Below are positions 1-64,000 of a stretch of DNA of 64,000 nt, piece by piece. The notes beneath the pieces are model-generated. The model made no database searches. It saw nothing but the letters and a program-made list of their open reading frames with translations, and was not told the DNA's origin. A program made the translations under genes and the position numbers. The stretch lies in the IMG/VR virus record IMGVR_UViG_3300035698_029580. One strand, 5' to 3'. Within the stretch, counting starts at the first letter, position 1; each line of letters opens with the position of its first letter. The stretch comes from a virus. Its lineage: Duplodnaviria > Caudoviricetes.

Positions 1-55
1 GTTTTTACCTTTCCAATATATAAGGTTTCATTCCTTTTGCTTTTCTATCTTGAGG

Positions 56-430
56 CTAACCAAGCCATAATGTTTTTCCTTTTGTATTTTCTAAACGATG
101 ATAATAAGATGTTCCATATTCCAAGGGTACCAAGTTGTATTTTTGTAAAAGTTTTTTTTCTAAAGAACGAAATTCTTTACCATGATTATCATCATAGTAA
201 ACATGATATCTTATAAGGTGAGCTATTTCGTGTATCACATAAGCTATAAAATAGTGAATACCTCCTTGTTCATAAGTAGCTATGGGTATGGAAATATATC
301 TTGTCTCAAATCTAATCCTGCCACGTGTTTTTAAATTTTTAACTTTTATATTATATGGTTCTAGATTATATTTTTCACAATAAATTTTAATTAGTTTTTC
401 TGCTATATTTTGCAATTTTTTAAGTGTCAT
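56..430 (-). CDS. SprT/YgjP-like zinc metallopeptidase
   Basis: HExxH motif (VIHEIAH) followed by a third His (NHGKEF), typical of SprT/M48-like minigluzincins. Confidence 0.75.
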   Translation of the reverse strand: MTLKKLQNIAEKLIKIYCEKYNLEPYNIKVKNLKTRGRIRFETRYISIPIATYEQGGIHYFIAYVIHEIAHLIRYHVYYDDNHGKEFRSLEKKLLQKYNLVPLEYGTSYYHRLENTKGKTLWLG

Positions 431-665
431 TATTATATTTTTCTATTTCCTTATATCTATATATTGTTGGGTATTCTTTTATTATTCTAGCACTGACTTT
501 AACATTCATTTGCCAACAATCTCCTTCTTTATGTCTTCCTCCATCAGAAACTATTTTCTCTGCTTCTTCTATAGTTTCTACAAATCCTATAGGGTTATAT
601 CCGTAAGCATCTCTATTTTCTAAATTATCTATCCAAGTTTTTTCAATTAAATAAATTTTATTCAT
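420..665 (-). CDS. hypothetical phage protein
   Basis: ATG ORF overlapping the next gene in a co-directional run. Confidence 0.6.
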   Translation of the reverse strand: MNKIYLIEKTWIDNLENRDAYGYNPIGFVETIEEAEKIVSDGGRHKEGDCWQMNVKVSARIIKEYPTIYRYKEIEKYNNDT

Positions 666-691
666 TTTTGTGTTCTAACTCTTTTAGTATT

Positions 692-922
692 TTAAGTATA
701 ATCTTTTGCTAAATTACAAATTATATGTCCTAACGTGGTCTTACCAGATCCCGGGGTCCCCCAGGTTATGATCCCTCTTTTATGTATTCCAACAGCATTA
801 TATTCTTTCAAATTTTTCAGAAAACCAAAAACTTCAATATCGAAAAGATTAATAATATCATCATCATAATAGTAATTGTCCCAAGTATATTTTTCATCAG
901 GAATAACTTCGTCAAATAAACT
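692..922 (-). pseudogene. AAA ATPase remnant with no start codon
   Basis: Manual minus-strand translation gives ...FLKNLKEYNAVGIHKRGIITWGTPGSGKTTLGHIICN...*, a Walker A in FtsH/BCS1-like context. It is bounded by stops and out of frame with the upstream ORF. Confidence 0.7.
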
Positions 923-1107
923 TCATCTATGAATTCTCTTATAAAATCTTCAGATAATTCTTGATTTCGAGTAATGAAATGCCAGTCTAATTCATCTTTA
1001 AATTCACGAATAAAATCTTCTGATAAAGTTGGAAATTCTTCAATTGCACAATTTAACTCTAATTTCTCAATTAATTTTTCAACTTCTTTTCTAACTGATT
1101 TTTTCAT
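817..1107 (-). pseudogene. truncated Trp-repeat family protein
   Basis: Same N-terminus (MKKSVRKEVEKLI) and LSEDFIREFKD repeats as 57403/61891/62578; its tail is the off-frame read of the AAA remnant. Confidence 0.65.
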
Positions 1108-1921
1108 AATATTCTTTCCATTCTTCAAGTGCTATTCTACTAACTTCTTTAACAATTGGTACAGGGTCCGAAAAATACAATCCTGAACAACTAAAACTAT
1201 TTGCTTCAAGTAAATGATATTGACCATCAGATTTACAAATATCTAAGGTATAAGCTCTATCTGGTTGCCAATCTGTTTTTGCTACTTCTTCCGCAAAATA
1301 AAATGCATCAATATTTATTTCTCTTTTTGAGTTTAATCTATCATTTTTTCTATATTGACTAAATGCTTCTATTTTTCTATCAACAATAAAACATCTCCAT
1401 TCTACATCTATTTTTTTAGGGGGAGCAATAATAACAATAATTTGGTCTAAATCTTTTCCCGCATAGTTTCCAAATAATTCAAATTCTTTTTCTAACCTAT
1501 CATATTCAACAAGTTGTCCTGTGAATGTTTTTGCTCCAGAATTAGGGCGGATAAAAATACTTCCTTTTATTCCAAAATTATTAAAAATATATTCTCTTTG
1601 TCTTAATACTTCCATCATCGGAAGCATTATATAATTTTTATTTAATAAATATTTTGCCCAATAAGAGTAATAGACATTACAACAAAAATTTGCAAAATTA
1701 CAATAAACCCCCGGAACCCAAGTTTTTTGTCTTTGTAATTGTCTAGCAAGATTTAGGGAACCATAAAATACAACACAATCATCATTATTGAAGAAGTTAT
1801 ATTCTCCACTTTCAAATGGATGATATTTTGTGGTTTCCAGAACCATTCCTTGCTTTACAACTTCGTCCATTAAAGGTTGTAAGGAACTATCATATTCTTC
1901 TATTAACCACTTAACTTTCAT
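1091..1921 (-). CDS. ATP-grasp domain protein (DUF4343/R2K-like)
   Basis: FIRPNSGAKTFTG, EWRCF, YTLDI and LLEANSFSCSGLY motifs. Confidence 0.75.
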   Translation of the reverse strand: MKVKWLIEEYDSSLQPLMDEVVKQGMVLETTKYHPFESGEYNFFNNDDCVVFYGSLNLARQLQRQKTWVPGVYCNFANFCCNVYYSYWAKYLLNKNYIMLPMMEVLRQREYIFNNFGIKGSIFIRPNSGAKTFTGQLVEYDRLEKEFELFGNYAGKDLDQIIVIIAPPKKIDVEWRCFIVDRKIEAFSQYRKNDRLNSKREINIDAFYFAEEVAKTDWQPDRAYTLDICKSDGQYHLLEANSFSCSGLYFSDPVPIVKEVSRIALEEWKEYYEKIS

Positions 1922-2196
1922 TCTTGGTTTTCTTTTTCACTCATCAATTCTTGAACAAAATCATCTAGCAATTGAATTGAGTCAAAATTAATTGCTAATA
2001 AATCTTCTTCGTTTATAACATTTACTGTGCCTTCTGAACAGAGAATTCTTGTATTATTAGGCAAAGTGATAGTTTCATTTAAACCAAAAATTTCAACTTT
2101 TCTTTTTATTGTATATGGTTTGCTTCCTGTTGGTTTGTAAACAACAGATCCATCTGGTATGTTCCATGCACTCAGTATTAATTTGAAAGTTTCCAT
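1918..2196 (-). CDS. hypothetical protein
   Basis: ATG ORF, ATGA overlap with the downstream gene. Confidence 0.6.
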   Translation of the reverse strand: METFKLILSAWNIPDGSVVYKPTGSKPYTIKRKVEIFGLNETITLPNNTRILCSEGTVNVINEEDLLAINFDSIQLLDDFVQELMSEKENQE

Positions 2197-2226
2197 ATTA
2201 CTTGCCTTTCAACGAGTTTTTAAAAT

Positions 2227-3453
2227 CTAATTATCTAAAGGTTGGTTAAGGAACATCCATTTGGCTACCTTTATGGCTTCCTTGTCTCCACATTCTTTTC
2301 CGATATCATCAGAAAGTTTTACAACAGGAATAATTTTTCCATTTTGTTCTATGGAATAAAGTTTTATTACCATATTTAAAGCGGGACTATTAGGCATATC
2401 ATTTGTAAAATGAGTTCCTATTCCGAAAGAACATTTAATTTTTCCCTCACAATATTCTTTTATTTTAATAGCCTTTTCTACATTAAGGGCATCACTAAAT
2501 ACAATTGTTTTTGATAAAGGATCAATTCCTAATTTTTTATAATGAGATACCATCTTATCTGTGAATACAAATGGATTACCCGAATCTTGTCGAATTCCAT
2601 CAAATAATTTTGCTAATCTCATATCGAAATTATTTAAAAAAGCATCGGTTCCGTAAGTGTCTGTGAGCATAATTCCTAATTCTGTGCCAAATACTTTTAT
2701 CCAATTTTGCATTGCAAAATAATTTGCATTTCTTAGTCCTTCTAGTGCAGAACATCCTTGGATGAGTTCATGTCCCATTGTTCCGATTGCTTTTAAATTA
2801 TATATTCTGGCCAAATTTACATTGCTTGTTCCCCCAAAAGTACTTTGGGGATTTTTATATTGTGCAAATGTTTCTACAACTGTTTTTTGAACCCGATAGC
2901 TTCGACGGCGACGAGTTCCGAAATCTGCAAATTTACATCCATTTTTTGTTAAAGCATCTATTTTTTCCCATGCCTTTTCTCTTTGTTCTTTTAAAACTTT
3001 CATAGAATTATAGTCAGTACTTTCTTGAGTCTGAAAATACAATTCACTAATTATTGCCATAAGAGGAACTTCAAATAAAATTGTTTCTACCCATGGTCCA
3101 ATTATTTTAAGCGAAAAATCTTTTCCCTCTTCAACTTCAATTTTTACTTGATGAGGTTTAAAACGAAAATTTTTCAAATACGCAACATAACCTTTCCCTA
3201 AATAAGGACAACTTTCCATTAAAAAATCTTCTTCATAATCTTGTAATTGTAATCTAGATAATTTACTAATTTCTTTTTTTAATCTTTGTATAAAGATGGG
3301 ATTAGCAAAATCATGTTTACCCCTATTAGTAAATCTATATTCAGCAATAGCATCAGGATACAGGTCTAGTACAAATTTCTGCATTGAAAATTTATATAAG
3401 TCACTATCTAGCAAACTCTGAATTATTCTATTCGGTTGACTTATGAGCGACAT
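2227..3453 (-). CDS. pncB: nicotinate phosphoribosyltransferase
   Basis: SLLDSDLYKFSM, DFGTRRR, GTSNV, GTMGHE, LTDTYG, GIRQDSG, FSDAL, FGIGT and KLSD motifs. Confidence 0.92.
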   Translation of the reverse strand: MSLISQPNRIIQSLLDSDLYKFSMQKFVLDLYPDAIAEYRFTNRGKHDFANPIFIQRLKKEISKLSRLQLQDYEEDFLMESCPYLGKGYVAYLKNFRFKPHQVKIEVEEGKDFSLKIIGPWVETILFEVPLMAIISELYFQTQESTDYNSMKVLKEQREKAWEKIDALTKNGCKFADFGTRRRRSYRVQKTVVETFAQYKNPQSTFGGTSNVNLARIYNLKAIGTMGHELIQGCSALEGLRNANYFAMQNWIKVFGTELGIMLTDTYGTDAFLNNFDMRLAKLFDGIRQDSGNPFVFTDKMVSHYKKLGIDPLSKTIVFSDALNVEKAIKIKEYCEGKIKCSFGIGTHFTNDMPNSPALNMVIKLYSIEQNGKIIPVVKLSDDIGKECGDKEAIKVAKWMFLNQPLDN

Positions 3454-4141
3454 TGCAAACTCCTTCTATTTCACTTATAACATTTGCCACATGTTTTATA
3501 ATAAATCTATTTGATAAAGGCTTTAAACAACTCCATTCTATCACTTGTTCTTTTAATCTTCTAAGCAATAAATCACTGAACCAAGATGGTAAATATTTGA
3601 TTTCTAGGGTTAAATTATTTATCTCTTTGCTTCCCGTATATATTAAGGCTTGAAGTGCATTCATTACTAATGCTCCTCCAAAGCTATGAAGTTCTTTGCC
3701 TTTGTATACTGTTTTTGATGGAAATAAATCATTTAACATTAATTTTTTAATTTCTTTGGCCATTTCTTCATAATGATCTGGACCATTTACACGATTAGCA
3801 ATAAATTTACGTTTTATCATCTTCATTATTTCTAATTGTATAGAAACTGGTGTATCATCTTTCATGAATTCAATAATTGAGTCCATTTTGCTATCATCTA
3901 TTATTGCTATATATTTTCGTATGACTGAACCAACAGATGTCACATAACCTTCTTTATTTATATTTATTTTTATAAAATTAAAAAGAAATTTTTCTAGTTC
4001 CAATTCTTGTTTTGTAGTAAATTCTGTTATTTCAGCCCAAAGTACCAATTTTTGGTATTTATTGCAAGCGGGATGGAATAATGCCATTTGTTCTAAAATC
4101 TCTGTATTTGTCATTTCTTCTATATTTGTCATTTTATCCAT
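3428..4141 (-). CDS. hypothetical helical protein
   Basis: 237-aa ORF with AAGGA RBS; first gene of the leftward unit. Confidence 0.6.
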   Translation of the reverse strand: MDKMTNIEEMTNTEILEQMALFHPACNKYQKLVLWAEITEFTTKQELELEKFLFNFIKININKEGYVTSVGSVIRKYIAIIDDSKMDSIIEFMKDDTPVSIQLEIMKMIKRKFIANRVNGPDHYEEMAKEIKKLMLNDLFPSKTVYKGKELHSFGGALVMNALQALIYTGSKEINNLTLEIKYLPSWFSDLLLRRLKEQVIEWSCLKPLSNRFIIKHVANVISEIEGVCNVAHKSTE

Positions 4142-4346
4142 TCTTTATTCCTTTATTTACAAGGGTTTACGTATTTTACAGCCATTTCCTTCACTTTTTA
4201 ATGCTTTTCTCTATATATATCTATAGAAGGATATAATGCTGGAAAATTAGTAATTTAACTTATACGGCAATTCTTAGTTGTTGAAAAGTGAAAAAAATTT
4301 TTTTATAATAATTTTGTATTAAATATTAAAGATTTCTGGAGTTCAA

Positions 4347-5159
4347 ATGAAAAGTGATTTACTTGATTTATGGAAAAAATATAAGGAATTAAATGATGTA
4401 GAACAGAAGAACCAATTGATAGAATATTATTTTCCGTTAGTACAAAAAATTTCATATAAGGTAGCTAAGAGAATTGGTTGGAAATTACAGCCGGAGGAAT
4501 TAGCATCTTATGGAGTCGATGGACTATATTCAGCAATAGAAAAATTTGATTTAGATAGAGAGATCAAATTTGAGACATATGCTGGTGGAAGAATTTGGGG
4601 GGCAATGATAGATGAATTACGACGACAGGATCAGGTTCCAAGAACGGTTAGAATTAATACAACAAAATTTTTAAATAAAAAACATGAATTAGAATCTGCA
4701 CAAGGTATATCTGTTTCTGATGATGAAGTAGCGGAGGCAATAGGATTAGATATTAAAGAATTTAATCTGTCTAATCGTAAATATAAAGCCGTAACTTTTT
4801 CTAGTTTAAATGCTGCTATTGCTAATGATGAAGAAATAAAAGAGTCTCTAAATATAAATATGATAGACGAGAAAGCTTGTCAGCCAGAAGGACATCTTCT
4901 TAGACGAGAATTTTTAAGTAAATTGGTTGGTAAAGATTTTACCAAACTTGAGAAAAAAATTATTTATTATTATTTTTATAAAAAATATACCATGGAAAAT
5001 ATAGCTCAAGTTGTTGGTCTTTCTGAATCTAGAATAAGCCAGGTATATAAAGATATTACAGAAAGATTACGAGATAAAATAAGAAGAAATCCAAATTATT
5101 TTGACGAAGATATTTATAAAGTAATTTCATTATGTTCCATAAGAGAACCAATAATTTAG
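4347..5159 (+). CDS. sigma-70 family group 3 factor, FliA/WhiG-like
   Basis: Region 2 (GLYSAIEKFD..KFETYA..RIWGAMIDELRRQD) and region 4 HTH (TMENIAQVVGLSESRISQ). Confidence 0.9.
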   Translation: MKSDLLDLWKKYKELNDVEQKNQLIEYYFPLVQKISYKVAKRIGWKLQPEELASYGVDGLYSAIEKFDLDREIKFETYAGGRIWGAMIDELRRQDQVPRTVRINTTKFLNKKHELESAQGISVSDDEVAEAIGLDIKEFNLSNRKYKAVTFSSLNAAIANDEEIKESLNINMIDEKACQPEGHLLRREFLSKLVGKDFTKLEKKIIYYYFYKKYTMENIAQVVGLSESRISQVYKDITERLRDKIRRNPNYFDEDIYKVISLCSIREPII

Positions 5160-5166
5160 GAAAAAA

Positions 5167-6192
5167 ATGTTTTCACTAGAGTCTATTAGTGTTCTTGCTG
5201 AACAAGAAAATAAATATCTATCTTTTCCCGACATAATTGCAAGTCCCAAAGATAGGAACAAATACTTTATTGTTTTTAGAAGTGGAGATGAACATCATCC
5301 TACAAAATCAACATTACACATATTATCATCAAATGATTGTTGCAAAACTTGGGAAAAAACAGATAGTCTAACATTACAATTGTCTACTAATGGTTATGTT
5401 TGGAATTGTCCTCGTCTTAGTTTATTTGATGATGGAGATATTCATATGGTAGCTGATGTTAAAAGTAGTCAGTCTGAAGCTATTGCTAAATTTATGATTG
5501 TACAAGCTGTAATTTCAGAAAAAGGAAAAATTGTACTTCCTAAAATTATGTTTTCTAATGGCATGGTACCCGATAAAATTGTTAAGTTTAAAAATAAATT
5601 ATTTTGTGCTAATCATTACGTCTCATTATATCAAGTATTGTCTAGTGATGATAAAGAAAAGAAAAAAATAAAAACTCGTTATACTCAAGCTATTAATTGG
5701 TCTGATAATAATGGTTTAACATGGACCAATAAAAGTATTATTCAACAGGGAACTCAAAATCTTTTTTGTGAAGCTTCTGTTGTAAATTGTGCTGATAAAT
5801 TTTTATTAGCTTTTGTAAGAAATAATAAATCTAGAATGGAATATATTGCCTGTTTTAGATCATATAACGGAACAAATTGGGACAGAATAACAGATGTTCC
5901 ATATTTTGGGCATAGAATGGTAGCGTTTTGTGATAAAAATGAAATATTTGGTGTTTTTAGAGAAACTAATAAAATGGGACTTGCCCTGTATCACTCTAAA
6001 TTAGATTTATATAATGATGAAGAATTTGATAAAGAAGTTTTTTATGTAGAAATGGAAGAACGAAAAAACTTGTATAATTTTGGTTATGCGGGACTTGTTC
6101 GATTAAATAAAAACTTATTCTATGTTACATATTATATACAGCAAGATAGGGCTAATCCTGTAATCAAAGGGGCATTTGTGAGATATGATTAA
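5167..6192 (+). CDS. BNR/Asp-box beta-propeller (sialidase-like)
   Basis: Asp boxes SNDCCKTW, SDNNGLTW and SYNGTNW; FPD motif near the N-terminus. Confidence 0.75.
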   Translation: MFSLESISVLAEQENKYLSFPDIIASPKDRNKYFIVFRSGDEHHPTKSTLHILSSNDCCKTWEKTDSLTLQLSTNGYVWNCPRLSLFDDGDIHMVADVKSSQSEAIAKFMIVQAVISEKGKIVLPKIMFSNGMVPDKIVKFKNKLFCANHYVSLYQVLSSDDKEKKKIKTRYTQAINWSDNNGLTWTNKSIIQQGTQNLFCEASVVNCADKFLLAFVRNNKSRMEYIACFRSYNGTNWDRITDVPYFGHRMVAFCDKNEIFGVFRETNKMGLALYHSKLDLYNDEEFDKEVFYVEMEERKNLYNFGYAGLVRLNKNLFYVTYYIQQDRANPVIKGAFVRYD

Positions 6193-6700
6193 AGTTATAC
6201 TGGGAGATATTCTTTATCCCAAGTCAGAAATTCTTGTATGTCCTTGTAATCTGTCTGGGACTGTTACCAAAGGTATTCCATCAATTATCTCTGGTGTGCT
6301 TGGTTCCGGAAGAAATCTAGTATTACAAATAAGAGAAATAACTAGCAGTAGAAAAGGAGAATTAAAAATTGGAGATTGTTTTTGGACAGAACCCTATCGG
6401 ATGAAAAGGAAAAGAGTAAAAAAAATTTGTCACACTATTGTAAGTGAAACACAAGAAGATTGTCCTTCTATACATATTGTAGAATCTTGTATGAAAACTG
6501 TTCTTCAAGAAGCAAAAGGAAAAGGTAAAAGTATTGCATTTCCTCCATTGATAGAAAGATGCTTAGATAAATTTTCTCTTGCTAAAAGAATGGTATTATC
6601 TTGTGAAAATTTTTCTGATATACTTGATATCAAGATTATATCAGATGATAAAGAATTTGTTAAGTACGCTCAAAAAAGTTTAAAGATTGAAATGGAATAA
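6185..6700 (+). CDS. macro domain protein (divergent)
   Basis: IKVILGDI..ILVCPCN, KKICH and SIAFP motifs; the GGG loop is degenerate. Confidence 0.7.
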   Translation: MIKVILGDILYPKSEILVCPCNLSGTVTKGIPSIISGVLGSGRNLVLQIREITSSRKGELKIGDCFWTEPYRMKRKRVKKICHTIVSETQEDCPSIHIVESCMKTVLQEAKGKGKSIAFPPLIERCLDKFSLAKRMVLSCENFSDILDIKIISDDKEFVKYAQKSLKIEME

Positions 6701-6703
6701 AAT

Positions 6704-7294
6704 ATGTCGTTGCGAAAACCAGCTTTGATTCTTAATAAAACATGGACACCCATTCGTATAAAAGATCTTAGATCTGTTATTAAGTTAGTATTTAAGGACA
6801 GGGCATCTATAGTAGATCCAAAAGATTATTCTGTTTATAATTGGGAACAATGGATAAAGTTACGTGTTGTTGATATCGAGAATATAATTATGACAACGCG
6901 TGGACCTATAAGATCTCCACAAATTCTTATACTTTCTTATTACGATAAGGTTCCTAATTATTCTTTAAGACTGACAAAACGTAATTTATTATTAAGAGAT
7001 GACCATAAGTGCCAATATACGGGAAAAAAATTGAAAATTTTTGAATTAGACATAGACCATGTCGTTCCTAAATCAAGAGGTGGAAAAACTAGATGGGATA
7101 ATTTGGTAACATGTTCTATAAAAGCAAATAGAAAAAAATCAAATAGAACTCCAGAAGAAGCTGGTTTAGAATTAATTACTAAACCTAAGAAACCAGTTGG
7201 TAACTTTTTCTGTGTAAATAGTAGGGAAGATATAGCAGATTGTTGGAGTAAATTTATTGATATAAATAGAATTAAAGTGTACAAACAAAAATAA
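6704..7294 (+). CDS. HNH endonuclease
   Basis: LLRDDHKCQYTG, DIDHVVPKSRGG..WDNLV..N..K; N-terminal ALILN..W.P extension. Confidence 0.88.
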   Translation: MSLRKPALILNKTWTPIRIKDLRSVIKLVFKDRASIVDPKDYSVYNWEQWIKLRVVDIENIIMTTRGPIRSPQILILSYYDKVPNYSLRLTKRNLLLRDDHKCQYTGKKLKIFELDIDHVVPKSRGGKTRWDNLVTCSIKANRKKSNRTPEEAGLELITKPKKPVGNFFCVNSREDIADCWSKFIDINRIKVYKQK

Positions 7295-7300
7295 AATTTA

Positions 7301-8014
7301 GTGAAAAAAAATAAGAATAAAAGTAAAATAAAACATAAATCTGTAGGACAAGCTGTAAAGCCAGTAAAAGAATGGGCTAATAGATTAAAAAATATTCCCT
7401 GTTTTATCGTGGGCAACGGTACTTCTTTAGACAAAGAACTGCCATATGATACAGCAAATAAACTAGAACCCTATTTTACCATAGGCATTAATAGAGCCTT
7501 TCTTCGTATAGAAACAACTGTGTTAATCTGGCAAGATATGTCCCTCTGGTTCCAAGAGAGAAAAAAAGTATCTAAATTAAAATCTATACTTTTAGCCAGA
7601 GATAGGGCAGATCCGGAAAATTTTGCATTTCATTTTCGTTTGGCAGGAAGAGAATATAAACTTGTCAACGATCCCACTACACTTTATGGTAGAGGTAGTT
7701 CAGGTGCTTTAGCATTTCAATTAGCCTATTCTTTTGGGTGTGATCCAATTATTTTATTGGGTATGGACTGTAAATATTTTGGCAATAAAACAAATTTTTA
7801 TGGGAATAATTCAGGACATAATCATTCAACTCTACCCAATTGTCTTAAAGGCTTAAAATGGGTAAGAGATTGTAAAAGTAAAAGAAAAATTATAAATTGT
7901 TCTGATAACGATGTTTTTAAAGAACGTCATCATTTAGATGATATTTTAAAAAAAATAAAAGATTTAGGATCTTGGTCACAAGTAGAGTTAAAAAAGATGC
8001 TGTTGTATGGTTAA
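7301..8014 (+). CDS. MptE/DUF115-like (Maf-type) glycosyltransferase-fold protein
   Basis: CFIVGNGTSL, TIGINR, ALAFQLAYSFGC..IILLGMD and IINCS motifs. Confidence 0.7.
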   Translation: MKKNKNKSKIKHKSVGQAVKPVKEWANRLKNIPCFIVGNGTSLDKELPYDTANKLEPYFTIGINRAFLRIETTVLIWQDMSLWFQERKKVSKLKSILLARDRADPENFAFHFRLAGREYKLVNDPTTLYGRGSSGALAFQLAYSFGCDPIILLGMDCKYFGNKTNFYGNNSGHNHSTLPNCLKGLKWVRDCKSKRKIINCSDNDVFKERHHLDDILKKIKDLGSWSQVELKKMLLYG

Positions 8015-8112
8015 ATGCCGTTGTAAAAAACTTTTTAAAAATCTGAAGGATTAATTTTGCACCAAGACAAAGTTTATAAGAGACAATTAACCTTTAAAAA
8101 GTGGAGAGTGCA

Positions 8113-10557
8113 ATGGCGGATATTGAACCAGTGGAATATACTTATGATCAAGTTTTTGAAGCATCATTAGAATATTTTAAGGGGGATGAATTAGCTGCTA
8201 AAGTTTTTGTAGATAAATATGCTTTAAGAGACAAAGAGGGGAATATTTTAGAAAAAACTCCTGAAGATATGCATAGGAGAATTGCTAAAGAAATAGCTAA
8301 AGTTGAAAAAAACAAGTTTAAAAAACCCTATACAGAAGAAGAAATTTATTATTATCTCAAAGATTTTAAATATATCGTTCCACAAGGAAGTAGTTTAAGT
8401 GGAATAGGGAATAATTCTCAATTTGTTAGTTTAAGTAATTGTTTCGTGGTTTCATCTCCTTTAGATAGTTATTCTTCTATTTGCAAGACAGATGAGCAAA
8501 TAGTGAGCATAAGTAAGCGTAGAGGAGGAGTCGGGCTGGATGTTTCTAATCTAAGACCTGTCGGTACGTCCACTTCAAATGCTGCTAGATCTTCCACAGG
8601 AATTGTTTCTTTTTGTAAAAGATATTCTAATACTATTAGAGAAGTCGGTCAGGCGGGCCGTCGAGGGGCATTAATATTGACAATTTCTGTTCATCATCCA
8701 CAAATTTTAGATTTTGTAGAAATGAAAAGGGATTTAACCAAGGTTACGGGAGCCAATATATCTGTTCGTTTAACAAATGAATTTCTTAATGCAGTACATA
8801 ATAATGAAGAATATGAGCAAAAATGGCCAGTAGATTCAGATAGTCCAAAAATATCTCAAATGGTTGATGCAAAAATAATTTGGGATAAGATTATAGAAAA
8901 TGCGTGGTCTTTTGCAGAACCCGGTTTATTATTCTGGAATAATATTATCGATGAAAGTCCTGCTGATTGTTATTCTGATTTAGGGTTCAAAACCATTTCG
9001 ACGAATCCCTGTTCAGAATTACCGTTAAGTGGATTTGATTCTTGTCGTCTTCTCTTGTTAAATTTATATAGTTATGTGGATTTTCCATTTACTTCTAAAG
9101 CAAAATTCAATTTTGATAAGTTTTGTAGACATGCTAAAGTAGCTCAAAGATTTATGGATGATATAGTTGATTTAGAACTAATATCAATAAAAAAGATTAT
9201 AAAAAAAATAGAAAACGATCCAGAACCAATGGAAATCAAAAGAGATGAACTTCAATTGTGGAAAAATATTCACAAGTATTGCAAACAGGGTAGAAGAACT
9301 GGAACTGGGGTAAATGCAGTAGGAGATGTTTTAGCATCTTGTAATATAAAATATGGCTCTCCAAAGAGTATTAAATTTTTAGATGAAGTGTTTAGAACTT
9401 TAAAGTTGGCTTGTTATCGTTCATCAGTTGATATGTCTAAAGAAATTGGAGCATTTGAAGTATATAATTATGACTTAGAAAAAAATAATTGTTTTTTGTC
9501 TCGTATAAAAGATGAAGATAAAAAATTGTGGAAAGATATGAAAAAATATGGAAGAAGAAATATTGCATTATTAACTTTAGCTCCTTCTGGAAGTGTTAGT
9601 ATTTTAACACAAACAACATCAGGTATAGAACCTTTGTTTCAAATGTCCTATAAAAGGCGTAAAAAAATAAATAATGAATTAAATGCAAAAGTAGATTTTG
9701 TAGATGATAGTGGAGATAAATGGCAAGAATTTGAAGTTTTACATCCTAAAATAAAAGAATGGGAAGAAGTCTCTGGCAAAAATGATATTACATTGTCTCC
9801 ATGGCATGGATGTTGTGCTTCAGATATTGATTGGAAGTCTAGAGTTGAACTACAGGCTGTTGTAAATAAACACATAGATCATTCAATATCGAGTACTATA
9901 AATTTGCCTCAAGAAGCAACTTTAGAAGATGTATCAACCATTTATAAAACAGCTTGGAAAAGCGGTTGCAAAGGAGTAACCGTATATAGAGATGGTTGTC
10001 GTTCAGGAGTTTTAATTTCTGAAAAAAAATCTAATGAATGTCAAATTAAAAAAACCACTTGTCCTAAAAGACCAAAAACCCTTCCTTGCGATATTCACCA
10101 TACTTCAGTAAAAGGAGAAGAATATTTTGTTATAGTTGGTCTTTTAAACAATGAACCATATGAAGTTTTTGCTGGAAAAAATGGACAGGTTATTAAACGA
10201 GGCAATACCAAAGGGTTCACAACAAAAGTAAAAAGAGGCCAATATCAAGTAGAAATGGAAAATGGTGTTGTCTTCGAAGATATTAATCAATTTATTAGTG
10301 ATGACCAGGAAAGTATTACACGATTAATATCTACTGCATTGAGACACGGATCTGATATACAATTTATTGTACATCAAATTGAAAAGACAAAGGGAGACAT
10401 GATGAGTTTTGGCAAGGCTATTGCCAGAACATTAAAAAAATATATAAAAGACGGTTCTAAGGTAACTGGGGAAGAATGTCCAAATTGCAAAAATAGTGAT
10501 TTAAGACGAGCTGAAGGCTGTATAAGCTGTACTTGCGGCTGGACCAAATGTGCTTAA
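8113..10557 (+). CDS. nrdJ: class II (B12-dependent) ribonucleotide reductase with C-terminal TSCPD/Zn-ribbon region
   Basis: SNCF, RRGA, ANISV, TNPCSEL, LAPSGS, TSGIEP, SSTIN, GCKGVTVYRDG and terminal CxxC motifs; GGAG RBS before ATG 8113. Confidence 0.92.
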   Translation: MADIEPVEYTYDQVFEASLEYFKGDELAAKVFVDKYALRDKEGNILEKTPEDMHRRIAKEIAKVEKNKFKKPYTEEEIYYYLKDFKYIVPQGSSLSGIGNNSQFVSLSNCFVVSSPLDSYSSICKTDEQIVSISKRRGGVGLDVSNLRPVGTSTSNAARSSTGIVSFCKRYSNTIREVGQAGRRGALILTISVHHPQILDFVEMKRDLTKVTGANISVRLTNEFLNAVHNNEEYEQKWPVDSDSPKISQMVDAKIIWDKIIENAWSFAEPGLLFWNNIIDESPADCYSDLGFKTISTNPCSELPLSGFDSCRLLLLNLYSYVDFPFTSKAKFNFDKFCRHAKVAQRFMDDIVDLELISIKKIIKKIENDPEPMEIKRDELQLWKNIHKYCKQGRRTGTGVNAVGDVLASCNIKYGSPKSIKFLDEVFRTLKLACYRSSVDMSKEIGAFEVYNYDLEKNNCFLSRIKDEDKKLWKDMKKYGRRNIALLTLAPSGSVSILTQTTSGIEPLFQMSYKRRKKINNELNAKVDFVDDSGDKWQEFEVLHPKIKEWEEVSGKNDITLSPWHGCCASDIDWKSRVELQAVVNKHIDHSISSTINLPQEATLEDVSTIYKTAWKSGCKGVTVYRDGCRSGVLISEKKSNECQIKKTTCPKRPKTLPCDIHHTSVKGEEYFVIVGLLNNEPYEVFAGKNGQVIKRGNTKGFTTKVKRGQYQVEMENGVVFEDINQFISDDQESITRLISTALRHGSDIQFIVHQIEKTKGDMMSFGKAIARTLKKYIKDGSKVTGEECPNCKNSDLRRAEGCISCTCGWTKCA

Positions 10558-10577
10558 TTTTTAAAGAAAGGAAAAAA

Positions 10578-11105
10578 ATGAGTAAAAATGATGTCTGTTG
10601 TGGAAGTTTAGGAAATGAATTTGAAATTTCTAAAGTAGTTACAATTAAATTCAAAAAATTGAGTAAAGATGCTATTATTCCACAATATCAAAAAGAGGGA
10701 GATGCTGGTTTTGATTTCCATGCAGTAATAGATAATAAAGATTATGTTACAGGTGAAAAAGAAATTTGTATTGCTTCTAAAGAACAGAAAATTGTACGAA
10801 CTGGATTAGCTATGTCTATTCCAAAAGGATATGAATTACAAATAAGACCTAGAAGTGGATTGGCTGCAAAACATGCAATTACAATTACCAATAGTCCAGG
10901 AACTATAGATAGTTTTTTCAGGTGCGAAATAAAAATTATAATTTATAATATGGGATCAGAAGAATTTAAAATATGCCAAGGAGATAGAATAGCCCAAGGA
11001 GTTTTAAATAAACTTCCCTTAGCAGTAATAGAAGAAATAGAAGATTTTTCTCAAGAAGATAATGAAAATGATAGAGGAGGAGGATTTGGTTCTACAGGAA
11101 AATAA
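10578..11105 (+). CDS. dut: trimeric dUTPase
   Basis: AGFD, RPRSGLA, GTID, GDRIAQ and RGGGFGSTG motifs; AAGGA RBS before ATG 10578. Confidence 0.93.
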   Translation: MSKNDVCCGSLGNEFEISKVVTIKFKKLSKDAIIPQYQKEGDAGFDFHAVIDNKDYVTGEKEICIASKEQKIVRTGLAMSIPKGYELQIRPRSGLAAKHAITITNSPGTIDSFFRCEIKIIIYNMGSEEFKICQGDRIAQGVLNKLPLAVIEEIEDFSQEDNENDRGGGFGSTGK

Positions 11106-11135
11106 AAATATTATAATTTAAAAAACATTATTTAT

Positions 11136-11161
11136 AGCCCATGGCTTCCTTGGGCTTTTTT
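11136..11161 (+). terminator. intrinsic terminator
   Basis: AGCCCA..TGGGCT hairpin followed by a T tract after dut. Confidence 0.7.
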
Positions 11162-11204
11162 AATTATAAGGATTTTTTTATTTTTTATCGAATATATAGT
11201 ATAT

Positions 11205-12962
11205 ATGTCAATTAATTCAAATAATGTTGTGTTCGTTTATCGAGCCGGAGACTCAAATAGTCTAGAGGTGGCTAGGCACTATCAAAATCTTCATGATCTA
11301 GATGATAGACAATTAATTTCAGTTCCTTGCTCCGATACTGAAATACTTGATAATGAAACTCAGTTTAATTCTGAGGTTCTTAATCCTCTGGATGAAGCTC
11401 TTTATGGTACTTCTTCTCAATTAATAAATGATGAATATGGTAGTTTCTTAAATATTTGGGTTATTGTATTAGGATATAATGTTCCAGGAGGATTTTATGA
11501 TGATTTTGATATAGTTTCTTCTACTTCTCGTATTTCTAGAATTAATTATAATTTTTCCAAAAAAGTAAGAAATGATTTATATGACAGAAAAGTATTCAAG
11601 AGATTTGATGCAGAAGATGCTGAAAAATGTTTAATTGTATCGAGAATTGATGCTCCAACAGCAGCATTAGCTAAAGAAATAATAGATAATGCTGAGATGG
11701 TAATTAAACAAAGATATGTTAATGGAAAATTATTCTTTGATCCTTATTCTGATATTTCTGGAGTTGATGCAGAAAATTATACTCAATTAATGTTAGATTT
11801 TTTTGAAAAAGTTTTTCCTAGTTTAAATATAGAATATTTTTCTACTGTTTATTTAGATCCATATATAGATTCTGTTCTTCCTTATGCTTTAGATGATTCA
11901 TTTGTTTGGTCTTGGTTTTCTGATCGTGGTTCTTCAGATTTTTTCAGAAATTCAGTGACATCTCGTATATTTCATTATAATGCTGATTATGATGGAGCAT
12001 TTACGGTTAGAGATTTATTATGGAGAGGTTGGCCTCGTTTGGCTTTAGAATCTGGTTATACCAATTGTGCAGGTTCTATGTCAATGCCAGGTATAGATGC
12101 TTTTTTAAATCCTAAATCTATGTTTGTTAATCTTTATCGTGGAGCCACCATAGGAGAAGCTTTTTTAGTTAGTATGCCTTATTTTGATTGGACTGTTACT
12201 TTTTTTGGAGATCCATTAATACAAATAGAATTTCCTGTAACTTTAGCTATTGATGATTCTGAAATTGAAGAAAACGAAGATTATAAAAGAATGTCAGAAA
12301 AGTTGGCTCGTTCATTGGCATATTATGATTTTAAAAGGATAAAATTTGAAGAAATTAGAGATAGTATAATAGATTCAGTAGATGTGGAAGCATCTGTGGA
12401 CTTATTGGCTCCAGTTATGAAATTATATCTTTCATGTGATACTTCTAAACAAAATCAATTATTTGAAAAAGTTGTGCAAAGATTTTTTGAGTATCCGATA
12501 GTACGTTTTCAATCTACTGTAAATGATTATCTTACACAGAAAGATTATAAATTAAGTGAATTAATAACAAATACACTAAAAGAAGAAAATATTGTATCTT
12601 CTTCAAATATTTTGCCGGAAGGTTATTGGAAATTTGAATCTGATATTTATGATGATGCTGGTGTGTTTTCTTTTTATCATTTTGAACTTCAAATTTCTGA
12701 ACAAGAAAATTTTTCTAGTATATTATTTACGATGAATAGTAGTAGTGATCAAGATAATTGGTATTATGAAAAAGACAAGAATGAGTTTACTCCAATTGCC
12801 AAACTTGGGGTTCCCTCTAGTTTTGTTGGTAGAAGAGTTAGGTATACCAGTCCAATTTTAGAATATATGGATAGATCAACAATATACTATTGTCGTATAA
12901 GACAACTTGCAAATAACCAAGAATATCAATTTAGACCAAATAGAGATATTATTTACTCATGA
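11205..12962 (+). CDS. TIGR03790-like protein with a C-terminal beta-rich extension
   Basis: N-terminal VVFVY...SLEVARHY, IVSRIDAP and GATIGEAF...W...FFGDPL patterns recalled from TIGR03790. Confidence 0.6.
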   Translation: MSINSNNVVFVYRAGDSNSLEVARHYQNLHDLDDRQLISVPCSDTEILDNETQFNSEVLNPLDEALYGTSSQLINDEYGSFLNIWVIVLGYNVPGGFYDDFDIVSSTSRISRINYNFSKKVRNDLYDRKVFKRFDAEDAEKCLIVSRIDAPTAALAKEIIDNAEMVIKQRYVNGKLFFDPYSDISGVDAENYTQLMLDFFEKVFPSLNIEYFSTVYLDPYIDSVLPYALDDSFVWSWFSDRGSSDFFRNSVTSRIFHYNADYDGAFTVRDLLWRGWPRLALESGYTNCAGSMSMPGIDAFLNPKSMFVNLYRGATIGEAFLVSMPYFDWTVTFFGDPLIQIEFPVTLAIDDSEIEENEDYKRMSEKLARSLAYYDFKRIKFEEIRDSIIDSVDVEASVDLLAPVMKLYLSCDTSKQNQLFEKVVQRFFEYPIVRFQSTVNDYLTQKDYKLSELITNTLKEENIVSSSNILPEGYWKFESDIYDDAGVFSFYHFELQISEQENFSSILFTMNSSSDQDNWYYEKDKNEFTPIAKLGVPSSFVGRRVRYTSPILEYMDRSTIYYCRIRQLANNQEYQFRPNRDIIYS

Positions 12963-13363
12963 TTACTATAGCAACCTATCAATCAATTGCAGATGATTTA
13001 GCGATTGCCCAAGATGAGGGACTTTTAATTAAAGCATATTTAGGAGAAATGCAAACTACCCTAGAAGCTTCTGAGGTTCCATCTACTGAGAGTGCCAAAG
13101 ATAATCTAAGTTCTGAAATTAATAATACTTATAATAAGGCAAATATCTACCATAATGATATAAATCCTGAAGTAATCAGGTTTGTAACAAGTCTTCAAAG
13201 TCATGTATTAAAATATTATAACTCTGTAGATGATTATTTAGAAGCAACAGGAATTAGGGTTTATTGTACTTTTGCTCGTATTTCATTAGCAGCTAGTTTT
13301 CCAATAAGTTTGGACTATATAATAGATGCTGAATATTGTGATTTAAATATTTTTGGTGATTAA
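12959..13363 (+). CDS. hypothetical protein
   Basis: ATGA-coupled to the upstream gene, directly before terL. Confidence 0.6.
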   Translation: MITIATYQSIADDLAIAQDEGLLIKAYLGEMQTTLEASEVPSTESAKDNLSSEINNTYNKANIYHNDINPEVIRFVTSLQSHVLKYYNSVDDYLEATGIRVYCTFARISLAASFPISLDYIIDAEYCDLNIFGD

Positions 13364-13388
13364 ATAATAATGGACAAATAATAACAAA

Positions 13389-15305
13389 ATGGCATTAACC
13401 CCAAAACATGCAAAATCTTTAGCATCTGCTCTTTCTGATTTAAAACAACAGATTACTATTTCTAATTCTGGAACAAAAGAAATACCTGATATAGTTACGT
13501 TTTGTGAAGATCCAGAATGGTTAGGATTGGCTAATCACCCAACCAATCCCATTTCTTTATATCGAGTGCAAAAATTAGTACTTAAGGCTTTTTATAGGGG
13601 AAGCATAGGAAATGAAAAGTTAACATTAACTGAAGAAGAAATAGAAATGTGCAACAAGTTAGGATTAACAAATGATGACAAAGGTAATTTGTTAGAAAAA
13701 TATAAAAGTGGAGAGTTATTCAACGAATTAATTTTAGTTTGGGGAAGACGTTCTGGTAAAGATTTTTGTGTTGGTATTATTGCTTTATATGAAGCCATGA
13801 AAATATTGGAGTGTCCTGGGGGAGATCCATATTCACTTTATGAAATATCTTCGGCAAACTCAATAAATATTTTGACAGTGGCAAATTCCGGTAAACAGGC
13901 ACAATTAGCGTTCCAAGAGATTAAAGATAAAATTTTATATAGTCCATATTTCAGGGATAAATATTTAAAAGAGGGCATTACGTCTTCTTCTATCTATTTA
14001 CTTACTCCTCAAGATAAGGAAGATAATAAAAATTTTAAAAATAAAGGTTTACCTTTAAAAAAGGGCAGTGTTTGTGTGGTGGTGGGACATAGTAACTCAG
14101 ATACTCTTTTAGGAATGGGTTGTATTGTTCTTATCCTTGATGAGATGGCGTCATACAAAACTACTGGAGGTGCTTCTTCCGGAGATAGAATTTATGCTGC
14201 TCTTACCCCAACATTAAGTACTTATTGTCGAAAAACTTATGAGATTGATGAAAATGGAGAATTTGTTAGAGAAGAAAATGGACAAAGAATAGTAGCAAAA
14301 AGAGAATATGATGGCAAAGTCATTAGTATTTCCTCTCCTCGAGGTAAAGAAGGAAAATTTTATTCTTTATTTTCAAATTCTCATGAATCAAAACGTAGAT
14401 TAGTTTGTCGTTTGGCCACATGGGAAGTTAACCCAACTCATACCAAGGAATCACTAAGGAATGAACATTTGGATATGAGTGAACAAGAATTTATGATGGA
14501 GTTTGGTGCTGAATTTTCTGGTTTAGCTGGAGAATCATTCTTTTTAGAAGAACAAGTAGAAGATTGTTTTTATGGAAATATAGAAAATAAAGAACACGGG
14601 CAGGCAGGATTTGTTTATTTCGTTCATTTAGACCCTGCCACATCGTCTCATAACTATGCTTTAGTGGTTGTCCATAAAGAACAATATATTGACAAAGAAA
14701 AAAATGAATCTGATTTTGTTGTTGTGGTAGATCATATAAAATGTTGGTATCCAACTAAGAATAATCCCATTAATCCTCTTGAAGTTGATAATTATGTATT
14801 AGGACTAAAGAGAAGATTTTATTTAGGAATGTTGACTTATGATCAGTGGAATGAACAGAGAGCAATTTTAAAATTAAAAAATGCTGGAATTCCCAATAAA
14901 AAAACACAATTTAGTAACAGATATAAAAATATGATTTATGGAGAATTAGAACAATTAGTTATGACCCGTAGATTAATTATTCCTCATCATCATCTATTAA
15001 AACAGGAAATGTTAGAATTACAAAGAAAATTTACTGCAACAGGATTTAAAGTATATCCCAAAACTGATGGTGAAGGAGCAAAGAGCGATGATGTTTGCGA
15101 CGCATTAGCGGGAGCTTGTTATATCGCAATTAACCATGAGATTAAAAAATTACCCCATGGAAGAACTGTGGAAATGCCTGCTTTTGCTAATAATCAGAAT
15201 ATTACTTGGAGAAGTATGCAGGGAACCCCTTATGGAGTAGGACCAGGACAAGTTGTAGCCAAACAACTTGAAAATAGAAGTAGTTGGCCTAAATACAAGA
15301 GATAA
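13389..15305 (+). CDS. terL: terminase large subunit
   Basis: Walker A GRRSGKD, Walker B IVLILDE, coupling motif ISSP, RNase H-like HLDPA / DQW / DDVCDA. Confidence 0.9.
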   Translation: MALTPKHAKSLASALSDLKQQITISNSGTKEIPDIVTFCEDPEWLGLANHPTNPISLYRVQKLVLKAFYRGSIGNEKLTLTEEEIEMCNKLGLTNDDKGNLLEKYKSGELFNELILVWGRRSGKDFCVGIIALYEAMKILECPGGDPYSLYEISSANSINILTVANSGKQAQLAFQEIKDKILYSPYFRDKYLKEGITSSSIYLLTPQDKEDNKNFKNKGLPLKKGSVCVVVGHSNSDTLLGMGCIVLILDEMASYKTTGGASSGDRIYAALTPTLSTYCRKTYEIDENGEFVREENGQRIVAKREYDGKVISISSPRGKEGKFYSLFSNSHESKRRLVCRLATWEVNPTHTKESLRNEHLDMSEQEFMMEFGAEFSGLAGESFFLEEQVEDCFYGNIENKEHGQAGFVYFVHLDPATSSHNYALVVVHKEQYIDKEKNESDFVVVVDHIKCWYPTKNNPINPLEVDNYVLGLKRRFYLGMLTYDQWNEQRAILKLKNAGIPNKKTQFSNRYKNMIYGELEQLVMTRRLIIPHHHLLKQEMLELQRKFTATGFKVYPKTDGEGAKSDDVCDALAGACYIAINHEIKKLPHGRTVEMPAFANNQNITWRSMQGTPYGVGPGQVVAKQLENRSSWPKYKR

Positions 15306-15376
15306 AAGAGGAAATCTTAAAAAAATATAAAAATAAAACAAGAGAAATATGTAATTTTTATTTATAGGAAAGAAAC

Positions 15377-16297
15377 ATGAAATCATTTAACCTAAATAAG
15401 CAGGCAAAAAACGACTATATTTCAACTGAAAAGATGTTAAATCAGTATAATCAAGATAAGAAGAACAAGTCTCCTGATACTATCACAGATATGACATTGG
15501 GAGAAAATGGTAGAAAAGATGCTGACAATACAGTGCCATTAGACACTCAGCTTTCTGCAGTTATGCCCTCTGTAAAACAAGATACTATAGTAGAATCTAG
15601 ATTAGATAAAGAAGGCAAAGATGGTAAGGGCATGAATGATAAGAGATTAGATTTATGGGATACAAATATTAGTACATATGCATTATTGTCAGAATCTTAT
15701 GATCAAAAAAAATTACGTGCTTTTAATGATGCTAACAAAGAAAAAAGAGACACAAGTTTTTGGGACAAATATGTTGGTCAACAAATGGAGGGGAAAGAAA
15801 CAACAATAGTTAGTGATTTACAACGTAGTCAGCTAGAAAATGATCCAGAACGATTTAAAAAGATGTCTGTAAAAGGAAATATGGTTGAAAATGTTAAAAA
15901 ATTCATCACGAAACAAGATTTAGAAAAGATGGTTTCTGCTTCTATAAAGGATGCTGATAGTATGTTATTTCATATTTATGCTAATTCTTTTTCAGAGGGC
16001 AGAGAATTGAATGATAAAGAAAAACAAATAGTTAGAGATATAAATGCTGGCAAATTAAGAAAATTTTGTCAAAAATCTAGTTGGATGGATGTGTCTAGTT
16101 TATCTTTTGATGATATGGCAGGGGGAAAACTTCCTCAAGAAGAACCGTGGCAAGAAACACCTAGAGAATATGATGATATTACAATAAAACAAGAAAATGG
16201 AAAAGCTGTAGTTTATGAAGAAAATATTCCTATAGATAACTATGCGTCAGTAAGAGAAGCTAAGGACAATTATCCCGAAGCTAAGATTGTTCAATAA
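15377..16297 (+). CDS. putative internal head protein
   Basis: Follows terL; FNLNKQA leader; TEKML / VESRL motifs resembling the scaffold ITEKQL repeats. Confidence 0.5.
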   Translation: MKSFNLNKQAKNDYISTEKMLNQYNQDKKNKSPDTITDMTLGENGRKDADNTVPLDTQLSAVMPSVKQDTIVESRLDKEGKDGKGMNDKRLDLWDTNISTYALLSESYDQKKLRAFNDANKEKRDTSFWDKYVGQQMEGKETTIVSDLQRSQLENDPERFKKMSVKGNMVENVKKFITKQDLEKMVSASIKDADSMLFHIYANSFSEGRELNDKEKQIVRDINAGKLRKFCQKSSWMDVSSLSFDDMAGGKLPQEEPWQETPREYDDITIKQENGKAVVYEENIPIDNYASVREAKDNYPEAKIVQ

Positions 16298-16310
16298 ATA
16301 ATTGGTACAA

Positions 16311-16739
16311 ATGAGTAATTGGTATAAAATTAGTGCTCTTAGTCATCTTTCTAGATGGTATGTTCAAATACAAGCTAATATCTGGGTCCCACCACAAGAA
16401 ACTGAAGAACAAACAATAAAATTGGCTAGAGAAGCTCTCAAAAATCATCTTCCTCAAAATGGAGATGCCAGTAGTAGGTCTGGTATAGATTCGTTTGTTA
16501 GATATACTATACAAGAGGTTAAACCATTTGGTGGTAGAAAGTCCTACGGTCGTGTTCGTTATTTAGGAGTGATTACAGCAGATGTGTGGGTCCCTCCTCA
16601 GGAAAATAAAGAAGAAGAATATTCTACAGCATATCGAGTTGTGATAAATCATTTAGATAATAATGATGATGCTGGAGCCAGACTAGGAATAGATGCTAGC
16701 GTAAATTATATAATTACGGAATTGGAACTATACAGGTGA
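16311..16739 (+). CDS. hypothetical protein with tandem duplicated domain and NWYK leader
   Basis: Two copies of WVPPQE...NHL...GID; begins MSNWYKISA. Confidence 0.6.
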   Translation: MSNWYKISALSHLSRWYVQIQANIWVPPQETEEQTIKLAREALKNHLPQNGDASSRSGIDSFVRYTIQEVKPFGGRKSYGRVRYLGVITADVWVPPQENKEEEYSTAYRVVINHLDNNDDAGARLGIDASVNYIITELELYR

Positions 16740-17200
16740 ACTGGTATAAAAAAAAATTAGCTCATAGAGGTAATTTTCCCAAAGCATGGGATATTGATAA
16801 TATGCTACAGGTTCGTCAAGATCCTTATGCTTGGTATAAAGATAAATTAACGATGCCATCAGATGAAAATATTAGTGGTGGATTAGGAACAAGAGCTAGA
16901 GGCGGAGATTGGCCAGAAGATATCAGTGCTAATAAAGATATGTATGATCAACAACGAAAAATGGATATTCCTGGAGAAGAAGTTATAATGGATTTACCTC
17001 ATTGGGAAGGTATTCCTCCAGGTGCATTAGCAGATCCTGTAGACGCAATTAGTTTAAATAGAAAAACAATGGATGAGTTGTCTAGTCCTTCTCCACCCGT
17101 TGGTCCTTATAATCTACAGTCTGGTCGTAGAAAAAGACATTATCCTAGAAGGTTGAATAAGGATACTTTTGATTATATTGCAGTTAATCAAAAGAGTTAA
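16736..17200 (+). CDS. hypothetical head-module protein with NWYK leader
   Basis: GTG start overlapping the upstream stop; MNWYKKKLA. Confidence 0.6.
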   Translation: MNWYKKKLAHRGNFPKAWDIDNMLQVRQDPYAWYKDKLTMPSDENISGGLGTRARGGDWPEDISANKDMYDQQRKMDIPGEEVIMDLPHWEGIPPGALADPVDAISLNRKTMDELSSPSPPVGPYNLQSGRRKRHYPRRLNKDTFDYIAVNQKS

Positions 17201-17280
17201 TTTTCTACTAAATTCTCATTTTCTTCAACTTTTTAGCTATTTTCTTTCGATATAAAATTAAATAGTCTTATAAGGAGAAA

Positions 17281-18141
17281 ATGATGATTTTACGTGTGAA
17301 TAAAAATTTAAAGGGTGAAATAGTTCTACCTACATTTAACCATTCTTTGAAGGCAAATGCAACAATAACTGTATCAGACGAACAATTGTCTAATCCAGAC
17401 ATACAGATGGCTATTAACAGAGGTTATCTTATTGCTGGCAAAAAAACAGAAAAAACAACACCTAATAAAAAAGTTAAATTAATTAATTGTTCTTCTAAAA
17501 CGGTTACGATTGACAGCATTATTTTAACTCCTAATGCTGTTTTTTATGTAGACGAAAACAACATGGAAGATCCAAAATTGCAAACTGCTTTATCTGCTAA
17601 TCTTATCAAAAGAGCAAAAGTAAAAGAAAAAGTCAAAAAAACTGTTGCTACGAAGAAAAATAATTCTAAAAAAGAAGCATTTCTTCCAGAAAAAATATTA
17701 AAAGAACATGAAACTACTCCTCAATCATATAATCTTCGTTCTAAAAAAACTATGACAAATAAAGATGCTCATAAGAATATGTTTGGTAAAGAACCTCAAG
17801 TTTTAGAAACGAAATTTATCGATGAAGATGAAGAAAAGGTGGAAAAGAAAGAAATAAAATTAAAAACACGTAAAAAACGCAGAAAATCAATTTCTTCTAA
17901 AAAAACTACAAAAAAAAGAACTAAAAAAAAGACAAAAAAAAGGGCTGCTATTGAGCCAGTTGGAACCAGAAGAATACCTGTAAGTTCAGATGATGATTTG
18001 ACAATATCGTTAAATAGTAATGGCCAACCCCTTAATGAAACACAGGGATTAGGCAATGATATAAGTTTTGTTGATAATGAACAAAAAATAGAACGTATGA
18101 AAAAATCAGGTAAATTGCCAAACAACTCAGAAGTAAAATAA
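17281..18141 (+). CDS. hypothetical protein with two N-terminal repeats and a Lys-rich tail
   Basis: AAGGAG RBS; basic KKRTKKKTKKR tract. Confidence 0.65.
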   Translation: MMILRVNKNLKGEIVLPTFNHSLKANATITVSDEQLSNPDIQMAINRGYLIAGKKTEKTTPNKKVKLINCSSKTVTIDSIILTPNAVFYVDENNMEDPKLQTALSANLIKRAKVKEKVKKTVATKKNNSKKEAFLPEKILKEHETTPQSYNLRSKKTMTNKDAHKNMFGKEPQVLETKFIDEDEEKVEKKEIKLKTRKKRRKSISSKKTTKKRTKKKTKKRAAIEPVGTRRIPVSSDDDLTISLNSNGQPLNETQGLGNDISFVDNEQKIERMKKSGKLPNNSEVK

Positions 18142-18174
18142 AAGGTTTTTTCATCTTTTTTAGTATTTAAATTC

Positions 18175-18969
18175 ATGGAAAATCAATCAAGAGAAATACT
18201 GAATAAGGAACTCTGTCGATATGGAATAAAAATAATTGGCGGAGGAAAATGTCAATTTCACGACGTAGAAGGAAAACTCTATGTTCACAGAATAAGTGGA
18301 TTAATTAATAGAATACAAAAAGCAATTGATCACAATATATATCTATTTTCCTCTTTGTGGAAAAAAGTAGACAAAATAATTACTTCAGAATTAGATATGA
18401 AAAATGAAGATAAATGTTATGACACTAAGCTTAATCAACTTTTTACATGTAGTCTTAAAGATCTTTACAAATTGTTATTTTGTTTTGAGGAATATGATAG
18501 CACAGACATAGCCCGTCATTTATCAATTGCTCTCAATAGCGATATTAATTCTTTTTCTTTAAAACAAATAGAACAAATACCATCTCTTAAAATGTGTTTA
18601 GATTGGATTCATAGACTAATCCATCGTTTAATGTACGTAAAAAAAATGCTCATAGTTTCTGGGACAAAAAAAGAAACTAGTTCTCAATATGCAATTAAAA
18701 TAGCAAGAGGTGTCAGTGGTCCATGGGCTAATCTTGATGTTCCTCTGGGGGAAAGAATGTACCCATATGAAGGTGATGAATTGAGAGGTAGAGATATAGA
18801 TAAAAGAAATCAAAGACGTTATAAAGCTGGATTAGACAATTATAATGGAGATGGTCGAGTAAATGAAGGTCATTATTGGAGGGAAATTCGTAACGAACCC
18901 TTTAGTTGGTATGATTTAGAGACACAATCTCCTTATCCACATAGAAACACTCTTATTTATTGGGGCTAA
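18175..18969 (+). CDS. hypothetical head-module protein
   Basis: 264-aa ORF with a KIA site before a Trp/Tyr/Gly-rich C-terminal segment. Confidence 0.6.
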   Translation: MENQSREILNKELCRYGIKIIGGGKCQFHDVEGKLYVHRISGLINRIQKAIDHNIYLFSSLWKKVDKIITSELDMKNEDKCYDTKLNQLFTCSLKDLYKLLFCFEEYDSTDIARHLSIALNSDINSFSLKQIEQIPSLKMCLDWIHRLIHRLMYVKKMLIVSGTKKETSSQYAIKIARGVSGPWANLDVPLGERMYPYEGDELRGRDIDKRNQRRYKAGLDNYNGDGRVNEGHYWREIRNEPFSWYDLETQSPYPHRNTLIYWG

Positions 18970-18973
18970 ATAA

Positions 18974-19225
18974 ATGAAAATAATAATTTCTGAAAATGTT
19001 AAAAATAAAATAATAGAAGAATTATCGGATTTAGAGCATGAACAGTGGGTATATTGGTCTAAAGATATATCTAAAAAAGAAGATATTTCTCAAGACAGAA
19101 AAAATAGGTGGAAGAAACATTGGGTAGATTATGACAAATTAGATAATGAAGTAAAAGAAGAAGATAGAAAATGGGCTCGAAAAGTAATGAAAATTATAAA
19201 AAAATATTATAGATTGAAAGATTAA
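18974..19225 (+). CDS. stand-alone RyR-domain-like protein
   Basis: LSDLEHEQW...YDKLDNEVKEEDR matches the RyR repeat pattern (L..xEH..W / Y..L....K..DR). Confidence 0.55.
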   Translation: MKIIISENVKNKIIEELSDLEHEQWVYWSKDISKKEDISQDRKNRWKKHWVDYDKLDNEVKEEDRKWARKVMKIIKKYYRLKD

Positions 19226-19227
19226 GA

Positions 19228-19650
19228 ATGAAGTTAACTCAACATAAAATTGGCAAATCAATATTTGATTCTTTAATAGATTTTCTACCTGATATGCAAA
19301 TATCTCGTCACAAAGATTTTATCAATCCAATTGCAGCAGCAAATCTATTTAGAATATGGAGAAATTCCCCAAATAAAGTTGGGAAAAAGACTTACGAACG
19401 ACCCCCAACAATGGGAGCAAATGATTTAGAAGATATGGAAAAGTCAGGTTTAATAAAAATAATTGGTAGTAATATTGAAATTACTAAAAAAGGAGAAGAG
19501 GTTATAAAAGTTATGATATTAGGTGATGATCGTTCAGCATATGAAGAAGATGGAATTATTGTGGATTATAATACTTCTCTTAAAAATATAAAAAGTGTAA
19601 AAACAGCTAAAAAGAAAAGTAATTCGTGGTGGGATCGGTTTTCCAAATAA
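19228..19650 (+). CDS. hypothetical protein, possible winged helix
   Basis: LEDMEKSGLIKI...IEITKKGEEV resembles a wHTH wing. Confidence 0.5.
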   Translation: MKLTQHKIGKSIFDSLIDFLPDMQISRHKDFINPIAAANLFRIWRNSPNKVGKKTYERPPTMGANDLEDMEKSGLIKIIGSNIEITKKGEEVIKVMILGDDRSAYEEDGIIVDYNTSLKNIKSVKTAKKKSNSWWDRFSK

Positions 19651-19653
19651 ACT

Positions 19654-20037
19654 ATGGCACTTGTATCAGTAAACATTCCAGCTGTAAAAATAACTGAAAA
19701 AGTTAAAAAAAATAAAAACTTATGTTGGTATGATCCAGATGCTAGAAAGATGTTATATTTTAACGGAGGAAAATTATCATTTGATTATAAATATGATGAA
19801 AAAGATGGAAAATATAAAGTGGTTCCCAAAGTAGAAGATGTAGAAATTAATAAATATGTAACTAAAAAAGACAAAGATGTTATTATAAAATGGTTCGATA
19901 GAGAATATTTGTCTACTTCTATTTCGGTTCAAGATAAACATAATAATGTTATAATTTTTGATGTTCCAAATGATGAATTAAATGATTTTTTATATTCTTT
20001 AGACAGAAAACGGTTTGAATATTTCGTGGAAAAATAA
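19654..20037 (+). CDS. hypothetical protein
   Basis: ATG ORF tightly packed in the operon. Confidence 0.6.
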   Translation: MALVSVNIPAVKITEKVKKNKNLCWYDPDARKMLYFNGGKLSFDYKYDEKDGKYKVVPKVEDVEINKYVTKKDKDVIIKWFDREYLSTSISVQDKHNNVIIFDVPNDELNDFLYSLDRKRFEYFVEK

Positions 20038-20040
20038 AAT

Positions 20041-20484
20041 ATGAAAATAATTATTACAGCTAAAGCTAAGTTAAAAGAAGTTGAAATGTTTGGAACTTTA
20101 AAACAAACAAAAGATGGATTTGTATATCTTGATGTTTCTAATGATATAATTGATGGTTTATTTTCTTTAATAAATTCTGATAATAAAGAAAAACCCCCTT
20201 ATAATCTTAAGTCTTTTAATAGTGTAGGTGCTCATGTTTCTGTTATAGGTACTGATGAATATAATGATAATGAAATAGGTAAAATTGAGGAACTGGGAGA
20301 GGAAATCAGTTTTAAGCCAGATAAATTTTCTCAGGTAAATCCTGATGGTTGGGACGAAATGGAAAAAGTATATTTTTTAAAGGTAAAATCTCCTAGACTT
20401 GAAGAAATACGTAAAAATTATGGATTATCTAAAAAACAAAATGGACACGAATTTCATATTACTTTTGCGGTAGAAAGAAAATGA
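20041..20484 (+). CDS. 2H phosphoesterase superfamily protein
   Basis: Two HxS/T motifs: AHVSV and FHITF. Confidence 0.75.
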   Translation: MKIIITAKAKLKEVEMFGTLKQTKDGFVYLDVSNDIIDGLFSLINSDNKEKPPYNLKSFNSVGAHVSVIGTDEYNDNEIGKIEELGEEISFKPDKFSQVNPDGWDEMEKVYFLKVKSPRLEEIRKNYGLSKKQNGHEFHITFAVERK

Positions 20485-20843
20485 TTAAATTAAAGGCTGA
20501 AATAGCACAAACTCCAGAGGAACTTGCCAGAGGTTTAATGTTTCGCAAAACATTAGCTGATGACAGTGGTATGTTATTTGTTTTTAGCAGGTCTGGAAAA
20601 CATCGTTTCTGGGGCAAAAACACTTATTTACCACTTGATGTTGCTTTTGTTGATGAAAATGACACTATAGTAAAAATATCTCATATTTCTCCTTTTAATG
20701 ATAATCCTGTTATGAGTGAAAAGGATTGTCAAATGGTAATAGAAGCTAATTATGGATATTTTTCAAAAAATCACATCAAAGAAGGACAATCCATATCTGT
20801 AGAAAGAATAAATGATGATATTGTTCATGTTTTATTTTCTTGA
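20481..20843 (+). CDS. DUF192 (UPF0127) protein
   Basis: AEIAQTPEELARGLMFR, GMLFVF, FW.KNTYLPLDVAF and VIEANYG motifs. Confidence 0.85.
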   Translation: MIKLKAEIAQTPEELARGLMFRKTLADDSGMLFVFSRSGKHRFWGKNTYLPLDVAFVDENDTIVKISHISPFNDNPVMSEKDCQMVIEANYGYFSKNHIKEGQSISVERINDDIVHVLFS

Positions 20844-20915
20844 AATAATACAATATATCTGGCTTGAAAAACGTTACTCAATATGTATTCCTATATTGTT
20901 TAAAGGAGAAAAAGA

Positions 20916-21338
20916 ATGAAAAAATTTGTAAAATTACTAGGAATTGCCTTGTTATCAACATTGATGACTTCTTCTGTTTCTGCTGAAAGGCCACAAAGAG
21001 GTACAAGAAGGCATTATATAATGCAGAGAGGTAGAGGATTAGGCAGAGGCAGAGGCAGAGTTTTAAGTGTTGGTAGAGGTATAAATAGAAATACTGGTCC
21101 TTGTCAGAATAATGGTCCTGGGTATGGGCACGGGCAACGCAGAGGTAGAGGATTAGGAAGAGGTAGGGAATTGGGATTGGAATTAAGTAGAAGCAGGAGA
21201 TTAGGATTAGGACTAGGATATGGTAGAGGTAGAGGACTAGGATATGGTAGAGGTAGAGGGCTAGGATATGGTAGAGGTAGAGGGCTAGGATATGGTAGAG
21301 GATATGGTAGAGGATTAGGATTAGGTAGAGAAAAATGA
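20916..21338 (+). CDS. secreted Gly/Arg-rich repeat protein
   Basis: AAGGAG RBS; signal peptide ending VSA; GRGRGLGY repeats. Confidence 0.65.
   Translation: MKKFVKLLGIALLSTLMTSSVSAERPQRGTRRHYIMQRGRGLGRGRGRVLSVGRGINRNTGPCQNNGPGYGHGQRRGRGLGRGRELGLELSRSRRLGLGLGYGRGRGLGYGRGRGLGYGRGRGLGYGRGYGRGLGLGREK
21217..21320 (+). repeat. 24-bp tandem coding repeat (GGATATGGTAGAGGTAGAGGRCTA)
   Basis: Three full copies plus partial copies, encoding GYGRGRGL. Confidence 0.85.
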
Positions 21339-21703
21339 GAAAATTAATAGGAATTAGTTTATTATTGGTTTTAATGGTATTTTCTTTTGGGTGTAAACAG
21401 GCTGAAGGAAATAGATATACATATAGAAGAATAAGATATGCCCCATACAGGGGCATGAGATATATGTCATATAGAATAACAAGAGGAAGAGGAAGAGGAA
21501 GAATAATAACAAGAGGAAGAGCAATAAGGGAAAGAAGAATAAGACAGATAATAAAACAAAGAAGACCACAAATAATAGAACAAAAAAATAGACCAAGAAA
21601 TAGACGTATAATAGAGAGAAGAGAACAGAGAAACATTCAAAGAGAACAGAGAAATACTCAAAGAGAACAGAAAAATAGAGGTAGAGGTCGTCGAAATAGA
21701 TAG
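21335..21703 (+). CDS. Arg-rich putative lipoprotein
   Basis: Hydrophobic signal ending FSFG-C; poly-Arg body; QREQRN repeats. Confidence 0.6.
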   Translation: MRKLIGISLLLVLMVFSFGCKQAEGNRYTYRRIRYAPYRGMRYMSYRITRGRGRGRIITRGRAIRERRIRQIIKQRRPQIIEQKNRPRNRRIIERREQRNIQREQRNTQREQKNRGRGRRNR

Positions 21704-21826
21704 CAATTTTAAAAAAATTAACATTCCACAATCAATTTAACAGTTCAAGTGTCTCATCATTTTTTCTTGTCATGTCGATATTTCTTTAGACATGAACAAA
21801 TTGCAACTAATTAAAGGAGATTTTTT

Positions 21827-22198
21827 ATGCAATTCACTGTTGGAGAGTTATACGCAATGCAACAAATTATTTACAAATTAACTATGAAGGAAATGCCTAT
21901 TAGAACAGCATACAAACTTAGTAAGTTTGTAAAAAAAATGGGTGACGATTTACGCACTTTTGATGAGCAAAGAAAAAAATTAGTAGAAAAACATGGAGAA
22001 GAATATGTAGACAAAAATAATCAAAAACAAATTAAGGTTAAACAAGAAAATATGGAAGCATTCAGAAAAGAAATAGCTGAAGTCGCTGAGTTAGAGGTAG
22101 AGATAGATATAGAACCTATAAAAATTTCCGAGTTAGGTGCTGATATCCAGGTATCTCCTGGAGATCTTGCTTTACTGGACAAAATTATCAAGGAATAA
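21827..22198 (+). CDS. DUF1617-like phage protein
   Basis: AAGGAG RBS; AYKL..., L.EK.G, EVEI.I..I, DL..L..II pattern. Confidence 0.5.
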   Translation: MQFTVGELYAMQQIIYKLTMKEMPIRTAYKLSKFVKKMGDDLRTFDEQRKKLVEKHGEEYVDKNNQKQIKVKQENMEAFRKEIAEVAELEVEIDIEPIKISELGADIQVSPGDLALLDKIIKE

Positions 22199-22200
22199 AA

Positions 22201-22689
22201 ATGAAAACAGAAGTTATGGCATTAAATACTACAGGCAAAACACTTATAGTTGTTACTGACAATAATTACACAACTACTATTAATCCTGATAGTTTTGTGG
22301 ATATTAATGTGGAAGGTTTGAAGGGTTCAAGTAAAATTAAATATATGCTCGAAAAAGGATGGCTTAAAATAGTAGAAAGGGAAGAAGAACCAGAAAAAGG
22401 TGAACTTGGATTGGAAGAACTACATGAAGCATATGGTAAAGAATCTTTTGAAGAGCAAATAGAAAATCTATATTTTCCTGAAGAAGATGAAAATGAAGAT
22501 TTTACAAACGAAAACGATTGGGAAAAAGTACGAGACATTATAAAAAATGAAGTAGAAAATGGTTTGTCTTCATTAAAATTGCAAATAAATAAACAAGAAG
22601 ACCAAATTGATCTTATGCAAAATCAGGTAGAGGCTTTAACAAGTTATATAAGCTGTCTGAGAAAATTCCATCGCTCGTTTTGGAGATGA
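22201..22689 (+). CDS. hypothetical protein
   Basis: N-terminal domain similar to the 17281 repeats; C-terminal coiled coil. Confidence 0.6.
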   Translation: MKTEVMALNTTGKTLIVVTDNNYTTTINPDSFVDINVEGLKGSSKIKYMLEKGWLKIVEREEEPEKGELGLEELHEAYGKESFEEQIENLYFPEEDENEDFTNENDWEKVRDIIKNEVENGLSSLKLQINKQEDQIDLMQNQVEALTSYISCLRKFHRSFWR

Positions 22690-22917
22690 ATCAGACGTTG
22701 AATCAACCGAAGGTTGATAATTTTATAGATATTTCTTTAAAAAGTTAATATATTTTTTAATAAAAAAAGAAGGATAATTAGTTTTATTCTTTAATATATA
22801 ATTATAAGATACTTAAACTGTACACCAAAATATTTAAAAATACATTAAAGAGTAAATATCTTCTTCTTTTAGTACAGTTTAAGAATTAGGTTTTACTCTT
22901 TTTTTATGAGAATTTAA

Positions 22918-24258
22918 GTGTTAATTCATAAAAGTTTTAAATTTAGACTTTATCCTACTAAAAAACAAGAGTCTCAACTCTTACAACAAGCAGGTAACAC
23001 CAGATTTCTCTGGAATAAACTGTTAGAGTCCAATCTTGAAACTTACAAAAATACTAAAAAATTCCAGTTTTCTTATGAAATGATTATGAGCATTCCTAAG
23101 ATGAAAGAAAAGTTTGAGTTTCTCAAACTTTCTTTTAGTCAATCTCTTCAACAAGTAGGAAGACATTTAGATAAATCTATTAAAAACTCGTTTGCCCCCA
23201 AAATCATTAAAGAAAGAAATAAAAAGATAGTTGAAGATAAAACTCCTAAAGAAAAAATGAAGGCTTATGAGTATGGAAGACCTAAGTTTAAAAAGAAAAA
23301 ACAATTTGACTCTTTTACAATTCCTCAGACGTTCAGTATTCATAGTAAGTTTGTAAAACTACCTAAAATAGGTAAAGTCAAATGGATTAAACATAGAAAA
23401 ATACAAGGAAATCCTAAATTCATAACTGTTTCAAGAGATGGAAATCAATGGTATTGCTCTGTTACTTCTGAAGTTAAAATACTTGATAAACAATATTCTC
23501 AGAGTACTGAGAATATTGTAGGAATAGATGTAGGTTTAAAAGAGTTTGCTACTCTTTCAAACAATATTGTAATTCATAATCCTAGACACTTAAATAAGAA
23601 GTTAAAGAAACTTGTAAGAGAACAAAGATGGTTAAGTAGGAAGGTTAAAGACAGTAATAATAGAAAGAAACAAATAGAAAAAGTTCAAACAATTTATAGA
23701 AAAGTAAGAAATGATAGAAAAGATTTTCTTCATAAAACTAGTTCTGATATGATAGTCAAGTATTCAGGAGTAGTTTTAGAAGATTTGAGTGTTTCAGGTA
23801 TGATGAAGAATAAAAAATTAGCTAGACATATTTCTGATGTAGGTTGGTACGAGTTTGGTAGAATGTTAGAGTATAAATCTTTATGGAACTCAAAACATTT
23901 CATAAAGGTTGACAAATGGTATGCAAGTAGTAAAATCTGTAATAAATGTGGTAATAAGAAAATAGATTTAACTTTAAAGGATAGAGTTTATATTTGTGAG
24001 AATTGTGGAAATGTGGTAGACAGAGATTTTAATGCAAGTGTAAATATTAGAGATGAGGGTATTAAAATGTTAAAAGAAAATATAAAAACTACCGTAGGGC
24101 ATACGGGAAGTAACGCCTGTGGAGATGATAAGGTTCATGTTCTCCCCAAAGGGGAGATTCAGGTGGTCGTCAAGGAAACAGGAAAAGTTCTAACCAGTTC
24201 AATAGGTCAGAAGCCCCAAGGCTTGCCTTGGGGAGTGTCACCAGTCTATTCAAATTAA
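22918..24258 (+). CDS. tnpB: IS200/IS605-family RNA-guided endonuclease TnpB
   Basis: HTH_OrfB (FKFRLYPT), RuvC GIDVG / LEDL / DRDFNAS and zinc ribbon CNKC..CENC; no tnpA nearby. Confidence 0.93.
   Translation: MLIHKSFKFRLYPTKKQESQLLQQAGNTRFLWNKLLESNLETYKNTKKFQFSYEMIMSIPKMKEKFEFLKLSFSQSLQQVGRHLDKSIKNSFAPKIIKERNKKIVEDKTPKEKMKAYEYGRPKFKKKKQFDSFTIPQTFSIHSKFVKLPKIGKVKWIKHRKIQGNPKFITVSRDGNQWYCSVTSEVKILDKQYSQSTENIVGIDVGLKEFATLSNNIVIHNPRHLNKKLKKLVREQRWLSRKVKDSNNRKKQIEKVQTIYRKVRNDRKDFLHKTSSDMIVKYSGVVLEDLSVSGMMKNKKLARHISDVGWYEFGRMLEYKSLWNSKHFIKVDKWYASSKICNKCGNKKIDLTLKDRVYICENCGNVVDRDFNASVNIRDEGIKMLKENIKTTVGHTGSNACGDDKVHVLPKGEIQVVVKETGKVLTSSIGQKPQGLPWGVSPVYSN
24090..24241 (+). ncRNA. putative omegaRNA scaffold / right end of tnpB element 1
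   Basis: Overlaps the tnpB 3' end; terminal hairpin CCCCAAGG..CCTTGGGG then GTGTCAC; the 5' boundary is approximate. Confidence 0.65.
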
Positions 24259-24441
24259 ATGTCAAAATAGGAAACCTTCCCTTTTTGTGGGCGAAAAGAA
24301 AAATTTGAAAAGTTTGATAAGATTAACTATTTATTATCTCAGGTCATGAACGAATTAAAGGAATTATGTTAAAAATTAAACAATGTAAGTAATAAGAGGA
24401 TTTTTATTAAAAAATTCAAAATAAATAATGTGTTTATTGGT

Positions 24442-24473
24442 GTCGCACCACGTAGGGGTGCGTGGATTGAAAT
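24442..24473 (+). CRISPR. solitary type I-C-like CRISPR repeat (no array)
   Basis: GTCGCACCACGTAGGGGTGCGTGGATTGAAAT: 32 nt, CGCACC/GGTGCG stem, TGGATTGAAAT end; no second copy seen. Confidence 0.85.
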
Positions 24474-24475
24474 AA

Positions 24476-26125
24476 TTGAATTTTAGTATAAAAAATAAAT
24501 TAGCACAGGAGCAGATAAATACTGATGACATAAATAATAAAGTTGAAGAAGAGACGTATGATACTCCTGTAATTGATGAAAATAACCTTAATGATTATTT
24601 GGCTGATAATTTTGAAGAAGATGAAAAACAAGTTATAGTTCCAGAAGATCAAGTAGATACTATCGAAGTAGAAAGCCCAGAAGTAGTTGCTCCAGATGAG
24701 AATTTACCGGAATTTGGAAATAATTTTGAGGCTATGAAGTGGGCTCAAGATAATCAAAAAGTTGTAAGAATTAATTACATAACGAAAAAAGGTATTGATC
24801 TATCAAGATTAGTAGAGGTTCATGGTATTATTTCTGCTAATACTGGTAATACCATAGTTGTTACATTTGATAGAACAATAGGTGAAATACGAGCATTTAT
24901 AATCGATAATATTGTAAATTATGCAATATTAGAACAAGATTTTATACCAAAATTTAAAGTGCAATCCAGAAAAAGGATAATGGCTATGAAAACAAACTCT
25001 CTTTTACAATTAAAAACAATTGGTGATGAATTAGACTCCCTTAAATTATATAAGGGGGCTGCTGTTGTTACTGGAATGATGGAGGATATATTTAATTATA
25101 AACAAGCTCAATATGAGGGATTTCAAGGACATTGGATAAGAAATAGTCGTTGTTTTGGCAATTGTTATCGTCAAAAAAGAGCCACTAAGAAAGAAATGCC
25201 AGCCCAAGAAGTTTGGATGGAATGTCAAAAAGAATATGAAGTTGCTTTAAGTGGAGATACTGAAAGTTGGGATAAATATGCTGGTAAAGATAAATTTATG
25301 ACCAAAACAGCAAGTAAAAATTCTCAGGAATTATTTAAAAAAGAACAAAAGGTATTTAACTCCCTTTTAAATAGAAAGATAAAAAGTGGTATGGCTTTTG
25401 AAAATGCTGTTTTTGCTTCTATTGAAGAAGGAAAAAATAGATATAACGATATGTTATTAGATGATACAACAGCATTGATGAGTATGGCTAAGAAATTGAA
25501 AGAAAATGGACATTCTGAATTATCTCAGAAATGTGCAGAAGCTTCGGCTCAGATAATAAAAGAAGCTCAATTTTGGCAAGGAGTAGGAGATGTTGCCAGG
25601 GGAATAGGAAGAGATATTGGAAATAAGGCTAAGGATATGTGGGGTAGAGGGCAGCAGACAGTAGATAGATATAAGCAACAAGGAGATGAACGTAGAGAAA
25701 TGGCATTAGCTAATAAAATTATAAATGATTTAAAACAACACCATCAACAATCAGATGTTATAAAAAATAATTATAGAAATTTAAGAAATGGAGTTGTAAG
25801 CTACTTGCAACAGCAATTGCCAGTCTTACGCCAAACTAGTAATCCTATTTCCAACAGAATTTCTATGGAAATAGAACGAAATTTACCAACAATATTACAA
25901 AATGGTTCTGTAAAGAATTTAATTCCTGCACTAGAAGCAATTTTGAATGGCACAAATCAACCTGTCCAAACTCAACAAGGGGCAAATCAACCACCCGTAG
26001 ATTTACAAAATACTTCATTTGATACCAATCAATCTCAGGGAGTTTCAAATACTTCATATGCCAATCCTTCTGCCAATGTCCAAATGAATAGACCGAGGAA
26101 GGTTTTGGAAAATACTGTATCTTAA
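24476..26125 (+). CDS. head-module protein with a WYL-like domain
   Basis: VRINYITKKG...RLVEVH...DRTIGEIRAFIIDNI is WYL-like; several KxA sites; TTG start directly after the CRISPR repeat. Confidence 0.6.
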   Translation: MNFSIKNKLAQEQINTDDINNKVEEETYDTPVIDENNLNDYLADNFEEDEKQVIVPEDQVDTIEVESPEVVAPDENLPEFGNNFEAMKWAQDNQKVVRINYITKKGIDLSRLVEVHGIISANTGNTIVVTFDRTIGEIRAFIIDNIVNYAILEQDFIPKFKVQSRKRIMAMKTNSLLQLKTIGDELDSLKLYKGAAVVTGMMEDIFNYKQAQYEGFQGHWIRNSRCFGNCYRQKRATKKEMPAQEVWMECQKEYEVALSGDTESWDKYAGKDKFMTKTASKNSQELFKKEQKVFNSLLNRKIKSGMAFENAVFASIEEGKNRYNDMLLDDTTALMSMAKKLKENGHSELSQKCAEASAQIIKEAQFWQGVGDVARGIGRDIGNKAKDMWGRGQQTVDRYKQQGDERREMALANKIINDLKQHHQQSDVIKNNYRNLRNGVVSYLQQQLPVLRQTSNPISNRISMEIERNLPTILQNGSVKNLIPALEAILNGTNQPVQTQQGANQPPVDLQNTSFDTNQSQGVSNTSYANPSANVQMNRPRKVLENTVS

Positions 26126-26212
26126 GTCTAATTGAGAATAAAGGAATTTACTAAGTCTTACGTAAATAAAAGAGTTATGTTTAGTTGATAGTCAAATAAA
26201 GGAGATATTTTA

Positions 26213-26809
26213 ATGAGGTTTGTTACTAATACAATAAAAACTGGCAAGGGAAGATCTTTTGAAGATTTGGTTGCAGAAAAATATCAGGAAAAAGAAAATC
26301 TGATCAAAGCATCTGCTGCAAAGACAGATGTTAAAGTTGCTGAGGCTGATGAAGCTGATTCAAGTGGTCAGCCAGAAGCTGAAGCTAAACTCGTCAACGA
26401 ACCCAAAGTTGAAGATGACGAAAAGGTTGCCGTAAGCACAAAGAAAGAAGATGAAGGTCCAGATAGTGGACAACCTGCTGCAGAAGCAAAATTAGTTAAT
26501 GTTCCTAAAAAGCCCACAGAAGCATCAGAAAAAACTGAGGAAAAAGTTGCAGAAAAAGAAGATGAAAAAGAAGATGAAAAAGAAGATGAAAAAGAAGATG
26601 AAAAAGAGGAAAAAGAAGCATCTAAAGAAGAAGAAAAAATAGAAAAGAAAGAAGAATGTGAAAAAGAGGAAGAAGAAAAGGAAGCTGCTAAACCTAATAA
26701 ATTTGTAAAAATAGCTACTCTTGATGACAAAAGTAAAAGTTGGTTACGTGAATATTGGTCAAACATATTTCCAAAAGAATATGTAGATGCCATGTTGATG
26801 GATAAATAA
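26213..26809 (+). CDS. charged low-complexity head/scaffold-associated protein
   Basis: AAGGAG RBS; KEDE 12-bp repeats; duplicated DS.GQP.AEAKLVN.P; KVA/KEA/KIA sites. Confidence 0.65.
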   Translation: MRFVTNTIKTGKGRSFEDLVAEKYQEKENLIKASAAKTDVKVAEADEADSSGQPEAEAKLVNEPKVEDDEKVAVSTKKEDEGPDSGQPAAEAKLVNVPKKPTEASEKTEEKVAEKEDEKEDEKEDEKEDEKEEKEASKEEEKIEKKEECEKEEEEKEAAKPNKFVKIATLDDKSKSWLREYWSNIFPKEYVDAMLMDK

Positions 26810-26833
26810 AATAGTTTAGTCTGGAGTAATCAT

Positions 26834-27544
26834 ATGGCTATCGTTCCGTCTGGTCGTTTGAAAATAATGCAGGCCCAAAATATTGGGAATTCTTCTCTAT
26901 TGGGTTATGATAATTCTATGCCCTGGGGTAATAATCAACCCTCAAACGAAGAAGTTCCAGTTGATGTTCCAGGTGTTGACTCTGATACTATTCCTACGGA
27001 TCCTATAGAACAAAATCAGCCAGAAGAACAAATCCAACCAGAGATAGAAGAAAATAATTTTCCTAATTCTGGAAAAAAAAGTAACACAATAAAAGATTTT
27101 ATCTTCCAAAAGTTGCAAAAATTTGGCTGGCCTGGCAGATTATTGCAAGAATATAAAGATAATTTTGAAAATACTTCAATTGCTGCTGATGGTACCGAAG
27201 AAGTAAAGATAGAATTGGTAGATAGACATTATCCCGACATGTCTGCTATTACAAAAGACGAAATACTGCAAATTGTTTCAGAAATACAAAAGTCGTTTGG
27301 ACTACATTTTAATGGAGCATCTAACAGTAATGGCAAATGGACTATTGATTTTACTTCAAGAGAAGAACGTCCTCAAGAAGATGGTAATGATGTTGGTGCT
27401 CAAAGTTATCTAGATAGTGTATATGGTAAACAACCAGGTAGTCATGAAGAAACTAAATCTGCCTTTACTTTAAATGAACTTATTTATGCCAGTAAAGATA
27501 GTATGGTAAAAAAATTGGCTACAAAATCCAAGGATATTAAATAA
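26834..27544 (+). CDS. hypothetical head-module protein
   Basis: GGAG RBS; operon context. Confidence 0.6.
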   Translation: MAIVPSGRLKIMQAQNIGNSSLLGYDNSMPWGNNQPSNEEVPVDVPGVDSDTIPTDPIEQNQPEEQIQPEIEENNFPNSGKKSNTIKDFIFQKLQKFGWPGRLLQEYKDNFENTSIAADGTEEVKIELVDRHYPDMSAITKDEILQIVSEIQKSFGLHFNGASNSNGKWTIDFTSREERPQEDGNDVGAQSYLDSVYGKQPGSHEETKSAFTLNELIYASKDSMVKKLATKSKDIK

Positions 27545-28224
27545 TGGGACTGAAAAAAACACTTAATCAAAGTAAAATAAATTTTTTGGGGGAAAATCCT
27601 GATTCTAATTTTTCTAAAATAGATTTTAACAAAGTTGCAGAAGAATTAAAAGTCACAGAAGCAGAAAATAATACAGAAAATAATGACGATCAACAAAAAG
27701 CTAAAAAATTAGATCATAAAAACCTGCATCTAACTTCTAGTTCTGTTTTCTCAGCTAGAACAGGAAAGATAAAAGATATTGGTGGTCCATCAAAACAAAT
27801 AAAGACAGAATCATCTAATTCTATTTGGGATAGTCAAAAATTAGCAAAACTTTTTGATACAATTGATAATAAAACTAAAACTAAACAAGATAAAGAAGCT
27901 ATATCTGCTAATAAAAGAGCAGATGAACAAAATAGAATGGATGAATTAGCAGACTCTATTAAAAGTACAGAACAAAGAAATTCTTCATCAGTTGCTCCTA
28001 TGTCTAATTATTCAGGTAGCAAATATAATACTCCCTCTTTAGGAATTAGTATATTTGACAAAGATAATTTTGAAAGAGTTCCAGAAAAAACAGATGGAGA
28101 AATAATGGCTCAAGAATCACAGAAAAAAAGAGCAGATAAAGATGAATCATGGAAGAAAAACAGTAAACGTTGTAATTCAAAAAAAATAGTTAATGATTTA
28201 TTTGATAGTTTAATAGGAAAATAA
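27544..28224 (+). CDS. hypothetical head-module protein
   Basis: Coupled to the upstream stop; hydrophilic. Confidence 0.6.
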   Translation: MGLKKTLNQSKINFLGENPDSNFSKIDFNKVAEELKVTEAENNTENNDDQQKAKKLDHKNLHLTSSSVFSARTGKIKDIGGPSKQIKTESSNSIWDSQKLAKLFDTIDNKTKTKQDKEAISANKRADEQNRMDELADSIKSTEQRNSSSVAPMSNYSGSKYNTPSLGISIFDKDNFERVPEKTDGEIMAQESQKKRADKDESWKKNSKRCNSKKIVNDLFDSLIGK

Positions 28225-28227
28225 CAT

Positions 28228-29355
28228 ATGTATGATCCAATAATTATTAATCAAGCGATTGAATTAATAAGGCAAAGTAGAATGGAAGTTCCTCAAGATC
28301 CTGCCGCTATTATCACTTTAGCTAATGAACTTCAATCTGCGTCTCAAATAGGAGGCGAAGTAATGGATAATATACAAGATGTGGCGAATACTCAAGAACA
28401 AATTGGAATACAACAACAGGAAATAGAGAATATGGCTATAGCCAGTAAAAAATTCAATTTATCTAAATACTCTCAAGAACAACCCTTCTATATGGACGAC
28501 ATAGCATTAAATGATAATTCTGAATTAGCGGGAGATCAATTAGAAACTCAAGAAGTGTCTGGACCTCCATTTTTACGAGGAGCAGATTTAGCTGACTGGA
28601 TGAACACAATGGACAGGTTCGAAACACGTAATCAAATTCTTGGTGCTATTAATGAAGAAAATCAACAAATTGTTGAAGATTTAATAGATGGTTATTATGA
28701 GGGTTCCGATATGAATGAACAAGAAATAATTGCTACCCAATTGTTTGAAATGTTGCCTCCAGAATGGCATAAAGCTGATATGGAAGATGAATCTGCCATT
28801 ATAGCTCCCTTGGTAGAAGCAGTAGAAAATACAGAAAATATAATAAAAAAATTAGCTCAAAAATATGCAAAAGAACATAAAAAAGATTCTTCATTTAATC
28901 TCACTAAAACTGCCCAACATAAAGCATTTGATACTTCAACTATTATGTATGGTCCTTCTGAAGTTCGTATAGATCCTTTTTATCGTCAACCTGTTTCTGA
29001 TTATAGTGTTCTAGAAAGAAACAAAGGTTTTGGATTAGTTGTTGATGATGTTTGGGATATCGATTGGGAGACTATTTGGAGAGGTACTGTTATGGATAAA
29101 TATTCACGTCCATATCGTACCAATGATGGAAAATGGGTTGGTGGATATATAGAAAAAAGATTTGAAGTTGATAATAATGTCCCAGAAACTAATAACTTAC
29201 AATTAAAACCAGGACAAAGAAGAAGACCATATCTACCAGAATTTGCTGGAACAGAAGCTCGTCTTGAAAGTATGAGAGAAAAAGATGATAGAGGATATGG
29301 TCCATTTACCGAAGGAAAACCTTTTAATTGGAAAGAAGCTAAAAAAAAAACTTAA
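28228..29355 (+). CDS. head-module protein, short product of a putative frameshift gene
   Basis: FNLSKYSQ, FNLTKTAQ and FNWKEA motifs; ends in an A10 run. Confidence 0.65.
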   Translation: MYDPIIINQAIELIRQSRMEVPQDPAAIITLANELQSASQIGGEVMDNIQDVANTQEQIGIQQQEIENMAIASKKFNLSKYSQEQPFYMDDIALNDNSELAGDQLETQEVSGPPFLRGADLADWMNTMDRFETRNQILGAINEENQQIVEDLIDGYYEGSDMNEQEIIATQLFEMLPPEWHKADMEDESAIIAPLVEAVENTENIIKKLAQKYAKEHKKDSSFNLTKTAQHKAFDTSTIMYGPSEVRIDPFYRQPVSDYSVLERNKGFGLVVDDVWDIDWETIWRGTVMDKYSRPYRTNDGKWVGGYIEKRFEVDNNVPETNNLQLKPGQRRRPYLPEFAGTEARLESMREKDDRGYGPFTEGKPFNWKEAKKKT

Positions 29356-29397
29356 ATAAGGTTGCTGATTTAGCTCCATTGGAGCCTCTTCAACCTT
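29341..29397 (+). promoter_or_regulatory. putative -1 programmed ribosomal frameshift signal
   Basis: A_AAA_AAA heptamer, then 8 nt later a 7-bp stem AAGGTTG(29358-64)/CAACCTT(29391-97) with inner hairpin GCTCC-ATT-GGAGC. Confidence 0.6.
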
Positions 29398-29834
29398 TAA
29401 AACCCTTTAAAAGCCCTTTTGATGGTAAAGCCGTTGAAAGGGCTGTTTATTGCTCATTTTGCCATGGAAGATTAGGAAATGATCAAGCTGGACAAAATTG
29501 TCCTCTTTGTAAAAATGGACAAGGAGTTTGGATGGAAGTTCAAAATAATTTCCCGGATTTACCTGGTAAAAAACCAAATCCATTAGGTGTTAATGATACC
29601 GTTTATATAGATAAAAATAAACCTATACAAAATGAGGCAAATACGAAAATTGCTAAAAAAGATGAAAAAGATGAAGTAGAAAAAATAGAGATAGAAGAGG
29701 ATATTCCTATGGTTAGTGATACATTTGAATCAGAGGAATTTAAACAGCTTCTTATGCCAAAACAAAAATCAGACGATGTTATAGATGAAGAGGAAATTAT
29801 AATGTCTGCAGATTCTTTAGCAATTGATGGTTAA
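29349..29834 (+). CDS. -1 frame extension with a zinc finger (CSFC..CPLC)
   Basis: Open from the A-run as NLNKVADLAPLEP...; no ATG or RBS at its 5' end. Confidence 0.6.
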   Translation, partial: NLNKVADLAPLEPLQPLKPFKSPFDGKAVERAVYCSFCHGRLGNDQAGQNCPLCKNGQGVWMEVQNNFPDLPGKKPNPLGVNDTVYIDKNKPIQNEANTKIAKKDEKDEVEKIEIEEDIPMVSDTFESEEFKQLLMPKQKSDDVIDEEEIIMSADSLAIDG

Positions 29835-29858
29835 AATAATTTTATAGGATAGTCCTGT

Positions 29859-32800
29859 ATGGCAAAAATGATATTATCAGACAAGTCTCCTAAAAACAAT
29901 AGAAGAAAAGTAGCTTCCAGTGGGGGATATACAGTTCCCACTAAAAATGATCAAAATTATGCTGGAGCACAAACCGCCAATATGCCAATCACAAAATCGG
30001 CACAGTTCACGGGCTCTTCTGCTAATGTAGTATTTACACAACCTATGTTCTTTAGCCCAATGCATACTCCTCAAAACTGGCAAATTGCTAGTAAACGAAG
30101 AGAGGTAATGCAATGGGCTCGTTTTTATTATGAAAATGAACCTACAATTGCTGCTGGTGTAGATTTTTACTCGGAATTTTCCATGAATGGTTTCAAATTA
30201 GAGTGTAAGAGTAAAAAAATACTTAAATATTTTGAACGTGTAGTTGACAGAATTGCTTTACCTACTTGGTTAGATTTTATAAGTCATGAATATTTTCTTC
30301 TTGGAGATGTTTTTCCGTTTGCTGAAATAGATTGTCCTGTCTGCCACGGAACAGGTCAGCTACAAACTCCCGAAGGTATGGAAACATGTAATCATCCTGA
30401 TGGAACAATTAAATCAATTAAAATAATGAACCCTGACTATATAGAAGTACAAGATAATGTACTTGCTGATGAACCAGTTATAGCTCTTATTCCTGATGAA
30501 GAATTAAAAATGATAGTTATGAGGCAACAGCCTCAACATATTTATAATAATTTGCCCATGAGATTAATTGATCTTATTTCAGGTGGGCGTCCTATTCCTC
30601 TTTCAAATAGAAGTGTCAGTCATATAAAATATAATGCTAGTCCTTATGGGACTTATGGTACTTCACTTCTTCGTCGATGTTTCACTCCTCTTGCATATAA
30701 AACTAAGATAATGACGGCAAATTGGATTATTGCCGAAAGACTCATATTACCTATTAGAGTTGTAAAAATAGGAGAAGAAAAGCGTCCTGCTTCAGAAGCA
30801 GATATTGCAGATGTAGTAGATCAAATGGCAGCAGTTGCTAATGATCCGAATCTAACAATTGTTACTCATCATGCTTTTGACCTCGAGTGGTTCGGGGCAG
30901 CGGGCAAGATACATAATATAACTCCTGAATTAGAACATATTGATAAAGAATTATTAAATGGATTAATGTTAAACCAAGCTATTTTGAACGGTGAGGCAGC
31001 AGGATATAATTCGGCACAGGTTGGTATTGAAGTTCTTATTAGAAGATTAGAAAACTGGAGAAACAAATTAAAAGAATGGGTTGAAAAACATATATTCTTA
31101 CCTATATCTATGATGCAAGGATTTATAGATGAAGAAGAGTCAAAATCATCTGGAGAAACAGTATATCTTTATGCAAAACTTGAATTTAACGATCTGAATC
31201 TTAGAGACAATAGCAATAGAATACAAATTTTAATGCAATGTTATGATAAACAACTGGTATCTGCTCAAACAATTTTAGAAGAATTAGATTTAGATTATGA
31301 TTCTGAAGTAAGAAAATTAAGAGAAGAACAAATGATGGTATCTGCCGCTGGTATGATGATGCCTCAAGGAGGAGATATGGGTGGCATGGGAGGATTAGGA
31401 GGAGACATGGGAGGTATGGGTGGTGGTATGGGTGGTGGTATGGGGGGACTTGAGGGCATGGGTGGAGAGATGCCTATGGGTGGAGAAATGGGAATGCCAG
31501 GAGAAGCAGGTATGGGTGGAGGTATGGCCGGAGCCGAAATGGGTGGTGGAGCAGCAGCATCTAGTAATTTATCCATGATAACTAAAAGGGGAAAAAGCAA
31601 ACAAGATGATGACCAATCTCAGGGGCCAATTTTTAAACCAGTTCGTCTTACTGGATTAGAACAAAAAGTACTTAAGGTACTTCGTGGTTTTAATGTTCCT
31701 TACAAATTGTTTGGTCAATATCAAGTAAAGGTTGCTGGAGAACAGAGACCATTTGTTTTAGATTTTGCTTATCCTGAAATAGGTGCGGGAATTGAATGTT
31801 TACATCCTGAGACATATGTTCCAACAACCAATGGAATAAAAATGGCTAAATCTATAGATGAAGGGGAGTATTTAATAGGAAGAAAGGGAGAACCAGTAAA
31901 AGTAATAAGAAAATTTATCAATCAATCTAATGATAAATTATTAAATATAAAAGCAATGGGACTAAACAATTTTAAAGTAACTAAAAATCATCCATTTTTA
32001 ATTTCTAAACCAAAAAGAGTTAGGGTTAGAAGAAATGAACCGAGCAGGATAAAAACAAGAACAAGAGAGTATTTTGTTCCTGATATTCCTAAATTTGTTT
32101 CAGCTTTTAATTTAAAAAATGGAGATTATTTTGTTATTCCTAAAAACAGACAGATATCTAATTCTTATAATATAAAAGAAACTTTAAATTTGTCTTCTTA
32201 TAATGGAAAATCTCATAATTCACATAAACTTCCAGAAAAAATTAAAATGAATAAAGATTTTGGATGGTTAATGGGGATTTACGCTGCTGAAGGATCCTCA
32301 AGTGGGGAAAAAAGCAAAACAGTTGAATTTTCATTTCATATAGATGAAGTTGAATATAGTGATAAAGTACAATGTTTATTAAACAAAATATTTAATTTGT
32401 CTTCTTCTGTTCAGGTATATTTTGAAAATAATTGTAGAAAAGTTGTTTGTTGTAGTACGTCTTTAGGCAGATTTTTATTAGATTCTTTTGGACACAAGGC
32501 TCCAAATAAAAAACTGCCTTCGTGGATGTTTGAGGTTTCCGTAGACTGTAAAGAAGAATTTATGAAAGCATTTTGTCAAGGGGATGGTTGTATTAGACCT
32601 GAAAATGGCATTAATCGCTATATCTCATCGTCACAGAAGTTGCTATTAGATTTACAAGCACTATCTTTTTCTATTGGAAAATTTGCTACAGTTATGTCTT
32701 CCAGAAAAGGTAACAGACTTGCTTGTTTTCCAAGTGGTAAAGAATATAGGATAAAATCATTATGGGAAATGGACATGAATCCTAATATTTGTAGAAAACA

Positions 32801-33263
32801 ACAATATAGAGAAGATGATGATTATTTTTATGTACCAATTAAATCAATAATTGAAGAAAATTATGATGGAAAAGTAATAAATTTTGAGACAAAAGGAGAA
32901 GGAGAAAATGATCATACTTATTTAGTCCACAATGTGGTAACACACAATTGTGACGGAGCTATATGGCACGAGCAAGAGGGTCGTGCAACTAAAGACCAAC
33001 AAAGAGATCAAAAATTAGCAAATGTTGGATGGAGAATTTTAAGATTTAAAGAAGATGCTATTACTGATCATTTACAATCAGTTAGAGATATTATTTATCA
33101 AAATATATTAGAAGCAGGCAAACAAAAAAAGAAAGCAGAGGAAAATAACAGTATACAGAAATATGCTAGTTTATTAAATTCATCTTTAAAAGATACTAAT
33201 ATAAAAATTAGTATTTCTGATATGCCTAATAACTTGGGTCAAATTTGGTTGGTGGGTTACTAA
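29859..33263 (+). CDS. portal protein fused to an intein-split DUF559/Vsr-like nuclease domain
   Basis: Portal-like N-terminal region (RFYYENEP.I..GVDFY.EF, YGTSLLRR) between terL and the protease; Gly/Met linker; LDFAYP..GIE|CDG.IWH...DQQRD..L...GWRILRF. Confidence 0.75.
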   Translation: MAKMILSDKSPKNNRRKVASSGGYTVPTKNDQNYAGAQTANMPITKSAQFTGSSANVVFTQPMFFSPMHTPQNWQIASKRREVMQWARFYYENEPTIAAGVDFYSEFSMNGFKLECKSKKILKYFERVVDRIALPTWLDFISHEYFLLGDVFPFAEIDCPVCHGTGQLQTPEGMETCNHPDGTIKSIKIMNPDYIEVQDNVLADEPVIALIPDEELKMIVMRQQPQHIYNNLPMRLIDLISGGRPIPLSNRSVSHIKYNASPYGTYGTSLLRRCFTPLAYKTKIMTANWIIAERLILPIRVVKIGEEKRPASEADIADVVDQMAAVANDPNLTIVTHHAFDLEWFGAAGKIHNITPELEHIDKELLNGLMLNQAILNGEAAGYNSAQVGIEVLIRRLENWRNKLKEWVEKHIFLPISMMQGFIDEEESKSSGETVYLYAKLEFNDLNLRDNSNRIQILMQCYDKQLVSAQTILEELDLDYDSEVRKLREEQMMVSAAGMMMPQGGDMGGMGGLGGDMGGMGGGMGGGMGGLEGMGGEMPMGGEMGMPGEAGMGGGMAGAEMGGGAAASSNLSMITKRGKSKQDDDQSQGPIFKPVRLTGLEQKVLKVLRGFNVPYKLFGQYQVKVAGEQRPFVLDFAYPEIGAGIECLHPETYVPTTNGIKMAKSIDEGEYLIGRKGEPVKVIRKFINQSNDKLLNIKAMGLNNFKVTKNHPFLISKPKRVRVRRNEPSRIKTRTREYFVPDIPKFVSAFNLKNGDYFVIPKNRQISNSYNIKETLNLSSYNGKSHNSHKLPEKIKMNKDFGWLMGIYAAEGSSSGEKSKTVEFSFHIDEVEYSDKVQCLLNKIFNLSSSVQVYFENNCRKVVCCSTSLGRFLLDSFGHKAPNKKLPSWMFEVSVDCKEEFMKAFCQGDGCIRPENGINRYISSSQKLLLDLQALSFSIGKFATVMSSRKGNRLACFPSGKEYRIKSLWEMDMNPNICRKQQYREDDDYFYVPIKSIIEENYDGKVINFETKGEGENDHTYLVHNVVTHNCDGAIWHEQEGRATKDQQRDQKLANVGWRILRFKEDAITDHLQSVRDIIYQNILEAGKQKKKAEENNSIQKYASLLNSSLKDTNIKISISDMPNNLGQIWLVGY
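31797..32948 (+). mobile_element. intein with LAGLIDADG homing endonuclease (384 aa)
   Basis: Begins CLHPET, block B VTKNHPF, EN motifs MGIYAAEG and FCQGDG, ends THN before a +1 Cys. Confidence 0.92.
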
Positions 33264-33676
33264 TGGAAATTACAAAATATGCAGGTAGAAAAAGAATAAG
33301 AGATAGAGGTATTAAGTGGGAACAAAAATACAGAGAAAGATCTTTACCATTGAAGAAAAAGTTTGAAAAAGAACTTGGACGAAATGGTTATTGGAGATGG
33401 GAAGGGCACGATTATACTACAGATTCTAATTATTTTGTTGTAGCAGCACCATCTCTTACCAAAGACAAAAAGAAGAGATTTTTTGCTGGTATTAAAAAAC
33501 TTCCACATGATGCTAAAGCAAAAGTATATGCTCCTTATGGAGAATATTTTGTTACTATGAAAGCTGCTCTTAGCCATATTACAGAAAAATGGGGAGTTCC
33601 TTTTCCACGAGATGCAATTGATTATTCTTTAGCTGATTTGGCTCCTATTAAAATTCCAAGGCACATGAAAGCCTAA
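33263..33676 (+). CDS. hypothetical head-module protein
   Basis: ATG overlapping the portal stop; MEITKYAG. Confidence 0.6.
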   Translation: MEITKYAGRKRIRDRGIKWEQKYRERSLPLKKKFEKELGRNGYWRWEGHDYTTDSNYFVVAAPSLTKDKKKRFFAGIKKLPHDAKAKVYAPYGEYFVTMKAALSHITEKWGVPFPRDAIDYSLADLAPIKIPRHMKA

Positions 33677-33740
33677 AAATATAAAGGACTTTTTAAAATT
33701 AATTTGCAATTAAAATTGCTGTTAGTTATGGAGATACCTT

Positions 33741-33917
33741 ATGTTATATAGAAATGGATGGAATGGAAATATAAATTATCCTCCAAAATTCGGAGTTGAT
33801 AACACTACAACTGTTGAATCTACTGATACTAAAGAGAAAACTAAAGTATGTCAATCTTGTAAAAATAGTTGTCTTTGTAGTGATATTTTTTGTAGTAAAT
33901 GTGGAGAAAAACTTTGA
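33741..33917 (+). CDS. small zinc-ribbon protein (58 aa, missing from the ORF track)
   Basis: GGAG RBS; CQSC...FCSKCGEKL. Confidence 0.6.
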   Translation: MLYRNGWNGNINYPPKFGVDNTTTVESTDTKEKTKVCQSCKNSCLCSDIFCSKCGEKL

Positions 33918-34435
33918 AAAAAATAGAAACAAATAATTATAAGCAAGCCTTAGTAAATCAGTTTGGTAAAGAAGAGTCTACACATGCTAATAATTGGGGA
34001 TATGATCTTGAAGATGGAAGTAGTAATTCTGGTAAAGTTAGGAAAAAGATAAAAAGAAAAAATAAAACAGTGGTTGAAGCTATGGTAAAAATAGCTCAAT
34101 CTAAGTCAAATATGGATAGAAAAACAAAAAATAAATTAAATGGTCAAATAATACCTTTAACCAAGGGATATCATAATGAAATTCCTTTGGGTGCTATATT
34201 TAATATTTTAGAGCAAAATAATGTTGTTGCTACTCAGGAAGATGGAACTAAATGGTCTGGAATGTTAATTGGAGGGGCACAATGTGGATCTGATAGGTCT
34301 GACGATCAGGTAGCAAAATTTGATTTAGCATTTAACTCTGAAACTGGATTAATTCCTATTTCTAATAGTGATTTGTATTTATCGTGGTGTGTTATGCCAA
34401 GTGGAAGATATGAAATAGTGGCATATATAACCTAA
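33914..34435 (+). CDS. hypothetical head-module protein
   Basis: GGAG plus TTG start giving MKKIETNNYKQA, like the leader of 42969. Confidence 0.6.
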   Translation: MKKIETNNYKQALVNQFGKEESTHANNWGYDLEDGSSNSGKVRKKIKRKNKTVVEAMVKIAQSKSNMDRKTKNKLNGQIIPLTKGYHNEIPLGAIFNILEQNNVVATQEDGTKWSGMLIGGAQCGSDRSDDQVAKFDLAFNSETGLIPISNSDLYLSWCVMPSGRYEIVAYIT

Positions 34436-34445
34436 TGGATAATAA

Positions 34446-34730
34446 ATGAAAATAATTAAAACAGCAAATTATATAAAAATAGCCAGAAAGCCACGATACC
34501 AAGGACAATTAGAGGGGGATGAATTTAGACCTCAAAGTTCTTCATTTCAAGAAGCAATACAGGACAATGAATTAGTTGAGGGGGAACATGTAAAAATGTT
34601 GAGAACTTTTTTGGGAAGAAAAGACTGGAATAAATTTGAGGCATATGTTCAAAAATTAAAAGATGAAGGAAATAGTGAACATAGAATACAAACAATGATT
34701 TCTAATGCTATGCATAGGGCCAAATTATGA
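34446..34730 (+). CDS. small protein with MKIIKTA leader
   Basis: MKIIKTANYIKIAR. Confidence 0.6.
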   Translation: MKIIKTANYIKIARKPRYQGQLEGDEFRPQSSSFQEAIQDNELVEGEHVKMLRTFLGRKDWNKFEAYVQKLKDEGNSEHRIQTMISNAMHRAKL

Positions 34731-37700
34731 TTTTAAAAAAAATAACGGCACAAAATAAATGTGAAATTATTCCTCTTAATAATCCAGATTGGGATATTTA
34801 TGAATTACCCCAAGTTATTAAAACTGCATCTGTAAATAAAGATGGTGATTATGGGGAATTTGACATTAAATCAGAGATTGAGAGACATTCAGATCATCTT
34901 TATGTTAAAATTTTTGCCATTAAAAAAGATGAAATAAATGATAATGGAGATGCTTTTGGTGAAGAAGAATTGATGAAAGCAGCACATACTTTTATAGGAG
35001 TTCCTCTTTTCACAAATCATCAAAATGATGACATTGAAAAGGCAAAAGGGGAGTGTATCCATTCTTGGTATGACAAAGAAGCTGGTGGAATTTATATTAT
35101 CGGTAAAGTTGATAAAGTTGCTTATCCAAAATTAGCTAGAGGAATAAGTGAAAAATATATACGTGGAACTTCAATGGGTACGTCGGTGACATATAGTATT
35201 TGCTCTGTATGTCATAATTTAAGTCCGACAGCCGACACCTACTGTGAACATATAAAAGAAAGAAAAAATCGTAAATTTAGTGGACAAATAAAATGTCGTT
35301 ATTTTGATGGAGAAGGAGACACAGATGATAATTGTCCTCTTTGTGGTTCAACAAAAAAACAAATTAAAACTATCAGTCATAATGAACAGCCTATATATGA
35401 ACATAATTATGGGTTAAAATTTATTGAAAATTCATTTGTAGTTAATCCTGCGTGTCATGATTGTGGAGTTTGTGAGATTTTAAATGTTCCTAATTTCAAA
35501 CAAAAAGTAGCACAATTAAATGAAAGAGTTCAAAAATTATCAGATACCTATGAGAAATCTGAAAAAACTTCTACCATGAAAAAAGTTGCAGGAATGCAAG
35601 AAATTGAATATTTGAAAAATTCAATGACAGAAGTAGAAAAAGTAGTAAAAAGCATGTTAAACCAAAAAGAACAAGTTTCAATGGAATTTGTTTCTGATTT
35701 AGTTAAGGCAATGAGTGAAATCCAGGGAACAATGGATGAGCTTATTGAAATGGGATATACTAAGCTTCCATCTCCAAATGTTACAGCAGAAGGTATGTCA
35801 CCTGATAGTATTGCTGCTCCTACAATTTCACCAGTTTCACCTGGACAAATAACTCCTGTTCCTTCCTCTCCAACTGAAGTTGTAGACACTGGAACTGCCA
35901 GTGTACAAGACTTGGGAGGACTGGGAACTATGACTACTCCGAAAAAAAGTTCAAAAACTTTAAATAAAAAAGAGGATTTTTTAAAGTTAACTAATAAATT
36001 ATATAATAAGATAGCTTCGCTGAAGAACTCTGTAGATAAAAATAGGAGAAAAGGCGTGAAGGGAATCTATGTAACAGCAACTCACGAGGGTGAGGACACT
36101 AGAATTATTGTCTCTCAAGAAGACAATGATATTTTTATTACTAAAGCAAAGGGTGAAAAAATTATTCAGGTTTCTCATATTTCAGAGTTTCCTGAAGATA
36201 TACAGAATTTAGTCCAAAGCGAGCCTGAGTTGGCCGCCAATAAGATTTTAAACAAGGAGTTAGGTTTAAACATGAAAACCAATCAATCAAAAACAGCGGC
36301 TACTAAAGAAAATCAAGAAATTATCACAGAAAAACAACTTGAAAAAGAAGAAGAAGATATAGGGAAACGCTTGGGTTCTACCTATGAAGGTATTACTGAA
36401 AGTAAAGAACAAATTGGTAAAGAAAGTGATGTTAGAAATGACACCACAAGTGAGAGTCCTCAGACTCGAAAAGGTACATATCCTGTCATAACAGAAGGCC
36501 AATTAACTATGTCTACTGATGGTGCCATTGTACGCACTGATGATGTGCCAGAAGTTATTACAGAAAAACAATGGACCGAAATGAGTAATTTAGTCAGTGC
36601 TAAATTAAGTGCTGATTGGACAGAATCTATTACAGAGGCTCAACTTAAGGACTTACTTAGTAGTCATCGTTTTGTTGGTCCTTATGATGTTATTACTGAA
36701 GGTCAGTTAAAGGGTATGGATTTTGGGATAGACCGATGGGCAAATACCAATTATACAAAACAAGTAGTTAAAATAGCAGAAGAAGCTATTTCAGATATTA
36801 TTGCTCATTTTAGAAAAACTCCTCAAGAAATTGCAAAATTTGCTAATCAATTAAGTGAAAATTCTCAATTAAAAGAGAGATTTAACTTTGCAACTATTCT
36901 TAATTCTTTGCCATATAAAAAAGAAGCCCGTAAAGAAATGGTTGATAAATCTTCTTATTTTAATAAATTTGCCACAAATGAAGTAACAAAGATTGCTGAT
37001 GTTGTTGCTGTTAGTATAGCTAATCATGCAAAACATGGTGTTTTTGTTTCAGATGTCACAGATGTTATTTCTCATTTAATAAGTGGAAATAATAAAATTG
37101 CTTCTCGTAGAATAGAACAATTAGTACAAAAGAAAATGGGGAATGTGGAAGAACCTACATTTAATAAATCGGCTGCTTTAGACAGTGTTTTAAAAGAACT
37201 TGATAAGCCCGAAGATGGAGTTTATCAGGTTAGAGCAACGGTAGAAGATATTGGTGTTAAACCCCTGAAAACTAATAAATCTGAATTTTTAGCTGCTGTG
37301 AAAAAACATGCACAATCAATGATAGATACTTCTGAAAATATCACAATTTTAGAAGTACAGCTTACACCAGATGGTGACATTGTTATATCTACATTCAAAG
37401 ATACTGATATGTTAGAAGAAGGAGAAGGTGAGTTAACATCAGATAATTTTGAGCCTGATGTTGGAGATGTTATGGAAAGTGTTGATGAAGAAGTTCCTTT
37501 AGAGGGAGAGTTACCTGAAGAAACTTCTCCATGTAGAATGGCTAAAAAAAGAGAAGGACTTGTTAAAGAGGCCCAAATGATGGGTGGGGAAATGGGTGGA
37601 CAAGGGGGCATGTCTCAAGCACCTGGAGCAGGAGCAACCCTGCCAACTCCTCCTGGATCCATGAATACTCCTCCTGTTGAGAGTTTTGGTAATGAACCTC

Positions 37701-40318
37701 AAGAGGGTATGGGTGAAGAAGTGATGGAGGAGGATTTAGTACCTCTTCCTCCTGGTTCAGTATGTCCAGTATGCACAAGTAAAGATGTTGATGTGGTAGG
37801 GGGCAAAGGCAAATGTAATAACTGTGGAACCGACTGGGTATACAAAATTGTTCAAGAAATAACAAATCATGCTTATATAAACCAAGAGGCTGGTGAAGAA
37901 GGTGAAATGGCTGATGAATTTGAAGGTGAAGGTTTTGAAATGCCTGAAGATCAGGGTCTTCCCCCAGAAGATCAGGGTCTTCCTCCAATGGCAGCTATGA
38001 CTAGGCTTAAGCCAGAAACTTTAAATAAAATAGCTGAAGCAGGAATAAAACTTGGTAGTGTAAGTCCTATTACAGGAACAACCAACACTATTGATTTAGA
38101 TAACAATGAGCACATTTGTTTGGATACTGGTTCTAAATATAAAGTTTCTTTTATTACTGAACAAAAAGACCCTAAAAAAGTATATGCTCAATGGGAATGG
38201 ACTCCTGTAAAAAGAAATATAGATTGTCCTTCTTGTAGAAGGTCTAAAAAACAGTTTGTTAACACTATAAAAGAAGCTGGCATAACAGAAGATCAATTTG
38301 ACAAAATGACATTAGAAGAAAAATCAAAAACAATAATTAGTCTTAAAAAAGCTGGAAAACTTCAAATTATAAAAACAGCTTCTAAAAATGGTTCTGTTAA
38401 AGAAGATGTTAAAAAAGTTGTTGCTGGATATCAACAAAAGTTTCCCATTGAAAGTTGCATAGAAAAACTAGCTCGTCGTTTTGGTAAAGACGCATTGGCA
38501 TTAAGTGGACCTTGTGAAGGACATAAATTAGCAGATTGTGTTTGCAATCAGCTTAAAAAAGCAGATGTTTATAGCAATAGACTTGCCATTAAATTGGCAG
38601 AAGTTTGGGAAGATAAATGTGGTTCAGAAGAATGTTTGGAAGACCAAATAAGACTTGGTTATAGCATCAAAGATGCAACTACAATTTGTGAAGTCTTAAA
38701 AATAGCATTAGCTTCTCCAGAAGATATGTTAGCAGAAGAATTAACAGATGACATTGAACCCGGAACAGAAGATACTGCAATGTTGCAAGAAGATACTTTT
38801 CCTGAAGAAGATCCATTTGAAACTACAGGAGATACGGTAACAATTAATATTCCTGTAGATGTAGTGGAAAAAATAGTTGTAGATAAAATAGAGGAGACTA
38901 TCTCTGACGTAGTTGATGAAAGTCCATTGGAAGAACTGTCTGAAGATATTTCGGTTGATGAAGTTCCTGAAGTAGATGAAGTAATAGAAGAAGTTCCAGA
39001 GGCAATAGAAGAAGTTCCAGAAGTAATAGAAGAAGTTCCAGAGGTAATAGAAGATACTCCAGAAGAAATTCCAGAGGCAATAGAAGATACTGTAAATGAA
39101 GACATTGCTGATGAAGGAGAAGAATTCAAAGAAGGAGAAGATATAGAAAGTGTAGAAGAAGAAGAACAATATAATTTTAATGAGGCTTCTCATATGGCAA
39201 GTAGAATAGGATATAATGGTAAAATTTCATTGGACCTTGCATCAGTAGCCAAGAAATTGGCACAATCCACTGAAATAAAACAGGAAAATGTGCAGGACTC
39301 TCCAGATATAGGAAGTTATACGGCTGGTGAGGACGCTGGAACAATAGGTAAAGAAAATCCTCCAAAGGCAAATAAACCTTCTGTTCCTAGATCTGATGCT
39401 ACTATTGGAAAAGAACCTTCTGACTTAAATCCAAAGGGTAAACCTCAACCAAAGATACCTTCTTCTGATAGTGCCGATATGGGACACGAAAAAGAACAGG
39501 GTTATACTGGTGGAGATGATAGATATACAGGTGGACATGATGGACAAGGAAAAACGGAAACAGCTTCAGTTGAGGAAGATTTAATGCATATGAAGGGATA
39601 TGGAAAATCTTCTGAAGGTTTATCAAGATTAGCTGAGAGAATTCAAAAATCTCAACAAAAAACTGCCGCTGATAAAAAACTGGAACCCAAAAAACCAGTT
39701 GCCGATGATGAGGATATTCAACCTATAAAAGGTAAATCCACCATAGGAAAAGAAGAAGCTTTTACTGCTGATGAACCAACCAATACTGAAGGTACTGGAA
39801 ATGAATCTTTAATGGGACATGAAAAAGATACTGTGGGTGATCGTCCAACTGCTCCGAAGGATCAGCCTTCTATTCCTGCTGATAATCAAACAATGGGAGA
39901 AGAGGGAGAAGAGATTGCTCCAGAAAAACAAACTAGAGATAAAGGAACCGTCATTGCTGATAGCAATGAGAAGTCCGATGGTCTGAAAACAAAAGAAGCT
40001 ATGAGAGTAGCTGGAAGAATGCTTGAGGCTAAATTAATTTCTGTTGATGATTTACCACAGAAAATAGCCGAATTAAGCAATTATCAGACCAATCAGATAA
40101 GAGATATTGAACGTTCAGTATTCTCTACTAAAAAAGGACTTGATACGGTTTCAGAGGGTATTTCTCAGCCCGTGATAATAAACGAGAAAAGTAGTGCTAT
40201 GAATACGTCTGGGAATTTGTCAAATAAACTGCAAACTTTGTTCTCTTTAGATAAGAGAAATAAATTAGCAGATAGTGATGACGATATTGATCTTAGACGT
40301 GCTTATGGTAGGTTATAA
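34727..40318 (+). CDS. prohead protease fused to a large scaffold/core polyprotein
   Basis: N-terminal NDNGDAF / LFTNH / GTSMG / ENSFV pattern with Cys clusters; acidic repeat-rich remainder; lies between portal and MCP. Confidence 0.72.
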   Translation: MILKKITAQNKCEIIPLNNPDWDIYELPQVIKTASVNKDGDYGEFDIKSEIERHSDHLYVKIFAIKKDEINDNGDAFGEEELMKAAHTFIGVPLFTNHQNDDIEKAKGECIHSWYDKEAGGIYIIGKVDKVAYPKLARGISEKYIRGTSMGTSVTYSICSVCHNLSPTADTYCEHIKERKNRKFSGQIKCRYFDGEGDTDDNCPLCGSTKKQIKTISHNEQPIYEHNYGLKFIENSFVVNPACHDCGVCEILNVPNFKQKVAQLNERVQKLSDTYEKSEKTSTMKKVAGMQEIEYLKNSMTEVEKVVKSMLNQKEQVSMEFVSDLVKAMSEIQGTMDELIEMGYTKLPSPNVTAEGMSPDSIAAPTISPVSPGQITPVPSSPTEVVDTGTASVQDLGGLGTMTTPKKSSKTLNKKEDFLKLTNKLYNKIASLKNSVDKNRRKGVKGIYVTATHEGEDTRIIVSQEDNDIFITKAKGEKIIQVSHISEFPEDIQNLVQSEPELAANKILNKELGLNMKTNQSKTAATKENQEIITEKQLEKEEEDIGKRLGSTYEGITESKEQIGKESDVRNDTTSESPQTRKGTYPVITEGQLTMSTDGAIVRTDDVPEVITEKQWTEMSNLVSAKLSADWTESITEAQLKDLLSSHRFVGPYDVITEGQLKGMDFGIDRWANTNYTKQVVKIAEEAISDIIAHFRKTPQEIAKFANQLSENSQLKERFNFATILNSLPYKKEARKEMVDKSSYFNKFATNEVTKIADVVAVSIANHAKHGVFVSDVTDVISHLISGNNKIASRRIEQLVQKKMGNVEEPTFNKSAALDSVLKELDKPEDGVYQVRATVEDIGVKPLKTNKSEFLAAVKKHAQSMIDTSENITILEVQLTPDGDIVISTFKDTDMLEEGEGELTSDNFEPDVGDVMESVDEEVPLEGELPEETSPCRMAKKREGLVKEAQMMGGEMGGQGGMSQAPGAGATLPTPPGSMNTPPVESFGNEPQEGMGEEVMEEDLVPLPPGSVCPVCTSKDVDVVGGKGKCNNCGTDWVYKIVQEITNHAYINQEAGEEGEMADEFEGEGFEMPEDQGLPPEDQGLPPMAAMTRLKPETLNKIAEAGIKLGSVSPITGTTNTIDLDNNEHICLDTGSKYKVSFITEQKDPKKVYAQWEWTPVKRNIDCPSCRRSKKQFVNTIKEAGITEDQFDKMTLEEKSKTIISLKKAGKLQIIKTASKNGSVKEDVKKVVAGYQQKFPIESCIEKLARRFGKDALALSGPCEGHKLADCVCNQLKKADVYSNRLAIKLAEVWEDKCGSEECLEDQIRLGYSIKDATTICEVLKIALASPEDMLAEELTDDIEPGTEDTAMLQEDTFPEEDPFETTGDTVTINIPVDVVEKIVVDKIEETISDVVDESPLEELSEDISVDEVPEVDEVIEEVPEAIEEVPEVIEEVPEVIEDTPEEIPEAIEDTVNEDIADEGEEFKEGEDIESVEEEEQYNFNEASHMASRIGYNGKISLDLASVAKKLAQSTEIKQENVQDSPDIGSYTAGEDAGTIGKENPPKANKPSVPRSDATIGKEPSDLNPKGKPQPKIPSSDSADMGHEKEQGYTGGDDRYTGGHDGQGKTETASVEEDLMHMKGYGKSSEGLSRLAERIQKSQQKTAADKKLEPKKPVADDEDIQPIKGKSTIGKEEAFTADEPTNTEGTGNESLMGHEKDTVGDRPTAPKDQPSIPADNQTMGEEGEEIAPEKQTRDKGTVIADSNEKSDGLKTKEAMRVAGRMLEAKLISVDDLPQKIAELSNYQTNQIRDIERSVFSTKKGLDTVSEGISQPVIINEKSSAMNTSGNLSNKLQTLFSLDKRNKLADSDDDIDLRRAYGRL

Positions 40319-40345
40319 AATTACTTTTAATCAGGAGATTAAAAA

Positions 40346-40918
40346 ATGGCTTTAATTGAAATTTATCATGTTGTAGCTGACATGTATCCAGTTGTTGATC
40401 AAACAATTCGTGAGGGTATGTGTGTTCGTTTAGATGCTGCAGGTCAGGTTGTTCCTGCAATTGCAACGGGTGCTGTTTTAGGTGTTGCTGGAGATAGTAC
40501 TGTTGTAAGTGCTAGTGCTGCCAGCTTATCTACTCCGTATTCTGCCCAATTAACAATTGGAGCAAATTCGGATGGTACAGTAAGAAGTACTCAATGGACT
40601 CAGAATAGAGTATCAGATGCATACAATGAAACTTTAGCATCAGGTAAGATGACAGTTTACAATAGTGGTGGTAAATTTGCAACAGATCAATACGATACTG
40701 CTGTTCTTACTTATACCCCTGCTTCTGGAGTTCTTGGAGATTTGTATTCTACTGCTGCTGGTCTTTTGACAAATACTGATGGTGGTGGATATCAGGTTGG
40801 TCGTTGTGTAGCTGCCCCTGCAGCTTACCCAAGTGGTGTTCCCGGAACAGCTACCCCCGGTGGTTCTACTTCATTAGGAACCTTTATTACGTTTGTTCTT
40901 GGTCCATGGGTATCTTAA
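40346..40918 (+). CDS. capsid decoration/cement protein
   Basis: Gly/Ala/Thr-rich beta protein immediately before MCP; AGGAG RBS. Confidence 0.6.
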   Translation: MALIEIYHVVADMYPVVDQTIREGMCVRLDAAGQVVPAIATGAVLGVAGDSTVVSASAASLSTPYSAQLTIGANSDGTVRSTQWTQNRVSDAYNETLASGKMTVYNSGGKFATDQYDTAVLTYTPASGVLGDLYSTAAGLLTNTDGGGYQVGRCVAAPAAYPSGVPGTATPGGSTSLGTFITFVLGPWVS

Positions 40919-40996
40919 ATTTAAACAATTAATCTGGATTTCAATAATTATTATTAAAATAAGAATTTGAAGACAGATACAAAAGGAGAAAATTAA

Positions 40997-41869
40997 ATGG
41001 CTTTTACAAAAAATAGTTTGACTGATAATGAAAAAGAAGAAATTATCGCTCAGGCATTAGAAACTGATGAAGGTCGTACGGCCCTGGCCCAAGCAATGGT
41101 CGAGCCTATTCGTAGAAGCTTGGAATACCAAGCTGTTGGACGTAAGCTTCTGATGATTGATGAGTTACCACAGGGTGCATTGGCACGTTACGAGAGAGAC
41201 GTTGCTTCAACAGCAACAGTTATTTCTCGTAGAGGTGCTGTTCCTGATCAAATTCAGGAAGGTGAAGAAATTCTCGTTCCTACTTTTGAGATTGCTGCCA
41301 ATCCTACTGTGCGTTTATCTGAGATTAAAGCTCGTCGATTTTATATTGTCGATAGGGCTCAGATCAAGGCTAAAGAAGCAATTCAAAAGGAAGAAGATAC
41401 CAATATCTTCAACGCTTTGATTGCTGCCGCTACCAACCTTAACACTCAGATAGTTACCAACATTGGTACTCTTACTACTGCTTCTCTGAATACTGCTTTC
41501 CGTTTAATTGAGCAACATGACCTGGTTACTGCCAAGGTTGTTTGCCATGCTAACCAATACTCAGCATTCAGAACATTTGGTAAAGACTTCTATGATGAGG
41601 CAACTCAGCGTGAAATTATCACAACTGGTTTGTTTGGACATATTTGGACTGCTGATATTCATGTCAGTTCAAGAATGCCAACTGATACTTTGATTTGTGT
41701 TGCTTCACCTGAGACTGTTGGTGCGTTCCCAATTCGTCAAGACATTACTGTTCTTCCTGCTGATGATCCTAAAAAGCTTCGTCTTGGATGGGTTATTTAC
41801 GAAGAAGTTGGTATTGTTGTTGTAAATGATTATGCTGTCAGTTTAATTGAGGTTACTACTGCTACGTAA
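40997..41869 (+). CDS. major capsid protein (HK97 fold)
   Basis: LAQAMVEPIRRSLEYQAVGRKLL, PTFEIAANP and EED.NIF patterns; strong RBS, biased codons, strong terminator downstream. Confidence 0.8.
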   Translation: MAFTKNSLTDNEKEEIIAQALETDEGRTALAQAMVEPIRRSLEYQAVGRKLLMIDELPQGALARYERDVASTATVISRRGAVPDQIQEGEEILVPTFEIAANPTVRLSEIKARRFYIVDRAQIKAKEAIQKEEDTNIFNALIAAATNLNTQIVTNIGTLTTASLNTAFRLIEQHDLVTAKVVCHANQYSAFRTFGKDFYDEATQREIITTGLFGHIWTADIHVSSRMPTDTLICVASPETVGAFPIRQDITVLPADDPKKLRLGWVIYEEVGIVVVNDYAVSLIEVTTAT

Positions 41870-41889
41870 GCAGATATTGTTGTGTTTTT

Positions 41890-41928
41890 AAATAAAAAGG
41901 CAAGTTTTTATAACTTGCCTTTTTATTT
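41890..41928 (+). terminator. intrinsic terminator after MCP
   Basis: AAATAAAAAGGCAAGTT..AACTTGCCTTTTTATTT inverted repeat. Confidence 0.85.
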
Positions 41929-42023
41929 ATATTATAAAAAAAGGATTTTATATAATAAAGTATAATGTAATATAAAGACTTTTATGACAAAAATAATATA
42001 ATTATTAAAATAGGAGAGATAAT

Positions 42024-42614
42024 ATGACTATTAAAATTGAACCTTTAAATCTGCCAACTGCTTCTGTATCTGGATTTGTTGTGACAAATGTTAATGGAAT
42101 TGCCAATGTTTCGGCAACTAGCCAAACTATAGATTTTGGTACTAAAATTAGAACCGGAAAAGGTGGAAGAACCGTTTCTAACGATGCTATAACTATGTTT
42201 AAACAAGTGGCCACGGTAACATTAAGAACAACCTATAGAACAAAAGATTATGATAGTGTTCTTGCACAGAGCAATGTGAATACAGGAGAAAAAGGAGGAA
42301 CAAGAAATGTGGTAATAGGCCCAAATCCTCATGGAAGCAATGAAGGAAGAGCAGATATTTATTATACTTTAAATGGTAAAGATCCTAAAAGAACAAAAAA
42401 TTATGTATATAAAAATCGTCCATTAGTATTACGTACAAACACTGTTGGAGATAAAATAGTGCTAAAAGCACGTGTATACAGAAGAGGTACCTGGAGTAAA
42501 GTATCCACATTTGAATTTAAAATAATTGATAAAAAGGGACAAGACAGACAATTTCAATCAAATATATTGGAAAATGAGTTGCTTACCACTGATGGATTAA
42601 GAAAAATATCATAA
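42024..42614 (+). CDS. FN3-associated/chitobiase C-terminal domain protein
   Basis: ADIYYTLNGKDP...LKARVY motif. Confidence 0.65.
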   Translation: MTIKIEPLNLPTASVSGFVVTNVNGIANVSATSQTIDFGTKIRTGKGGRTVSNDAITMFKQVATVTLRTTYRTKDYDSVLAQSNVNTGEKGGTRNVVIGPNPHGSNEGRADIYYTLNGKDPKRTKNYVYKNRPLVLRTNTVGDKIVLKARVYRRGTWSKVSTFEFKIIDKKGQDRQFQSNILENELLTTDGLRKIS

Positions 42615-42654
42615 AAATAACATATTCTTTATTTCCTAACGTAAGGTTTGATTC

Positions 42655-42957
42655 ATGAAAATTATTGAAACTTCTCTATTTAAATTAGCCAAGAAAAAAA
42701 AAGCATCTTTAGTAAAAGAAGAACAAAATGTCTTTACTCCTGAAATGGAAGATGAATTTGCTGATCAACAATCTTATCTTGGGAGAAGAAGAAGAGAATT
42801 AGGATTAGGTGAACCCGGAAAAAGAAAACGTAAAGGAAGAAGACAATTGAGAGAAGAAATAGAAAAAGTTGATCCTAATCTTGATGATAAAGGTTGGGCT
42901 AAATTTGTTACTCGTAAATTAAAAGAAAAAGATGATTTTTCTGGTGCTCCTTTTTAA
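42655..42957 (+). CDS. basic protein with MKIIET leader
   Basis: MKIIETSLFKLA. Confidence 0.6.
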   Translation: MKIIETSLFKLAKKKKASLVKEEQNVFTPEMEDEFADQQSYLGRRRRELGLGEPGKRKRKGRRQLREEIEKVDPNLDDKGWAKFVTRKLKEKDDFSGAPF

Positions 42958-42968
42958 GTTTTGCTTAT

Positions 42969-43667
42969 ATGAAAACAATTGAAACTAATAATTATAAATA
43001 TGCCCAATCTAGGTTAGAAGGATTGGGATATACCGGAATTGAAAATCCATATACAGATACTGCTGATGAAATGATGAAAAGAAAACAAAAATATCTTATG
43101 GATTGGACGAATAGAAGAAACAAAGCAAGAAATAGAGGAAAAATATTAGACCATAAAGACGAAGCACAAAAGATAAGAGAAATGGAAGATATTCATGGAA
43201 AACCTGCTCCTTTTCTTCCTCATGAAGAAGAACAAAGAAGAAGAAGAATACAAAAGGCAAGAGAAAAAAGAAATATTGTTGATCCTGACCCACGTTTGTC
43301 ATTAACTCCAGAAGAACAATTGTTAGTAGAAGAACAAATAGCAAAATGGGAAAAACGTTATAACAGAACTGCTCCTGAAAAAATAAAACGTTATTTTATT
43401 ATGAGTGTTTCTAAAATGGAAGAAGAAAAAAATAGATTTGAACAATTGATACAAAAATATCCTAGTAGAATAACTGCAAAAAATAAAAAAAATACAAAAA
43501 TAGCAATTTTAGACCCTTTTGCAGAAGAAGACGAAGATCCAATAGATCGTAAAACAGAAATAATAACAGCATTTCTAGATTTTATAGAAGAAAAAACAAT
43601 AGAGTTTTATTCAGTATACGATGACGAAATTACTTTAGAAGAATTAAAAGAAATTATTGAACTTTAA
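42969..43667 (+). CDS. charged protein with MKTIETNNYKYAQ leader
   Basis: Leader shared with 33914. Confidence 0.6.
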   Translation: MKTIETNNYKYAQSRLEGLGYTGIENPYTDTADEMMKRKQKYLMDWTNRRNKARNRGKILDHKDEAQKIREMEDIHGKPAPFLPHEEEQRRRRIQKAREKRNIVDPDPRLSLTPEEQLLVEEQIAKWEKRYNRTAPEKIKRYFIMSVSKMEEEKNRFEQLIQKYPSRITAKNKKNTKIAILDPFAEEDEDPIDRKTEIITAFLDFIEEKTIEFYSVYDDEITLEELKEIIEL

Positions 43668-43691
43668 TATATTATCTATACTTTTCATAAG

Positions 43692-43720
43692 AGCCACGTT
43701 ATCTAAACGTGGTTTTTTTT
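43692..43720 (+). terminator. intrinsic terminator
   Basis: GCCACGTT..AACGTGGT hairpin followed by a T tract. Confidence 0.75.
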
Positions 43721-43732
43721 CGATTAAAAAGT

Positions 43733-44818
43733 ATGAACATCTATTTGCAAGGAAATTTTTGTAATAATAGCGGATATGCCAAGGTAAATAAAAACCTTGT
43801 ATCTGGTTTAGAAAAATTAGGATTAAAAGTTTCTGTTAAATCTTTAGATAAAAAACAATCCATATCGTTTCCCGGTTATTCTAAAAAAAGTATTGGCATT
43901 GATAGTATTGTTCCATCTCTTAGTATTCTTCCTATTTCTAAATATAAAATATTGTACACAACAATAGAAACAAATACTCTATCTAAAACTTTCTTAGACT
44001 GTATCCATAATTATCATGAGATATGGCTTACTTCAGATTATTCACAGAAAATTTTAAAGAAATATCAAGATAGAAAAACTTTTGTTTTGCCTGATAGTGT
44101 AAATACTGAAATATACCAAGAAGATGGACCTAAATATTTATTTAATCCATCTTTAAAAGGATTTATTTTTGTAAGTGTTTTTGGATGGAGTTATAGAAAA
44201 GGTTATGATGTTTTATTAAAAAGTTATTTACAAGAATTTACTTCAAAAGATAATGTTACTTTATTAATTGTTGCAAAACTTAATTATAAACAAAATTTAC
44301 AAACAATAAAAGAAACCATTCAGAAATATATAGAAAAACACGGAGGAGATAATCCCCCTCTTGTTGTTAGATTTGAAAAAGAGGTTGAAGAAGAAAAGAT
44401 GCCTAATATTTATAGGGCATGCGATGCATTTGTTTTATTTACTAGAGGAGAAGGATTTGGGTTGCCGTTTATTGAGTCATCTTTGTGTGGACTTCCAGTA
44501 ATCGGTACAAATTGGTCAGCACCCACTATGTATCTTAATCATCAAAATGCTAATCTTTTAGAAATAGATAACTTAGCAAAAGTGCAACCAGGTCAAATGC
44601 CTGTTCATTACTGGGATAATTTAGAAATGCCTAGTTTGAGTTCTTTAGAAACCATAAATAATGCTAGAAAATTATTAAGACATGTATTTGAAAATCATAA
44701 AAAATGTAAACAAAAAAATGTTAAACTTCAGGATTATATTAAAAAAAACTTTTCAATTGATGTTGTGGCAGACAAAGCAAAAAGGCGTCTAGAAAATATT
44801 TGGAGAAAAATGAAATGA
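43733..44818 (+). CDS. GT-B glycosyltransferase (GT4-like)
   Basis: SGYA, RKGYDVLL and RGEGFGLPFIESSLCGLPVI motifs. Confidence 0.88.
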   Translation: MNIYLQGNFCNNSGYAKVNKNLVSGLEKLGLKVSVKSLDKKQSISFPGYSKKSIGIDSIVPSLSILPISKYKILYTTIETNTLSKTFLDCIHNYHEIWLTSDYSQKILKKYQDRKTFVLPDSVNTEIYQEDGPKYLFNPSLKGFIFVSVFGWSYRKGYDVLLKSYLQEFTSKDNVTLLIVAKLNYKQNLQTIKETIQKYIEKHGGDNPPLVVRFEKEVEEEKMPNIYRACDAFVLFTRGEGFGLPFIESSLCGLPVIGTNWSAPTMYLNHQNANLLEIDNLAKVQPGQMPVHYWDNLEMPSLSSLETINNARKLLRHVFENHKKCKQKNVKLQDYIKKNFSIDVVADKAKRRLENIWRKMK

Positions 44819-45474
44819 TTATATTACTTGATCAAGAAAAAAAATGTTTATGTGTCTATAATTCAAATGGTAAAAAAACAATTCCTTTTGAATCTGTTAA
44901 TCAGATAAGACAATGTCAAATTGATGAAGACCCCATCTATTATGTTACTCAAGCCATAGAGACAGATATTAAACAAATATTAGATCTTGTTTATTCTATT
45001 ACAGGATTACCTTCTATTCCTATTTCTACTTCAGATCAAAAATATTTACATTCTACGAAAAAGGGTCCATTGGTTATACCAGATCCATCAGCACCTCCTG
45101 AAAAACCTTCAGAATTACTTAAATTTCATGATAATTACGATATTAAACCACTGGACGATCTTCTTAAAAACTTAATAACTAATAATCCTATAATACAAAG
45201 AGTTCTTATTAATGGTCAAATTGAAATTATCGATGATATAAGAAAAAATAAATTAATGGAAACAAAAAGAATAGAATTAGAACATAAAAAGATAAAACAA
45301 AAAAAGGCAGATGAAAAACTAGATAAAATACTTTCTAATAAACCGGCGTCTGAAATTGCTGATTCAATGTTTGAGACAGAAGACGGAGTAGAAACCATAG
45401 AAATAACTGCTGGTTCCTTAAATAAACCAACAGAAACAGAAAATCTTATGAAACAATTGGGAATTAAAAATTGA
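44815..45474 (+). CDS. hypothetical protein
   Basis: ATGA overlap with the GT4 stop. Confidence 0.6.
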   Translation: MIILLDQEKKCLCVYNSNGKKTIPFESVNQIRQCQIDEDPIYYVTQAIETDIKQILDLVYSITGLPSIPISTSDQKYLHSTKKGPLVIPDPSAPPEKPSELLKFHDNYDIKPLDDLLKNLITNNPIIQRVLINGQIEIIDDIRKNKLMETKRIELEHKKIKQKKADEKLDKILSNKPASEIADSMFETEDGVETIEITAGSLNKPTETENLMKQLGIKN

Positions 45475-46205
45475 ATGTATTAGTAGTTCATCTTGGCTCT
45501 CTTTCAGAGAATATAGTGGCCACAAGTATCCTTAAAGGTCTAAAATCTACTTGTCCTCACTGTAAAATAGATTGGGTAACTAAAGATAATAGTTGTCATA
45601 ATATTCTTCGGTGTTCTCCTAGTATAAATAATATATATTCTTTGGAACAACTTTCTAATTATTCTAAAGAATATGATCTGCTTATTAATCTATATCCTTC
45701 TATTGATCATCTTTCCTGTCCCAATATAACAATTAAAAATACTATAGGATTTCAATTTAAAAAAGATTCAGATGAGTATTTTGATATTTTGTATAAAGAA
45801 AAACAAAGTCCATATAATCTGTTTCAAATATATTATAGATTGGCTGGTATGGAATGGCATGGGGAAGGTTGTGATATAAAATATTATCCCAAGTCTAAAA
45901 CAAAAAAGAATAAAATAGGAATAGCAGTTGCTAATGCTAATTTAAGAAATTATATAACAGATAAATTAAAAATAGATAATAAAAGATTATGGCATATTCC
46001 CTATAAGAAAAATTTATTAAAAAGACTTGATGAAATTAATAGATGTAAAGAAATAATAACAGATGATTTTTTAACTTTTAATCTTGTTGTCTATCTACAT
46101 AAATATGTCTATTTCCTGCAAACTGTACCATATATGTTTAAATTAGAATATTTTGGTAATGGGAAAATTATAAATGTTCCTCAAGAGATCATAAGGCAAC
46201 CATGA
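45471..46205 (+). CDS. GT9 (heptosyltransferase)-like protein, divergent
   Basis: VLVVHLGSLSE..ATSILKGLK...P..KIDWVT and YDLLINL N-terminal GT9 pattern. Confidence 0.6.
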   Translation: MNVLVVHLGSLSENIVATSILKGLKSTCPHCKIDWVTKDNSCHNILRCSPSINNIYSLEQLSNYSKEYDLLINLYPSIDHLSCPNITIKNTIGFQFKKDSDEYFDILYKEKQSPYNLFQIYYRLAGMEWHGEGCDIKYYPKSKTKKNKIGIAVANANLRNYITDKLKIDNKRLWHIPYKKNLLKRLDEINRCKEIITDDFLTFNLVVYLHKYVYFLQTVPYMFKLEYFGNGKIINVPQEIIRQP

Positions 46206-46999
46206 TAAAAATAGAAAAATATGAAATATCTAAAGAAATTAAATTAATATCTACTCCCGTACATTACTGTCCTATTAATTATGGATTAGATAAAAATTTA
46301 TCAGGTAAAGGAATTAATCTTTGCATAATTGATACTGGTGTTCCCTGTCATAAATCCATAGCTTCTGTTGCTGGTAAAACTAATTTTTGTGATGGAAACT
46401 CAGATATAAATGATAAAATAGGTCATGCCACAATGATAGCTGGAATTATTGCTGGAAATGATAAAAAAACTATTCTGGGTATTGCTCCAAATGTCAATTT
46501 ATTTTGTGCTAAAGCTATAAGAGGAAAAGGAGATTGTGATATAAACTCTTTAGTTGCAGCCGTTCTATGGGCTATTGTTAAAGAAGTTGATGTTATTTTA
46601 ATGGCGTTAGGAACACCTACAGATTATCAACTTCTACATGATGCTATAAAAAAAGCCCATCAACAAAATATTTGTATCGTAGCTGCTACTGGAAATAATA
46701 CAAAACAAGAACATATTGATTTTCCATCTAGATATCCAGAAGTTTTTTCCGTAGGAGTAAAGTCAAGAAATAAAAAATGGAATAAAATAATAGAACAAGA
46801 AACTAAGTTTATTCTTCCGAATAAAAAAAATATAACAACATTTGGAGAAGATTTATTTGTTAAGGTAAATGGATCTAGTATTGCCTCGGCTACAATAGCG
46901 GGATGTTGTTGTCTTTTAGTTGAAAATTATAAAGATGTCTTGAAAAAAGAATTCTCTACAAAAGATATATTAAAAGATTTAAAATTATTAAAATTTTGA
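46202..46999 (+). CDS. subtilisin-like S8 peptidase
   Basis: IIDTG, GHATMIAGII, AATGN and NGSSIAS triad motifs; no signal peptide. Confidence 0.85.
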   Translation: MIKIEKYEISKEIKLISTPVHYCPINYGLDKNLSGKGINLCIIDTGVPCHKSIASVAGKTNFCDGNSDINDKIGHATMIAGIIAGNDKKTILGIAPNVNLFCAKAIRGKGDCDINSLVAAVLWAIVKEVDVILMALGTPTDYQLLHDAIKKAHQQNICIVAATGNNTKQEHIDFPSRYPEVFSVGVKSRNKKWNKIIEQETKFILPNKKNITTFGEDLFVKVNGSSIASATIAGCCCLLVENYKDVLKKEFSTKDILKDLKLLKF

Positions 47000-47090
47000 T
47001 AGAAAAAAGGATTTATTGACTAAATATATAATAATAATAAGGATGATAGTGGTATGCCCAAAAAATAAAAATAATTAAAAAGGAAGATAT

Positions 47091-47564
47091 ATGGCTAATA
47101 ATACATCTAATGGTAATACGTCTAATGGTAATAATAATGCAAAAGCATTTGGGGGAATTATAGCTATAGTGGCAATAATTTCTGGTGTTTATGCTATGTT
47201 AGAACCTCAATCTCAACGAATTAATTATTTAACAAATGAAGTTTTTCAACTTCAATTAGAAGTGAAAACTCAGGCTGATCAAAGTCGTGATGAAGATGCT
47301 GAGTCCAGACAGGACAGAGCTTCACTAAGAGAAAAATTTAAAGGAATAGAAGGAGAATTAACAGCAATAAAAGAAATAAGAGATATAAGATATGATCATC
47401 TAGAGAAGACACAACATATTATTAATGAAAAAAGAGAAGAATGTAGAGTACACGAAGCGAAATTGGGGGCAGAATTAGAAGCATTACAAGAAAAAATGAA
47501 AGTTTTAGAAGAAATAATAAGGGATCATAATAACAAGAGGATTGATAGAAATAGAGAGGTATGA
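47091..47564 (+). CDS. single-TM coiled-coil protein
   Basis: One hydrophobic helix followed by heptad-rich sequence. Confidence 0.6.
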   Translation: MANNTSNGNTSNGNNNAKAFGGIIAIVAIISGVYAMLEPQSQRINYLTNEVFQLQLEVKTQADQSRDEDAESRQDRASLREKFKGIEGELTAIKEIRDIRYDHLEKTQHIINEKREECRVHEAKLGAELEALQEKMKVLEEIIRDHNNKRIDRNREV

Positions 47565-47781
47565 TAGAAAATGGCTGGAGTTGTTTTGATCGCAGGAGCT
47601 GGGATAAGTTATATATTAATTTATCACCCCAAATGGATAACCAATCACTGGAAACATTGGCTTTTTCCTTGGTTCTGTGACGATTAAATTTAGAATTAAC
47701 TACTTTAAGTTGATTTTTAACAAATGTTATTATTTGTATGGGGTGTTTATTTATAGAAATAACCCATATAAGGAGCTTTAA

Positions 47782-48804
47782 ATGCCGGTAGAGGCTGATA
47801 CAGTAAGAGCTACAACATATTTTGCTGGTTATTTTAGGCAAAATGATACTGGTATCTTAAAAATTAAAATTTCTAATTTTGATGGAAGTCCTGTAGATCC
47901 AGAATATATTGAAATTGCTATCTATGCCGAAAGTAACGTTTCAGCAGATCCCCTTTTCACCGGAATTCCTTTTCAAGTAGAAGATGGTTATTATGTTTAT
48001 AACTGGGAAGTTGCCGCTGACCAAGCAATAGGAGATTATACCATTGATTGGCATTATGTAATTGATGGTACTTCTAAACACGAATTTCAATATGTCACAG
48101 TTGTAGACAATTCTACAACAGATGCTTTCTATTCAACAAGAATGATGGCATGGAGAACTGCTCTAGATTTTCATTTAAGCTGTGCTCAAGCTATTCCTAT
48201 CTATTTTGAACAGTCTCGTCCTACTAGGGATAAACAAACTTATCAATTTACTTTTCCAAATTGGAACCAATCAACTTCTGTTAGAATATATAGAAATAAA
48301 GAAGTTGTTAATTCAGGAGTAGAAGTAGATTTCTTTAGAGGACAAATAACTTTTGATGATATATTGGCACAACAAGAAACAGTAAATGCAGATTATAATT
48401 TTAAATGGTTTTCTGAAGAAGAATTAGATAGATTTTTAGGAAATGCCCTTCAAACAGTTAATACATTTCCTCCTCATTCTGCCTACACATTAGAGAATAT
48501 TCCTGATAGATATATCCCTACTGTTTTATATGGTGCAGCTAAAGATGCCCTAAGACAATTGATGATGTGTTTACAATTTCAACAACCTCAACAAATATTT
48601 GGTGGTGCTGATAATGCCCAAAAAGCATTTTCTAATTTTGAAACTCTTAAAAAGAATTATGAAAATGATTGGGAAAAATTAGTTGATCAAAAGAAATTCG
48701 GTCCTTATACTGGATTAACAAGAGCAGTTGTCACTCCAGAATATACCCTTCCTGGGGGCAGAAGCCGTTGGTTTCGTTATTTGTTCGGAACTGGCGGCAG
48801 TTAA
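47782..48804 (+). CDS. virion neck/head-tail adaptor-like protein with an N-terminal beta-sandwich
   Basis: AAGGAG RBS; WFSEEELDRFL..AL..VN..PP helix pattern typical of adaptors; downstream of MCP. Confidence 0.5.
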   Translation: MPVEADTVRATTYFAGYFRQNDTGILKIKISNFDGSPVDPEYIEIAIYAESNVSADPLFTGIPFQVEDGYYVYNWEVAADQAIGDYTIDWHYVIDGTSKHEFQYVTVVDNSTTDAFYSTRMMAWRTALDFHLSCAQAIPIYFEQSRPTRDKQTYQFTFPNWNQSTSVRIYRNKEVVNSGVEVDFFRGQITFDDILAQQETVNADYNFKWFSEEELDRFLGNALQTVNTFPPHSAYTLENIPDRYIPTVLYGAAKDALRQLMMCLQFQQPQQIFGGADNAQKAFSNFETLKKNYENDWEKLVDQKKFGPYTGLTRAVVTPEYTLPGGRSRWFRYLFGTGGS

Positions 48805-48928
48805 ACTCTTCGTTTTTTTCTCAAAAACAAAGATTTTTCAAAATTTTTGATATTTTTCTAACCTTTTTTCTGTTATTGTGTCGATAAAGAATATATATAG
48901 GTATAATAACAAAATGAAAGGAAATACA

Positions 48929-51037
48929 ATGCCAAGAGCAGGTCAATGTTTATCAACGGAATCAATTGAACAGATAAAACTAAGTAAATTAAAAAGAATG
49001 CAAAAAAAATACAATTGGAGTCTAGTGGAACTATTTTTAGATGTGGAAATAAATAAAAGTTCAAGAAATAGACAATTAAAATTTATTACTTTAAGAGAAT
49101 TTAAAGAAATGATATTAGATGGAATTGGAATGACAGAAATTAAGAAAAAGGGTATTTCTAAGCATTTATTGCAGTTTTACAGTAGTTTTGCTCAGGGTAA
49201 AATAAACATTTCTAAAGAAAAATTTATAGAAGAATACGAAAAGGGCTTATCTCTTGAAGAAATAGCGTTAAAATATAACATATCAAAAGATAGTATTACT
49301 TTTTTGAGACAATTATATGAAGTTGGTTCTAAGGGAGCTACTTTTATTCATAGAAAAAACACTGAAACCCCCTTAACGTTACGTCAAAAGGAAATTTTAT
49401 ATGGTTCAATGATGGGAGATGCTAAAAAAGTAAGTTCTTCAGCCGCTGGTTTTGGTCATGGCGAAAAACAAAAAGATTATTTATTGTGGAAATATAAAGA
49501 ATTTGAAAACATAGCATCTAAACATTCTTTACAGGGTATTTCATATATAGACAAAAGGTCAGAATATGAAGGGAAAACATGGAGATTTTATACTCATGCC
49601 AATACTGATGTAGAAAAATGTATAATGGAATTCTATTGTAATGGAACAAAAGAAATTAGTCGTAATGTTCTAAATAATTTATCTCCCTTATCAATTGCGA
49701 TATGGTACCAGGATGATGGCAAAATTAGTTATGGACACGGTGGCATAGTTAGAAATAATTATAATATGACTCCTCAGATAACTTTTTGCACAGAGTCATT
49801 TTCCAAAGAAAGTTGTGAAGAAATAAAGAGATGGTTTAAAGAAGAATATAATATAAATGTTAGATTAAAAGAAATTCTTATTTCTAGTAAGGTTGGATAT
49901 AGGATTATAATATGCAGTGATAGTGCAAAGGATTTTATTGAGATGATAGATCCTTATATCTTGCCTATGTTTAAATATAAAATAAATTATGACAAATATT
50001 TAGAAAAGAGAAAAGAAAATGAAATAAAAATAATAATGGGAGATATAATAAATTGTCCTTTAGGAGTTGATTTTAATAATCTATCTTCTTTTGAACAAGA
50101 TAGATATATAGATAATATTGTAGAATATTTTCAATGCAAAGGAATATATTCACTTGTTGGAAGTCCCTCGGAATTACAAAATCATATGTCTTATGTTTTT
50201 AATTCTAATCCTGAAAATTTAATAAAAAACAAATCTATTGAGTTTTCAAATGTTGGAAATAAATTTTTAATGTCTCATTTTCCTAATTTTTGGAAGGGGA
50301 GAGCAAAAGGAAGTAAATCTCCTAAAGAAATTTTTGAAAATAAAAAATATTTATCAGAAATAATTAGGTCAATTATTATGAGAGGGGCATTTCCAAATGA
50401 AAATAAAATATTAAAAGGACTAAAAAAGTATAGAGGAAATAAAAGACTTAGTGGATTTATGCCATGTGTAGCAAAAGCTATTTATCACAAATATTGTGAA
50501 CCAAATTCTAAAGTACTTGATTTTTGTGCAGGATATGGAGGAAGGTTATTTGGAGCCATTGCCTGTGAAAAAGTGTTGTCATACAACGGTATTGAGGTTA
50601 ATTTTGAAACTTATATGAATTTGAGGGAATTGCACAAGAATTTAAGGATATTTGCCGATTGTAAAAAGGAGGTAAATATTTTTAACGGAGATGGAGTAAG
50701 TACAATGAAGATGTTTGCTGATAAGGCATTTGATTTTTGTTTTACATCACCTCCTTATTATGATGCCGAGGAGTATTCAGACGATGATACTCAAAGTTCT
50801 AATAAACACGATAGTTATAGTGAATGGTTTAATGAATTTTTAATTAAGTGCATTGACGAGGCTGTGAGAGTGAGTAAGAGAGTTGCTATTAACATAGCCA
50901 ATACAGGAGGTTATAAAATAGCAGATGACCTAGAAAGACATTTTAAACTGTTGGGAATTAAATATGATGTTGATTATTTAAGGGTACCTTATTATGGAAA
51001 GATAAAAAGGGAACCAATTTTTGTGATAAAGGATTAA
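48929..51037 (+). CDS. LAGLIDADG endonuclease-DNA amino-methyltransferase fusion
   Basis: ILYGSMMGDA and IAIWYQDDG (LAGLIDADG_2); VLDFCAGYGG (motif I) and FTSPPYY (motif IV). Confidence 0.8.
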   Translation: MPRAGQCLSTESIEQIKLSKLKRMQKKYNWSLVELFLDVEINKSSRNRQLKFITLREFKEMILDGIGMTEIKKKGISKHLLQFYSSFAQGKINISKEKFIEEYEKGLSLEEIALKYNISKDSITFLRQLYEVGSKGATFIHRKNTETPLTLRQKEILYGSMMGDAKKVSSSAAGFGHGEKQKDYLLWKYKEFENIASKHSLQGISYIDKRSEYEGKTWRFYTHANTDVEKCIMEFYCNGTKEISRNVLNNLSPLSIAIWYQDDGKISYGHGGIVRNNYNMTPQITFCTESFSKESCEEIKRWFKEEYNINVRLKEILISSKVGYRIIICSDSAKDFIEMIDPYILPMFKYKINYDKYLEKRKENEIKIIMGDIINCPLGVDFNNLSSFEQDRYIDNIVEYFQCKGIYSLVGSPSELQNHMSYVFNSNPENLIKNKSIEFSNVGNKFLMSHFPNFWKGRAKGSKSPKEIFENKKYLSEIIRSIIMRGAFPNENKILKGLKKYRGNKRLSGFMPCVAKAIYHKYCEPNSKVLDFCAGYGGRLFGAIACEKVLSYNGIEVNFETYMNLRELHKNLRIFADCKKEVNIFNGDGVSTMKMFADKAFDFCFTSPPYYDAEEYSDDDTQSSNKHDSYSEWFNEFLIKCIDEAVRVSKRVAINIANTGGYKIADDLERHFKLLGIKYDVDYLRVPYYGKIKREPIFVIKD

Positions 51038-51042
51038 TTTTA

Positions 51043-51321
51043 ATGTTTAAAAAAAAATTATCTCAAGAAGAAAAAGACAGGATATTAGACGATATAGAAA
51101 ATGACTCCAATTGCGTTGAACATTTACCTATAAAAGATATTAAAATGTTTAAAAAAGATTTATCTCAAGAAGAAAAAGACAAGATATTTGCTGAATTTGA
51201 TAATAATAATGTTATTCCTGAGAAACCTCCTAACGGTTGTTCTCAAGTAGAGATTGCAAGAAAATGTATTAAATTTAAGTTAGAACAAGAAAAAAATAAA
51301 AATTTAATCTTTTTAAAGTGA
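51043..51321 (+). CDS. hypothetical protein with an internal duplication
   Basis: MFKK.LSQEEKD occurs twice. Confidence 0.55.
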   Translation: MFKKKLSQEEKDRILDDIENDSNCVEHLPIKDIKMFKKDLSQEEKDKIFAEFDNNNVIPEKPPNGCSQVEIARKCIKFKLEQEKNKNLIFLK

Positions 51322-51386
51322 ACAAATTTTAATATAATGTAAAAATGAGCAAATTAAATTTTAGATAATATACAAATGGAGAGATT

Positions 51387-51848
51387 ATGAAAAATAGTAT
51401 CAAAATAAACAATAGAGGAGTAGAAGCAATGGAAGGGTGTATTTTTAATACAGGCGTCAAAATTAAGGCAATACTTGGATATGGTATCACCATGTTTGAT
51501 TGTAATTTAGATTTCGAAAGAGATAGTATTGACTTTTGTGATATTTGGGAAAAACTTTGGGATATCACAAAACAAAGTGAATTTATAGAATTTTGTGATT
51601 TGCAGGAAGTAATGGTTAGGGAGTGGAAAGAAGAGGATTGTACTCAAATGTGGTTGGTATTTAAACCTTATTATATTGAAACAACTAATTTGGAATTATT
51701 TGGACAAATGGAGATGGAAAAAGCAAATGTAATAAAAAAAATAGAAGAAGTTAAAAATAAATTATTTTTATTATTAGAAGAACAAACGGGTTGGAAAGCA
51801 TCTTATGATGATAGTCCTCAATGGGGATTACACTTACATTACAATTAA
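51387..51848 (+). CDS. hypothetical protein
   Basis: GGAG RBS within a repeated upstream cassette. Confidence 0.6.
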   Translation: MKNSIKINNRGVEAMEGCIFNTGVKIKAILGYGITMFDCNLDFERDSIDFCDIWEKLWDITKQSEFIEFCDLQEVMVREWKEEDCTQMWLVFKPYYIETTNLELFGQMEMEKANVIKKIEEVKNKLFLLLEEQTGWKASYDDSPQWGLHLHYN

Positions 51849-51885
51849 TTTTAAAAATTTTAGATAATGTACAGGTGGAGAGATT

Positions 51886-52374
51886 ATGAATTATCTTTCT
51901 TTTCAAATAGCCAATTATTTTATTAAGAAATCAAAAGATAATAATATTCTTATAACTCCGATGCAGATTATAAAGATGGTATATATAGCACATGGTTGGC
52001 ATCTTGCTGTATATGATACTCCTCTTTTTACTGAACCTATTGAAGCATGGAAATATGGACCAATCATTTTGTCTCTTTATTACAAACTTAAAAAGTATGG
52101 TAATTCACCTATAGAAGAATTTATTAGTTATGATGAATCTATTTCTGATTTAGAAGAAAAAACTATTTTAGTTTTAAATAATATATGGGAAGTATATCAT
52201 AAGCATTCTGGTATACAATTGTCCACTATAGCACATTCAAAAGGAACTCCCTGGGACACAGTAGTTTCTATATATGAGGAGAAGGGACGGGAAATACCTC
52301 GTGGGCTTATAATTCCCGATGATATTATAAAAAATTATTATATACAACAAGCCAAAGAAGCAGAAAATAATTAA
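51886..52374 (+). CDS. Panacea/SocA (DUF4065) antitoxin-like protein
   Basis: IANYFI, TPMQIIKMVY.AHGW, IEAWKYGP and H..GTPW motifs. Confidence 0.85.
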   Translation: MNYLSFQIANYFIKKSKDNNILITPMQIIKMVYIAHGWHLAVYDTPLFTEPIEAWKYGPIILSLYYKLKKYGNSPIEEFISYDESISDLEEKTILVLNNIWEVYHKHSGIQLSTIAHSKGTPWDTVVSIYEEKGREIPRGLIIPDDIIKNYYIQQAKEAENN

Positions 52375-52391
52375 TATTTTTCTAATTTTTT

Positions 52392-52427
52392 AAACCGCCA
52401 AGATATTCTTATTTTGGTGGTTTTTTT
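52392..52427 (+). terminator. intrinsic terminator
   Basis: AAACCGCCAAGATA..TATTTTGGTGGTTT hairpin followed by a T tract. Confidence 0.7.
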
Positions 52428-52513
52428 ATGTTTCCTTGTGAAACACGATATCTTATAATACACAGGAGTATATTTATGAATATTTTATTCATCAAATGAT
52501 ATAACTTCTTTAT

Positions 52514-52729
52514 TTGGCTGTACTTATGGAAAAAATTGAAATTAAGCCAATTTTTATAACTGAGGAAGATAAGAAATTTCTCGATGAATTTACCAAATCA
52601 CAGAGAATTTTCCAGCATTATATAAGTAATCTCTTTAGGTTGCCAGAAGAATTAATTACTGGTAAAAATAATTTTACGGAAAAAAAAGAAAAGTTAGCAA
52701 AGAACAGATTTGAATTGATGGATATATAA
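52514..52729 (+). CDS. small protein ending KNRFELMDI
   Basis: Shared C-terminal tag; start uncertain. Confidence 0.55.
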   Translation: MAVLMEKIEIKPIFITEEDKKFLDEFTKSQRIFQHYISNLFRLPEELITGKNNFTEKKEKLAKNRFELMDI

Positions 52730-52806
52730 GTTAAAATATTAAACAAAATTTTATTTTTATCACAATTATTAGTATATTTTTTGTGACACTATTTAAGGAA
52801 ATAAAA

Positions 52807-53265
52807 ATGAAGAAATTATATAAACCTTTTTTAACATATATTGTTTGGGGCATTATATTTATTATTTTTTTTATTCTTTTGTTATTTGTTCATAAATGTT
52901 TTGAAAGAGTAGTAGAATATGAAAATATAATGCAACCAATTGAATTTGAAGTATTAGAGACACATGAGGGCACAGAGGAAGGATTAGTATCAACATTCTT
53001 ACAAATAGAATTTCTTGATCAAATATTTTTAGAAGATGTTAAATTAACAAGTTCTGAGATTAGTTATTTTGAGAAAAATAAAAAATTTAATAGTAAACTG
53101 TCTTTCATGTTATTTAGAAAAGACAGAATTACAGATTTATTTTTATATATTAATACTAGATGTGTTCATAAAATAAAAATAGATTATAAGATGTCAAAAT
53201 ATTTAAGAAAAAAATGGGACGAAAAAAAGAAATTAAGTAGAAATATTTTTGTAGAAGATATTTAA
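52807..53265 (+). CDS. membrane-anchored protein, paralog of 54204
   Basis: TM helix; FLEDVKLTSSEI versus FLDDITLTPSEI. Confidence 0.6.
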   Translation: MKKLYKPFLTYIVWGIIFIIFFILLLFVHKCFERVVEYENIMQPIEFEVLETHEGTEEGLVSTFLQIEFLDQIFLEDVKLTSSEISYFEKNKKFNSKLSFMLFRKDRITDLFLYINTRCVHKIKIDYKMSKYLRKKWDEKKKLSRNIFVEDI

Positions 53266-53705
53266 TGAAAAATTATATTTTACAGACTAAAGAAAAGGGA
53301 TATTGTGGTTGTTATCTTATTGCTCTTTTAAATGCAAGAATTTATTATAATAATCCATTTATAACTTCTTTAGATGATCCTCGATGGGAAGAATTAGTTG
53401 ATAAATATCATTGTAGAAGTGGTTCGTGTTTAGTCAGAGAAGAAGCAAGAAAAGAGATAGGTATAGAGGCAGAAACTATAAGTAGAAAAGAAATACCTAA
53501 TCGTTTTCCTGTTTTGTTGACTTCTTTTACAAAAGTTGGTTTTCATTGTTCTTTACTTATTGATGTAGATAGATATAATTGGACAATTGTTAATTATGAT
53601 GGATATAAGGGAAAAACGGTAATGAGTGTTAATATTAGAAATATTGTTTTACCTCTTTTGGGAAGCATTTCGGATACTTATTATTTTTTAAGAGAAGAGA
53701 AATGA
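53265..53705 (+). CDS. putative papain-like (C39-type) peptidase
   Basis: LQ..GYCG..LIALLNA, FHCSLL and IVNYD suggest a Cys-His-Asn/Asp arrangement. Confidence 0.4.
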   Translation: MKNYILQTKEKGYCGCYLIALLNARIYYNNPFITSLDDPRWEELVDKYHCRSGSCLVREEARKEIGIEAETISRKEIPNRFPVLLTSFTKVGFHCSLLIDVDRYNWTIVNYDGYKGKTVMSVNIRNIVLPLLGSISDTYYFLREEK

Positions 53706-54187
53706 CGAAAAAACTTTCAAAATTTCACGAAAAGAACATTGTTAATGTGACATTAGACAATTATCAAAAGGTAATAAAATTAGTTCGTTTATCAATGGAT
53801 GGTTTACAGGCTGAAAATGCTGATTATTCATTTAGTGATATTAATTCATATTCTACTCGACTTTCTTATTTATATATAGAAAACGGAATACCAATAGGTG
53901 TAATTGGGTATTATTGGGATGACAGAGAAAAAAAAGTAGTTTGGCTTTCATATTTTGCTGTACACCCTGACAGGCAAAGAGAGGGGCTTGGAGAGTGGTT
54001 ATTAAATTATTTGGAAAAAATATTGAGAGATATAAATGTAAAGAAATTATTCGTAGAAACTTATGATGGACCATTTTATGAGAAGGCTGTTAATTTTTAC
54101 AAGAAAAACGGATTTGTTAAAAAGGGAAATTTACAAGACTATATGTCTGATAAATGGGACATATTATATTTTGGCAAAAAATTATAG
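53702..54187 (+). CDS. GNAT acetyltransferase
   Basis: FAVHPDRQREGLG and AVNFYKKNGF motifs. Confidence 0.88.
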   Translation: MTKKLSKFHEKNIVNVTLDNYQKVIKLVRLSMDGLQAENADYSFSDINSYSTRLSYLYIENGIPIGVIGYYWDDREKKVVWLSYFAVHPDRQREGLGEWLLNYLEKILRDINVKKLFVETYDGPFYEKAVNFYKKNGFVKKGNLQDYMSDKWDILYFGKKL

Positions 54188-54203
54188 TAGAAGGGATATT
54201 ATT

Positions 54204-54848
54204 ATGGCTGAGAAGCATTATTTTTTTGGAGATTTTTTTGTAGTTGGAGAAAATGCGTCACTGGCTATTGTTGTAATATTATATTTATCTTTTATTATTC
54301 TTGGTATTTTATTATTTGTGTCATCTTTTCATATCTATGACCCCCGACCTTTTAATGGTTTTGTTCCTGTTGATATGGAGATAATAGGAGCAAATGAAAA
54401 TAGTAGATCAATTAAATTTGATTTTTTTGGAGAGACATTTTTAGATGATATTACTTTAACTCCATCAGAGATTATAGTTTTAGATGGACAATCTGTATTA
54501 ACAGAAGATATTCAATACAGTGGAACCATTAAAAATATAAATCAAATTAGAGTTTTACCTTTATATTTGGGGGCAAGAAAGGTTAAAGAAATAAGAATAG
54601 ATAATGAAAATGCTAGAGAAAGAATAGGTAAAAATATTATAAATGTTGAATATAAAACATATAATTATATTATGACTCATAAATTATTAATTCTACTATC
54701 AACTATTTTTGTATTATCAGCGGGGATTTTATTAGTTCATAATTTATCTTATTATTATAAAAATCATAAAAACAAACCTAAAAAACCAGCTAAAAAAAGC
54801 ATGCTAGAAATGATGGAAGACAAATATAAAGAAAGGAACACATTGTAA
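54204..54848 (+). CDS. two-TM membrane protein ending SMLEMMEDKY
   Basis: Two hydrophobic helices; paralog of 52807. Confidence 0.6.
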   Translation: MAEKHYFFGDFFVVGENASLAIVVILYLSFIILGILLFVSSFHIYDPRPFNGFVPVDMEIIGANENSRSIKFDFFGETFLDDITLTPSEIIVLDGQSVLTEDIQYSGTIKNINQIRVLPLYLGARKVKEIRIDNENARERIGKNIINVEYKTYNYIMTHKLLILLSTIFVLSAGILLVHNLSYYYKNHKNKPKKPAKKSMLEMMEDKYKERNTL

Positions 54849-54939
54849 TGGCTGAAGAACATAGAATTTTTTATACCTTCTATAATAATTTTGGTAAGAT
54901 ATACCTAAAAAATCAGATAGAAAAAACATGTTAGAAATA

Positions 54940-56287
54940 GTCAATTACCTTCCCTATAAAGGGGAAGACTTGTAATTATCCAACTAGGTTAGACACTACA
55001 ATAGGCTGATTGACCACAGCCCTACTTAGGTAAGATATACTATCCAAGTATTTTGAGATTATATTACGAGAAGCATTTAAATCAGCATTGAGAGTAAAAT
55101 TACAATGTTTACATTTAAAAACAGATTGAGAAGAACGATTGGATTTTTTGATATGACCACATTTACTACATCTTTGGCTAGTGTATCTAGCATCAATATT
55201 TTCTACAAGAATTCCTTTAGAAGCAGCTTTATACCTAATAAACTGTTCCAATTGATAAAAATTCCATTTGTGAACCTGTTTTCGTTCTTTTTTCCTAAAA
55301 TTGCATCTGTTTCTGATACCTGTCAGATCTTCCAACAGGATTGTAGTTCCCTTCTCAATAGTATTTACAATCTGTTTAGAAATACAATGATTAATATCTG
55401 CTCTGAAGCGGTTCTCCTTTTTAGAAATCTTTTTAAGGTGTCTTTTGGCAGATTTTGTGTTAACAGATTGAAGTCTACTTCTCAGTTGTTCATATTTATT
55501 AGAAATTTGTTTAATCCTAGAACCTCCAAAAAATCTATTGTCAGAACAAACAGCAATTTTTTTAATTCCTCTATCAATTCCAAGATATTTTTTATTAGGA
55601 GTTGGGTCTTCTACTTCTTTTTTAAAGGAGATATGAATAAATACTTCGTTTTTAGCAATAAAAAGTTCAGCAGATTGTCTTTTCCAGGTGATGTATTGTT
55701 GGAAATATTTAGGGATAGATATGTTAAATTTTTGTCTACCGTCGAGAGTTTGAATAGAAATTTTGTTTTTATTAAACCAAGTAGTAAAAGTTTTATCGTT
55801 ATACCTAATAGAACAATTTTTAGATTGAGGACATCTAGGTATTTTTAATAATTTTTTAGGTTTATTAGAATGAGTTTGATTATATTTAGTGCGTTTGTTA
55901 TTTTCTATTTTTGTATTCTTTTTAAGTGTTCTCCAAGATTTAAGAGATTCAGTGGCCTTTACTCTGGCAGAGATGGCCAGATCAGCAGAAAGATATTTTC
56001 TAGTGGTTTTATAAGTTTTATGATGCAGGGATACTCCGTTGAAATCTTTAGAATCATAACCTGTTTGACAAACAAAGTTGTAAGCTTTAGTATATGCTTG
56101 AATGGTTGGTTCAAACATAGATTTAGGTTTATTAAGTTTAAGTTTTATAGTTCTTATAAGTTCCATATATACTATATATCGAATAATATAAGAAAAACCT
56201 TTAATAAAATTAAAAATATTTTTAAGAAAGGAGAAAAGGCAATTTTTCCTCTATCACAAGAATAGAGGTTCCCTTGCCTTTAATTTA
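54940..56287 (-). mobile_element. non-autonomous IS200/IS605 (tnpB-only) element
   Basis: Left-end hairpin 56237-56280; right-end hairpin ending TTGAC at 54940; removing it restores MLEI^MESKYS. Confidence 0.7.
54976..56166 (-). CDS. tnpB: RNA-guided endonuclease TnpB
   Basis: RTIKLKL, GIDRG, LEDL, YTSQRCSKC..CKHC and NADLNAS motifs. Confidence 0.92.
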   Translation of the reverse strand: MELIRTIKLKLNKPKSMFEPTIQAYTKAYNFVCQTGYDSKDFNGVSLHHKTYKTTRKYLSADLAISARVKATESLKSWRTLKKNTKIENNKRTKYNQTHSNKPKKLLKIPRCPQSKNCSIRYNDKTFTTWFNKNKISIQTLDGRQKFNISIPKYFQQYITWKRQSAELFIAKNEVFIHISFKKEVEDPTPNKKYLGIDRGIKKIAVCSDNRFFGGSRIKQISNKYEQLRSRLQSVNTKSAKRHLKKISKKENRFRADINHCISKQIVNTIEKGTTILLEDLTGIRNRCNFRKKERKQVHKWNFYQLEQFIRYKAASKGILVENIDARYTSQRCSKCGHIKKSNRSSQSVFKCKHCNFTLNADLNASRNIISKYLDSISYLSRAVVNQPIVVSNLVG

Positions 56288-56304
56288 ATGGAAAGCAAAT
56301 ATTC

Positions 56305-57396
56305 ATGAGTACTTTAATAGTAGAAATATGTAAAATTAAAGAAATTATTCCACACAAAAATGCTGATTTATTAGAAATAGCTATGGTAAAGGGTTGGGAA
56401 TGCATAGTTAAGAAAGATCAATTTAAAGTAGATGATAAGGTTGTTTATATTCCTCCTGATGCTATTTTACCTCAAGATTTAATAGATAAATTAGGGGTTG
56501 ATAATTATTTAGTAGGAAAGCAGCATAATAGAGTATCATGTACTCGTTTAAGGGGAGAGATGTCTTTTGGTTTAATTATTAATTGTGAAAATGAAGAATG
56601 GGAAGAAGGACAAGATGTAAGAGAAGATTATGGCATTATTAAATATGAACCTCCTATTAGAACACAAGCAGGAGACTCTGCTCCTGAAGATCCTTACTTT
56701 GAAAAATTCACTGATATTGAAAACATAAGAAACTTTTATTATTTATTTGAAGAGGGAGAAACAGTTGTAGTAACAGAAAAAATAGATGGGTCATCGGTTA
56801 GAACGAACTTTGGATTAGATAAAGAAAATACTGAAAATATAATTTATAAATCTGGTAGTCATAATGTTAACAGAAAAAGACCTTCGATTGAAGATATGGC
56901 TACAAATATATATTGGTATCCTTTTCATTTGGATTGTGTAAGAAATCTGTTAGGATACTTAAAAGATGGCTTAGGTTATAAAAGTGCCACACTATATGGG
57001 GAGATGCATGGACAGGTAAAGGGTGGATTAAAGTCAATGCATTATGGAAAAGAGGGCAAATTGGCTTATGTTGCTTTTGCTTTACAAATAGAGAGTAAGT
57101 ATTTAGACTATAGTGAATTTCGTAATTATTGTAAAATGTTTAGTGTACCTATGGTTCCTTTGGTAGGAATAGTTCCATTTAGCATAGATAGAATGAAGGA
57201 ATTATCTAAGGGAAAATCTATTTTGGCTGAGAGGAATGGATATGACCAAATTCGTGAGGGAATAGTAATATGTCCATATCACGAAAGAATTGAAGGGCAG
57301 AAAAGAGCTATTTTAAAGATGTTAAATAACGATTATTTATTAATGAAGTTAAAGAAAGAGAAAAAAGGCGAGATTGTAGATTACACTGATATGTGA
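56305..57396 (+). CDS. RNA ligase (Rnl2-like, DRB0094 family)
   Basis: N-terminal OB domain (H.NAD.LE..V.GW), TEKIDG, YGE, REGIV and ILK motifs. Confidence 0.88.
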   Translation: MSTLIVEICKIKEIIPHKNADLLEIAMVKGWECIVKKDQFKVDDKVVYIPPDAILPQDLIDKLGVDNYLVGKQHNRVSCTRLRGEMSFGLIINCENEEWEEGQDVREDYGIIKYEPPIRTQAGDSAPEDPYFEKFTDIENIRNFYYLFEEGETVVVTEKIDGSSVRTNFGLDKENTENIIYKSGSHNVNRKRPSIEDMATNIYWYPFHLDCVRNLLGYLKDGLGYKSATLYGEMHGQVKGGLKSMHYGKEGKLAYVAFALQIESKYLDYSEFRNYCKMFSVPMVPLVGIVPFSIDRMKELSKGKSILAERNGYDQIREGIVICPYHERIEGQKRAILKMLNNDYLLMKLKKEKKGEIVDYTDM

Positions 57397-57402
57397 GAAA
57401 AT

Positions 57403-64000: not shown

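What the first reader, a model, noticed from the sequence alone, without database searches (positions are those of the whole stretch)
24390..24510. Solitary type I-C CRISPR repeat fused to the 5' end of a WYL-domain head gene
Seen: a GC-rich 32-mer GTCGCACCACGTAGGGGTGCGTGGATTGAAAT in very AT-rich DNA, with no second repeat and no cas genes in the window. It lies about 45 nt after a phage promoter-like motif, 2 nt before the TTG of ORF 24476 (its GGA could be the only SD) and 200 bp after a tnpB right end. Known: Cas5c cuts I-C repeats after G21, leaving an 11-nt handle (here UGGAUUGAAAU), and phage solitary repeat units can act as RNA anti-CRISPRs (Racrs). Inference: either a Racr-like decoy built into a highly expressed late mRNA, or a Cas-sensing switch in which host Cas5c processing controls translation of the WYL protein.
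Basis: partly seen in the sequence, partly recalled or inferred. Interest (0 to 1): 0.85.

Follow-up and report, generated by a model that had tools for sequence, protein, structure and literature searches.

The report
CRISPR repeat replacing a phage leader
A jumbo phage has swapped the roughly 13-base leader of one conserved gene for a captured copy of a bacterial CRISPR repeat, which now supplies that gene's ribosome-binding site and may soak up the host's CRISPR proteins; close relatives lack it and nothing yet shows that it does anything.

Summary
The repeat is real (24442-24473) and single in the window. It is 30/32 identical to a type I-C array repeat lying beside cas5c (Peptococcaceae UBA5318). 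One change (C9>A) breaks the top stem pair, so the RNA is predicted to split about evenly between the cleavable fold and one that buries the cut site. Three sibling alleles (one about 82% identical in DNA) and 122 homologous loci lack it. In siblings a family-conserved promoter runs through a short GGA-bearing leader to the same TTG. Here that leader is replaced by 12-15 foreign bases plus the repeat, whose handle GGA sits in nearly the same register. The gene is intact, WYL-fold and under purifying selection. The tnpB is an unrelated insertion in the upstream gene. Use as a guide against siblings is unsupported (PAM slot AAT/AAC, not TTC). Best reading: a recent, lineage-specific capture that is transcribed and acts as a Racr-like Cas5c/Cascade sink (0.45); neutral passenger 0.33; sensing switch 0.12. 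Host, expression and the assembly junction could not be tested. Viral solitary repeats are common, and this scan noted leader-embedded repeats in other phages.

The parts
24442..24473 (+). Solitary type I-C CRISPR repeat (32 nt); predicted Cas5c cut between 24462 (G21) and 24463
   Evidence: 30/32 to the array consensus of L014/G001, whose cas5c lies about 5 kb upstream on the same strand; cut site from PMC8524198
24463..24473 (+). 11-nt 5' handle; its GGA (24464-24466) is the only SD-like motif, 9 nt before the TTG
   Evidence: siblings have GGA 7 nt (L018) and 8 nt (L136) before the same TTG
24427..24441 (+). 12-15 nt that do not align to siblings and probably arrived with the repeat; source unknown
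   Evidence: alignments; no resemblance to the I-C leader ends available
24393..24429 (+). Family-conserved promoter-like motif P2 (AGGATT 24397-24402, -10-like 24417-24422); predicted +1 about 24428-24430
   Evidence: motif 18-34 nt (mode 27) before the ATG in 54 of 86 homologous starts; profile rank 10 of 127,926 window positions; promoter function inferred
24355..24391 (+). Second, tandem promoter-like motif P1, overlapping the end of the interrupted upstream gene; also present in siblings
   Evidence: rank 9 of 127,926; conserved in L018, L135, L136
24428..24475 (+). 15-codon uORF, in frame with the gene, reading through the repeat; its stop abuts the TTG
   Evidence: translation not shown
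24476..26125 (+). 549-aa gene: acidic N-terminus, WYL-fold domain (about residues 71-165), second domain with its own SD and ATG; intact and conserved
   Evidence: dN/dS 0.16 (WYL) and 0.19 (second domain) against L018
24973..24988 (+). Internal SD (AAGGA) and ATGs 24980/24986 opening the second domain, which is a separate gene in other relatives
   Evidence: P0023-P0039 align only from residue about 170-215 onward, except P0037
22648..24241 (+). IS605-type tnpB element inserted after TTAT into gene 22201; context only, independent of the repeat
   Evidence: absent in L018; the empty site restores S-Y-Q-S-I against sibling S-Y-K-S-I; TnpB family
24242..24372 (+). Orphaned, frameshifted C-terminal part of gene 22201: native phage DNA between the IS end and the promoter, not a CRISPR leader
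   Evidence: aligns to sibling coding sequence

Best explanation
After this lineage split from its siblings, a host type I-C repeat with 12-15 flanking bases replaced the short 5' leader of a conserved WYL-domain gene, between the predicted transcription start and the TTG. SHOWN: identity of the repeat, absence in relatives, position between promoter motif and TTG, the handle's GGA in nearly the register of the native GGA, intact gene. INFERRED: (1) the repeat is transcribed from the phage-sigma promoter as the first about 45 nt of the mRNA that leads into the head/portal cluster; (2) host Cas5c cuts the molecules in the canonical fold after G21, leaving an mRNA that starts with the 11-nt handle and has a 13-nt leader, the ancestral length; (3) Cas5c stays on the handle and Cas7/Cas8c assemble on the first codons, which makes a Cascade with no PAM-flanked target and drains Cas proteins from host crRNAs (Racr-like); (4) loaded molecules cannot start the WYL half, while the second domain is still made from its own SD. 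The capture was probably helped by microhomology between the native leader (GGA..AAAT) and the handle.
For: 30/32 to a cas5c-linked array repeat. U22-G23-G24 and the stem base, the Cas5c determinants, are intact (PMC8524198). Sense orientation behind a top-ranking family promoter motif. The insertion sits in the 13-nt slot that spares both promoter and gene. A single repeat plus downstream sequence is enough to load a type I-C Cascade (PMC10865793). A I-C solitary repeat within an mRNA inhibits I-C immunity (RacrIC1, PMC10651486), and 83% of proviral SRUs whose hosts have CRISPR-Cas match the host subtype.
Against: Absent from three sibling alleles, 122 homologous loci and 28 related virus records, so there is no evidence of selection. 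C9>A breaks the top stem pair and creates a rival hairpin that buries G21: canonical fold about 40-70% in context against 99.98% for the C9 parent. The promoter heads structural-module genes, so it is probably late, which is poor timing for a decoy (inference). Host and its CRISPR type are unknown. No acr-like neighbour was recognised; the flanking genes are conserved across the family.
Confidence: 0.45

Rival explanations
1. Neutral passenger. A host repeat fragment was captured by microhomology repair and tolerated because its GGA replaced the native SD and an in-frame ATG preceded it; it is now starting to decay.
For: Single occurrence, absent in all relatives. The native leader already resembles the handle, which offers a route without selection. 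The only stem change is destabilising. This genome tolerates neighbouring insertions (IS element, and 20844-21752). Shmakov et al. consider many SRUs in cas loci spurious (10.1101/2023.03.03.530964).
Against: The whole 32-mer is kept, at most 2 changes from a known array repeat, in sense orientation exactly behind a promoter, while the nearby orphaned gene fragment has already frameshifted. The relative ages of the two events are unknown.
Confidence: 0.33
2. Cas-responsive translation switch. Cas5c binding or cutting changes initiation at the TTG (by blocking the SD, by removing the uORF coupling, or by freeing the SD), so WYL protein levels report host I-C status.
For: The handle carries the SD; the uORF stop abuts the TTG; the two folds are nearly isoenergetic. 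CRISPR cut sites placed upstream of an RBS alter translation context in engineered systems (Csy4; PMC8601185). The WYL fold is a nucleic-acid-sensing fold.
Against: Predicted unpaired probability over the SD-to-start stretch changes only from 0.44 to 0.49 on cutting. The leader's long-range pairing is no better than shuffles (23% fold as well). The gene and promoter are conserved in a whole family without any repeat, so the protein has no evident link to CRISPR. The second domain has its own start.
Confidence: 0.12
3. One-spacer guide. The 34 nt after the repeat direct host Cascade against repeat-free sibling phages or against a host promoter (Cracr/crlRNA-like).
For: Repeat-spacer units work in type I-C. 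Such uses are described (PMC6858448; 10.1101/2024.10.29.618823), and earlier scan notes proposed them for other phages.
Against: The PAM slot in sibling alleles is AAT or AAC, not TTC/TTT, and the match is 23-24/34. No seed-perfect match with a TTC/TTT PAM exists in the window. No terminator follows. The would-be guide is simply the gene's first codons.
Confidence: 0.07
4. Assembly chimera: a host repeat was joined into the phage contig.
For: The exact 32-mer was not found in IMG/VR, JGI metagenomes or GTDB, and reads could not be examined.
Against: Both flanks are collinear with the sibling. A misjoin at a repeat would bring array sequence, not a clean 31-34 nt net gain with the SD in register. 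An independent contig matches nearby DNA (21530-22404) at 99.9%, though it does not reach the junction.
Confidence: 0.03

Closest known systems
Viral solitary repeat units / RNA anti-CRISPRs, especially RacrIC1 in the acrIC5 operon (Camara-Wilpert et al. 2023, PMC10651486)
   Same: One near-consensus I-C repeat on a phage, no partner repeat, downstream of a promoter, part of a protein-coding transcript.
   Different: RacrIC1 lies 11 nt downstream of an acr gene. Here the repeat is the 5' leader itself, supplies the SD of a conserved structural-module gene, has no recognised acr neighbour and is probably expressed late.
Type I-C CRISPR repeats processed by Cas5c (PMC8524198)
   Same: 32 nt, 2-nt 5' overhang, stem base, U22-G23-G24, 11-nt handle; 30/32 to a cas5c-linked array.
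   Different: 6 of 7 stem pairs (A9-G15 mismatch), and a competing hairpin that the array repeats examined do not form.
Cracr / crlRNA regulatory RNAs (10.1101/2024.10.29.618823; 10.1101/2023.03.03.530964)
   Same: A single repeat followed by sequence that could load into Cascade.
   Different: No terminator, and the would-be spacer is the gene's own first codons, conserved as protein in repeat-free siblings.
Virus-borne mini-arrays (Medvedeva et al. 2019, PMC6858448)
   Same: CRISPR repeat on a virus without cas genes nearby.
   Different: No second repeat, no CRISPR leader (upstream DNA is native phage), no PAM at the sibling site.
WYL-domain proteins (BrxR, PafBC, CapW, DriD)
   Same: Residues about 71-165 adopt the WYL fold (TM-score by query 0.72-0.78 for the best hits).
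   Different: No HTH or WCX domain detected; fused to a phage-specific domain, and to DUF192 in some relatives.

Membership tests
Type I-C CRISPR repeat | Near identity to repeats of arrays linked to cas5c | tested here: met
   30/32 to the consensus of 16 copies in G001; cas5c (TIGR01876) over the cut-off in all three genomes with matching arrays
Type I-C CRISPR repeat | 32 nt with an 11-nt 3' handle beginning U22-G23-G24 | tested here: met
   sequence against PMC8524198
Type I-C CRISPR repeat | Stable 7-bp stem with pentaloop, closing at G21 | tested here: inconclusive
   6 of 7 pairs; canonical -9.5 against rival -10.1 kcal/mol; canonical fold about 40-70% in context
Solitary repeat unit (SRU) | No other full or partial repeat nearby | tested here: met
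   next best 18/32 in 64 kb; only a 7/11 handle look-alike, which is the conserved promoter motif
Solitary repeat unit (SRU) | Intergenic, on a mobile element | tested here: met
   5' leader of ORF 24476 (overlapped only by a 15-codon uORF); phage with a capsid protein 54% identical to Bacillus phage G
Racr (RNA anti-CRISPR) | Expressed as RNA from a native promoter | not testable with these tools
Racr (RNA anti-CRISPR) | Bound or processed by Cas proteins, and inhibits interference | not testable with these tools
   needs biochemistry and plaque assays
Racr (RNA anti-CRISPR) | Host carries the matching CRISPR subtype | tested here: inconclusive
   host unknown; none of 69 spacers from arrays with similar repeats gives a full-length match to the window (best 17/18 nt)
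Racr (RNA anti-CRISPR) | Frequent co-location with acr genes (supporting, not required) | tested here: inconclusive
   neighbours are family-conserved genes or an IS; no acr family among the hits shown, but novel Acrs would be missed
Viral mini-array / one-spacer guide | Second repeat or terminator bounding a spacer | tested here: not met
Viral mini-array / one-spacer guide | Target flanked by the subtype PAM (TTC/TTT for I-C) | tested here: not met
   AAT and AAC in sibling alleles, 23-24/34 match; PAM from PMC10865793
Cracr / crlRNA | PAM-flanked seed match to a host cas or defence promoter | not testable with these tools
   host genome not identified
WYL domain | WYL fold | tested here: met
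   model pLDDT 90.9; best matches BrxR, PafBC, CapW; PADLOC WYL E 1e-8; Pfam E 0.0034, below the gathering score
WYL transcriptional regulator (HTH-WYL-WCX) | HTH and WCX domains | tested here: not met
   only WYL is hit in Pfam

The most novel reading that the evidence does not exclude
A phage has turned a host CRISPR repeat into the functional 5' leader of a late gene, so that host Cas5c/Cascade both is titrated by the mRNA and gates translation of a WYL nucleic-acid sensor, with the C9>A change tuning a two-state fold: a natural Cas-sensing translational switch.
Probability: 0.12. Interest if true: 0.8.

Novelty: new variant of a known kind. Interest (0 to 1): 0.42.

Why it matters
Over 2,000 viral solitary repeats are catalogued, but how they arise, and whether those inside mRNAs do anything, is open. 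Here the repeat-free sibling alleles are in hand, so the capture can be read almost base by base: the repeat took the place of a 13-nt leader, kept the start codon and substituted its own GGA. That gives a ready-made paired test (leader with and without the repeat) for decoy against switch against passenger in a standard type I-C strain, and suggests a route by which Racrs are born.

Tried and rejected
Link to tnpB or a nascent type V system: rejected; the IS ends at TCAC 24241, sits in another gene, and the DNA up to the promoter is native. Upstream DNA as a CRISPR leader: rejected; it aligns to sibling coding and promoter DNA. Degenerate second repeat: only a 7/11 handle look-alike at 24397-24407, 34 nt upstream, which is the conserved promoter motif; treated as coincidence. 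Precise 32-nt insertion: rejected; the net gain is 31 nt (L018) or 34 nt (L136) and the flanks do not match the siblings. Scar of spacer-mediated recombination: no TTC at the expected places in siblings; not supported. Long-range leader pairing: not above shuffles. Exact repeat in public collections: none. Host identification by spacers or by the sigma factor: failed. Cas6 (PF09559) in four related records: none, but the control did not ring either. Shorter homologues of the N-terminal half: none. Rfam: no hit. Nam et al. 2012 was not held; its results are cited through PMC8524198. The anti-SD sequence used was taken from memory, so those energies are rough. The search for other solitary repeats followed by a start codon selected for the start codon, so it is not an enrichment test.

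Full report
OBSERVATION. The 32-mer is at 24442-24473 (+). It occurs once with up to 3 mismatches, none expected by chance; the next best window site matches 18/32. No core cas gene was seen among 66 ORFs scanned against PADLOC. The whole genome is not held, so 'solitary' applies to this window. The phage is a jumbo phage: its capsid protein is 54% identical to that of Bacillus phage G, and it encodes a FliA/WhiG-like sigma factor. The host is unknown.

IT IS A TYPE I-C REPEAT. The exact sequence is absent from IMG/VR, JGI metagenomes and GTDB. A pattern allowing changes at three positions found arrays in three genomes. The consensus of Peptococcaceae UBA5318 (16 copies) differs at two positions, C9 and C32. 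All three genomes carry cas5c, and in UBA5318 it lies about 5 kb upstream of the array on the same strand, which fixes the orientation. A terminal T occurs in natural I-C arrays (L005). Cas5c cuts after nucleotide 21 and recognises the stem base and U22-G23-G24 (PMC8524198); these are intact. The C9>A change removes the top stem pair and creates a rival 7-bp hairpin that buries G21-G24 (-10.1 against -9.5 kcal/mol). The cleavable fold is about 40-70% for transcripts starting at 24420-24430, against 99.98% for the C9 parent. This could be decay or tuning.

RELATIVES LACK IT. An alignment-based scan gave more than 110 homologous loci. None of 122 loci (807 kb, partly redundant) has a site matching 20/32 or better. 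None of 28 related virus records, two of them complete genomes, has a I-C-type repeat. One close sibling, L018 (77-89% DNA identity by block, 82% over this gene), and two further alleles, L135 and L136, cover the site.

WHAT THE SIBLINGS SHOW. Across the family the gene is preceded by AGGATT, mostly 27 nt before a start with no SD (54 of 86 starts have the motif 18-34 nt upstream). This looks like a promoter with leaderless mRNA (inference). A profile of 48 such sites, with a TATAAT-like second box, ranks the window's site 10th and a tandem site at 24359 9th of 127,926 positions; the window's score (13.6) is lower than the siblings' (18.0 and 21.5). In the sibling clade the motif is followed by a short leader with GGA 7-8 nt before a TTG. 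L136 has no ATG there, so the TTG start is ancestral. In the window, alignment to siblings holds up to about 24426 and resumes at the TTG. The short leader has been replaced by 12-15 unalignable bases, the repeat and 2 nt, a net gain of 31-34 nt. The handle's GGA sits 9 nt before the same TTG, and the native leader already read GGA..AAAT, a plausible microhomology for the right junction (inference). A Cas5c cut would leave a 13-nt leader, the ancestral length. An ATG at 24428 opens a 15-codon uORF in frame with the gene, ending at TAA directly before the TTG, so coupled reinitiation is possible.

THE GENE. Residues about 71-165 fold as a WYL domain (pLDDT 90.9; BrxR, PafBC and CapW best). No HTH or WCX domain was detected. 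dN/dS against L018 is 0.16 for WYL and 0.19 for the second domain, so the gene is not visibly decaying; this pools both lineages. The second domain is a separate gene in other relatives and has its own SD and ATG at 24973-24988, so it does not depend on the repeat. 'Head protein' rests only on its position upstream of the portal gene.

THE tnpB IS UNRELATED. It is an IS605-type element at 22648-24241, inserted after TTAT in gene 22201 and absent from L018. The DNA between its end and the promoter is the orphaned, frameshifted tail of that gene.

MECHANISM. Shown: identity, novelty in this lineage, position, SD substitution, intact gene. Inferred: transcription, cleavage and Cascade loading. 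A single repeat plus downstream sequence loads a I-C Cascade in Neisseria lactamica (PMC10865793), and RacrIC1 inhibits I-C immunity from within an mRNA (PMC10651486). The loaded guide would be the gene's first codons. In this phage its DNA match is flanked by the repeat end, and in siblings by AAT or AAC with only 23-24/34 identity, not the TTC/TTT PAM. No seed-perfect match with such a PAM exists in the window and no terminator follows. A complex without a target is a sink, hence Racr-like (0.45). Against this stand the late-type promoter, the lack of conservation, the weakened stem and the unknown host, so a neutral passenger is close behind (0.33). For a switch, cutting shifts predicted accessibility of the SD-to-start stretch only from 0.44 to 0.49, and the leader's pairing with the coding region is matched by 23% of shuffles. 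Any control would have to come from protein occupancy of the handle (0.12).

COMPARISON AND NOVELTY. It is a member of the SRU class (2,103 known on viruses). It may work like a Racr, but membership is untested. It fails the mini-array tests and lacks the Cracr terminator. What differs from published cases I could find is that the repeat has replaced the leader and supplies the SD of a conserved gene, with the before-state available. Earlier notes of this scan report leader-embedded repeats in other phages (unchecked), and two IMG/VR loci show a solitary I-C-like repeat 1-2 nt before an ATG opening 66 and 82 codons (L187, L213; selected for, unverified as genes). So the layout may recur, but here it is a single occurrence without evidence of selection.

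VERDICT. Real feature; new variant of a known kind; interest 0.42.

Noticed in passing
window 22648-24241: IS605-type tnpB element with an apparently intact D-E-D triad interrupts gene 22201 after TTAT; its guide would be the bases from 24242 on, matching the IS-free allele.
   Followed up: yes
window 20844-21752: About 0.9 kb with two Gly/Arg-rich repetitive ORFs with signal-peptide-like N-termini (20916-21338, 21335-21703) is absent from the sibling L018.
   Followed up: partly
window 24397-24441: The promoter's AGGATT box matches the repeat handle at 7 of 11 positions and lies 34 nt before the repeat, so a transcript from the upstream promoter P1 would look like handle-spacer-hairpin. Probably coincidence, since the box is conserved in repeat-free relatives.
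   Followed up: partly
window 24423-24429 and 24470-24476: The 7-mer AAATAAT occurs on both sides of the inserted segment; possible microhomology, but siblings favour replacement of the leader.
   Followed up: partly
window 4347-5159: FliA/WhiG-like sigma factor; candidate reader of the AAGGATT promoter family (also at 11169, 18143, 33685, 35973, 41942, 47008).
   Followed up: partly
window 54976-56166 (-): A second TnpB-family gene starts 28 nt behind the same phage promoter motif, without an SD; possibly domesticated.
   Followed up: no
P0037; L100, L107, L116, L122, L125: In several relatives the WYL domain is fused behind DUF192 and the second domain is a separate gene: the modules are shuffled within the family.
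   Followed up: partly
L002 2344-2375 (+): A solitary I-C repeat in an unrelated virus is flanked by a perfect 7-bp direct repeat, like a target-site duplication.
   Followed up: no
L187 776-807 (-) and L213 6349-6380 (-): Solitary I-C-like repeats 2 nt and 1 nt before an ATG opening 66- and 82-codon ORFs; L187 has the same spacing as the window.
   Followed up: partly
L199 2669-2700 (-): A I-C-like repeat lies in the leader of a roughly 700-aa gene that has its own strong SD; a second repeat lies 227 nt away.
   Followed up: no
window 29859-33263: The portal gene carries an intein-like LAGLIDADG insert and a C-terminal DUF559 nuclease-like domain.
   Followed up: no
L159 1-875: An independent ENA contig is 99.9% identical to window 21530-22404; its sample may hold reads across the repeat.
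   Followed up: partly
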